DNA of 45,009 bases from Candidatus Woesearchaeota archaeon. GTDB lineage: Archaea > Nanobdellota > Nanobdellia > Woesearchaeales > ARS49. The stretch lies in NCBI GenBank assembly GCA_016188265.1, contig JACPID010000009.1, positions 1 through 45,009 of the forward strand. Direction: 5' to 3'. Positions 1 through 45,009 of the stretch are shown one piece after another. The notes beneath the pieces were generated by a model. It was given only the letters and a program-made list of their open reading frames with translations. It did not search any database and had not been told where the DNA came from. The position numbers and the translations under genes are program-made. Every line of letters starts with the position of its first letter. Position 1 is the first letter of the stretch.

Positions 1-2
1 CT

Positions 3-668
3 AAAACAAGTAATACAAGGAATTTTTCCATAGAAGAACGTGAAGATAGCTACGTTTTACACAGTGTTGAGTATGCTGATGAAGTGTGTGATTTTACTTG
101 GACTAAAGAATTATTAGATGGCGGAAACACTCACACCCAAGATTATTGGGTTAAAATTACTGACCAATTGCCCGATGCAAGAGATTATTATACAAGTCTT
201 TTAGAATTATACAAAAATAAAGATGGCACTCAATCTGGCTTAGTTGAAAAGGTTCGGCAAATGTTTGCCAAAGACTTTAAAGATTATTGGATGATGACAA
301 GCACAAGAATAACTTATAAACCAAAAGGTAAAGATAAAGTAACTCATAATTATAACATCGCTTCAGAAACTAGTGTTAACATAACTTTTGTAGGACCTGA
401 CGATTACGTTAATTCTAAAAGCAGTTTTGAAGATGAAATGGAAGTTTTATTTGGAACAAGAGATTGCAAAGAAGTTAGCAAAGTTTTCAAATGGGTTACA
501 AAAAAAGCAACTTACTTGTACAGAATAAATTCTACACCACAAAACACAGACAAGCGGGCTGTTGTGCTTGGCGTCGTCAGCGACTTCGTCATCTACGCCT
601 ATGACGTCATCAGCAGCGGCAGGCCCGCTCGCGGGGTGGTCGTCGCGCGCGAAACCCGAGCTGAATAA
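3..668 (+). CDS. DGR target protein, 5'-partial; probable C-terminal CLec-like variable domain
   Basis: The frame is open from base 3 (KTSNTRNF...) through the tracked 84..668 ORF, so the true start is upstream of the window. The C-terminus (RAVVLG...RPARGV) is encoded by the VR. The fold assignment is inferred from known DGR targets. Confidence 0.9.
   Translation, partial: KTSNTRNFSIEEREDSYVLHSVEYADEVCDFTWTKELLDGGNTHTQDYWVKITDQLPDARDYYTSLLELYKNKDGTQSGLVEKVRQMFAKDFKDYWMMTSTRITYKPKGKDKVTHNYNIASETSVNITFVGPDDYVNSKSSFEDEMEVLFGTRDCKEVSKVFKWVTKKATYLYRINSTPQNTDKRAVVLGVVSDFVIYAYDVISSGRPARGVVVARETRAE
553..639 (+). repeat. DGR variable repeat (VR)
   Basis: 87 nt aligning to 1005-1097 with 16 substitutions, all opposite TR adenines (11 A>G, 5 A>T), plus a 6-nt gap in the AAC run. 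Confidence 0.95.
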
Positions 669-710
669 AATTCAGCTGGGCACATAAAAATGCAAAGCAT
701 TTTTATCGTG
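655..710 (+). promoter_or_regulatory. Tandem stem-loops 3' of the VR (putative DGR retrohoming cis element)
   Basis: CCC-G-AGCTGAAT/AAA/ATTCAGCT-GGG followed directly by CAC-ATAAAAATGC/AAA/GCATTTTTAT-C-GTG: perfect 8- and 10-bp stems with 3-nt loops. DGRs commonly need a hairpin downstream of the VR. Confidence 0.8.
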
Positions 711-808
711 AAGCTCCATGAGAAATAAAGGTACATTAGAATTGTACAAGATGAAACTATTGTATACAGGATTAATTTTTATACTACTACATTCTATGCT
801 CGTTTTAA

Positions 809-1129
809 TTCCTGTGTGTGCCGTATAGCGCACAACCTGCGCCTAGGCTTAAAGGGATCGACCACACGTCTTGCTATCAAAGCAAGAGACTGAACAAAAA
901 CCATGTTCAGCATTGCTATAAAATACAGCCACAACAACAAGTAACCAATATCTTGGTGAAAGTCTTGAAGTGGCAGTGAATTTTTAGCGGTGGCAAGGCT
1001 ACTGAGCGGGCTGTTGTGCTTGGCGTCAACAACAACAACAACTTCAACATCAACGCCAATGACAACATCAACAACAACAGGCCCGCTCGCGGAATGGGAC
1101 TATTCCCACATTTACGGCACACGCAGGAA
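809..1129 (+). ncRNA. Putative DGR template RNA enclosing the TR
   Basis: 809-825 pairs with 1113-1129 (17 bp, one G.U on the + strand). Internal hairpins at about 828-842, 869-887, 890-910 and 1095-1108. Confidence 0.65.
1005..1097 (+). repeat. DGR template repeat (TR)
   Basis: 93 nt, rich in AAC, with 12 AAY codons in the VR reading frame. Invariant non-A positions are shared with the VR. Lies just upstream of the RT. Confidence 0.95.
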
Positions 1130-1159
1130 CTTTAATTACAACAAGAGAGTGTTTATTTA

Positions 1160-2284
1160 TTGAAAACATACAACAACTTATGGAAAAACCTTTGCAACTT
1201 TAAACACTTACAAGAATCTTACGAACTAGCCAAAAAACGTAAATCTTGCAATCCTAACGTAATAATCTTTGATGAAAAATGGCAATTAAATCTATGCATC
1301 CTATTAAGAGAATTACGCAAAAGAATCTACAAACCACTACCACTAAGAAAATTTGTACTTCGCGACCCAAAAACAAGAGTAATCTGCGTAAGCAACTTCC
1401 GAGACAGAATAGTACACCACGCGCTAGTCAGCATTCTACAACCTATTTTCGAACCAAGATTCATCCACGACAGTTACGCAAGCAGAAAAGGCAAAGGAAC
1501 ACTCACCGCAATAAAAAGACTGGAATTATTCTTAAGACAAGTAACCAAAAATGGACAATTAGTACAGAATGCCAAAAATAATAACCAAGTAAAAGGCTAC
1601 GCATTAAAAGCAGACATAAAACAATACTTTGACACAGTAAACCACAAAATACTATTAAATCTCATCAAAAATAGAGTCAAAGACGAAAACATACTATGGC
1701 TTGCCAAAGTAATTTTAAATAATTATAACACTGGAATTGAAGGCAAAGGAATGCCTTTAGGAAACTGGACAAGCCAATTCTTTGCAAACATATACCTAAA
1801 CGAACTAGATCAATACGTAAAAAAAGAATTAAAAACAAAATACTACACAAGATACGTAGACGACTTCATAATACTGCACCAAAACAAAAACGTCCTACTA
1901 GAATACAAATCAAAAATCAACAACTTTCTACAAAACAAACTAAAACTACAACTACACCCCAACAAATGCAAAATAACACCACTAGGTCAAGGAATCACAT
2001 TCTTAGGATTCAGAATATTCTACAACTACAAAACAGTAAGACACAGAAACCTAAAAAAAATAAAAACAAAATTAAAACAAATGCTCAACCAATACAAAAA
2101 CCAAAACACAAACCCATACAAAATACTAGAACTACTACAATCATGGAACGCTTACGCAATGCACGGAAACACATACCAATTAAGAAAAAAACTCCAACAA
2201 CAAACAGAACAAGAACTGCAAAAAATAAAAGAACAAATAGAAAACAAAATAAATAATAGGACAATAGTTTCGTTTTCTAAATAG
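1160..2284 (+). CDS. DGR reverse transcriptase
   Basis: 374 aa, TTG start. RT motifs PKTRVI, FRDRIVHHAL, LKADIKQYF, GMPLGNWTSQFFAN, YVDD and FLG. No endonuclease domain. Confidence 0.95.
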   Translation: MKTYNNLWKNLCNFKHLQESYELAKKRKSCNPNVIIFDEKWQLNLCILLRELRKRIYKPLPLRKFVLRDPKTRVICVSNFRDRIVHHALVSILQPIFEPRFIHDSYASRKGKGTLTAIKRLELFLRQVTKNGQLVQNAKNNNQVKGYALKADIKQYFDTVNHKILLNLIKNRVKDENILWLAKVILNNYNTGIEGKGMPLGNWTSQFFANIYLNELDQYVKKELKTKYYTRYVDDFIILHQNKNVLLEYKSKINNFLQNKLKLQLHPNKCKITPLGQGITFLGFRIFYNYKTVRHRNLKKIKTKLKQMLNQYKNQNTNPYKILELLQSWNAYAMHGNTYQLRKKLQQQTEQELQKIKEQIENKINNRTIVSFSK

Positions 2285-2326
2285 TACGCGCCATAAAGAG
2301 TGTTCTACAAATTATGGGGTGTACTA
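2282..2326 (+). terminator. Stem-loop directly after the RT stop (possible terminator or cassette end)
   Basis: TAGTACGCGCCATAA (2282-2296) pairs with TTATGGGGTGTACTA (2312-2326), with one mismatch and one G.U. Confidence 0.4.
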
Positions 2327-2483
2327 AAAAGAAAGACCTGACAAACTAAGCTATTAACGATCAATATTTTACAAGAACAAAACCAACAACTCAAACAATT
2401 AAACAAAAAAAATATCGTTATCAAAAATCAAAATACTTTGACGAGGAGGTACAAAATTAAGATTAAAATAAGGTTTAAAAATA

Positions 2484-2498
2484 GAAAAGCTTTTATAC
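2484..2498 (+). promoter_or_regulatory. Archaeal BRE/TATA promoter of MNT-HEPN pair 1 (likely leaderless)
   Basis: GAAAAGC-TTTTATAC about 23 nt before ATG 2521. Confidence 0.5.
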
Positions 2499-2520
2499 AA
2501 GTATTACATTTTTGTATTAT

Positions 2521-3057
2521 ATGTTACAAAAATATAGTATATTAATGGTTTTAGAAGTTTTTTTTATAGAGCCTTCTAAAGAACATTATCTGATGAATAT
2601 TAGTAGAACTATTAATATTGCTCATACATCAGTAAAACAAAACTTAATAAAACTAGTAAAGCGTGGCTTGATAAATCAAGAGACTCAAAGAAAAGGTAAA
2701 AGAAATTTTCCAGTATACAAAGCAAATAAAGATAATAAAGAATTCAAAAGATATAAAATGATTTACAACATCACCAGTTTACTAGAGTCTAGACTAATAG
2801 ATTTCTTGGAAGAAAAAATCGCTCCAAAAGCAATAATTCTCTTCGGAAGCTACAGAAGAGGAGAAGACCTTGAAGATAGTGACATAGATATTTTTATTGA
2901 AGGAATTGAAGAAAAAATAGACTTAAAAATTTTTGAGAAAAAACTTAAAAGAAAAATACAACTACACTTCAAGAAAGATTTTAATACATATCCTAAAGAA
3001 CTTAAAAATAACATCATAAATGGCATATTATTACAAGGCTTTTTAGAAGCCTACTAA
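2521..3057 (+). CDS. HTH-fused minimal nucleotidyltransferase (MNT, antitoxin-like)
   Basis: N-terminal wHTH, then LFGSYRRGEDLEDSDIDI (GS-x10-DxD). ATG 2521 preferred over TTG 2512. Confidence 0.85.
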   Translation: MLQKYSILMVLEVFFIEPSKEHYLMNISRTINIAHTSVKQNLIKLVKRGLINQETQRKGKRNFPVYKANKDNKEFKRYKMIYNITSLLESRLIDFLEEKIAPKAIILFGSYRRGEDLEDSDIDIFIEGIEEKIDLKIFEKKLKRKIQLHFKKDFNTYPKELKNNIINGILLQGFLEAY

Positions 3058-3058
3058 A

Positions 3059-3457
3059 ATGCTGACAAAAATACAACCAGACAAGCAAAAAGCTCAAGCT
3101 TTGAAAATAATGGCAGAAATAACACTTCAAAGACTAGAAACAACAGAACTAACCAAATACCCAAGCAATACACTAACAGACTATTATGACACACTGCACA
3201 AAATAATGGAAGCAATAACATTAAGCGAAGGAATCAAATTCAAAGGTGATGGCGCACATCAAGAACTAATAGACTATATATCACAAAAACATAATTTAGG
3301 AGAGCCAACAAAACAATTCTTGCAACAAATGAGAGAATATCGCAACAGAATAAGCTACGAAGGATTCATGATCAACAAAAACTACATCACACTCAATCAA
3401 GAAAAAATCAAGAACATAATCATAACATTAAAAGAAAAACTAGAAAAAATTCTTTAA
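3059..3457 (+). CDS. HEPN-like protein paired with MNT
   Basis: 132 aa, helical, coupled to the MNT gene. Motif YRNRISYEG sits at the HEPN R-x4-6-H position. Confidence 0.7.
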   Translation: MLTKIQPDKQKAQALKIMAEITLQRLETTELTKYPSNTLTDYYDTLHKIMEAITLSEGIKFKGDGAHQELIDYISQKHNLGEPTKQFLQQMREYRNRISYEGFMINKNYITLNQEKIKNIIITLKEKLEKIL

Positions 3458-3470
3458 CCACTTCTCAACA

Positions 3471-4343
3471 CTATGCTAATTGCTGATGTATTAATGAAAA
3501 TAACCATGGTGTTGTGTAAACTTCAATGATTCCTGCAATAAAAACAATAATTAATGAAATAAGCACAAGATTAGTAAAGTCAAGCATTATGTGTTCCATT
3601 TTTTTAATTTGAAAGTCTTTTCTTATTACTGCAGCAGATAAGATTCCTCCAGCCAAACCAGCTACGAAATAAGCAAGTATTTCTGGAATTCCATGAATAA
3701 AATATCTAAATAATGATAATGTTACTGCTTGTGTGTATGCTAGTACAGTATGAGAGCCTGAATTCATAAAATAAATTATGTAAGTATTGATAAAGCTTCC
3801 AAATGCTGCTGCTATAACTGAAGAATTCCATACTATGATAAATATTGCTCCAGCGCCAAATAGCAATGAAAAAAATAATGAAAAAACAACGACTTTGATA
3901 TTATTTAAAAATATTTGCAAAAATAAATCTGTTTGCGTAATATTTCCAGTTGCAACTCGTGAATTAATTCCATTTATTGTGTCGATCTGAGGTTTAAATA
4001 AGGTTTTAGCGCTTGCTTCTGGCAAAATAAGATATGAAGTTGTAAATGCTGCTGTCATTCCTATAAATAAAAATATAAAAAATAAAATTGCTTTGCCATG
4101 CTCGCGCAGTATTCTGTATTCTGATTTTATTGTTAAATCTTTTTTTTCTTCATAAATCATTGTGTGATAAAATAAAGGTGTTGCTGCAAGAACCGCAAGA
4201 AAAACCATCACCATTCCTGCTTGTTCTTGAAAAACCCATAAACTAATAAAAACAGCAATAAAACCGTAGAGTATGCCTAGGAGTATAACATTTACAGGAT
4301 GTTTCTCTGCTTGAAATGGATTTAGAAGTGATTCGAGCACCAT
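3471..4343 (-). CDS. SpoIIM/DUF95-family membrane protein
   Basis: Multiple TM segments. Motifs IFLNNIKV, WNSSVI, HGIPE and AGIIE. Confidence 0.8.
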   Translation of the reverse strand: MVLESLLNPFQAEKHPVNVILLGILYGFIAVFISLWVFQEQAGMVMVFLAVLAATPLFYHTMIYEEKKDLTIKSEYRILREHGKAILFFIFLFIGMTAAFTTSYLILPEASAKTLFKPQIDTINGINSRVATGNITQTDLFLQIFLNNIKVVVFSLFFSLLFGAGAIFIIVWNSSVIAAAFGSFINTYIIYFMNSGSHTVLAYTQAVTLSLFRYFIHGIPEILAYFVAGLAGGILSAAVIRKDFQIKKMEHIMLDFTNLVLISLIIVFIAGIIEVYTTPWLFSLIHQQLA

Positions 4344-4545
4344 CTTTTTAAACAAATATACATATTGTTATTTATAAATATTTAGTTATATCAAATCACT
4401 TTAATAATCGAAATTTCAGTGACAAACAGAAAGTGATTTGATTATTAGAAAATAACTTTACACAATTTTTATTTGCCAGAAAATTAAAGTTATTTTTTAT
4501 AATAAGTTAATTTTATAAATAATTTAGTATTTCTGTAAGAGTAAG

Positions 4546-4956
4546 ATGAATTATCTTGAAATGTTGAAGAGTGCAAGAGAAAAAATGCCTAAGCTAGTTG
4601 AAGAGCGTGAACGTTTTGATATTCCAAAAATAAAGGGCCATTTAGAAGGCAATAAAACTATTATAACTAATTTTCAGCAAATATTTCAGGTTTTTCGCAG
4701 GCCTGCAGATCATCTTTTGAAATTTTTGCTTAAAGAACTTGCAACTCCCGGTGAACTTAAGCCTTCAGGACTGCTTATTTTAGGGACAAAAATTTCTGCA
4801 AATCGTATTAATGAAAAAATTCGTGAATATGCAATTAAGTATATTTTGTGCCCTCTTTGTGGAAAACCAGACACTGAAATTATTAAGGAAGCTGGTTTCT
4901 TAATTTTAAAATGTTCTGCGTGCGGCTCAAAAACTCCTATTAAATCAAGAATATAA
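4546..4956 (+). CDS. eif2b: Translation initiation factor 2 subunit beta
   Basis: ERFDIP, GNKTIITNF, KELATPG and a C-terminal CxxC...CxxC zinc ribbon. Confidence 0.95.
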   Translation: MNYLEMLKSAREKMPKLVEERERFDIPKIKGHLEGNKTIITNFQQIFQVFRRPADHLLKFLLKELATPGELKPSGLLILGTKISANRINEKIREYAIKYILCPLCGKPDTEIIKEAGFLILKCSACGSKTPIKSRI

Positions 4957-4957
4957 A

Positions 4958-5245
4958 ATGTTAACAAAAGTTCATAAAAAAAATAATCACATTATTATAG
5001 CTATTTGTGATGAAGATTTATTGGGAAAATATTTTGAAGAGGATGACAAGCAAATAGATTTAAGAGGAGACTTTTTTGATGGTGAAAATATGGCTGAAAG
5101 TGAGACTGGAGATCTAGCGAGAAATGCTGATATTGTTAATCTTGTTGGAAAAAAAAGCATTGCTTTTGGAATTAAAGAAGGAATTATTGATAAAAAAAAT
5201 GTGAAAACTATTTCAGGCATCCCCTATGCTCAAGCTATTTTTTAA
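4958..5245 (+). CDS. DUF424 family protein
   Basis: AICDEDLLGK, NLVG and GIPYAQ motifs. Typical neighbour of aIF2-beta. Confidence 0.85.
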   Translation: MLTKVHKKNNHIIIAICDEDLLGKYFEEDDKQIDLRGDFFDGENMAESETGDLARNADIVNLVGKKSIAFGIKEGIIDKKNVKTISGIPYAQAIF

Positions 5246-5294
5246 GTATTGATTGTTGTGGTGTGCGTGAAAAAAATGGCAGTGTTTTGTGTTT

Positions 5295-8200
5295 TTAGCC
5301 AAACCAAGCTCCAAGGCCCGTTTGTTTTTCTTTTTCTTTGCCAAAAACACCTTCAATTCTTTGTTGTAATATTTCAATTGTTTGCATTAAGTATGGTGAT
5401 ACATTATATTTTTTTGCTAATGAAATTGTCGGTTCTAAATACTTTATAATATTGCCTTCTGAAACTGTAAATATTAATCTTCCATTGCATTTTATGCATT
5501 TGCCTACAATAGGAGGCCTTCTGTATTTTTCATTGCAAGCTACGCACCTAAATTCTTGTGTTGAAAATTTTCTTAAGTTTCCTTTTGTGTCTTTTAAAAA
5601 ATGTTTTTCAATAACTAATTCAGCAACATTGGAAGTATCAACAGCGCGTATTTTTTCTGCAAGCTCCATTTGCCCTTTGAGTTTTTCTTCCATACTTGGC
5701 AATGTTTTATATGCAGAACAATTAACTGTGTTATTTAAATCAGAAACATCATGAGTAAATCCATATCCTTCATATTGTTCTGGCTTGCCGAGATAAGATT
5801 TTAATTGCTCAATTGAAACTTCCCAAGGCATTTTGTATTCAAGTGATGCTTGGTATAATTCTTTCGGGTATCTCCAAGCTCTGTCTAAATCAAAGGCCAT
5901 ATCATCTACTTCTGCTGGAATTAATATTGAAGTAATAACTAATGGTGCATCCATGGTTGCTCCTCTTGTATTTGGAAGGTAATGTTTTGAATAGTTTAAG
6001 AAAGCGTCCATTAATAGAAATACACAAGCTTCGTCTCCATCACAATCGCGCCTCGTGGCTGCGTGTAACAATGGGTGTGCAAAAAATCCTTGGGTTTTTG
6101 TAAAGCCTGCAATACGCCCTATAATTCCTGCTGATGTGTGTGGCGCTAAACAGACAACAAAATGTCCAATAAGGTCTTTTTCGTTTTTTAAGGAATAAAA
6201 TGGCTTTAATCCATAAAAATTGGTTAATAATTCATCAATAAATTGGGAAACGCGAAATAGTAAAGTATGCGCTCCTTCTTCTGTAAGCTCTGCGCTTGCT
6301 GGAAGAAATATATCTTGTGGTTTAATTTCAAGAATTTGATCTTCATTTTCTAAGGGTTTTCCATAAATATCTTTTTCATACCCGAATTCTTTTAATTTTG
6401 TTATTGAAGTTTGTACTTCTTTTGGTTTAAAATGTGTTATTGGAAGTTGAGTCATGTCATATCTTGTTGTTCCATCTTTATTTACATGTATGTTGTGTTT
6501 TGCGCGTAAAATTCCTTTTGCTATGTGTTCTGGAATGTGGTTTTGATTTGAAGTTCCTCTAACTCCTTTAATTAAATTTGGATATGTTTTCATGCTAAGT
6601 TTTTGAAGTGCGTACTTAAAATACTCATTTATTTTAATTTGAGTATTTTTAGAAAAACTGTTTTTTCCATGTTTAGGGCATTCTTGTTGATTTTGTTGGC
6701 CGCATATTTTGCAATAATATTTTTTTTCAGTTATTTTGTTGCAAGTTTCACATCTAGATAAAATAGTGTCTTTATTGCAATTTTTACAAAAAAATTGGGC
6801 AAAATCTGCAGTTACTATTCCTTTTTCCATAGATGCTTGAATGCTTCTAAATTTTCCTCCTTCTTCTCCTACAGGAAATAACATATGCGGATTTCCAGTA
6901 AGTTTTCTTTGTTTTGCTTTTTCAGGCCTTCCCATTCTAGCTCCAATAAAAATGCCTGCTTTATCACAAACTTTTATAGAAGAAATATTTGTTAAATATT
7001 CAAGAATTGGTTCTTTGTTGTATGGTTTAATTTGTTTAAAAAGTTCAGTAAAAATTATTGCATGATCGCCTTTTATTACAATAAATTCATTTTGTACAAG
7101 TTTATGGGGAATGCCAATAAGTTCTAAAAATCTCTTTTCAGGATTATTTGGCAGGGTTATTTTTTCTATTTTATCATTACTTTTTATTATATTTGATTTT
7201 TCAATTAATTTAAGAAATGATAAGAATTGTTCTTGTTTAAGTACATTCCAATAATATGTATATTCTGGATGTATGGGTATTGATAGAATTTTTGATAAAA
7301 TAACTGCTTCTTCTCCAGTGGGATTTGTTGTTAGTGGGAATTTTAAAATTTTTTCAATTCTTTCTGCTGGAATTTTTGTTTTTTCACTTAATAATTCTGC
7401 ATCAATTTTTCCAAATAATTTTATACATGCTTCTTCAAGTTCCTGAATCCACCATTCTTGACAATATCCTGCAGGAACAAGTGGGTGAGCTCTATTAAAA
7501 AAATCACCATAACTAATAAGTGTATCTCCTAAATATATTATTTCTTGAATTAAAGGAAAATATTTTTTTGCTTCTTGTAATGTTTTAAGTTGAATAACTT
7601 CACTATCTTGAAGTTTTACAATCGGGCCGTCTATATAATCACAATTTGTTAATGCTGCCGCTTTTCCAGGCCTTTCAACTTTTATTTGTGTTCCTGTTGC
7701 AAGGTACTGATTAAGAATATACATTGTTGCTGGATGTATGCTTTGTGCTGAAAACCCTGAAATTCTAGAACGTCCATATCTTAATCTAAATGAACCGTGG
7801 CTTAAAGGGTGCCCTATTACTGGCCTTCCTGCAACAAGATCAGATATGTATGTATAATCTGGAGATATTTTTTTATCTAATTTTTCAGTTCCTTTTGCTT
7901 TTGCTTTTTTTTGGATTAAAATAAATTCTTCAAAAAAATTCCATTGATCCATATCAAAATCTTTCCCCCATTTATTTAGTTGTTTCCAAAGTTTTGGTGC
8001 TTTAAGAGGAATGCATGAAGACATTATTAAACAAAAACCGCTTCTAATAAGATTTGTAGTTATTCTAGGCAAATCTTTAAAATTTGAAACTTCAATATCT
8101 TCAGAAGGATCTCCGCTTATTTGAACTGGCATGTTTTTCATAAGAAAAGTTATTTCTTCAGGGCTTGGAAAATACTGTAAATTTGTAACTCTTTCATGAT

Positions 8201-8810
8201 AGTCTTGCAATTCTGTTATTGTTCTTTTTATTTCATCTTCTGTAGCATCATAAATATCATAGCCCATTTTTTTTCTGACATAGTCGCCTATAAGAACACA
8301 AACTGCTGCACTTGTTCCTCCTGCATTGCGAATAGGCCCTGCAAAATTCAAAATCAAGTATTCTCCTCGATTATCTAATCTTTTTTTAAATTCAATTCCT
8401 ATTAAGCCGTCTAGAGGAGAAGAAACAATTCCACAGGTTGAATAAGCAAAACCTGTTCTAATGCCAACTTCTATTGCTTCTTTTTTATCTTTAAATTTGC
8501 AAAATTTTTCTTCAGCTATCTCAAGTGCAATAACAAAAGCAATTCTCCAGTCCAATGCTCCGTATTGATTTTCAAGTTCAATTATTCTTTTTTTTATATC
8601 ATTATTTTGAATTTGAGGTGCAATCACGCTTATTAAGCCCACAACCCTTTCAGCCATATTTTTCGCAAGGGTTGACTCTACCATATTTTCAGGATCATAA
8701 CACATTTTGCGTGCTTTCTGAGCTAGATCATGTGCATTTTTAATATATTCCTGAATGCCTTCAAAATAGGCTTTAATTGATTGGGATGTTTGTTCTGTCA
8801 TTTTCTGCAA
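5295..8810 (-). CDS. polC: DNA polymerase D large subunit (DP2)
   Basis: 1171 aa. FAGPIRNAGGT, RLRYGRSR, RMGRPEKAK, catalytic RRDCDGDE, Zn fingers and C-terminal PIP-like QTGLGAWF. No intein-sized insertion. Confidence 0.97.
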   Translation of the reverse strand: MQKMTEQTSQSIKAYFEGIQEYIKNAHDLAQKARKMCYDPENMVESTLAKNMAERVVGLISVIAPQIQNNDIKKRIIELENQYGALDWRIAFVIALEIAEEKFCKFKDKKEAIEVGIRTGFAYSTCGIVSSPLDGLIGIEFKKRLDNRGEYLILNFAGPIRNAGGTSAAVCVLIGDYVRKKMGYDIYDATEDEIKRTITELQDYHERVTNLQYFPSPEEITFLMKNMPVQISGDPSEDIEVSNFKDLPRITTNLIRSGFCLIMSSCIPLKAPKLWKQLNKWGKDFDMDQWNFFEEFILIQKKAKAKGTEKLDKKISPDYTYISDLVAGRPVIGHPLSHGSFRLRYGRSRISGFSAQSIHPATMYILNQYLATGTQIKVERPGKAAALTNCDYIDGPIVKLQDSEVIQLKTLQEAKKYFPLIQEIIYLGDTLISYGDFFNRAHPLVPAGYCQEWWIQELEEACIKLFGKIDAELLSEKTKIPAERIEKILKFPLTTNPTGEEAVILSKILSIPIHPEYTYYWNVLKQEQFLSFLKLIEKSNIIKSNDKIEKITLPNNPEKRFLELIGIPHKLVQNEFIVIKGDHAIIFTELFKQIKPYNKEPILEYLTNISSIKVCDKAGIFIGARMGRPEKAKQRKLTGNPHMLFPVGEEGGKFRSIQASMEKGIVTADFAQFFCKNCNKDTILSRCETCNKITEKKYYCKICGQQNQQECPKHGKNSFSKNTQIKINEYFKYALQKLSMKTYPNLIKGVRGTSNQNHIPEHIAKGILRAKHNIHVNKDGTTRYDMTQLPITHFKPKEVQTSITKLKEFGYEKDIYGKPLENEDQILEIKPQDIFLPASAELTEEGAHTLLFRVSQFIDELLTNFYGLKPFYSLKNEKDLIGHFVVCLAPHTSAGIIGRIAGFTKTQGFFAHPLLHAATRRDCDGDEACVFLLMDAFLNYSKHYLPNTRGATMDAPLVITSILIPAEVDDMAFDLDRAWRYPKELYQASLEYKMPWEVSIEQLKSYLGKPEQYEGYGFTHDVSDLNNTVNCSAYKTLPSMEEKLKGQMELAEKIRAVDTSNVAELVIEKHFLKDTKGNLRKFSTQEFRCVACNEKYRRPPIVGKCIKCNGRLIFTVSEGNIIKYLEPTISLAKKYNVSPYLMQTIEILQQRIEGVFGKEKEKQTGLGAWFG

Positions 8811-10218
8811 AATTCATTAATGTAACTTTTCTGTTTTGTAAATTTATAATAGGTATTTTGCATGGTTCTGGCTCATGCCCTACTTTTTCTTGAAAATCTG
8901 TTTTTGCCTGCCAACAACTGCTGCTTATAGTTATAACCCCGCGATAATTTCCTATGTTTGCTTTATGAATGTGGCCGCTTAAAAAAAAGTCAGGAACTTT
9001 ATCTATAATAAGAGGGTCTATTTTTGAATCTGGAATATATAATGATGATGCGTGAGTTGGAGCTAAATGCCTTTTTTGAAGTAAATATTTCATAATTAAT
9101 TCAACTCTATCAGAAATGTGTCTTCCGCTATTTCTTATGCTTTCAACATTGTCTCCGTAATAATCATAACTGTATCCGTGATATAATAAAAAAGTAAAGC
9201 CCGGAAATTCTTTTGTTTTATGAATTCTTATATAAGCTGGGTTGGTAACTAAATAAGCGTTATTTAAAGAATTGAGTGATTCAACAAAATTATTGTTTAA
9301 TGGGGGTTGTGGTTCAGAAAGCCTTAATGCATCATGATTTCCAGGACAAATTATTAATTTTTTATCTTTTGGAATTTTGTGTAAATACTCAACAAGTTTT
9401 TCATATTGTTTGTAAATATCAGGAATGTTTAGTTCTTTTTGCTGGTTTGGATAAATTCCTACGCCATCAACAAGATCTCCAACAATAAAAATATATTTTA
9501 CTTTTTGCGCAATATTTTTTTGTTCTTGAGTTCCAATTTCACTATTAATCCATCTGATAAATCTTTCAAATTCTTTTTCTAAAAAATATATAGATCCTAC
9601 GTGTATATCAGAAAGAACAACTGCATAAACTTCATCTGGACATTTTTTAATTTCTTGAATTAGGGGAATGCCTGGAAAAATTATGTTTTGAATAAATATT
9701 ATTTTATCTCCAGTAACTCCTTGAATGCCTATGACTTCATCATTTACTATGCTCTTTGCTTCTTCATATTGAGGATTGTTTTTTGATATTACTGCTTTTA
9801 TTTGGCCTGATCTATCTTCGATAGTTAAAATGATATTTTGGTTTTTTGTAAATTGTTTCTCAAAAACTATTCCGATAATATTTATTTGTTCTTTTTCTGA
9901 CTTTTGTAATATTCTAGAAATTGATGTAATATTTTGTAGTTCTTGATGTTGATGAAGAATTTTTTCTATAGCTTTTAATCTGTTTGTAAAATATGAAATA
10001 AAGTCTTGAACTGTGTATTTTTTAGAAACTCCAATATAGCTTTGAATTATTTCTACATTATTGTTTTCAATTTCATTAAAGTTTTGCTCTTTTTTTTCAG
10101 TTAATTGCTCATTTATTGCTTGCTTTTGTTTTTCAAGTTTTTGAAGTAATTCTTTTGTAACTAAAACCCTTTTTTTAAGTAATTGTTCTACTATTTGTTT
10201 TTTAATTGTTTCATTCAT
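8773..10218 (-). CDS. polB: DNA polymerase D small subunit (DP1, 3'-5' exonuclease)
   Basis: OB fold plus phosphoesterase motifs SDIHVGS, GDLVDG, PGNHD, YHG and GHIH. ATG 10218 overlaps the cdc6 stop. Confidence 0.95.
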   Translation of the reverse strand: MNETIKKQIVEQLLKKRVLVTKELLQKLEKQKQAINEQLTEKKEQNFNEIENNNVEIIQSYIGVSKKYTVQDFISYFTNRLKAIEKILHQHQELQNITSISRILQKSEKEQINIIGIVFEKQFTKNQNIILTIEDRSGQIKAVISKNNPQYEEAKSIVNDEVIGIQGVTGDKIIFIQNIIFPGIPLIQEIKKCPDEVYAVVLSDIHVGSIYFLEKEFERFIRWINSEIGTQEQKNIAQKVKYIFIVGDLVDGVGIYPNQQKELNIPDIYKQYEKLVEYLHKIPKDKKLIICPGNHDALRLSEPQPPLNNNFVESLNSLNNAYLVTNPAYIRIHKTKEFPGFTFLLYHGYSYDYYGDNVESIRNSGRHISDRVELIMKYLLQKRHLAPTHASSLYIPDSKIDPLIIDKVPDFFLSGHIHKANIGNYRGVITISSSCWQAKTDFQEKVGHEPEPCKIPIINLQNRKVTLMNFAENDRTNIPIN

Positions 10219-11425
10219 TTTGTATTTGTTCTTCAAGAATTTTTTTAAGTTGGTGTAAAATATGCTTGTGTGGATAATATATTTCTCTTGTGCGTCCATA
10301 CCTTCCTTTTGATATTATGTTTGCATTTATCATTCCTAGAGTATCAAATTCAGCAAGAATATCTGAAATTCTTCTTTGTGTTAAAGGGCGTAATTTATTG
10401 ATTTCACAAATGTTTTGGTAAACATTATATATTTCTCCAGTATAAATTGTTTGTTCTCTGTTTTTTTTCTCAGCTAGTATTAATATAGAAAGAAATATAG
10501 TTTGATATTGTTTAGGCTGTACTTTTATTAAATCAAAAATTCTGTCATTTTCTATTTTTTTTTCTGCTTTATCTAAATCTTCTAAATTTATTTTATTTTT
10601 TTGTTGCCTTTCTGCTAATTCAGCTGCGACACGTAATAATTCTATGGCTTTTCTTGCATCACCGTGGTCTCTGGCTGCGTATGCAGCACACTTAGAAATA
10701 ACTCCTTCTTCTAAAATATTAGGTAAAAATGATTGTTCAGATCTATCTTTAAGAATAGTTTGTAATTGTAATGCATTATAAGGGGGAAAAATAACCTCTT
10801 CTTCTGAGAGAGAACTTTTCACTCTGGGGTCTAAAGAATCAATAAATGAAGTTGAATTTGATATTCCTATTATTGTTAATTGTGTATTTTTTAACTCAGT
10901 GTTTATTCTTGTTAAATTATAAAGAATATCATTTCCTATTTTTTCAATAAGTTGATCAACTTCATCCAAAATAATAACTATTTGTTCTTCTTTATTGTTT
11001 AATGTTTGATAAAATATGTTATATACCTCATCTGTTGGTAAGCCTGTTGCTGGTATGGCTTTTCCTAATTGTCTAGATAATTGTGCAATTAATCTATATT
11101 CTGTATCTGCAATTTTTTTAAGTTTGCAATTACAATAAATAATCTGAATTGGAATTTTATGTTGATTTGCAACTTCTTCTAGTTGAGAAAGAACATATTT
11201 TACACATAATGTTTTTCCAGATCCTGTTTTTCCATAAACAAATATATTTGAAGGTTTTTCTTTTTTTATTAAAGGTGCAAGTATTTGTGCTAAATTATTA
11301 ATTTGTTCTTCTCTATGTGGTATTTTTATAGGAATATAATTTAATTGAAGAATTGACCTATTTTTGAATATGTTGTTTTTTTTTCTATAATTTTCAAAAA
11401 AATTTATCAATTCTTTTTCAGCCAT
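10211..11425 (-). CDS. cdc6: Orc1/Cdc6 replication initiator
   Basis: Walker A GKTGSGKT, Walker B ILDEVD, GDARKAI and winged-helix SKGRYGRTR. Confidence 0.97.
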   Translation of the reverse strand: MAEKELINFFENYRKKNNIFKNRSILQLNYIPIKIPHREEQINNLAQILAPLIKKEKPSNIFVYGKTGSGKTLCVKYVLSQLEEVANQHKIPIQIIYCNCKLKKIADTEYRLIAQLSRQLGKAIPATGLPTDEVYNIFYQTLNNKEEQIVIILDEVDQLIEKIGNDILYNLTRINTELKNTQLTIIGISNSTSFIDSLDPRVKSSLSEEEVIFPPYNALQLQTILKDRSEQSFLPNILEEGVISKCAAYAARDHGDARKAIELLRVAAELAERQQKNKINLEDLDKAEKKIENDRIFDLIKVQPKQYQTIFLSILILAEKKNREQTIYTGEIYNVYQNICEINKLRPLTQRRISDILAEFDTLGMINANIISKGRYGRTREIYYPHKHILHQLKKILEEQIQNE

Positions 11426-11426
11426 A

Positions 11427-11673
11427 TTTCCATAAGAAACTATGGTCTTTTTAAATATTAATATTTTTGAAAATATTCTTTTTTCAATATATGCCTCACC
11501 CCTTTATTTCTCATGGAGTTTATTATAATTAAAAATAACTAAAATATATATTTTATATATAAAAAATAAATAAAAATATAATATTATTTTTTAAAAAAAT
11601 AAAATATAAAAAATATTTTAAAAAATAATTATTTTTTTAAATTAATTTATTTTTCCATAAGAAAATAAGGTCT
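11427..11673. promoter_or_regulatory. Probable replication origin (oriC): ORB elements flanking an AT-rich unwinding element
   Basis: Minus-strand ORB with G-string, ACTCCATGAGAAATAAAGGGGT (11519-11498). Plus-strand ORB-like TTTCCATAAGAAA(C/A)TA(T/A)GGTCT at 11427-11448 and 11652-11673. Almost pure A/T at 11520-11651. Directly upstream of cdc6. Confidence 0.78.
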
Positions 11674-11691
11674 CACTAGAAAATACTCTTA

Positions 11692-11822
11692 ATTTACTTA
11701 TAAAATGCATGCAAAAGTCTAGTTAAACTAAAGTTTTGCGTTTTTTTATTGATCTAGGCAAAACTTTAGAACCTATACTTTTGTCTATTTACTTATAAAA
11801 TGCATGCAAAAGTCTAGTTAAA
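11692..11822. repeat. 36-bp perfect direct repeat enclosing a 12-bp inverted repeat
   Basis: ATTTACTTATAAAATGCATGCAAAAGTCTAGTTAAA at 11692-11727 and 11787-11822. CTAAAGTTTTGC (11728-11739) / GCAAAACTTTAG (11758-11769) between them. Confidence 0.9.
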
Positions 11823-11902
11823 GAAATATTTAAATAGTGGTAGTACTTTCCAATAGTAACAAATTAAGTTTTAAATTAATTGAAGGGGTTTTGAGAGGTT
11901 AT

Positions 11903-12700
11903 ATGATATTTCAAAATGAATTTTTAAATAAACTTAAAGATTTTGGCTTAAATACCTATGAAGCAAAATTATGGACTGCTTTATTATCTAGAGGTGTTGC
12001 AACTGCTGGTGAATTAAGTGATATTGCTAATGTTCCTCGTTCTAGAAGTTATGATGTTTTAGAAAGTCTTGAAAGAAAAGGTTTTGTTGTTTTAAAACTT
12101 GGAAAACCAATAAAATATGTAGCTATTTCACCTGAAGAAGTTGTTGATAGAGTTAAAAAAAATATTCAAGAAGAAGCATTAAGTCAAGCAAAAGTTATTG
12201 AAAATATTAAAGGAAGTGATTTAATTTCAGAATTATCTTTACTTCATTCAAATGGGATAAAACAAATTGATCCATTTGAAATAACTAGTGCAATTCGAGG
12301 TAGAAAAAATCTTCAAGCACACTTAAATTTTATTATAAAAAATGCAAAAAAAGAAGTTCTTTTACTAACAACAGACTTAAGTGTAATTCAAGATCTTAAA
12401 GCTTTAAAATCAAGTTTATTTAAGGTAAATTCAAAAGGAGTTTCTATTAAACTTTTAGCACCAATTTCAAAAAATAATTTAAAATTAGCTAAAGATACAG
12501 CTCCTTTTATAGAAATAAAGCAAGCTCCTTCTGAAGTTTCAACAAGATTTTGCATTGTTGATAAAGAACACATTTCATTTATGGTTCCAGATGATTCAGA
12601 AGTTCACCCTTCTTATGATTTTGGAATATGGGTAAACTCGCCTAGTTTTATTAAAAATTTTTACAGTTTTTTTGATTATCATTGGAAAAAAAGTAAATAA
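11903..12700 (+). CDS. TrmB-family transcriptional regulator / chromatin protein (paralog 1)
   Basis: GLNTYEAK, VPRSRSYDVLESLERKG and GKPIKY HTH with a PLD-like C-domain. GAGGT SD before ATG 11903. Confidence 0.9.
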   Translation: MIFQNEFLNKLKDFGLNTYEAKLWTALLSRGVATAGELSDIANVPRSRSYDVLESLERKGFVVLKLGKPIKYVAISPEEVVDRVKKNIQEEALSQAKVIENIKGSDLISELSLLHSNGIKQIDPFEITSAIRGRKNLQAHLNFIIKNAKKEVLLLTTDLSVIQDLKALKSSLFKVNSKGVSIKLLAPISKNNLKLAKDTAPFIEIKQAPSEVSTRFCIVDKEHISFMVPDDSEVHPSYDFGIWVNSPSFIKNFYSFFDYHWKKSK

Positions 12701-12823
12701 AAATCTAACACAACTATAGCAAGTTATTATAGCATTATATTAAGATTTACCTACGTAGAGACGGTTTTAATAAAAACATTTTTATACAATGAATACTATT
12801 TTTTTGTAAATGAGGTGATTTTT

Positions 12824-13042
12824 ATGCCAGTTGAAGTATTAACACAATCAGATGTGTATGTTTTAAGAGTAACTCTTGCAGTTATAATAGGTACTCTTGC
12901 AGCAATAGTTTATTGTTTAAGAGTTCTTGTTTTAATGGAAAGAAGGCTTGAAAGAATTGAGGCGCATGCTGATAAAATAGCACATAAAATTTTGAAAGGT
13001 GAAAAGAGAATAGAAAGTTCCATTAAAAAAACTAAAAAGTAG
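12824..13042 (+). CDS. Small single-TM hypothetical protein
   Basis: GAGGTGA SD at 12812-12818. One hydrophobic helix followed by a coiled-coil-like tail. Confidence 0.7.
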   Translation: MPVEVLTQSDVYVLRVTLAVIIGTLAAIVYCLRVLVLMERRLERIEAHADKIAHKILKGEKRIESSIKKTKK

Positions 13043-13541
13043 CTATTTTACAGGAGCTTAAGCGAGATATTTCTTTTTCTATAAATTTTATTTTTGAAGC
13101 ATTATCTTCTAGTTGTAAAAGACACCCGCATTCAGGGCATTTGTAATTATAACTAATACTTTGTTCAAAATCAAGGCGTAAACAACCTTCAGGACAAGCA
13201 TAAAATTGAGAGGATTTTTCACGATTTAATCGTTCATTAAGTTTTTCGAGTTTTTTATTATAAATGTTTTTATGTGTATGAATTATGTTTTTTTGATTAA
13301 ATGTCCAGTAATAAATATACCATCCTTTTGTTTTATCTTTTTTTCTAATAAACATAACAAGATTAGCTTCATATAACTTATATAACATATTTCTAACAGT
13401 ATTAATCTCTTTTTTCAGTTCTTGAGCAAGCTTAAATTCAGAGACATTTTTTCTTTTTCCTAAAGTTTTAACTAAAGAAACTACGTCTAATCCAGCAACT
13501 TCAGTTACAACATCCTCTATAAGCTTAGGTGATAACCTCAT
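13032..13541 (-). CDS. tfe: Transcription factor E alpha
   Basis: wHTH (INTVRNMLYKL, GWYIYYW) plus zinc ribbon CPEGC...CPECG. Confidence 0.92.
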   Translation of the reverse strand: MRLSPKLIEDVVTEVAGLDVVSLVKTLGKRKNVSEFKLAQELKKEINTVRNMLYKLYEANLVMFIRKKDKTKGWYIYYWTFNQKNIIHTHKNIYNKKLEKLNERLNREKSSQFYACPEGCLRLDFEQSISYNYKCPECGCLLQLEDNASKIKFIEKEISRLSSCKIATF

Positions 13542-13629
13542 ATATCTCCAACGACTCTCCAAATTTTAAGAACAAGAGTTTTATAAAGATTAAATAGTAT
13601 TTAAATTTTTCGCTCTCCAGTAGTAATAA

Positions 13630-14016
13630 TTAAATTAAAAGCTGTTGAAATGTTTTGCCTTTTATTTCTATTTCTTTTTTACTAATACATAAACTTTTTG
13701 AGTTAATATTAAGATAATTTGGTTGAATAAATAACCAGTCTTGCCGTGAAAATTTAATAGCTAGCCATGGTTCTACGTGAATTTTTTCTGATAAAAAAAA
13801 TAAATCATCAATTTCTTTTTGGCTAAAATATTGTATTTCACTATTTGTTGTTTTACATTCAATAATTATTTTACGTAAACCTTTTCCAGCAACAATATCA
13901 GGTGATGGGTATTTTATACTTCCACTGCCAGCTATTCTCCATGCTGTCCAATTGTTTTGCCAAAAAAGGTGAACTAATTCTCGTTCACCATTCACTCCTT
14001 TTATTTTTTGCTTCAT
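13630..14016 (-). CDS. hjc: Holliday junction resolvase Hjc
   Basis: KGVNGEREL, RIAGSG, PDIVAG and IECK PD-(D/E)xK motifs. Confidence 0.92.
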   Translation of the reverse strand: MKQKIKGVNGERELVHLFWQNNWTAWRIAGSGSIKYPSPDIVAGKGLRKIIIECKTTNSEIQYFSQKEIDDLFFLSEKIHVEPWLAIKFSRQDWLFIQPNYLNINSKSLCISKKEIEIKGKTFQQLLI

Positions 14017-14030
14017 GTTTTTACTGTTCT

Positions 14031-14104
14031 AACTTAACTTTGCCACCTGCGAAGTAAAATAACTTAAACTACTTCTATACCTATTCAAGTGGCAAAGTTA
14101 AGTT
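14031..14104. repeat. 74-bp element with perfect 16-bp terminal inverted repeats (MITE-like)
   Basis: AACTTAACTTTGCCAC (14031-14046) / GTGGCAAAGTTAAGTT (14089-14104). Inner GAAGTA/TACTTC stem. CT on both flanks. Confidence 0.6.
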
Positions 14105-14146
14105 CTTAGTATAATTTTATATATTTTACTTAATTTATTATATTTT

Positions 14147-14356
14147 ATGTCTTCAAATCGTTTAATTCCTTTAGCAGCTCTTGAGCAGCTTTTAAAACAA
14201 GCAGGTTGTGAAAGAGTAAGTGAAGGAGCAAAAAGAGCATTAAAATTAGTTCTTGAAGAAAAAGCAATGATTATTGGTAAAAAAGCATGGGAATTAGCAG
14301 TTCATGCTGGAAGAAGAACTGTTAAAGAAGAAGATGTATATCTTGCTAATAAATAA
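14147..14356 (+). CDS. Archaeal histone (HMf-like)
   Basis: 69 aa with IPLAAL, ERVSEGA and HAGRRTVKEED histone-fold motifs. Confidence 0.93.
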   Translation: MSSNRLIPLAALEQLLKQAGCERVSEGAKRALKLVLEEKAMIIGKKAWELAVHAGRRTVKEEDVYLANK

Positions 14357-15247
14357 TTAAATATTAATTTTCATTCCATCATATGCACAAATTATATTAT
14401 CAAAATAATTTCTTGCTTCTTCTTCAATTTCTTGGGTATTTTTGTATCTTGCGCTAAAATGTGTAAGAATAAGTTTTTTTACATCACTTTTGCTTGCAAT
14501 AAGGGCAGATTGTTGTGCAGTTAAATGTTTATATTTTTCAGCTTTATCTTTTAATTTTGATGTATAACTTGATTCAATTACAAGAATATCTGCATTTTCT
14601 GCCAGTTTATAACAATTATTTGTAATTACTGTATCTGTAATAAATGTTATTTTTTTTCCTTTTACAATTGTAGTTACTTCTTCTGGTTTTATTACTTTAT
14701 CTTTCCAAATTAAAGTTTTGCCTTCCTGAAGTTTTCTAATATGAGGCCCTTCTTCAACTCCTATTTTTTTTAATTTTTCCATATTTATTTTTCTTTTATC
14801 TTTTTCTATAAAAGAATAGCCATTACAGGCAATTTTGTGTTTTAAAGGCAGTGATTCTATTGTAAAATCTTTATCTTCACAAATAATTCCTGAATCAACT
14901 TCAACAAATTTTGTTTTTATGCGAAAGTCAAATACAATTCCTTTACACATATCTTCAAAATATTTTTTTGTTCCTTTTGGAGCATAAATTTCAAGAGTTT
15001 TTTCATAATCTAATGATCCTAAACTTTGAATAATTCCTAATAGCCCTAAAATATGGTCTCCATGCCAGTGGCTTACTAGTATTTTTGTTAATTTTGAAAG
15101 AGGAATGCCGTATAATTTCATTTGTCTTTGAGTTCCTTCTCCACAATCAATAAGAATTCCATCTCTTTTATATAACATTAATGTAGCTACTTGATTTCTT
15201 TCTTTTGTAGGTACCATACAGCTTGTTCCTAAAAATATTATGTTCAT
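14357..15247 (-). CDS. rnz: Ribonuclease Z
   Basis: FLGTS, PTKERN, DCGEGTQRQ, SHWHGDH and THFSARY. Confidence 0.95.
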   Translation of the reverse strand: MNIIFLGTSCMVPTKERNQVATLMLYKRDGILIDCGEGTQRQMKLYGIPLSKLTKILVSHWHGDHILGLLGIIQSLGSLDYEKTLEIYAPKGTKKYFEDMCKGIVFDFRIKTKFVEVDSGIICEDKDFTIESLPLKHKIACNGYSFIEKDKRKINMEKLKKIGVEEGPHIRKLQEGKTLIWKDKVIKPEEVTTIVKGKKITFITDTVITNNCYKLAENADILVIESSYTSKLKDKAEKYKHLTAQQSALIASKSDVKKLILTHFSARYKNTQEIEEEARNYFDNIICAYDGMKINI

Positions 15248-15355
15248 AGTATGTTATTAAATAAGAAGTTTTTTAAATGTTCTTCATATTTACAGGATTC
15301 ACGTAAGTGATGTTAAATTAAACTTTAATTGCGTAGATACTGTATTTAAAAGATA

Positions 15356-15892
15356 ATGACGTCAAAAGCAACAGTCACTGCATTGTTTGCTGACGATCAG
15401 GTAATAACTGAAAACAGCAACGAAGCAAGAGAACTTTTTAATCAAAGTAGGTTTGGTTCTTTATTAGAAGATGGCCGTGTTCGTCTTTCTTTTTTAGAAA
15501 CATTTTATTTGATAGAAAAACAAAAAATAAATTTAGTTAATTCTAGGGGAAAAGAAACTCTCAAAGAAGTTTTTTTAAAAAGAGCAAAACGTGTTGAGCC
15601 TAGATTTTGGATAAGGTATTGTATTTTTAAAAATATTCGTGATCGTGGTTATATTATAAAGACAGCTCTTAAATTTGGTGCAGATTTTAGGGTTTATGAT
15701 CGTGGTGTAAAGCCCGGTGAAGATCATGCTAAATGGGTTATTTTTCCTGTTAGTGAAGGAGAAACATTTACTTGGCACGAGTTTGCAGCAAAAAACAGAG
15801 TTGCTCATAGTACCAAAAAAAAGCTCCTTATTGGCGTAGTTGATGATGAAAGTGATGTTAGTTACTGGGAATGCCGATGGCTTAGGCCATAA
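15356..15892 (+). CDS. endA: tRNA-splicing endonuclease
   Basis: LSFLETFYL, RGYIIKTALKFGADFRVY, catalytic His (EDHA) and HSTKKKL. Single unit of 178 aa. Confidence 0.93.
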   Translation: MTSKATVTALFADDQVITENSNEARELFNQSRFGSLLEDGRVRLSFLETFYLIEKQKINLVNSRGKETLKEVFLKRAKRVEPRFWIRYCIFKNIRDRGYIIKTALKFGADFRVYDRGVKPGEDHAKWVIFPVSEGETFTWHEFAAKNRVAHSTKKKLLIGVVDDESDVSYWECRWLRP

Positions 15893-15945
15893 AAAACTAA
15901 ACTATACCACTAACTATTTATATCAGATTTCTTTTTTTATTTTCC

Positions 15946-16923
15946 ATGAGCTATGAGAATCAAATTCTTACTTTAGTTAAAAAAAGCCCTGTACAGCCAG
16001 TACAAGTTGCAAAAGCGCTTAATACAAATAGTTTAATGGCATCTGCAATTCTTTCTGAATTATCAAGTAAAGGAAAATTAAAAGTATCTTATTTAAAAGT
16101 AGGAAGTTCTCCTTTATATTATGATCCTGAAAATCCTTCTCAACTACAAAATTTTGTTTATGCATTAAATGAAAAAGAAAAAAGAGCTTATGAGGTAATA
16201 CTACAAAAAAAAGTAATTCCTGATGATTCTCTTGATCCTCTTATGAAAGTTTGTATGAGGCAGTTAAAAGATTTTGCTCAACCTATTGAGGTTATTTTTC
16301 AAGGAAATGTAGTTTTATTTTGGAAATGGTATTTACTTAAAGATGAAGATGTAGAATCATATGCTCGGCCTTATTTTTCAAATAAAATTGAGCAAAATTC
16401 AATCTTACAGCTTGACAAATCTCTAACTAAAACACTTGATGAAACTAAAAAAGAAGAATCAATAAAAGAATCTCAAAATAAAACAAATATTTCTCTAGAA
16501 GAGCAAAAAAGTATTGAAGAAAAAAGTCTTGATTCTGTAAATAAGATAGAGGAGAATCAAGCATATAAAAAAACCATAACTAAAAAATTAGTGAAGAAAA
16601 AAAATAATTCAATAAAAGATCTTTTTTTTAAAAAAATCAATTATTATTTTTCTCAAAAACAAATAGTGATACTTAATAGCATTTCTTCAAAAAGAAATAA
16701 AGAATATGAGTTTATACTTCAAAAATTTGATGGTTTGAAAGAGAAGCATTGTTATTGTAAAGCAGTTAAGAAAAGAAAGGTTCAAGATATTGATGTAGCT
16801 CTTGCATTTGCAAATAGTAAGATTAAAAACATTTCACTTATTTTTTTATATCAAGGAGAATTAAGTAAATCAGCTAAAGTTATGCTTGAAAAATTGCCTG
16901 AAATTTTAGGTGAAAAATTATAA
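15946..16923 (+). CDS. Hypothetical protein (N-terminal HTH-like region, low-complexity linker)
   Basis: 325-aa ORF coupled to fen (TAATG overlap). Function not recognised. Confidence 0.7.
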   Translation: MSYENQILTLVKKSPVQPVQVAKALNTNSLMASAILSELSSKGKLKVSYLKVGSSPLYYDPENPSQLQNFVYALNEKEKRAYEVILQKKVIPDDSLDPLMKVCMRQLKDFAQPIEVIFQGNVVLFWKWYLLKDEDVESYARPYFSNKIEQNSILQLDKSLTKTLDETKKEESIKESQNKTNISLEEQKSIEEKSLDSVNKIEENQAYKKTITKKLVKKKNNSIKDLFFKKINYYFSQKQIVILNSISSKRNKEYEFILQKFDGLKEKHCYCKAVKKRKVQDIDVALAFANSKIKNISLIFLYQGELSKSAKVMLEKLPEILGEKL

Positions 16924-17953
16924 TGGGAGTTAACCTTCGTGATTTATTCGAAAGAAAACCGATTGATTTAGAATCACTTGCTGGTAAAAGGTTAGTTATT
17001 GATGGGTATAATATTTTATATCAGTTTCTTACAACAATTCGAGCTCCTGACGGTAGTTTGTTTACTAATAAAAAAGGCAGAGTGACTTCTCATTTAATAG
17101 GCTTATTTTCAAGAACAACTCATTTTCTTGATAAGGGTCTTTTACCAATGTTTGTATTTGATGGTGAGGTTCCAAAATTAAAGAAAAAAGAAATAGAACG
17201 TAGGGCAGAAATAAAGAGAGCGGCAAAAAAGTTATATGAACATGCAAAAAAAGAAGAAGATATAACCTCGATGTATAAATATGCTGCTAGAACTGCAATA
17301 TTAACAAGGCCTATGGTTGATGATGCTAAGGAATTATTAAGTTTATTGGGAATTCCAGTTGTTCAAGCTCCAAGTGAAGGTGAAGCACAAGCTTCTTTTA
17401 TGGTTAAACAAGGCGATGCTTGGGCGGTTATAAGCCAGGATTTTGATAGCTTGCTTTATGGAACTCCTAGGCTCATTCAAAATCTTTCAATAGTTGGAAG
17501 AAGAAAAAAGCAGGAACATTAGCGTATGAGAATATAACACCTCTTTTTATTGAACTTCAATCAAATCTTAAAAAGTTAGGTATTAATCAGGATCAGTTGA
17601 TAGTTCTTGCTATATTAGTTGGTACTGATTATCATCCTGGCGGAATTAAAGGCATAGGCCCTAAAAACGCTTTAAAACTTGTTAAAGAGTATAAACATGA
17701 TTTTTCTTCTTTATTTAAGTTTGTTAATTGGGATGAACATTGTTCAGTTGATTGGAAAGAAATATATGATCTTTTTAAGAATATGCCTGTTATTAAAGAT
17801 TATGATACAACTTTTAAATTAATTAATAAAGAAGAGATTTATAATTTTTTAATTGAAAAAAATGATTTCAGCCAAGATAGAGTTACAAAAGCCATTGAAA
17901 GCCTTATAAAAAAACAAGAAAAGAGAACTCAAAAATCTTTAGGTGATTTTTAA
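16923..17953 (+). CDS. fen: Flap endonuclease 1, interrupted by a -1 frameshift at 17504-17510
   Basis: N-part has MGV, YQFLTTIR, VFDG, APSEGEAQ and SQDFD. The -1 frame continues KAGTLAYE...LVGTDY...GIGPK...QKSLGDF (PIP box). The joined product is about 343 aa. Confidence 0.9.
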
Positions 17954-17954
17954 T

Positions 17955-18800
17955 ATGCGATTTCTTAAAGAGGCACTTAAAAAGAAACTTTCTAAAAAAG
18001 AATTAAATGAATTAAAAACTAGTTTTGATATTATTGGCGATATTGCGGTTATTGAAATTTCAGAAACTCTTGAGAAAAAAGAAAAGTTAATTGCTAATAC
18101 TCTTCTTAATCTTGTAAAGAACATTAAAACAGTATTTAAGAAATCAGGAGGGCATTATGGCAGGTATAGAAGGCAGAAATTGGTTTTTTTAAGTGGAGAA
18201 AAAAAAACAGAAACTGTTCATAGAGAAAGTAATGTTCAAATAAAATTAGATGTATTAAAATGTTATTTTAGCCCTCGTTTAAGCCATGAACGCTTAAGAA
18301 TTGCAAATCAAATAAAAAAAAATGAAAATGTTCTTGTAATGTTTTCAGGAGTTGCGCCTTATCCTCTTGTTTTAGCAAAAAATTCACCTGTAAATAAAGT
18401 TTTTGGAATAGAGGTTAATCCAGTTGCTCATAAATATGCAGTTGAAAATGTTATAAAAAATAAGCAAGAAAATAAAATTAGCTTAATAAATGGTGATGTT
18501 AAAAAAGTTATTCCTTTAATCAAGGAAAAATTTGATCGCATAATAATGCCTCTTCCTAAAACTTCTGAAGAGTTTCTTCCAATTGCTTTTTTTGTTTCAA
18601 AACCAAAAACATTAATTCATTATTATTCTTTTTATCCTGAAGAAGAAATTGATTCTGCTAAAAAAAATATTTTAACAATATGCAAAAAAAGCAAGGTATC
18701 TTGTAAAATTTTAAATATTGTTAGAGCAGGGCAATCAGCACCAAGAATATATAGGTATTGTTTTGATATTCTTATTATTAATCAGCATAGAGCGCTATGA
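17955..18800 (+). CDS. trm5: Trm5/Tyw2-family SAM-dependent tRNA methyltransferase
   Basis: FDIIGDIA, YFSPRLSHER, MFSGVAPY and DRIIMPLP. AGGTGA SD before ATG 17955. Confidence 0.85.
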   Translation: MRFLKEALKKKLSKKELNELKTSFDIIGDIAVIEISETLEKKEKLIANTLLNLVKNIKTVFKKSGGHYGRYRRQKLVFLSGEKKTETVHRESNVQIKLDVLKCYFSPRLSHERLRIANQIKKNENVLVMFSGVAPYPLVLAKNSPVNKVFGIEVNPVAHKYAVENVIKNKQENKISLINGDVKKVIPLIKEKFDRIIMPLPKTSEEFLPIAFFVSKPKTLIHYYSFYPEEEIDSAKKNILTICKKSKVSCKILNIVRAGQSAPRIYRYCFDILIINQHRAL

Positions 18801-18858
18801 AGAAGTGAATCCCATTTGAGCCAGCAATGGCGATGATAAATAATGGAAGTCTGAGCGC
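18792..18858 (+). ncRNA. Candidate box C/D guide sRNA
   Basis: GCGC stem, C box ATGAAGA (18797), 12-nt guide, D' TTGA (18816), GCCA-GCAA-TGGC hairpin, C' ATGATAA (18833), 11-nt guide, D box CTGA (18851), GCGC. Confidence 0.7.
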
Positions 18859-18867
18859 GTGCAATTT

Positions 18868-19153
18868 AAACACTAAGATTCCACTAGTGTTTCACTAGTG
18901 GTTTAGTAGTGGTTCTCAAAAAGCCACGCTTTTTGGAACGTCAGAAATAGCCACTCGCAATCTCCTTGCTTCAGCTCGGAGTAAGAGGGCGATTTCTGAG
19001 CGTGATCAAGAACACGCCACGGGCTTTAGCCCGGCGGTTCTTGACACACCGAAAATGTTTTGCATTTTCGATTGAATCTTGGTGTGCTCAAGCACTAGAA
19101 AATCGAAGATTTTCTGTGCACAGAAAATGCGTTGCATTTTCTTGTGAACCACT
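18868..19153. repeat. Modular multi-hairpin dispersed repeat, copy 1 (with extra 108-nt insert 18940-19047)
   Basis: 18868-18939 and 19048-19153 match 37202-37379 at 177/178 nt. Built from short stems with 3-nt loops. AGTGGTTCTCAA / TTGTGAACCACT inverted ends. Confidence 0.9.
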
Positions 19154-20280
19154 GGATGCTGAAACGCAGAAATAAAATCAAACTCTTTGACTTTTGTTCT
19201 ATTTTCCCTTATTGCAAAATATCCTGCTTCTGTTGCAACAGCATTTATTTCTGCACCACTTAATCCTTCCATTAGCTTAACTATTTCAGCTTCATCAATA
19301 TTTTCAAATTGCATTTTTTTAGTGTGGATTCTAAATATATCTTTTATAGCTTCTGCATTTGGCAATGAAACTTCAATAAGCCTATCTAATCTTCCAGGCC
19401 GCATTAATGCTTTATCAATAATATCTTTTCTATTTGTACACCCTATTACTTTAACATTATCTAATGGATCAAATCCATCAATTTCTGCAAGTAACTGCAT
19501 AAATGTTCTCTGTACTTCACGCTCTCCACTTGTGCCTATATCAACCCTCATTGCTGCAATAGCATCAAGTTCATCGATGAAAACAATACTTGGTGCTTTT
19601 TCTCTTGCAAGTTCAAAAATATCTCTTACAAGTTTTGCACCTTCACCAATGAATTTTTGCACAAGTTCACTGCCTACCATTTCTATAAATGTTGAATTTG
19701 TACTTCTTGCTACTGCTTTTGCAAGAAGCGTTTTTCCAGTTCCAGGAGGGCCGTATAACAAAATTCCTTTAGGCGGTTGAATGCCTACTTTTTTGAAAAG
19801 TTCAGGTTTTTTAAGTGGCAGTTCAATAACTTCTTTTATTTCCTGTTCTTGATGTTTTAATCCTCCTATGCATTCCCAAGAAACATTTGGTTTTTCAATT
19901 ATAATAAATTGTTCTACATCAAAACGTTTGCTTTTTCCTATTTTTTGAACTATTGTTAAATTTTTTTGTTCTGCTAAAGCAGAATCACCTGGTTTTACGT
20001 CTTTACAATTTTTAGATACCTCTACAAAGAATTCATTGCCATTAGGCAGCCTAATTATTGCTTTGTCATTAACTAAATCGCGAATTTCACAGGATATTAA
20101 AGGTGTTCTTTTATATTTTTCCAATTCTTTTTCTAGATTAAATATGCTTTCTTTAAGAAAACGATTTTCTTCTTCTAATCCATGAATATGTGTTGTGTAA
20201 GAATAAAATACACCATCTATAGACGTGTTTGAATTATTAGTTATATTATCTGTTTTGTCATTCGAAGACATTAAATTCAT
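19006..20280 (-). CDS. pan: Proteasome-activating nucleotidase; last 48 codons derived from the repeat
   Basis: Coiled coil plus OB domain, GPPGTGKT, FIDELD, GEREVQRT and RPGRLDR. Family similarity ends near DFISA. Confidence 0.92.
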   Translation of the reverse strand: MNLMSSNDKTDNITNNSNTSIDGVFYSYTTHIHGLEEENRFLKESIFNLEKELEKYKRTPLISCEIRDLVNDKAIIRLPNGNEFFVEVSKNCKDVKPGDSALAEQKNLTIVQKIGKSKRFDVEQFIIIEKPNVSWECIGGLKHQEQEIKEVIELPLKKPELFKKVGIQPPKGILLYGPPGTGKTLLAKAVARSTNSTFIEMVGSELVQKFIGEGAKLVRDIFELAREKAPSIVFIDELDAIAAMRVDIGTSGEREVQRTFMQLLAEIDGFDPLDNVKVIGCTNRKDIIDKALMRPGRLDRLIEVSLPNAEAIKDIFRIHTKKMQFENIDEAEIVKLMEGLSGAEINAVATEAGYFAIRENRTKVKEFDFISAFQHPVVHKKMQRIFCAQKIFDFLVLEHTKIQSKMQNIFGVSRTAGLKPVACS

Positions 20281-20314
20281 GAGTGTTTAAATTTGTATTT
20301 AAATCTTACGATAT

Positions 20315-20355
20315 TAGTATTTCCGAGTTCGCTTTCGCTCACTCAGAAAATACTA
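20315..20355. repeat. Short REP-like hairpin family B, copy 1
   Basis: TAGTATTTCCGAGTTCGCTTTCGCTCACTCAGAAAATACTA, related to 28574-28611 and to the reverse complement of 30909-30947. Confidence 0.7.
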
Positions 20356-20374
20356 TAATTAAAATGTGGAATGG

Positions 20375-21502
20375 TTATCTAGTGATTGCTAATTTTTCTA
20401 ATTCTTCTTTCATATTTTTAATTTTTGGATTTTCAAAATGTTTTCTTATGGGTTCAAGTTTTTTTACTAAAAAATCAGCAACTGCTTGTTTTAAGTCCAT
20501 TGGGTGCAGTTCTCCTTTTTCAAATATTTTTTCTAATTTTTCGTATTTTTCAAAGCTTACATCTCCTCCGAATTTTGAAGGGCGTTTTATTTCTAAAACT
20601 GAGCCTTCTTCTAGAATTAGGTTTTTTGCCCAGTCAAGAACAGGATTGTATATAATTTCTTTTTCAGGACAAAATGCTTTTCTTACTTTTTTTTGAATTT
20701 CTTCAGGAGAATCTGTTATGAATACTGCAGAGTCAGGTTGTGATTTACTCATTTTCATTGCAGACATTACTTCTGGAAAGGTTTCTTTAGCAATAGGCCA
20801 AGTTGGAGGTTGTTGTAATCCAAGAAGTAAATGGTGGTGAATTGCAATAGGTTTGTATTTTTTTTTATTATATTCAAGTGGATTTGTTTTTAGTTTTAAT
20901 GCAACTTCTCTAGCAATAACATGTGCTTTTCTTTGGTCAATGCCTGCATGTGCAATATTAACTTCTTGAATAAATATGTCTGCAACTTGCATAGGGGGAT
21001 AAACTAGTTTTGCAAAATCTACACTTTCTCCTTCTTTTCTTCCCATTATTGTAATAGAACGCTGGATTCTTCCTAAAGTTGTTTGTTTTGATACATCAAT
21101 GAATGTTTGCCAGTACTTATCATTATTATGATACAAGTCGCTTCCAAGAACAAATTTAATTTTATCAGGGTCTCCTCCAACACATTTTAGAGATGCTTTA
21201 AGCCCTTCTTTAAAATAACTGACTCCTATTTTTTTTATAACTTCAATATCACCACCAAGTTTATCATTTATCCAAGAGTGCCAGTCAGCTAGAAATATTG
21301 AGCATTTTACTCCTGCTTTTTGTAAATCTCTTACTTTACTCATGCATTGGAGGCCTGTTCCTAAATGAATTTTTCCAGAAATTTCAAAACCAATGTAGTG
21401 TTTTAATGGGATTCCAGTTTCTAACATCCAGTTTAAATCATCTTCTACTAAAACTTCATGTGTTTTTTTCTTAATAAGTGCGCTTTTTTCTTCAATATCC
21501 AT
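20375..21502 (-). CDS. tyrS: Tyrosyl-tRNA synthetase
   Basis: YIGFEISGKIHLGT, YPPMQVAD, GIDQRK, KMSKS and LHPMDLK. Confidence 0.95.
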   Translation of the reverse strand: MDIEEKSALIKKKTHEVLVEDDLNWMLETGIPLKHYIGFEISGKIHLGTGLQCMSKVRDLQKAGVKCSIFLADWHSWINDKLGGDIEVIKKIGVSYFKEGLKASLKCVGGDPDKIKFVLGSDLYHNNDKYWQTFIDVSKQTTLGRIQRSITIMGRKEGESVDFAKLVYPPMQVADIFIQEVNIAHAGIDQRKAHVIAREVALKLKTNPLEYNKKKYKPIAIHHHLLLGLQQPPTWPIAKETFPEVMSAMKMSKSQPDSAVFITDSPEEIQKKVRKAFCPEKEIIYNPVLDWAKNLILEEGSVLEIKRPSKFGGDVSFEKYEKLEKIFEKGELHPMDLKQAVADFLVKKLEPIRKHFENPKIKNMKEELEKLAITR

Positions 21503-21591
21503 TCTTAACTAATTTTGAAGAAGATCTTTTTAAAACTTTCTTGTCCACTATCAAAATCTTTATATAATACTTAGTCCTCTACAATATTGAT

Positions 21592-21873
21592 ATGGCTGTA
21601 GAACAAAATAATGATAAAAAAGAACGGCGTTTTTCACGTTCTCTTCTTGGTAAAACTGTTGTTAGTAAGAGTGGAAAACGTTTTGGAGAAGTAGGAGATA
21701 TAACTTTTGAAGTTAAGAGTGGGGAGCTTATTCATTTGGTTCTAAAAAATGAAACTTCATATACTGATAAATTATCACTTGAAAAGTCAAAAGAAGGGTA
21801 TTTGCTTATTCCATTTTCTGCGGTTATTGCAGTTGGAGATTTCTTAGTTGTTAGTGAAGAAGATATTTTATAA
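21592..21873 (+). CDS. PRC-barrel domain protein (possibly CdpB-like cell-division factor)
   Basis: LLGKTVVSKSGKRFGEVGDI...IPFSAVIAVGDFLVV. Confidence 0.85.
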   Translation: MAVEQNNDKKERRFSRSLLGKTVVSKSGKRFGEVGDITFEVKSGELIHLVLKNETSYTDKLSLEKSKEGYLLIPFSAVIAVGDFLVVSEEDIL

Positions 21874-21925
21874 GTTTTACCTTTCACCCGATAATTATAT
21901 AAAATAAGCGTATATTCTTTTCTTT

Positions 21926-22891
21926 ATGATTGATGAATCATTTTTATGGGTAGAAAAGTACAGGCCTAGATGTTTTTCTGATATTCAAGGCCAAACAACA
22001 ATTGTAGAGCGTGTAAGTGCATTTGTTAAACAAAAGAATTTACCACATTTATTATTTTCAGGGCCTGCTGGTGTGGGAAAAAGTTCTTTAGCTATTGTTA
22101 TTGCCAGGGAATTATTTGGTGATTCATGGAAACAAAATTTTCTTGAACTTAATGCAAGTGATGATAGAGGTATTGATGTTGTTCGTAATCAAGTAAAAGA
22201 TTTTGCAAGAACAAAACCCTTAGGTGAGGTTCCTTTTAAGCTGATTTTTCTTGATGAGAGTGATGCTTTAACAAAAGAAGCACAGCAGGCATTGAGAAGG
22301 ACTATGGAAAATTTCACTACATCTACTCGTTTTTTATTGTCTTGTAATTATGCTTCAAAGATTATAGAGCCTATTCAAAGTAGATGTGTTGTATTTAAGT
22401 TCCGTCCTTTAGATAAAACTCAAGTTTTTAGCATTATTGATAAAATTTCAAAACAAGAAAACTTAAAAATATCCGAAGAATCAAAACAAGCTCTTTTTGA
22501 AGTTTCAGAAGGAGATTGTAGAAGGTTGGAAAATACTCTTCAGAGTTGTGCAGCTTTAAAAAAAGAAATAAAGCCAGAGGTTATTTTTTCTCTTGCAAAT
22601 TCAGCAAAACCTGAGGAAATCAAGTTGGTTCTTGAACTTGCGCTAAAAGGTGATTTTATTAATGCGAGAAATAAATTGCTTGATGTTATGCTTGAAAATG
22701 GGCTTTCAGGGCTTGATATTATTAAACAAATTCAAAAATCTGTTTGGGATCTTTCTATTGACGGTAAACAAAAGGTGATTTTAATAGACAAAATAGGAGA
22801 TATAGAGTTTCGCATGGTTGAGGGAAGCGACGAGTTTTTACAGTTAGAAGCGCTTATTGCTTATTTTACTCTTCAACATGCTTCACAGTAA
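21926..22891 (+). CDS. rfcS: Replication factor C small subunit
   Basis: WVEKYRP, GPAGVGKS, ELNASDDRG, LDESD and IQSRC. Confidence 0.97.
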   Translation: MIDESFLWVEKYRPRCFSDIQGQTTIVERVSAFVKQKNLPHLLFSGPAGVGKSSLAIVIARELFGDSWKQNFLELNASDDRGIDVVRNQVKDFARTKPLGEVPFKLIFLDESDALTKEAQQALRRTMENFTTSTRFLLSCNYASKIIEPIQSRCVVFKFRPLDKTQVFSIIDKISKQENLKISEESKQALFEVSEGDCRRLENTLQSCAALKKEIKPEVIFSLANSAKPEEIKLVLELALKGDFINARNKLLDVMLENGLSGLDIIKQIQKSVWDLSIDGKQKVILIDKIGDIEFRMVEGSDEFLQLEALIAYFTLQHASQ

Positions 22892-23798
22892 GATCTGTTT
22901 GTGTTCTTTGATTATAATCATACATTAAATCTATGAATACAGGTTTTTCATAATCACCTAATTCTTCAAATGTTTGTGTGCAAGAAATTGTTTTTTTGTT
23001 ATTGTAAAGTGTTGCAGTTCCTGTTACAGCACTGCCTTCTTTTGATAAAAATCCGCTGCAATCTAGTCCTGGAAGTCCTGTGTCAATTTTTAAAAATACT
23101 TTATTTCTTTTCTTTTCAACTTCGCACCCACCGCTTTTTTGTTCATAAACAGAGCCGTCTCCTACATGAACTAAGTCAAAAATAAACCTTATCTTATTTT
23201 TTCCAAGTGGTGTTTGTCTCATGTTTTGTACGTGAAGAGGAGCTCCTGAATTTGCAACATCTTGATCGCTTGTTACTTTGCAAAAGTCTTCAGAGGGTTT
23301 TTGCAGGTCTTTTCTTACACATAATTTTGTTAATGCTTCTGTTTTATATAAGTAGCATACATCTGTAACAAGTGGAAGTGTAATTTGAGATCCTTTAATA
23401 GGTGTTATGTGTTTGAGGCCTTTGAATTCTATAAATTCAGGAGAACTGTCTATTATATTGCCTTCTGAATCCAATTGCATTGAAAGTAAATCATTTTCAG
23501 GATGTAGTGTAAATTCTGTTTCTGTTTTGCTAAATTCTTCAGGATGAATTCCTGTTAATCTTATTGTTGCATCTTCTTTTTTAACATCGCTTTCTCCTTG
23601 ATTTTTTAGTTTTACAACAACATTAAATTCATCATCTACATCATTTACTTCAGAACGCAGATTATCAAATGTAGCAATAACTGCATCTTTTCCTCCTATA
23701 AATTTTTTTTTAGTAGCAACTTCTTTTTTTTCTTCAGCACAGCCAGCTAGTAAAATTATACAAATTAAAATTCCAATAAATACGCTCTTTTTAATCAT
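22866..23798 (-). CDS. Putative lipoprotein, paralog family member
   Basis: Lipobox LAGC. Shared motifs NxG, CYxY...LC, GAP and YxY. Confidence 0.75.
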   Translation of the reverse strand: MIKKSVFIGILICIILLAGCAEEKKEVATKKKFIGGKDAVIATFDNLRSEVNDVDDEFNVVVKLKNQGESDVKKEDATIRLTGIHPEEFSKTETEFTLHPENDLLSMQLDSEGNIIDSSPEFIEFKGLKHITPIKGSQITLPLVTDVCYLYKTEALTKLCVRKDLQKPSEDFCKVTSDQDVANSGAPLHVQNMRQTPLGKNKIRFIFDLVHVGDGSVYEQKSGGCEVEKKRNKVFLKIDTGLPGLDCSGFLSKEGSAVTGTATLYNNKKTISCTQTFEELGDYEKPVFIDLMYDYNQRTQTDLTVKHVEE

Positions 23799-23852
23799 TA
23801 TTTATTCTAAATGTTAGTTTTTTATATAAATATTTCGCCAACTGTATAGTTT

Positions 23853-24788
23853 TTAGCTTGGTGTTTGTAGTATTTCTATATTTTTTGAAATGCTTTGCCG
23901 GTATCCATATCTTAATACAACACTAATAGGAACTACTACTCCGCCTGCAGGTTCTGTTGATGTGTCATATTCGCAGGTAAAACTTCCTTTATTTCCTGTT
24001 AATCTTATAAAATTATTTTGCGCCAGTCCTTTACAGCTTAGTTTAATGCTAGTAATTCCTATTTTAACATCAACAACATTTACTAAATCTATTTCATTAT
24101 AACTCAAAATTTGGTCTGCATAAGGGCTGCATCTATTGACTGCGTTTTCTTGGAAAACAATTCCTCCACCAACATTGCTAACATGTACTCTTAATAGTGT
24201 TTTTCCTTTTCTTGGCTCAACTTCAATTAAGTTTATTGATATTGGCGCTCCTTGTGTTCCTAAGCCAATGTTTGATGGTGTGCATGCTTTTCTTAATGTT
24301 GTTCTTCCAAATGGGTCTGGATCAATGCATAAAGTTCCTTCAGCAATACTTTCATAAATATAGCATGCTGTTGCTACAAGTTTTACAGGGTATTTTGAAA
24401 TTGTTAATTTGTCAATATACCCTTTAAATTCAACAAAATCTGTATTTATTGTAGTTGGTTGTTCTATTGTTTTGCCTTCAATTTTAGGCATTGCTTCTCC
24501 TGTAAAAGGAATTCCTGTAATTATTCTATGATCAAACCCGCTTAAGTAAATTCTATCTGCAGGTTTTCCAAGAATTGTTGCTCCTCTATTTTCAATTTCA
24601 AGCAATGCATTAAATTGTTCTTGATCATAAAGCCTAAAAGGTGGTTGATTTTCAATAAAACGCATAAACAGTCCTTGCGAGCCTGTTCTAAACTGTCCTG
24701 AAGGTGCTTCTCTTTCTTTTTCTCGGGGTGTGCAGCTAACTAAAATTAGCAAAATCATAATCATAATTAAAAAATAATTTTGCTTCAT
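23853..24788 (-). CDS. Putative lipoprotein, paralog family member
   Basis: Lipobox LVSC. GSQGL, ENRG, CYIY...LCID, QGAP, YGY. Confidence 0.75.
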   Translation of the reverse strand: MKQNYFLIMIMILLILVSCTPREKEREAPSGQFRTGSQGLFMRFIENQPPFRLYDQEQFNALLEIENRGATILGKPADRIYLSGFDHRIITGIPFTGEAMPKIEGKTIEQPTTINTDFVEFKGYIDKLTISKYPVKLVATACYIYESIAEGTLCIDPDPFGRTTLRKACTPSNIGLGTQGAPISINLIEVEPRKGKTLLRVHVSNVGGGIVFQENAVNRCSPYADQILSYNEIDLVNVVDVKIGITSIKLSCKGLAQNNFIRLTGNKGSFTCEYDTSTEPAGGVVVPISVVLRYGYRQSISKNIEILQTPS

Positions 24789-24819
24789 TTTTATTGTATT
24801 ATATACCCTTAGCTACTAT

Positions 24820-25716
24820 TTAATATTTGCTCTCAATGCGCATATCTTGTGTTATTGTTTGTACGTAGCCATATTCAAGTTCTATGCTAAGAGGTATAGA
24901 AAATGTTCCTTCTTTTTTTGTAAATGTTTTTGGTGATGTACAAATAATACTTTCTTCTTGTTCAGTAAGTTTTAATTGTGTTTTTGTACAATCAAGTTCA
25001 TCTTCTTGAAGATGCACTTTTGCATTTACAAGATTATATGCTGATTTTGGTATTGCTCTTCCAAGACAGTACTGTCCTGAATATTCAAGATCAAGAACTT
25101 GTCCTTTTCCAATATTTTTAATGCTTATTTTGAAAACAGGCTGTACGCCATTTTTCACAGGAATCATTAATGGTTCTATTTTTGTTATTGTAATAGGTGC
25201 GCCTTGGCCGCCTGTGTATGTTTTTTCAATAACTTTGCATTCTTTTGTTTTATCTTGCTCTTCTGGTTTAGTGTCAATGCAGGTTGTTAGTCCTGCGCTT
25301 GTTTTATTAGGAAAACATGCTGTAAAACTTAATCCTGTTGTTAACCCTTCAAGTTGCGGTCCTAGGCTTTTTGTTTTTCCTCGTAATTGAATTCTAGCAA
25401 AGCCTCCTCTTGGATTATCAATTGTTTTGCCTTCAATTCTTAACACTCCTCTGTTTTTTTCCAAATCAACATATTGGTTTTCATATCCTAAAACATACAC
25501 TCCATTTGTGATTTCACTAGTTCCTTTATTATAAATATTAACAAGAACAGTGAAAGGTGTTTCTTCAAATATTTTTTTAGGAGGCAGTTCTTTTTCAAAC
25601 AGCATTTCAAGTGCTTGAGTTCCAACTTCTATGCTTGAAATATCAGGTGTTTTAACTCCTGTTTGTTTGCATGCAAATAAAAGCATTAATAGCATGATAA
25701 TTATTTTTTTGTTCAT
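24820..25716 (-). CDS. Putative lipoprotein, paralog family member
   Basis: Lipobox LFAC. GTQAL, YNKG, CF...TCID, QGAP, YGY. Confidence 0.75.
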   Translation of the reverse strand: MNKKIIIMLLMLLFACKQTGVKTPDISSIEVGTQALEMLFEKELPPKKIFEETPFTVLVNIYNKGTSEITNGVYVLGYENQYVDLEKNRGVLRIEGKTIDNPRGGFARIQLRGKTKSLGPQLEGLTTGLSFTACFPNKTSAGLTTCIDTKPEEQDKTKECKVIEKTYTGGQGAPITITKIEPLMIPVKNGVQPVFKISIKNIGKGQVLDLEYSGQYCLGRAIPKSAYNLVNAKVHLQEDELDCTKTQLKLTEQEESIICTSPKTFTKKEGTFSIPLSIELEYGYVQTITQDMRIESKY

Positions 25717-27302
25717 TCTTTTTCAGTACTTGCCTCTTTCACTGTTATTTGTGTTGTTTTGCTTATTTCATAATCATAAACAACAGTTGCCTTAAAGTAC
25801 TTATTTGTAAAAGGCTGTTCTTGAAGTATTTCTTTTGATTTGTCTGTTGCAATTTTAGCTCTAATAATAACTGGTTCTAGTTTGATATTTTTTGGCAATG
25901 CTTCAATTGTTTCTTGTGTTAATTCATATAAATTTTCTTTCCCATCATCACAAAGTTGAGATTCTTCTGCTGGTAAGCTTATGCAAGATTTTTTTTCAAA
26001 ACTAATTTTTCCAGGAGGCAGTGAAATGCTTGTTAGCCCTGTAATTTCAAAAGGTTTTGGCACTATTAAAGAAATTCTGCTTATTTTATTTATTGAGCCT
26101 TCCCAAAGATTTTCTAGACTCATATCAAAATTCATTTTAAAATCTTTTATTGATGGATCTACAGCAACAGGTGATTCTCCTGCTTTAAGAGCCAGCCTTA
26201 GAGGCCCTTTTGTGTACGTTGCAATAAGTTCAGATGGCGCTACCTTATATGTTTGTAATGCGTCTTTTCCTTGTTTTTGCAATGCTCTTAATGCTTCTTT
26301 ATTCATCATAAATGTTCTAATATAAGAAAGTGTTTTAAAATCTTGAATTTTTGCTTTCATGTTTATTTCATGTATTCCAGTGCTAAATTCAGGAGCAAAA
26401 GTGCAGGTTATTTTTTCTTTTATTGGCTGCTCGATACTATATTCAGAGTAAGGAAATATTTCGCTTGCAGGTATGATTTTACCTGTTTTTCTATCTTTTC
26501 CTTCGCAAATAATATTTACATTTATTTCTGTATCAATAACATCAGCTTTTAGTTCTGAAAGTACATTTATTTCATAATCTTTTAAAAATGTTTTTTCTGG
26601 CTCTGGTTTTAATTGTGATAAGAAAACTCCTAATCTTCTTTTAGATTGTTCATCTGTTCTTGCAGCATAAGGATCAATAGCAGTTTGAATACGTCTTGTA
26701 GCAAGCTGATAAATTTGGTTAATGTTAATAGCAAAATAATCATAGAATTTTTCAAAGCCGTATTCTACTTGATCCCATACATTTCTTACAGAAAGCTTGT
26801 GTATTGCACTAACTTGTACTTGTTCAGGCGTTAGGTATTTTGTTGGAGCTACTAAAAAAAGAAGTATTCCCGTCCAACCAATAATATATGCAAAACATAA
26901 AAATTGAGCAACCCACGAAGTTTCAACTTTACTAACAATAACATACCATATCCAAACTGGTGTTGCTACCATTGCTAGCCAAGCTAAAAAAGTTACAATT
27001 CCTCCAAGAAAAGTGTCTAGTCTAAACATAACTGAGTTTATAATAATGGGAATAAAGTATGCAATTAAACTTATAATAATTGCTTTGCCAAATTTATACT
27101 GGAATGTTCCTTTTTCATCTTTCAAAGGCCCAAATGTTACAGCAGTTAATGCCAGAAATAAGTAAAATAAAAACAGCAAAGGCTCAAAAAAAGGAAAATT
27201 ATAATCCCACATTCTTCTCCAAACATCATAAACATGAATTATTAAAGCAAATAAAATAAAGAAACGCAGTCCTAAATCACTATTTTTTTTTCCAGCTGCC
27301 AT
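25713..27302 (-). CDS. Membrane protein with N-terminal TM helices and a large beta-rich extracellular region
   Basis: About 5 hydrophobic segments in the first 155 aa. The C-terminus (KGPL, YDYE...ITVK) loosely resembles the adjacent lipoproteins. Confidence 0.7.
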   Translation of the reverse strand: MAAGKKNSDLGLRFFILFALIIHVYDVWRRMWDYNFPFFEPLLFLFYLFLALTAVTFGPLKDEKGTFQYKFGKAIIISLIAYFIPIIINSVMFRLDTFLGGIVTFLAWLAMVATPVWIWYVIVSKVETSWVAQFLCFAYIIGWTGILLFLVAPTKYLTPEQVQVSAIHKLSVRNVWDQVEYGFEKFYDYFAININQIYQLATRRIQTAIDPYAARTDEQSKRRLGVFLSQLKPEPEKTFLKDYEINVLSELKADVIDTEINVNIICEGKDRKTGKIIPASEIFPYSEYSIEQPIKEKITCTFAPEFSTGIHEINMKAKIQDFKTLSYIRTFMMNKEALRALQKQGKDALQTYKVAPSELIATYTKGPLRLALKAGESPVAVDPSIKDFKMNFDMSLENLWEGSINKISRISLIVPKPFEITGLTSISLPPGKISFEKKSCISLPAEESQLCDDGKENLYELTQETIEALPKNIKLEPVIIRAKIATDKSKEILQEQPFTNKYFKATVVYDYEISKTTQITVKEASTEKE

Positions 27303-27306
27303 ACTT

Positions 27307-28506
27307 TCATTCTACTCTTACTCTTAATTCTCTTACTGTTACTGGTTCTAAAGGAGTTAATTCTAGATAGTTTCTTCCTGGAAGGACAACATCCTGAACT
27401 TCAGGCTCAGCTGTTAATACCCATTTAAATTTAGCTGTTTTCTGATCAATTGTTTTATATCTTCCATTAACATTTATTCTTGCAAGTTTTTGTTCTCCAT
27501 CATCAAAAAAATCAATTTCAACAACTAATTTTTTAAATCTATCAAAAACCAAGTCAGAGTACAATGCATCTGTTACTTCAAAATATTGTATGTATGATTT
27601 TGTTTTCTTTAAATCAAGTTTTAGTTTTAACTCACTTACATCATATGTTCCTTTTTCTCCTTCAAATACAAGAGTATTTCGTCCTTCTCTGAAATCTTTT
27701 TGTTCAAATTGAAGCTGGACAAAATCTCCGCATACAGGAATACCTGAATAAACATTTTCACTGTTTAATCTCATCTTAATATACCCAATCCTTGATTGAT
27801 CGCATGAAATATATAAACGAAGTTTTCCAGATTCAATACTTTTGTATTCAGATTCTGTTAAAGTAAATGGGTTTAATGATGTAAGTTTTTCTATTTCAGA
27901 TACTGTTCCTATAACTTTTAAATCTTCAATTTGGTATTCTTTTTTTTCAAAAAATCCTCCATTTGTTGAGAAAACAAGTTCATTTTCTTCTTTAAGAAGT
28001 TCTTTTGGCAGGTTAATCACCACTGCATGTTGTTTTACTCTTGCATCAAAAACTTCATGATCATTAAGTTCAACATTTAATATTCCATTTCTAAAAAGTG
28101 TTTGAAAACTTGCGCGTAAATTACTTATATCTTCAAGTTTTGGCAGATTAAATGTAACTGTTTTGGTTTTTCTAGTAAACAATGCTTTTTTTACAGTAAA
28201 TGGATTAAACACTCTTAAAACAACATCAGGTTTTGTTTCTTGAAGTAAAAAATTAGGAATTAGTATTTCTTTTTCTTCTGTAGGAACAGTTGCCAAATAA
28301 CCTAGCTCTTCTTTAAGAAGAAGATTTTCTTCAAGAAAAAGCTCCAAAGGTTTTTCTTTTTCAGTGATTTTTTCTTCTAATAATTTTTCACGTTCTTGTG
28401 GCGGAAGAAATACAACATAAAAAATAAGCAGTAAGGTTATTATTCCAATAAGCCATGCTGCGCCTTCTTGATTGGTAAGTACTTTTTTATCAGCCAAAAC
28501 ATTCAC
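27307..28506 (-). CDS. Membrane-anchored beta-rich hypothetical protein
   Basis: One N-terminal TM helix and three loosely repeated units ending ENELVF / RNTLVF / RNYLEL. Confidence 0.7.
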   Translation of the reverse strand: MNVLADKKVLTNQEGAAWLIGIITLLLIFYVVFLPPQEREKLLEEKITEKEKPLELFLEENLLLKEELGYLATVPTEEKEILIPNFLLQETKPDVVLRVFNPFTVKKALFTRKTKTVTFNLPKLEDISNLRASFQTLFRNGILNVELNDHEVFDARVKQHAVVINLPKELLKEENELVFSTNGGFFEKKEYQIEDLKVIGTVSEIEKLTSLNPFTLTESEYKSIESGKLRLYISCDQSRIGYIKMRLNSENVYSGIPVCGDFVQLQFEQKDFREGRNTLVFEGEKGTYDVSELKLKLDLKKTKSYIQYFEVTDALYSDLVFDRFKKLVVEIDFFDDGEQKLARINVNGRYKTIDQKTAKFKWVLTAEPEVQDVVLPGRNYLELTPLEPVTVRELRVRVE

Positions 28507-28573
28507 CTATTTTTTTTACATTTATTATACTTAATACCTAGAGCAAACAATATATAAATGTTTTTCTTTTACC

Positions 28574-28611
28574 TAGTATTTCCAGTTTGTAAACTCACTC
28601 GAAAAATACTA
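28574..28611. repeat. Short REP-like hairpin family B, copy 2
   Basis: TAGTATTTCCAGTTTGTAAACTCACTCGAAAAATACTA. Confidence 0.55.
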
Positions 28612-28641
28612 TTAGAAAATACTATTATTGAGGTTGCATAT

Positions 28642-29688
28642 ATGAAGATTATTTCCCAAGACAGAAAACATGGATTTGTTAGAATTGAACCAGAATCAAT
28701 TGATGATCTTTGGGTATTAAGTACGCTTATTGAAAAAAAAGATATAGTAAAATCACGAACTATAAGAAAAATTAAGGTTACTGAAACAGCCCAAGCGCTA
28801 AAAAAGGCAGTTAACATTAGTATTGAAGTAGATCATGTTGAATTTAATGAAACATCATCAACATTGCGCATAACTGGAGTAATTATTGAAGCTCCTGAAG
28901 ATGTTCCAAAAGGAAGTTTTCATACAATTACAATTGAACTTGGAAATCAGTTTTCTTTAACAAAAAATCAATGGTTGGATTTTCAATGGAAAACTCTTCA
29001 AGAATCAGCGCTAGCGCCACCTCCAAAAATTTTAATTTGTGTTTTTGATCGTGAACAAGCGCTTTTTGCAATACTTCAAAAAAAAGGGCACACACTTTTA
29101 GGAATGATTAAAGGAGAAGTTGAAAAAAAACGCCATCAAGAAAAAATAAAAACAAATTTTTACAAAGAAATAATAAAGAATATTCAAGAATATATTGCTA
29201 GGCATTCAATTGATCATGTTATTGTTGCAAGTCCTGGTTTTTGGAAAGAAGAGCTTAATAAAAATATAACAGATGATTCTTTAAGGAAAAAAATTGTTCA
29301 GGCAACATGTTCTGATGCAAATGAAAATGCTATTAAAGAAATTCTTAAACGTCCTGAGCTTAAAGAAGTTCTTCATATGGACAGAGTTTCAAAGGAATTT
29401 GAAGCTGTTGAAAAAATAATGTCAGAAATATCAAAACAAGGCATTGCAGTTTATGGCTTTAATGATGTTGAGCAAGCAACAGAGCTGGGCGCTGTTGATC
29501 AATTAGTATTAACAGGTGCATTTATTCAAAAGACAAGGCATGAAGAAAAATTCAAAAAACTCGAGTTAATAATGAAATCAGTTGATAAAAAAAAAGGAAG
29601 TATTATGATAATATCCTCTGAGCATGAAGGCGGAAAAAGATTAGATGGAATTGGGGGAATTGCAGCTTTATTAAGGTTTAAAATATGA
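28642..29688 (+). CDS. pelA: Pelota (Dom34) ribosome rescue factor
   Basis: DDLWVL, LRITG, FHTI, ASPGFWKE and GGIAALLRF. GAGGT SD before ATG 28642. Confidence 0.95.
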   Translation: MKIISQDRKHGFVRIEPESIDDLWVLSTLIEKKDIVKSRTIRKIKVTETAQALKKAVNISIEVDHVEFNETSSTLRITGVIIEAPEDVPKGSFHTITIELGNQFSLTKNQWLDFQWKTLQESALAPPPKILICVFDREQALFAILQKKGHTLLGMIKGEVEKKRHQEKIKTNFYKEIIKNIQEYIARHSIDHVIVASPGFWKEELNKNITDDSLRKKIVQATCSDANENAIKEILKRPELKEVLHMDRVSKEFEAVEKIMSEISKQGIAVYGFNDVEQATELGAVDQLVLTGAFIQKTRHEEKFKKLELIMKSVDKKKGSIMIISSEHEGGKRLDGIGGIAALLRFKI

Positions 29689-29903
29689 AATATGTTATAA
29701 ATTAGTATACAAACAAAATGATATATTTTTATTCTCACAAATCTTTAAATATTACTATTTATTTTTTTAGGCTGTAAGAGGGAGAAATAATGGAGAGAGT
29801 CTTTTAATGATAAAACAAAAATCAAAATTTTGTAATACACCAAAACATTTTAATACTAGAACGTTTTATCACTACCAAAAGAAAAAAGAGGGGATGATTA
29901 TTC

Positions 29904-30707
29904 ATGCTAGTTAAAGATGAGCTTTTAGCTAAACTTAGGCGTTACTTTAATTTAAACTTATATGAAGTTAAAGTTTGGGCAGCATTGCTTGCACGTGGTG
30001 TTGCAACTGCTGGTGAATTAAGTGATATTGCTAATGTTCCTCGTTCTAGAAGTTATGATGTTTTAGAAAGCCTTGAAAGAAAAGGTTTTGTTGTTTTAAA
30101 ACTTGGAAAACCAATAAGATACCTTGCTGTTCCACCGCATGAAGTTGTTGAACGTGTTAAGAAAAACATGAAGGAAGAAGCTGAAGACCGTGTTAAACGT
30201 CTTGAAGAATTAAAAAAAACAGAGGTAATTTCTGAACTAAATTCTTTACACAAACAAGGTATAGATTTAGTTGATCCAGCAGATTTAAGTGGAAGTTTGC
30301 GTGGAAGGCACAATCTTTATTCACATTTAGATTTAAGTTTGCGAAATGCACAAAAAAGTGTTACTCTTGTAACAACAACCCCTGGTTTATTAAGAAAAAT
30401 TGACAGCCTCAAACCAACTCTTGAAAAAATTCAAAAAAGAGGCGTGAAAATACGCATTGCAGCGCCACTTACCAAAGAAGTAAAAGAAGCTGTAAAATCA
30501 TTAAAAGGTGTTGCAGAAATTCGGCACACTGATCTAAAAGCACGTTTTTGTGTTGTTGACGGCAAAGAAGTTGTTTTTATGGTGCTTGACGATAAAGAGG
30601 TTCATCCAACATATGATGTTGGTGTTTGGATTAATACTCCTTTTTTTGCAAATACACTTGAGACATTGTTTGATTCTTCATGGAAAACCATGAAGCAGTT
30701 AAGATAA
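29904..30707 (+). CDS. TrmB-family regulator (paralog 2)
   Basis: LNLYEVK, VPRSRSYDVLESLERKG and VHPTYDVGVW. Confidence 0.9.
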   Translation: MLVKDELLAKLRRYFNLNLYEVKVWAALLARGVATAGELSDIANVPRSRSYDVLESLERKGFVVLKLGKPIRYLAVPPHEVVERVKKNMKEEAEDRVKRLEELKKTEVISELNSLHKQGIDLVDPADLSGSLRGRHNLYSHLDLSLRNAQKSVTLVTTTPGLLRKIDSLKPTLEKIQKRGVKIRIAAPLTKEVKEAVKSLKGVAEIRHTDLKARFCVVDGKEVVFMVLDDKEVHPTYDVGVWINTPFFANTLETLFDSSWKTMKQLR

Positions 30708-30908
30708 GAAAAACACAAAATTAAGTTATAGAAATAGTTTGCCTTTTGTTGTATGGACGATCAAACTGGCAAGATATTTTATCAAACATCAGTTTAAAGT
30801 TGAATATGTAACGATGCAAGTCCATAGGATTATTAAGGATTTAGATTTGTCCTAGTCAAAAACTATGTGTATTCGGAGCATTATTTGATGGAAAAACAAT
30901 TTTACTAA

Positions 30909-30947
30909 TAGTATTTCCTGAGTGAACAAAGTGAACTCGGAAATACT
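30909..30947. repeat. Short REP-like hairpin family B, copy 3 (inverted)
   Basis: TAGTATTTCCTGAGTGAACAAAGTGAACTCGGAAATACT, close to the reverse complement of 20315-20355. Confidence 0.7.
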
Positions 30948-30994
30948 GAGATAACCGTTATATTTTTAACTTCTTACTTCTTTTTATTGTTGAT

Positions 30995-32527
30995 ATGGTT
31001 GATATTGTTGATATTAATATTAAGAAACTTGCAGAAAGTTTATCTCCGCTTGAGAGAAAAGTATTGCCTTATATTCAGAAATATAAATTTCCTGAAGAAC
31101 TAGCAATTGTTTCAGGGCTTAAAGAAGTAGAAGTTGTGCGAGCTTTACAATGGTTGCAGAATAAGCAAATTATACAATTACAAATCGAGCTTAAAGAGCT
31201 TATTTTTCTTGAGGAAAATGGAAAAGAATATGTTAGAATTGGTTTGCCTGAAACAAGATTTATTAAAGCTCTTGAAAAAAGCCAAAAGTCATTATCTCAG
31301 CTTCAAGATGAGTTATCAAAAGAAGAAATTAATAGTTGTATAGGGGTTCTTAGGTCAAAAAATATTTTAGAAATTAAAAAAGATAAAGAATTAGTTTTTT
31401 CACTAACAAAACAAGGTGTGGAGTGGCTTAAAAAAGATCTTCCAGAAGAAAAATTCCTTGCCAAAGAATTTCCCGTAGATAATGCTTCTTTATCAAGTGA
31501 GGAAAAAGAGGTTCTTGAATCATTAAAAAAAAGAAAGCAAATAGTTTCTGTTGTTCTCAAAAAAATAAAAAAAGCATCATTAACACCAGTAGGAGAAAAC
31601 CTTTTACAACAAAAAATCGAAGATAATGTGATTGAACGTTTAACACCTCAAATATTGAGAGATTCTTCCTGGAAGAAAAAATCATTTAGAAGATATGATG
31701 TTTCAATTAATGTTCCTCAAATTCACGGAGGAAAATTACAAGTTTACCGTAAATTTTTAGATGGTGTTAGAAAAAAATTTCAAACTTTAGGTTTTCAAGA
31801 AATGAATGGCCCTTTAGTTGAATCTGATTTTTGGGACATGGATGCATTATTCATGCCTCAATTTCATTCAGCAAGAGATATTCATGAAGCGTACTACATA
31901 AAAGAACCAAAATTCACAGAGATTGATCCTAAAATAATTAAGCATGTCAAAGAAGTCCATGAAAATGGCAGTTCAACAGGAAGTAAAGGTTGGAGATATC
32001 AATTTGATGTTCAAAGAACAAAACGTTTGCTTTTACGCACACAAGGAACTGCGTGTTCTTCAAGAATGTTGGCAAATCCAAATTTGCAAATTCCTGGAAA
32101 ATATTTTGGAATTACTCGTTGTTTTAGATATGATGTTATTGATGCAACACATTTGCCTGATTTTAATCAAGTTGAAGGTATAGTTATTGAAGAAGGGCTT
32201 ACTATTAAGCACTTATTTGGATTATTAAAAATGTTTGCTAAAGAATTTGCAAATACTGAAGATGTTCGTATTGTTCCGGGTTATTTTCCATTTACAGAAC
32301 CAAGTGCAGAATTATTTGCAAAACATCCTGACTTGGGCTGGGTTGAACTTGGTGGTGCAGGAATGTTTAGGCCTGAAGTTGTAACACCTCTTTTAGGTAA
32401 ATATGTTCCTGTACTTGCATGGGGCCTTGGTGTTGATCGTTTGGGAATGTTTAATCTTGAGATTAAAGATATTCGTAACTTATTTAGCCATGATCTTGAA
32501 TTTTTACGTGAATCGAGGATTATATAA
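30995..32527 (+). CDS. pheS: Phenylalanyl-tRNA synthetase alpha
   Basis: LFMPQFHSARD, LLRTQGT, FRYDVIDATH, YFPFTEPS and AWGLGVDRL. Confidence 0.97.
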   Translation: MVDIVDINIKKLAESLSPLERKVLPYIQKYKFPEELAIVSGLKEVEVVRALQWLQNKQIIQLQIELKELIFLEENGKEYVRIGLPETRFIKALEKSQKSLSQLQDELSKEEINSCIGVLRSKNILEIKKDKELVFSLTKQGVEWLKKDLPEEKFLAKEFPVDNASLSSEEKEVLESLKKRKQIVSVVLKKIKKASLTPVGENLLQQKIEDNVIERLTPQILRDSSWKKKSFRRYDVSINVPQIHGGKLQVYRKFLDGVRKKFQTLGFQEMNGPLVESDFWDMDALFMPQFHSARDIHEAYYIKEPKFTEIDPKIIKHVKEVHENGSSTGSKGWRYQFDVQRTKRLLLRTQGTACSSRMLANPNLQIPGKYFGITRCFRYDVIDATHLPDFNQVEGIVIEEGLTIKHLFGLLKMFAKEFANTEDVRIVPGYFPFTEPSAELFAKHPDLGWVELGGAGMFRPEVVTPLLGKYVPVLAWGLGVDRLGMFNLEIKDIRNLFSHDLEFLRESRII

Positions 32528-34173
32528 TGCCAACAGTACAATTTAAAATTAAAGATTTGAATCAATTTATGAAATCTAAACTTTCTTTAAAAGAAATTAA
32601 AGAACTTCTTCCTTATGCAAAAGCAGAATTTGAAAAACAAGATGGTGATGAAATTTCTATTAAATATAATGATACTAATCAACCTTATTTATGGAGTCTC
32701 GAGGGTTTGGCTAGATTTTTTCAAGGAATTAAAGAAGAAGCAAAAGGAGTTCCTAAAATATTGCTTAAAAAGTCTAAAGAAGAAGTTATTGTTGACAAAT
32801 CTGTAAATTCAGTGCGTCCTTTTATAGCATGCTTTATTGCAAAAGGAAAACCTATTTCAGAAGATGCATTAAAACAACTCATTCAATTACAAGAAAAAAT
32901 TTGTGATAATTATGGCAGAAGAAGGCAGAAAATTGCAATAGGAATTTATCCAAGTAAAAAAATAACTTTTCCAGTAGTATACAAAGCTGTTGATCCGAAA
33001 AGTGTTTCATTTATTCCTCTGGAATTCACAAAGCCGCATTTACTTGATAAAATTCTTGAAGAACATCCTAAAGGTAAAGAGTATGCTTGGATTTTGAAAG
33101 ATTTTAAAAAATATCCTGTTTTAGTTGATGCACATAATCATGTACTTTCTTTTCCCCCCATTATAAATTCTAATGATTTGGGTAAAGTTGAACTAGGAGA
33201 AACTGAATTGTTTTTTGAAGCCACAGGAACAGATCTTCAATCAGTGCTGCTGGCATGTTCTATTTTTTCATATGCGTTATATGACCGCGGGTATGGTATT
33301 TTAGCTATAAAAATTAAGTATCCTGATAAAAGCATAGTAACGCCTGAATTAAAACCTGAAACAATTAAAATTAGAAAAGAAGATATTCAAACTTTGTTAG
33401 GTATTTCTCTTAAAGATTCTGAAATTAAGCATTTACTTGAAAAAGCAAGATATGGTTATTCAAATAATGTTGTTTCTGTTCCGCCATATCGTCAAGATAT
33501 AATGCATGTTGTGGATGTAATTGAAGATGTTGCAATAATGTTTGGTTATGATAAAATAGAACCAGAACCATTGCGTACTCAAACAAGAGGGGATACATTT
33601 CCTATAATTGAAATTATAGATTCTGCCAGAGAATTGCTTGTTGGTCTAGGTTATCAAGAAATTTGGTCTGCAATTCTTTCTAATAAAAAAACTTTATATG
33701 ATAATATGCAATTAAAGGATTTTGGAACAGTTGAAATATCTGAATATTTATCAGAAAATTTTTCTGTTGTAAGAAGCTGGCTTTTGCCGATAGTATTAGA
33801 ATTTTTATCTAAAAACAAGCATGTTGATTTTCCTCAAAAAGTTTTTGAGCAAGGAACTATTTCCAGAAAATCCGGACAAGCAATCAATGATCGCGAGTTT
33901 GTTTCATTTGCTTCATCTCATGCAAATGCAGACTTTACTGAAATTAAGCAAGCAGTAGATTTTATTATGAGATCTTTGCATATGGATTATGTTATTAAAG
34001 ATACAACTCATTCAAGTTTTATTCAAGGAAGAGTTGGTGAAATTATTGTTCATGATAAAAAAATAGGGGTTGTTGGAGAAATTCATCCTAAGGTGCTTAA
34101 TGCATGGGGCTTAGAGATGCCTGTTGCAGCATGTGAAATTGATATTAGTGAATTATTTAATTTAAAAGAGTAA
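32527..34173 (+). CDS. pheT: Phenylalanyl-tRNA synthetase beta
   Basis: VRPFI, LSFPPIINS, PPYRQDIMHVVDVIEDVAI and GEIHP. Confidence 0.97.
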   Translation: MPTVQFKIKDLNQFMKSKLSLKEIKELLPYAKAEFEKQDGDEISIKYNDTNQPYLWSLEGLARFFQGIKEEAKGVPKILLKKSKEEVIVDKSVNSVRPFIACFIAKGKPISEDALKQLIQLQEKICDNYGRRRQKIAIGIYPSKKITFPVVYKAVDPKSVSFIPLEFTKPHLLDKILEEHPKGKEYAWILKDFKKYPVLVDAHNHVLSFPPIINSNDLGKVELGETELFFEATGTDLQSVLLACSIFSYALYDRGYGILAIKIKYPDKSIVTPELKPETIKIRKEDIQTLLGISLKDSEIKHLLEKARYGYSNNVVSVPPYRQDIMHVVDVIEDVAIMFGYDKIEPEPLRTQTRGDTFPIIEIIDSARELLVGLGYQEIWSAILSNKKTLYDNMQLKDFGTVEISEYLSENFSVVRSWLLPIVLEFLSKNKHVDFPQKVFEQGTISRKSGQAINDREFVSFASSHANADFTEIKQAVDFIMRSLHMDYVIKDTTHSSFIQGRVGEIIVHDKKIGVVGEIHPKVLNAWGLEMPVAACEIDISELFNLKE

Positions 34174-34194
34174 TTAAAACCTATAGGAAATAAC

Positions 34195-34512
34195 TCAACT
34201 TTTTTTTACTATTTTTACAGGTTTTTCTTTTCTTTTATGCATTTGCTTTTTTCTAGGCTCAACTTTTTTAGGTTTTGTTTGTCTTACAGAAATTCCTAGT
34301 TTTGAAAGTACTTTTACAACTTCTTCATGTGATGCATTTTTTTTAATATCAACACTATCTTTGGTAGGCTCTAAGTGAAGAATATTTGTTTTTCTTCTTC
34401 TTGTTGCTCCATCAATAAGGACAAATTTATCATCTAAAACATCAATAACAACACATTTTTTGCCAGCATCTCTGCCAGCAATTTTAACACAAATTCTTCC
34501 AATGTTTATCAT
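34195..34512 (-). CDS. rpl14e: 50S ribosomal protein L14e
   Basis: IGRICVKIAGRDAGKKCVVID...RRRKTNILHLEP. Confidence 0.95.
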   Translation of the reverse strand: MINIGRICVKIAGRDAGKKCVVIDVLDDKFVLIDGATRRRKTNILHLEPTKDSVDIKKNASHEEVVKVLSKLGISVRQTKPKKVEPRKKQMHKRKEKPVKIVKKS

Positions 34513-34568
34513 TTTTTTTTAGTCCTCCAATCTCATTATTTTTGAGGCTGTCACCAGCAACTCTGAGA

Positions 34569-34832
34569 TTATCTTATTTTACTAATAATTAATTTACGCA
34601 TGCATTTTGAGCATAAATTTCCACCATACGGTCTTTCAGGTCTTTTTTTTGTTTTTGATAAATTCTTCATTTTAAATGGCCTTAATCTGGGTATTCCATG
34701 GAGTTCGTTTTTACATACTCTGCATTTTGCTTTGCCAGGATTTCTTTTTTTATAGTGAATTACAAGCCTATTTCCTGGTGTGCGTACATATACTCTTCTG
34801 AATGTTCTTGATTTTTGTTTTGATGGCCGCAT
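34569..34832 (-). CDS. rpl34e: 50S ribosomal protein L34e
   Basis: RTPG, AKCRVC and RPERPYGGNLCSKC. Confidence 0.95.
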   Translation of the reverse strand: MRPSKQKSRTFRRVYVRTPGNRLVIHYKKRNPGKAKCRVCKNELHGIPRLRPFKMKNLSKTKKRPERPYGGNLCSKCMRKLIISKIR

Positions 34833-34918
34833 AAAATGTTAGAAATAACTGAAGGTTTTTAAACCTTTTTAAAATAAGAGAACGTGCAGCTGTTGGAGAT
34901 ATATAAGGCTTTGGAGAA

Positions 34919-35233
34919 CTATGCTGCACGTTCTTGTTTGATAAGTGTAAAATCAAATGTTTTATTAAATGAAACCTTAAGTTCTTCGCCGACAAAATCT
35001 CTTAATTCTTTACAATAACAGTATGCGCAAATTCTAAGTTTATTATTACATGAAATACAGTGAACATTTATTTTTTGCAATTCTGATACAAGCTTATTCA
35101 TATCTCGAATAATAGGTACAAGCAATTGATTTTTTTCACTAAGCCATTGTACAACTTCTTCTGTTAAACATTGGTTGCATAATGGATTTGTTATTGATTC
35201 ACCACACATATGGCATATGGACACTTGTTTCAC
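34919..35233 (-). CDS. Small Cys-rich putative zinc-binding protein
   Basis: Four CxxC pairs (CHMC, CNQC, CISC, CAYC). GTG start. Confidence 0.7.
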   Translation of the reverse strand: MKQVSICHMCGESITNPLCNQCLTEEVVQWLSEKNQLLVPIIRDMNKLVSELQKINVHCISCNNKLRICAYCYCKELRDFVGEELKVSFNKTFDFTLIKQERAA

Positions 35234-35540
35234 CTCACTTATGATGTTTAGCTGAACTTGTTTACTTTACTGGTTTGCAACAAGGTCCTCGATTAAGAAA
35301 TTGTTTTTACTTACCAAGAACCCTTGATGCGTTAATGTTTTGGGTTCTCAGCAGTTATACTTAAAAATAATAATATTATTTATTGTGCACTCTACTACTG
35401 AGAAATAATTGTTTTTATACACAGGTAAGTGCATCATATCTTATCATCATAACTTGATATATAAAAATGTTGTGTTTTTTGAGATTAGTAAGTGTAAAAT
35501 CCGAAAAATGTTTAAACTCCTAAGTTGATTATTATCATAA

Positions 35541-36485
35541 ATGGCTATAGAAGCATTTTTGTTTAATGCAGGCATTATTTTAATAAGTTTAATAATTATT
35601 ATTTTAAGTGCAGATTACATTCTTGAAAGTATTGTACATTATGCAAGACGTTTGGGATTAAGCGATGCAATCATAGGATTAGTTGTAATATCACTTGCAG
35701 CATCTTTGCCTGAAATTATCGCTGCATTAACTGGATTATTTGCAGGAGATATTGGAATAACAACAGGAACCTTAATCGGAACAAATATGGTGCATTTAGC
35801 GTTTGTAACAGGGCTAATAGCTATTTTAGGAAGAAAAGTAAAATTATCTTTTGAAATTTTTGAGAATACAAAATTACTAATCTGGAGCTTGATTTTACTG
35901 CCATTTATTCTAATGAGTGATGGAGAATTAACAAGGCCTGATGGTTTATTGCTTATTGCAGCATTTTTCTTTTACATGATAACATTGTGGGAACGTGAAG
36001 GAAGTCTTGGAAAAATAAAAAAAAATGTAAGTTTAAGGACTATTGGAAAAGATATACTTATATTTAGCGGGTGTTTTTTATCGCTTCTTTTAGCAGGTCA
36101 ATTACTTGTTTATGGTGCAATAAATATTTCAAATTTATTATCTGTTCCTACATTTTTAATTGCAATTATAGTAATTGGAATTGGAAGTGCACTTCCAGAT
36201 TTTATTGTAAGTATTAAATCATTACGTAAATCTCATCAAGAAATAGGCTTAGGTGAAGTAATAGGGTCGACACTTTTAGAATTTCTATTTTTTCTAGGAT
36301 TAATTGCATTATTTCATCCATTGAAAGTAGATGTTTTAGGAGCATTTATTGCAGGAATATTTTTAGTTGGTTGCATGACTTTTCTGTTTTTATCAATCCA
36401 TAATCAAAAGCTTACTTGGAAACATGGAATTGTATTGCTTACAGCTTATTTTCTTTTTTTAGTGCTACAAGTTTTAGTATTGTAG
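35541..36485 (+). CDS. Na+/Ca2+ exchanger (CaCA/YrbG) family antiporter
   Basis: About 10 TM segments. Alpha-repeat variants AASLPE...GTN and GSALPD...GS. Confidence 0.88.
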   Translation: MAIEAFLFNAGIILISLIIIILSADYILESIVHYARRLGLSDAIIGLVVISLAASLPEIIAALTGLFAGDIGITTGTLIGTNMVHLAFVTGLIAILGRKVKLSFEIFENTKLLIWSLILLPFILMSDGELTRPDGLLLIAAFFFYMITLWEREGSLGKIKKNVSLRTIGKDILIFSGCFLSLLLAGQLLVYGAINISNLLSVPTFLIAIIVIGIGSALPDFIVSIKSLRKSHQEIGLGEVIGSTLLEFLFFLGLIALFHPLKVDVLGAFIAGIFLVGCMTFLFLSIHNQKLTWKHGIVLLTAYFLFLVLQVLVL

Positions 36486-36489
36486 ATTA

Positions 36490-37158
36490 TTAGCATAATT
36501 CAGCGCCATTATTAGTCAAAGAAAAATAAACTTGTTTTTTTTGAAGTGAAGGATGTTTTTGAAGAGTTAGTTTTCTTCTTGAAGAATGAAGTTTTTCTAT
36601 TTCAATCACGCAATCACTATTTGAAGTAAGAAGTTCTTTACCAATAGGTCTTATTTTTGATGTATTGATGTCTTCATAAACTTGTGTTGTTATTACAATA
36701 GGAATAGAATATTTTTTTGCAATTTCGCTGAGTAATTGAACCTGAATAGAAAGATATTGATCTGCACGTGATTTATCTTCTGAACGTTCAACACGAAAAT
36801 GAACTGATATTGTATCTACAATTATTGCACCGACTTTCTGAGAAACTATTTTGCTAATTTGCTTTACTATATTTATTTGTTCTTGAAAATTAGTTGGCCT
36901 GAATAAAAACAAGTAGTCTAAATAACTCTTGTATTTAGCGCATAATTGTTCAATTCTTTGCAATGAAAAACCTTTTTCAGTATCAATAAAAATAACTTTA
37001 TTTCCTCTTCGTGCTTGTTCTAAAAAAATAAGTTTAGCAAAAGTGGTTTTACCAGAACCAGCAGGACCGTATAATAAAGTAATTTTACCTTTATTTAAAC
37101 CTCCTTCTAATAGATTATCTAAAATTTCATTACCTGAAGAAATAAAATCAATACCCAT
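36490..37158 (-). CDS. radB: DNA repair protein RadB
   Basis: RecA core without an N-domain: GPAGSGKT, IDTEKG, IVDTIS, TTQV and C-terminal KHPS basic patch. Confidence 0.88.
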   Translation of the reverse strand: MGIDFISSGNEILDNLLEGGLNKGKITLLYGPAGSGKTTFAKLIFLEQARRGNKVIFIDTEKGFSLQRIEQLCAKYKSYLDYLFLFRPTNFQEQINIVKQISKIVSQKVGAIIVDTISVHFRVERSEDKSRADQYLSIQVQLLSEIAKKYSIPIVITTQVYEDINTSKIRPIGKELLTSNSDCVIEIEKLHSSRRKLTLQKHPSLQKKQVYFSLTNNGAELC

Positions 37159-37201
37159 CAACATTAAAATTAAAGGTATTTTTATATACTTTTGGTATTT
37201 C

Positions 37202-37379
37202 AAACACTAAGATTCCACTAGTGTTTCATTAGTGGTTTAGTAGTGGTTCTCAAAAAGCCACGCTTTTTGGAACACCGAAAATGTTTTGCATTTTCGATTG
37301 AATCTTGGTGTGCTCAAGCACTAGAAAATCGAAGATTTTCTGTGCACAGAAAATGCGTTGCATTTTCTTGTGAACCACT
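37202..37379. repeat. Modular multi-hairpin dispersed repeat, copy 2
   Basis: 177/178 nt identical to copy 1 without its 108-nt insert. Intergenic between divergent genes. Confidence 0.9.
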
Positions 37380-37391
37380 TAAGATAGCCAA

Positions 37392-38900
37392 ATGAAAATA
37401 AGTTTCAATTACAAAAAAGAAGTAGTATATTTACTTATAGTTATTACGTTTATAAGCATATTTGCAGTTCGTCTATGGGTAAGTATACAACAACCATATT
37501 TTCACAATGATGAGTCTTATTTTCATTTAAGACAAATCAAAAACATTGTAGATTCTGGATTGCCTTTATATTATGATCCATTGTCATATGGAGGAAGAAC
37601 ACTGTTTTTTTTGCCAGGATTTCATTACATATTAAGTGTTTTCATACTTTTTTTTGGAAATATTTTAGGAATAAAAATAGCGATTTCATTGTTTAATGCA
37701 ATTCTTTTTTTAATAATATATATTCTTACTAATTACTTAATTAAAAATCCGATTTTAGCTTATTTAACAGCAATAACTTCAGCAATATTGCCGTTATACA
37801 TTATTAAGACGATGAATGAAGTAACGCCTTTCAGCATATTTTTAGTTCTTTTTTTCCTGATGGTTTATTTTTTTCTTAAAAGATCAGTTAACTATTTTTT
37901 ATTTACTCTTTTAATAACTTCACTAATTCATCCTCTTATTCTATTATTTACACTCAGTTCTGTTTTTTACATAATACTAATGTTTATTGAAGCTAAGAAA
38001 ATAGAGCATAAAGATAAAGAATTGATTTTATTTACTCTTTTTTTTACAACATGGATTGAATTTTTTTTTCACAGTGATATTATTTATGTTCATGGCTGGA
38101 AAGCAATTTGGCAGAATGTTCCGATAGAATTATTTAATAATTATTTCAGCCAAATTTTTATTGCAGCATCAATCGACAAACTAGGGATTATAGCTATAAC
38201 ATTAGGATTTTATGGATTGTACATAACTTTAGCAAAAATAAAAACTCGCGAAAATTTTTTTATGGTGGCTTTAGTAATTTCCGCGGGGTTATTGGTTTGG
38301 ATAAGAATAATTGAAGGAACAACAGGGCTTATAATACTAGGGCTTCTTCTAACAATTTTTTTCGGAATCTGGCTTAACTGGTTCTTTTTATTTCTTCAAA
38401 AAACAAAAATATCACATTATCATAATATTTTTCTAGCAGGATTTTTTATACTAATTATATTAAGTTCAGGAATTCCAACTTATTTGAGAAGTATTGAAGA
38501 ACAAAAAAAACAATTACAACCTGAAGACATTTCTGCACTAAAATGGGCGCGTGAACTTCCTAGTGAAGCTAAAATACTGGCGCCGCCTGAGTATGGGCAT
38601 ATCATAACTTATTTTGCAAACAAGTCAAATATTATTGATTCAAATTATATTCTTCAGAAAAATATTGATGAAATATATAAAGATATTAAATTTGTTTATA
38701 GAACATCACTATATATAGATGTAGTTGATACCTTTGCTAAGTATAATGCAGATTATATTTTAATTTCTCAAAAAATATTAACTGAATCTAAACGTGAAGA
38801 GTGGATCCCTAGTTCAAGTAATTGTTTTGAATTAATCTATAATAAAACTACTCAAATATATAAACGTAAATGTTTAAGGGTGAGGCCTTATGCTGTATAA
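37392..38900 (+). CDS. Polytopic membrane protein, GT-C/STT3-like glycosyltransferase candidate
   Basis: DESYFHLR after TM1, YDPLSYGGR, many TM segments and a C-terminal soluble domain (YGHIITYFA). Confidence 0.6.
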   Translation: MKISFNYKKEVVYLLIVITFISIFAVRLWVSIQQPYFHNDESYFHLRQIKNIVDSGLPLYYDPLSYGGRTLFFLPGFHYILSVFILFFGNILGIKIAISLFNAILFLIIYILTNYLIKNPILAYLTAITSAILPLYIIKTMNEVTPFSIFLVLFFLMVYFFLKRSVNYFLFTLLITSLIHPLILLFTLSSVFYIILMFIEAKKIEHKDKELILFTLFFTTWIEFFFHSDIIYVHGWKAIWQNVPIELFNNYFSQIFIAASIDKLGIIAITLGFYGLYITLAKIKTRENFFMVALVISAGLLVWIRIIEGTTGLIILGLLLTIFFGIWLNWFFLFLQKTKISHYHNIFLAGFFILIILSSGIPTYLRSIEEQKKQLQPEDISALKWARELPSEAKILAPPEYGHIITYFANKSNIIDSNYILQKNIDEIYKDIKFVYRTSLYIDVVDTFAKYNADYILISQKILTESKREEWIPSSSNCFELIYNKTTQIYKRKCLRVRPYAV

Positions 38901-40173
38901 GATAACTGCATTAATTTTTGTAATTATCTGCACAATCCTACCATTCACAATTAGAATTTTCAATGGAAATACTGCTTGGATTGGAGTGGAACCTTACAAG
39001 TATGCAATCGAGAATCAATATACGTTTTTTCACAATATTTTACAAACATCTTTAAATTTATTTGGTGAAAATATTACAGGCGTATTGCTTCCTTGGATTT
39101 TAACAGTTTTTGGAATTATACTAGTAGTTTTTACAGCACGCAATTATAACCTTCCTGTAAAAACTGGCCTTTTATTTATCTCACTGCCTCTTTATCCTGC
39201 AGTTTTATCTTTAAGTTCACAATTCAGTCCTCTTACTTGGAGTTTTTTTCTTATTAGCGCAGCTCTTTATGCGTTGTCAAAAAATAATTTGTGGCTGGCA
39301 ATTATTATTTTTTTATTATTATCTGATTTTTCAATACTGCATATATCAATTATTTTATTATTCTGTTCAATTATTGATAAAGAATTTTTTAAAAAAGTTA
39401 TTCCCTGGGGAATTGTAATTGCACTAGTACGCTTATTAATGCCATTAAACACTCTGCAATTACTTAAAACTTCACCATTATCTGCCTTTTTTTCAGATGT
39501 CGGGGGAGTTTTCGGAGTAAGTTTTTTTTTATTAATTGCAGTATTAATAGGATTAATAAAATTGTGGAAATTCAAGAAGAAATTTTATTCTTTATACGCT
39601 ATTGCAATCATAATTGTGATGCTAAGTTTTCATTATTTACAACTAGTTCCATATACAATTATAATTTTTTCAGTAATTTCTGCTTTTTCTTTTCAATATG
39701 TTTTAGAACTTAAATGGCAGTTAGTTGAACTTAGAAAACTATTTTTAATGATTTTTTTTTTAAGCTTATTTTTTTCAATGATAACCCATGCATATCATCT
39801 TAGTGAATTGCTTCCTAATGAAGATCAAAAATCAGCGTTTAAATCTCTTAAAAAAATAACCAGCCCAGTTTTTTTCAGCGGCAGGCAAAATGCACCGCTA
39901 ATTGCATTTTGGAGTGAAAAAAATACGAGTTTATATAATTCTGAAACAAATGAAGAATTTGATATGCTTTTACAAACTTATTCTATTGAAAACGCGATAA
40001 ATATAATTAAAAAACATAACATAACTCATATAGTAATTACTCCCGACATGTGGCAGGGAAGTGTTTGGAACAATAAAGAAGAAGGACTAAATCTTTTATT
40101 ATTAAATACTGAAACATTCCAGCTTGTAGAAAATAGCACAAACGTGTATGTTTGGAAATTTATTGGGAAGTGA
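38890..40173 (+). CDS. Polytopic membrane protein, GT-C-like
   Basis: Many TM segments. C-terminal IIKKHNITHIVIT domain similar in layout to the upstream gene. Confidence 0.5.
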   Translation: MLYKITALIFVIICTILPFTIRIFNGNTAWIGVEPYKYAIENQYTFFHNILQTSLNLFGENITGVLLPWILTVFGIILVVFTARNYNLPVKTGLLFISLPLYPAVLSLSSQFSPLTWSFFLISAALYALSKNNLWLAIIIFLLLSDFSILHISIILLFCSIIDKEFFKKVIPWGIVIALVRLLMPLNTLQLLKTSPLSAFFSDVGGVFGVSFFLLIAVLIGLIKLWKFKKKFYSLYAIAIIIVMLSFHYLQLVPYTIIIFSVISAFSFQYVLELKWQLVELRKLFLMIFFLSLFFSMITHAYHLSELLPNEDQKSAFKSLKKITSPVFFSGRQNAPLIAFWSEKNTSLYNSETNEEFDMLLQTYSIENAINIIKKHNITHIVITPDMWQGSVWNNKEEGLNLLLLNTETFQLVENSTNVYVWKFIGK

Positions 40174-41584
40174 AAATGTAATACTTATTTCCAAAATATT
40201 CTTCTTCAAATGATTTAATATAATTTTGTTCCAAATAGGGAATTATAGAATTCTTTTTTTCAATACAAGAAAAATTTGTTGTCTCGCAAAAAAAAGCTCT
40301 AGGAGAATACACAACTGTTCCTGTGCTAATATTTTCTTCCCAAGGAATATATCCTGCTTTTGGTAAGCCAACATGGAAATAGTAAGGAATAAATAGTTCA
40401 TCTGAGTATGCTGTAAAAACAGGATCTGCAGTTAAGATGGGAAGTTTTTGAGGATTATTCTTAAAATAAAAAAAATAATCCAAATACATCTTAGGAGGCT
40501 CGTAAGTTCTCCATTCATAATAAATACGTTCTTGATTAATTGGAATGCGTAAAAGAACAACTAAAATAACAACACTAAAAAAAATCAAAATATTATTTTT
40601 TAAGATCTTTGCTTGAATATATTTTAAGCCGAGGCTTGTAAAATAAACAAGAAAAGGAAGAAACTGAAGAAGAAACCTGGCCTGTTTGTTTATAATGCTT
40701 GTATGAAAAATAAAATAAACTAATAATAAAATAAATAATAATAAAGGGCCTTCTTGTTTATACATTTTTTTTGAAAAAAACAACCATAACCCGAGAATAC
40801 TTACAAGAAACAGCCAATTTCCATTAACAAGAGCATAGATATAAAAAAAATAATTATACAATGTGCCTGGAACAGCTTCTGCAAGATTTGAAGTATGTTC
40901 TGATGCCATAAAAAAAGGATAGCCTAAAGCCTGAAGAAAAGAATCAGAATAAGGATAATATACTAAAAAATTAATCATTGCAAAAGGAAGAAGAACAAAA
41001 ATAGCTCCTAAAATAAAATAAAGCAATTTTTTAAAAACAAGCTTTTTTTGAAAAAATCTTATTATAAAAAATAAAATTATTCCTATAAATGCCAGAATAT
41101 GAGTGAACCTAAAGAAAAAAGCCAGCGCAAAAAAAATACCAGTTAGTAAATAGTTGGTTTTGTGAATAAAAAAGTATAGTCCTAAAATAAGAAAAAATGT
41201 TGATGGGATCTCTGTTAAAATATAAGAAGAATAAAGATAAAAAAAAGGAGCAGTAACATATAAAAGAACGTCCCAAAACTCATTATCAAACAAGTATTTA
41301 ACAATAATCAGCGTTGAAAGTGAAAAAAGTAAAATAAGAATATCCCCTGCCATAACTATAGGAATTCCAGTTTTCCAAAAAAAACCTAAAATAAAGGCTA
41401 AACCATAAGGTCGAAAAGTTTCCCACAAGCCAACAATTCCTTGTGAAAAAATATATTTTCCCATGCCAATATAAACAGCTTCATCCCAAATAATTGAGTG
41501 AAACTTAGTCATAAAAAGAATTTTTGACATAGTAAAAAAAGCAATACAAACAATAATAATCCCAATTGAGTATTTATTCTTCAT
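40160..41584 (-). CDS. GT-C (PMT/ArnT-like) glycosyltransferase
   Basis: WDEAVY after TM1, RP, LTE and RF motifs, about 11 TM segments. Confidence 0.75.
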   Translation of the reverse strand: MKNKYSIGIIIVCIAFFTMSKILFMTKFHSIIWDEAVYIGMGKYIFSQGIVGLWETFRPYGLAFILGFFWKTGIPIVMAGDILILLFSLSTLIIVKYLFDNEFWDVLLYVTAPFFYLYSSYILTEIPSTFFLILGLYFFIHKTNYLLTGIFFALAFFFRFTHILAFIGIILFFIIRFFQKKLVFKKLLYFILGAIFVLLPFAMINFLVYYPYSDSFLQALGYPFFMASEHTSNLAEAVPGTLYNYFFYIYALVNGNWLFLVSILGLWLFFSKKMYKQEGPLLLFILLLVYFIFHTSIINKQARFLLQFLPFLVYFTSLGLKYIQAKILKNNILIFFSVVILVVLLRIPINQERIYYEWRTYEPPKMYLDYFFYFKNNPQKLPILTADPVFTAYSDELFIPYYFHVGLPKAGYIPWEENISTGTVVYSPRAFFCETTNFSCIEKKNSIIPYLEQNYIKSFEEEYFGNKYYIFTSQ

Positions 41585-42299
41585 AGCATTCAGGTTGATC
41601 TTGTTTGAAAAAGCTGCAAATTATAAGTTGAAGTTCATTTTTAGGAACAACTTTTCCCTGCAAAACTAAATTCTCAATAATTAATGCAGGATATTCTGTA
41701 ACACCATAACTTGATCTAAGAAGCAATAGAAGATGTTCTTTTTCTTCCAAATCAATATCTAATGGAAAAACCAGTACTTTATCACCAAATATTTTTTTAA
41801 AGTATGTTAAAATAACTCCCTGGTCAGGGCAAGCTTCGCACAAATCAGATGAAAAAAAATAAAGGATTGGAACAACATCAAAAGAGCATTTTTCTTTTGT
41901 CTTAAGTACAAACTGCCAGTATTGAATATTATCTTGAACATATTGCCTGTGAAGAATAGAGTACTGCTCTGAATTTATATTAGTCTGCTCTTTATAAGAA
42001 GTTAATTTTTCTAATGACTGGTGCAAGCTTTTAATGCTGTCATCCAGAGTTAGCCTTAACAAATCACAGGTTTTATTAGTGCTTTCAAATGAACTCAACA
42101 TTAAGTACTGCAATTGCAGGCTTTTGTAATCAAGTTCTTGAATTTGATTTTTTTGTTCTAGCATTTTTGTTCTAGCAAAATCAAACAAAAAACCTAAAGT
42201 TAGCCCTAAAGAAAAAATAAGTAAAGTTATAACTCCTGCTAATAAATATCTTCTAGAGCTTATTACGCGCTGAACTACCATTTCCACCTCTTGCCACAA
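41574..42299 (-). CDS. Membrane-anchored protein with a C-terminal thioredoxin-like fold
   Basis: N-terminal TM, helical middle, ILYFFS-x3-CEAC and YGVTEYPALII. Confidence 0.65.
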   Translation of the reverse strand: MWQEVEMVVQRVISSRRYLLAGVITLLIFSLGLTLGFLFDFARTKMLEQKNQIQELDYKSLQLQYLMLSSFESTNKTCDLLRLTLDDSIKSLHQSLEKLTSYKEQTNINSEQYSILHRQYVQDNIQYWQFVLKTKEKCSFDVVPILYFFSSDLCEACPDQGVILTYFKKIFGDKVLVFPLDIDLEEKEHLLLLLRSSYGVTEYPALIIENLVLQGKVVPKNELQLIICSFFKQDQPECYEE

Positions 42300-43549
42300 G
42301 CATGATCAAATACAACAATAACTGCAACTATACTTAAAAAAATATAATACAAAAAAAAGTAAGGAACAATATGAAGAAGCCCATACTCAGTTATATGCTC
42401 ACTTGCATTTTTATGAGCTAAATAAAATACTAGCACTCCTAGAAGCAGAAGTAAAACATTAATAAGCAGCATAGAAAATTCAAAATCCCAAAAAGAAAAT
42501 GTCCACTCAAAGGATTTTATAAAAGGAAAAAAATCAAAACCATATAAAGATGCATCATTTATCAAATTAAAAACAGGCCTGATAAAAAAGTATCCAAAAA
42601 GACCTATAATGCAAAAAGCCAAAAAATAACCCATTAGATTAATTAATGCTTGTATAATACCAAAATCACCATAATCTTTATTAAAAATAATTTTTTTGTA
42701 CTTTAAAGTATTAACCAAGCCTCCGCGAAGCCAACGATACCTGCGTTGATGATATAATTCTTTAATTGTTGAAGGAGCAACAGTATAAACATAACCATTA
42801 GGGCACTGAATAATTTTATACTGATTAAACTGGACTTTATATGCAATCTCCATATCTTCTGCAGGATTATCACAATCAAATCCTCCTAACTTTTGAATAA
42901 CTTTTGTTTTATATAAAGAAAAAGGTCCAGGAGCAACTTGAATGCAATCAATAAAGCCAAGCAAGCGGGCAATAAACAAAAATAAAATATACTCAATTCT
43001 CTGGAATTTTTGAATTATTGTTTTTGGCTTATAAACCTTCATAGCAGGAGTAATAATAGCAACATCAGGATCATTAACAAGCACGTACTTTGCAAGCATT
43101 CTTTTAAGAGTTCTATGATCAACAAAAGAATCAGCATCAAGGCATGCAAAAAATTCTCCTTTTGCAATTTCAAGCGCGCGATTAAGAGAAGCAGCTTTCT
43201 TAATATTAATTTTATTTTCTAAAATTATTAAAGAAGGAAATTCTTTTTTTAAACTGTTAAGGACATGTTCGGTATTGTCTGTGCTGGCATCATTAATAAC
43301 AATAACTTCATACTTATCTTTAGGATGATCAAGAGCATAAATTGAGCGAATGGTTTTTTCTATTGTATCTTCTTCATTAAAAGCAGGAACAAGCACCGAA
43401 ACAAAAGGGCTGAAATCAGTCATAATATTATTCCTTTTTTTAACAACAAAACTAGGCAAGTAATCAACAAATAAAAGAATCCAGTAAATAGTAAAATACA
43501 AAGATGCAACATAAGTAAACCAAATAAAACTTGTAACCAACCAATTCAT
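42275..43549 (-). CDS. Processive-type GT2 glycosyltransferase (IcaA/cellulose synthase-like)
   Basis: VPAFNEE, DASTD, LDADS, AED and QRRYRW, with flanking TM helices. Confidence 0.9.
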   Translation of the reverse strand: MNWLVTSFIWFTYVASLYFTIYWILLFVDYLPSFVVKKRNNIMTDFSPFVSVLVPAFNEEDTIEKTIRSIYALDHPKDKYEVIVINDASTDNTEHVLNSLKKEFPSLIILENKINIKKAASLNRALEIAKGEFFACLDADSFVDHRTLKRMLAKYVLVNDPDVAIITPAMKVYKPKTIIQKFQRIEYILFLFIARLLGFIDCIQVAPGPFSLYKTKVIQKLGGFDCDNPAEDMEIAYKVQFNQYKIIQCPNGYVYTVAPSTIKELYHQRRYRWLRGGLVNTLKYKKIIFNKDYGDFGIIQALINLMGYFLAFCIIGLFGYFFIRPVFNLINDASLYGFDFFPFIKSFEWTFSFWDFEFSMLLINVLLLLLGVLVFYLAHKNASEHITEYGLLHIVPYFFLYYIFLSIVAVIVVFDHACGKRWKW

Positions 43550-43644
43550 GATGATGTAAAAAGTGAATTATTGTTTTTAAATGTTTCTGGCAAGTTCGTC
43601 TCTCCGCAAGTGGCTTTTTTATTTAATTTCAAAACTTTTTTTAT

Positions 43645-43659
43645 GGAAAGATTTATAAA
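43645..43659 (+). promoter_or_regulatory. BRE/TATA promoter of MNT-HEPN pair 2 (likely leaderless)
   Basis: GGAAAGA-TTTATAAA 23 nt before ATG 43683. Confidence 0.55.
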
Positions 43660-43682
43660 CAATTATTAATTTATTTTAACAT

Positions 43683-44192
43683 ATGTTAGAAATATTTAAC
43701 AATCTTGCGCCTTTTATTGAAGATTGTTATAAAAGAATATCTGTAAGAGAATATGCGAGGATAATTAAAGTAAGCCCTCCAACAGCTTCAAAGATATTAA
43801 AAAATCTGAAATCAGAAAAACTACTTAACAAAGAACTTTTTCGCAATCATTTATTTTTTTGGGCTAACAAGGAAGACAAAATATTTATTGATTTAGCAAG
43901 ATTATATTGGAGACAAAGATTAGATAAATTAAAACTTTATTTAATAAAAAATTTGGCCAATCCTGCAGTAATACTTTATGGATCTTTAGCTAAAGCTGAA
44001 AACAAAGTTGATTCTGATATAGATCTAGCAATAATTGCGCAAAAAAAAGAACTTGATCTAAAAGTATTTGAAAAAGATCTGAAACGAAAAGTGCAAGTGT
44101 TTATTTTTTCTTCATTAAAAGAAATTAAGAACAAAGAATTACTTAATAATATATTAAACGGATGCTTAATTACGGGAAGGCTTAAGTTATAA
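43683..44192 (+). CDS. HTH-fused MNT (antitoxin-like)
   Basis: SVREYARIIKVSPPTASK HTH and LYGSLAKAENKVDSDIDL. Confidence 0.85.
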   Translation: MLEIFNNLAPFIEDCYKRISVREYARIIKVSPPTASKILKNLKSEKLLNKELFRNHLFFWANKEDKIFIDLARLYWRQRLDKLKLYLIKNLANPAVILYGSLAKAENKVDSDIDLAIIAQKKELDLKVFEKDLKRKVQVFIFSSLKEIKNKELLNNILNGCLITGRLKL

Positions 44193-44632
44193 TGGACTGG
44201 ATAGAATGCAAAGAAAAGAGAATAGCGAAAGAAGTTTTTATAGATGAAGACCTTATTAATTCTCTTATTAAGTCAAGTAAAAAGAAAATAAAATCAGAAG
44301 AATTGCTTCCTTTAAATGAAACAACTACAGAATCAAAAATAACGCTGGCTTATGATGGATTAAGAGAATTGCTAGAAGCGCTTGCACTAAGTAAAAAATT
44401 CAAAATATACAATCATGAATGTTATGGCGCTTTTTTAAAAGAAATAGTGAATTTATCTGAAGTTGGTGATGATTTTGACGAAATTAGAAAAATAAGAAAT
44501 GCTGTAAATTATTATGGCAAACAAATCAGCAAAGAAGAATGCGTGAAAATAATCCTGCAAATTAAAGAAATTATTAAAAAAGTCAAATCTGTTTTAACAT
44601 GTAAAAAACTTCAGAAAGGTAAAGTTTTATAA
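44192..44632 (+). CDS. HEPN-like protein paired with MNT
   Basis: TAATG coupling. AYDGLRELLEA, NHE and IRNAVNYYG. Confidence 0.75.
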   Translation: MDWIECKEKRIAKEVFIDEDLINSLIKSSKKKIKSEELLPLNETTTESKITLAYDGLRELLEALALSKKFKIYNHECYGAFLKEIVNLSEVGDDFDEIRKIRNAVNYYGKQISKEECVKIILQIKEIIKKVKSVLTCKKLQKGKVL

Positions 44633-44682
44633 ATAATATCTACATAAAGTTGTTGAGAAAAGGGGTTTATTGAGGTGATTGC

Positions 44683-45009
44683 ATTAAAAAGAGCTCCTTG
44701 ATATTAGTATTTGTATTACTGTTAACTACAACGGTTTATGGAGCTGAAAGGCTGCCGACAGTAAATTCAGACAATAATGCATGGGGCGCTATACTGAATA
44801 ATTTTTTAAGTGTCTCGCTTAATGGCAGTGGTTTTTTAAATTCAAACATAATTAATGCAATTCAGATTAATAGTTCTGTTGTTAATACAACACACATTGT
44901 TGATGGAACAATAATAGATGCAGATATTTCTGATACAACAAATCTAACTCTTGGAGAAATAATAACTTTTACTCTTGGTGAATCTATTGATAATATAGTT
45001 AATAATTGG
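44683..45009 (+). CDS. Secreted/surface protein, 3'-partial
   Basis: Frame open to the window end: (I)KKSSLILVFVLLLTTVYGAERLPTVNSDNNAWGAILNNFL..., with a signal peptide. Start codon uncertain (ATT 44683 or TTG 44698). Confidence 0.7.
   Translation, partial: MKKSSLILVFVLLLTTTVYGAERLPTVNSDNNAWGAILNNFLSVSLNGSGFLNSNIINAIQINSSVVNTTHIVDGTIIDADISDTTNLTLGEIITFTLGESIDNIVNNW

Follow-up and report, generated by a model that had tools for sequence, protein, structure and literature searches.

Does an inverted repeat that directly follows the VR of a DGR serve the retroelement, or can it be a copy of a dispersed repeat that came to rest there? The question is raised by a window of 45,009 bp, the whole of contig C8 in an archaeal genome of 0.92 Mb (31% G+C, 98% complete, encoding the archaeal genes PolD, TFE, Hjc, eRF1 and aIF2-beta), at the left end of which a DGR is situated. 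Two abutting hairpins follow the VR of this DGR. The initial annotation had seen in them a structural twin of a dispersed repeat and had proposed that either the DGR co-opted the repeat as its retrohoming signal or the repeats use the DGR machinery. The hairpin pair at 655-713 is most probably (about 80%) a solo twin-hairpin module of a REP/BIME- or MITE-like superfamily of the Woesearchaeota, present as a secondary, incidental insertion in the end of the DGR target gene.

The DGR locus

The features of the locus, all on the + strand, are as follows.

3 to 668, +: 3' part of the DGR target gene, an ORF whose 5' end runs off the contig; its last four codons and stop (TRAE*) are supplied by the inserted module
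553 to 639, +: VR1, by alignment with the TR
622 to 640, +: IMH-like GC-rich end of VR1, with CGGGGT in VR1 and CGGAAT in the TR
655 to 713, +: inserted twin-hairpin module, by its folds, a match of 44.4 bits to the repeat model R1 and a clean alignment gap
666 to 668, +: new TAA stop codon of the target gene, at the tip of hairpin 1
714 to 733, +: remnant of the native post-VR junction (weakened short hairpin and AAAGGT), by alignments with relatives
734 to 767, +: second window-specific insertion, 34 nt, in the VR-to-TR spacer, by alignment with genome G028
805 to 1007, +: RT-16 RNA motif (Rfam RF03019), directly upstream of the TR, at 76.9 bits against a gathering score of 50
1005 to 1097, +: template repeat (TR), by alignment
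1160 to 2284, +: DGR reverse transcriptase (RT), the only RVT_1 match in the genome

VR1 and the TR differ by 16 substitutions, nearly all at TR adenines, and by a 6-nt gap, which makes 22 differences in total; the 6 nt by which VR1 is shorter fall within an AAC repeat tract. The second VR of the genome, VR2, begins at 89331 of contig C13, is 3 nt shorter than the TR, and likewise differs from it almost entirely at TR adenines. It is carried by a paralogue of the target gene, the protein of which ends in ...ARENSS*. The target protein itself has no sequence match in Pfam or the PDB. The RT-16 motif is also found in 14 of 20 related RT loci, and the 34-nt insertion at 734-767 contains two small palindromes. 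The available text of PMC4372165 describes a TGGGGT/TGGAAT IMH pattern for the DUSEL4 DGRs, and the CGGGGT/CGGAAT pair of the window fits this pattern.

Fold and geometry of the twin hairpin

Hairpin 1 (655-680) consists of a 3-bp base (CCC/GGG), a 5' bulged G, an 8-bp stem and an AAA loop. It abuts hairpin 2 (681-710), which is formed by a CAC/GTG base, a 10-bp stem, an AAA loop and a 3' bulged C, and is followed by AA. Folded as DNA, positions 650-716 reach -18.3 kcal/mol (z -7.0), and folded as RNA they reach -25.3 kcal/mol (z -6.4); in each case none of 200 shuffles folded equally well. The module starts 15 nt past the last base common to VR and TR, in sense orientation, and no module is present on the TR side. 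Both loops are AAA, and neither is a GRNA tetraloop or a GRA triloop. In Rfam 15, only RT-16 reaches its gathering score within the window; the twin hairpin and the repeat are overlapped only by matches no better than E 0.3, well short of the gathering score.

The letters, coordinates and fold that the initial annotation had given for 655-712 are confirmed, as is the geometry of two abutting hairpins held in common with the repeats at 19093-19146 and 37319-37372. The likeness is unequal between the two halves. In hairpin 2, 24 of 32 aligned columns are identical to the repeat. In hairpin 1, identity falls to 16 of 28 and the alignment breaks the structural register, so that this hairpin resembles the repeat in shape and not in sequence.

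A dispersed family of twin-hairpin modules

Ten dispersed modules, not including the DGR copy, served to build a covariance model, R1, which finds 655-710 on the + strand at full length with 44.4 bits (E 1.5e-7 for the 0.92-Mb genome), while the reverse strand of the site gives only a partial 22-bit match. As the model had not been trained on it, the DGR copy genuinely belongs to the twin-hairpin repeat family, and the structural kinship first noticed by eye holds. The architecture is also that of the family: a bulged 8-bp hairpin abutting a CAC base, a stem of 9-10 bp, a 3-nt loop, a 3' bulge and GTG.

The genome contains 35 pairs of abutting perfect hairpins, as against 2-3 in each of three Markov shuffles. 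A single design is found in 24 of the 35, with the same 6-nt spacer geometry throughout: a 3-bp base, a 5' bulge, a stem of about 8 bp, a 3-nt loop, a 6-nt junction and a second hairpin with a 3' bulge. These 24 pairs represent at least five unrelated stem sequences, designated families A to E. The repeat itself is a modular mosaic of hairpin modules in about 14 copies, several of them at contig ends. Thus, the dispersed copies described in the initial annotation stand, but its count of two does not. The mosaic copies of the window are as follows.

18865 to 19153, +: family-A mosaic copy, with the twin module at 19093-19146 (R1 78.5 bits) and an optional GC-rich module of 106 nt at about 18940-19045
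37199 to 37385, +: family-A mosaic copy with two twin modules, 37247-37300 and 37319-37372 (R1 53 and 78.5 bits)

The copies at 19093-19148 and 37319-37374 are identical to each other. The hairpin-2 core AAAATGC-N3-GCATTTT occurs 15 times in the genome, 12 times in the repeat, once in the DGR and twice elsewhere. Exact 19-mers of this core recur across the order and are shared without change by dozens of genomes; a match at E<=0.01 is present in 66 of 400 sampled genomes (five of the 66 are unpublished), compared with about 0.06 exact copies expected from composition. In the 10-module alignment, 11 of 23 base pairs are changed on both sides, a count in which pairing is inflated, as the sequences were chosen by a hairpin scan. 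At the level of titles and abstracts, the literature held no description of the twin-hairpin family or of a link between archaeal DGRs and repeats, and the supplements of PMC11602168 could contain the family. The family is uncatalogued, lacks an Rfam model and is distributed order-wide in the Woesearchaeota.

The module is an insertion at the VR1 junction

The module occupies 59 nt where relatives have the 3 nt ATT. Both flanks on the VR1 side align with the VR2 junction and with seven related DGR post-VR junctions (from genomes G028, G004 with two loci, G037, G024, G040 and G009), and the module is absent from all eight; G024 is an unpublished genome, and the result is the same with its row dropped. 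All eight junctions have a GC-rich segment ending in GAAA and, within a few bases, a short hairpin with AAAGGT or GAAGGT. The counterpart of 714-733 in these relatives comes directly after GAAA-ATT. The insertion point of the module lies between the GC-rich segment that follows the IMH and the short native hairpin.

The closest comparison is provided by the G028 cassette, which belongs to a different genus and is a positional orthologue, its VR adjoining TR and RT as VR1 does. Over window positions 600-1010, the alignment with this cassette has a mean identity of 77%; a clean gap of 56 columns coincides exactly with the module, and a second gap, of 34 nt, lies at 734-767. The insertion changes the protein end from ...ARENSS* or ...NSP* to ...ARETRAE*. 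The family membership of the DGR copy and the polarity of the event, an insertion in the window rather than a loss in the relatives, are both shown by these data. In more distant relatives, GC-rich hairpins with GAA or GCA triloops follow the VRs, according to the authors' reading of the VR output.

The initial annotation had raised the possibility that the DGR co-opted the repeat as its retrohoming signal. The absence of the module at VR2, at 7/7 related junctions and in the G028 orthologue contradicts this. VR2 has no module and yet differs from the TR almost only at adenines, which indicates that the module is not needed for diversification.

Metagenome data consisted of contigs, listed as DNA, from four runs of one study that possibly represents the source sample, and the module is present in contigs of all four runs. 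The contigs of runs X1 and X2 are broken within VR1, at about 575-614, which is covered there by low-depth pieces only; in runs X3 and X4, one contig spans VR1 unchanged. A strain variant in these contigs, T691C, breaks a pair of hairpin 2, and no compensating change at 699 is reported in this single study. One metagenome contig matches 652-692 with 4 differences and has unrelated flanks on both sides. A loose contig end after 654 was considered as an empty VR1 site and rejected, as it matches the VR2 junction and hence the paralogue. A joint from 648 to 838 in X4 was disregarded, as its 28-nt side is only 85% alike.

Modules in relation to VRs, reverse transcriptase and transposases

In the genome of the window, the IMH 13-mer lies at most 120 nt upstream of one of the 29 module loci, and the other 28 show at least 5 mismatches to it. 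Among 16 related VRs, identified by their adenine-biased mismatches, none is followed within 130 nt by a family-level R1 match (E<=1e-3); the nearest match, 93 nt past the VR of locus L088, is weak at 19 bits. The covariance-model scan thus gives no sign of the enrichment 3' of VRs that had been envisaged. That the module came to lie here by chance is plausible. The probability that at least one of 29 modules, spread over about 98 kb of non-coding DNA, would fall in the 520-nt non-coding stretch of the DGR is approximately 0.14.

Modules and the RT were also compared across 100 relatives, counts that include the unpublished genomes G024, G034 and G046. Modules (E<=1e-3) occur in 60 and a match to this RT (E<=1e-10) in 22; both are found in 16, RT only in 6, modules only in 44 and neither in 34. 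Fisher's test gives p 0.22, which overstates the association since the relatives are not independent. Hence, among the 78 relatives in which this RT has no match at E<=1e-10, modules are present in 44, and some of these are rich in them, namely G076 (one contig, 27 matches), G006 (99% complete, 54 matches) and G061 (54 matches). Co-occurrence of the repeats with the DGR RT, and their use of the DGR machinery, were accordingly not borne out.

An association with HUH/TnpA genes, also put forward at the outset, fares no better. Modules are present in 16 of 24 Y1-positive and 44 of 76 Y1-negative relatives (p 0.48), and Y1_Tnp (PF01797) was not found in the 98% complete genome of the window. A search with PF01797, PF07282, PF01609 and PF00665 recovered no intact transposase from this genome. 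The nearest to one are a broken rve gene and a sub-threshold DDE fragment, and a TnpB-type domain was not found. Modules are not associated with VRs, with this RT or with Y1 transposases. Modules unlinked to VRs across the genome and orthologous targets that lack the module were the two outcomes named in the initial annotation as pointing to an incidental insertion, and on these terms the proposed functional link is refuted.

Mobility and rewritten gene ends

The module family behaves like mobile DNA. In 28/28 relatives, among them the unpublished G008, the orthologous PAN locus lacks the family-A copy that the window has at 19093. At this site, the repeat has rewritten the end of a gene:

19006 to 20280, - strand: PAN-like AAA ATPase, the last ~50 residues of which are repeat-encoded and replace the conserved C-terminus

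In the seven orthologues that were printed, this conserved C-terminus reads ...DY-x-KMFG, and no remnant of it was seen to the left of the repeat in any of three frames. The repeat copies are 98-100% identical. By-eye inspection of their aligned flanks revealed no clear TIR or TSD. A near-copy of the DGR-type hairpin 1 (88% over 40 nt), accompanied by a second hairpin of its own, lies in frame in a 330-aa ORF of G353 and G449. All 22 modules whose gene context was checked are located between conserved coding regions. Three of the 22 overlap approximate ORF calls, one of these being the repeat-encoded PAN tail. As to orientation, 14 of 20 modules are co-oriented with the downstream gene, which is not significant (p 0.12).

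The course of events is most probably as follows. A module copy inserted at the 3' end of the target gene, replacing 3 nt, altering the last residues and supplying the stop codon. The family would spread as DNA, probably in the form of single-stranded hairpins handled in trans by an enzyme encoded outside this assembly, which fits the lack of visible TIRs and TSDs, the near-identical copies, the copies at contig ends and the absence from orthologous sites. For the DGR, the insertion may have been neutral or merely tolerated, perhaps since hairpin 1 sits where the native hairpin formerly started.

Twin-hairpin modules inside the DGR RNAs of another sublineage

R1 was run over 29 related RT loci and 86 further ones, a set in which some DNA was possibly fetched twice. 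An RT search of genome contigs yielded 21 loci, about 10 of them archaeal, and six were taken to R1. Loci L103, L105 and L106 duplicate the DNA of G056, G007 and G037 and were left out; the RT alignment was made without L108 and L111, whose translations contain stop codons. Family-level matches were obtained in four RT loci: L090 (from the unpublished genome G046), L097 (from G040), L107 and L135. All matches in these four loci lie 205-260 nt upstream of the RT start. The four modules occupy one homologous position in an RT-16/RT-11-like RNA upstream of the TR, between conserved flanks; they have the same base triplets and bulges, and their stems differ by compensatory changes.

Because the four loci share one homologous position, they are counted as a single acquisition, and no enrichment of modules in DGR loci is claimed. 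DGR cassettes and twin-hairpin modules have nevertheless met at least twice, and for this reason a modest probability is kept for a functional relationship. The conservation and covariation of a module of the same architecture in the RNA of these four loci is an observation that speaks against a purely incidental reading. Templated correction within DNA palindromes could preserve pairing without selection. There is some chance, if a small one, that Woesearchaeota DGR cassettes repeatedly capture modules because this structure is of use to them. Hairpin 1 would then serve as the post-VR hairpin of VR1, the module would form a conserved RNA domain 5' of the TR in the other sublineage, and a shared host or DGR factor may recognize the fold in both the retroelement and the repeats.

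Alternative explanations

It has to be considered whether the insertion, while secondary, has since been put to use, with hairpin 1 or the pair now acting as the retrohoming hairpin or cruciform signal at VR1 in place of the weakened native hairpin. The location invites this view. A sense-oriented module 15 nt after the end of VR/TR homology matches the canonical site of a DGR hairpin, a placement that is less likely by chance than one anywhere in the spacer and that stands against incidental placement. The native hairpin appears to have been cut by the insertion from about 5 bp to about 3 bp, as read by the authors from the alignments, and the module is present in contigs of all four runs of the one metagenome study. 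According to the available text of PMC4372165, efficient retrohoming in BPP-1 depends critically on an inverted repeat located downstream of the VR. On the other side, VR2 and 7/7 related junctions do without the module, its loops are AAA and not GRA or GRNA, and no compensating change at 699 is reported for the T691C variant. Such exaptation is considered unlikely, and the preferred reading remains that of an incidental insertion.

The module could also be a host cis-element, such as a transcript 3'-end, an insulator or a protein-binding structure, that separates the target transcript from the DGR RNA and has been recruited at many intergenic sites, rather than selfish DNA. This would account for a hairpin-2 core 19-mer identical in dozens of genomes (66/400 sampled), for an architecture that covaries across families (11/23 pairs), for the location of 22/22 examined modules between conserved coding regions and for covariation in place within the DGR RNA of four loci. 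However, modules are missing from orthologous sites, show no significant orientation bias (14/20) and have replaced conserved ends of genes, the PAN C-terminus among them, and the covariation comes from a set picked by hairpin scan, in which pairing is inflated. A host cis-element is thus judged decidedly unlikely.

Spread of the dispersed repeats by the DGR reverse transcriptase has in its favor the resemblance itself and the modules in or near 5 DGR loci, and nothing else; it is contradicted by the modules carried by 44/78 relatives that lack a match to this RT (E<=1e-10), dozens of matches in some of them, by copies of 98-100% identity that do not suggest adenine mutagenesis and by 28/29 modules without adjoining IMH or TR homology, and is hardly tenable.

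Comparison with known systems

The REP/BIME (REPIN) elements of bacteria are short intergenic palindromic units with many near-identical copies, mosaics, and compensatory changes between families. The module family resembles them in all of these respects, consisting of short intergenic palindromes in near-identical copies, with mosaics of several hairpins and compensatory changes from family to family. It differs from REP/BIME in its archaeal host, in the fixed two-hairpin design with single-base bulges, and in that a RAYT/Y1 HUH gene is neither present in the genome nor associated with modules across the 100 relatives.

Rickettsia palindromic elements and the Correia elements of Neisseria are palindromic repeats that insert in frame or into gene ends and become coding. 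Similar outcomes are seen here in the C-terminus and stop of the DGR target, in the PAN tail and in the in-frame copy of G353 and G449, although sequences and hosts are unrelated to those of the Rickettsia and Correia elements.

Hairpin repeats within DGR loci have a precedent in Thiohalocapsa PB-PSB1, for which the available part of a preprint describes MITE-like repeats inside DGR loci (bioRxiv 10.1101/2023.09.22.558884). As described there, those repeats are, like the module, hairpin-forming, non-autonomous elements that landed within a DGR cassette. They match the terminal repeats of identifiable IS and degrade parts of the DGR, whereas no parent IS was found for the module and the cassette of the window looks intact. 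In the accessible part of a MITE census, a Woesearchaeal genome is among the densest archaeal carriers (PMC11602168).

The hairpins of archaeal DGRs are described in the available text of Paul et al. (2015; PMC4372165) as GRA triloop structures within the target gene, found together with the TGGGGT/TGGAAT IMH pair, and archaeal and phage DGR hairpins together as having GRA or GRNA loops. The window pair is similar to the post-VR hairpin of BPP-1 and DUSEL4 in being an inverted repeat that closely follows the IMH on its 3' side and is missing on the TR side. In contrast to the BPP-1 and DUSEL4 hairpins, which by that account are conserved within their DGR group and situated in the target gene with GRNA or GRA loops, the pair, with its AAA loops, is a lineage-specific copy of a dispersed repeat.

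Implications

Proximity to a VR does not in itself make a hairpin a DGR signal, and where DPANN genomes are rich in repeats, such a structure needs to be checked against orthologous junctions. The analysis also provides a usable covariance model for a palindromic repeat that is found throughout this archaeal order, rewrites gene ends and has no known mobilizer. The lead that remains is the other sublineage, in which the same module forms a conserved part of a DGR RNA.

Distribution of the Hairpin Modules

A twin-hairpin module with the same architecture as that inserted after VR1 (window 655-713) is found within the DGR RNA of one other DGR sublineage, at the following loci of relatives:

L090, 759-815: twin-hairpin module (source: an unpublished genome)
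L097, 2740-2789: twin-hairpin module
L107, 2245-2296: twin-hairpin module
L135, 2121-2173: twin-hairpin module

At these loci, the module is embedded in RT-16/RT-11-like RNA with the TR approximately 80 nt downstream; its stems covary, and the flanks around it are conserved. Exact copies of the 19-mer core of hairpin 2 (window 686-704) occur in many genomes across the order, and 66 of the 400 sampled genomes contain a match at E<=0.01, where the compositional expectation is far lower. In contigs assembled from two metagenome runs (X3 and X4), a T>C change at window 691 causes the loss of one hairpin-2 base pair, with no change reported in these contigs at its pairing partner, position 699.

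The dispersed family-A repeat also contains an optional GC-rich module of 106 nt (window 18940-19045), in a genome with a G+C content of 31%. This 106-nt module is present in the repeat copies of contigs C3 and C11 of the same genome and partial in the C10 copy, and no Rfam family matches it at the gathering score.

Organization of the DGR and Neighboring Genes

TR and VR lengths that differ by whole codons are unusual in DGRs. VR1 (window 553-639) is 6 nt shorter than the TR (1005-1097) and VR2 (contig C13, 89331-89430) is 3 nt shorter, with both differences located at AAC codon repeats. Relative to G028, a relative with a positional orthologue of the VR1 cassette, the VR-to-TR spacer carries a second insertion of 34 nt (window 734-767), containing two small palindromes and the ATG that starts a short hydrophobic ORF (751-828).

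Directly after the RT gene lies:

2512-3457: nucleotidyltransferase (NTP_transf_2) gene and small adjacent ORF

The two resemble a pair of the MNT/HEPN type more than an Avd; none of the genes was recognized as Avd-like. On two short contigs of another genome, G098 (C146 and C153; loci L086 and L100), DGR RT genes and Y1_Tnp matches are separated by at most ~1.5 kb.

A Possibly Interrupted Gene and Repeats as Coding Sequence

16923-17522: 199-aa ORF with XPG/FEN1 N and I domains
17597-17953: separate 118-aa ORF, no Pfam match
19006-20280, minus strand: PAN-like AAA ATPase, the sole such gene of the genome

The XPG/FEN1 domains stop with the 199-aa ORF, and the pair may represent a split or interrupted FEN1. 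The PAN-like ATPase has lost the conserved C-terminus (...DY-x-KMFG) common to seven printed orthologues, and its tail consists instead of ~50 residues encoded by the family-A repeat, read in antisense. Past the repeat, nothing left over from the native C-terminus was seen. In two relatives, a 330-aa ORF contains, in frame, a near-copy of hairpin 1 of the DGR type:

L208 (G353), ~1501-1540: hairpin-1 near-copy
L210 (G449), ~1501-1540: hairpin-1 near-copy

This near-copy has its own second hairpin and occupies a Lys/Glu-rich linker of the ORF; here, a palindromic repeat has been turned into coding sequence.
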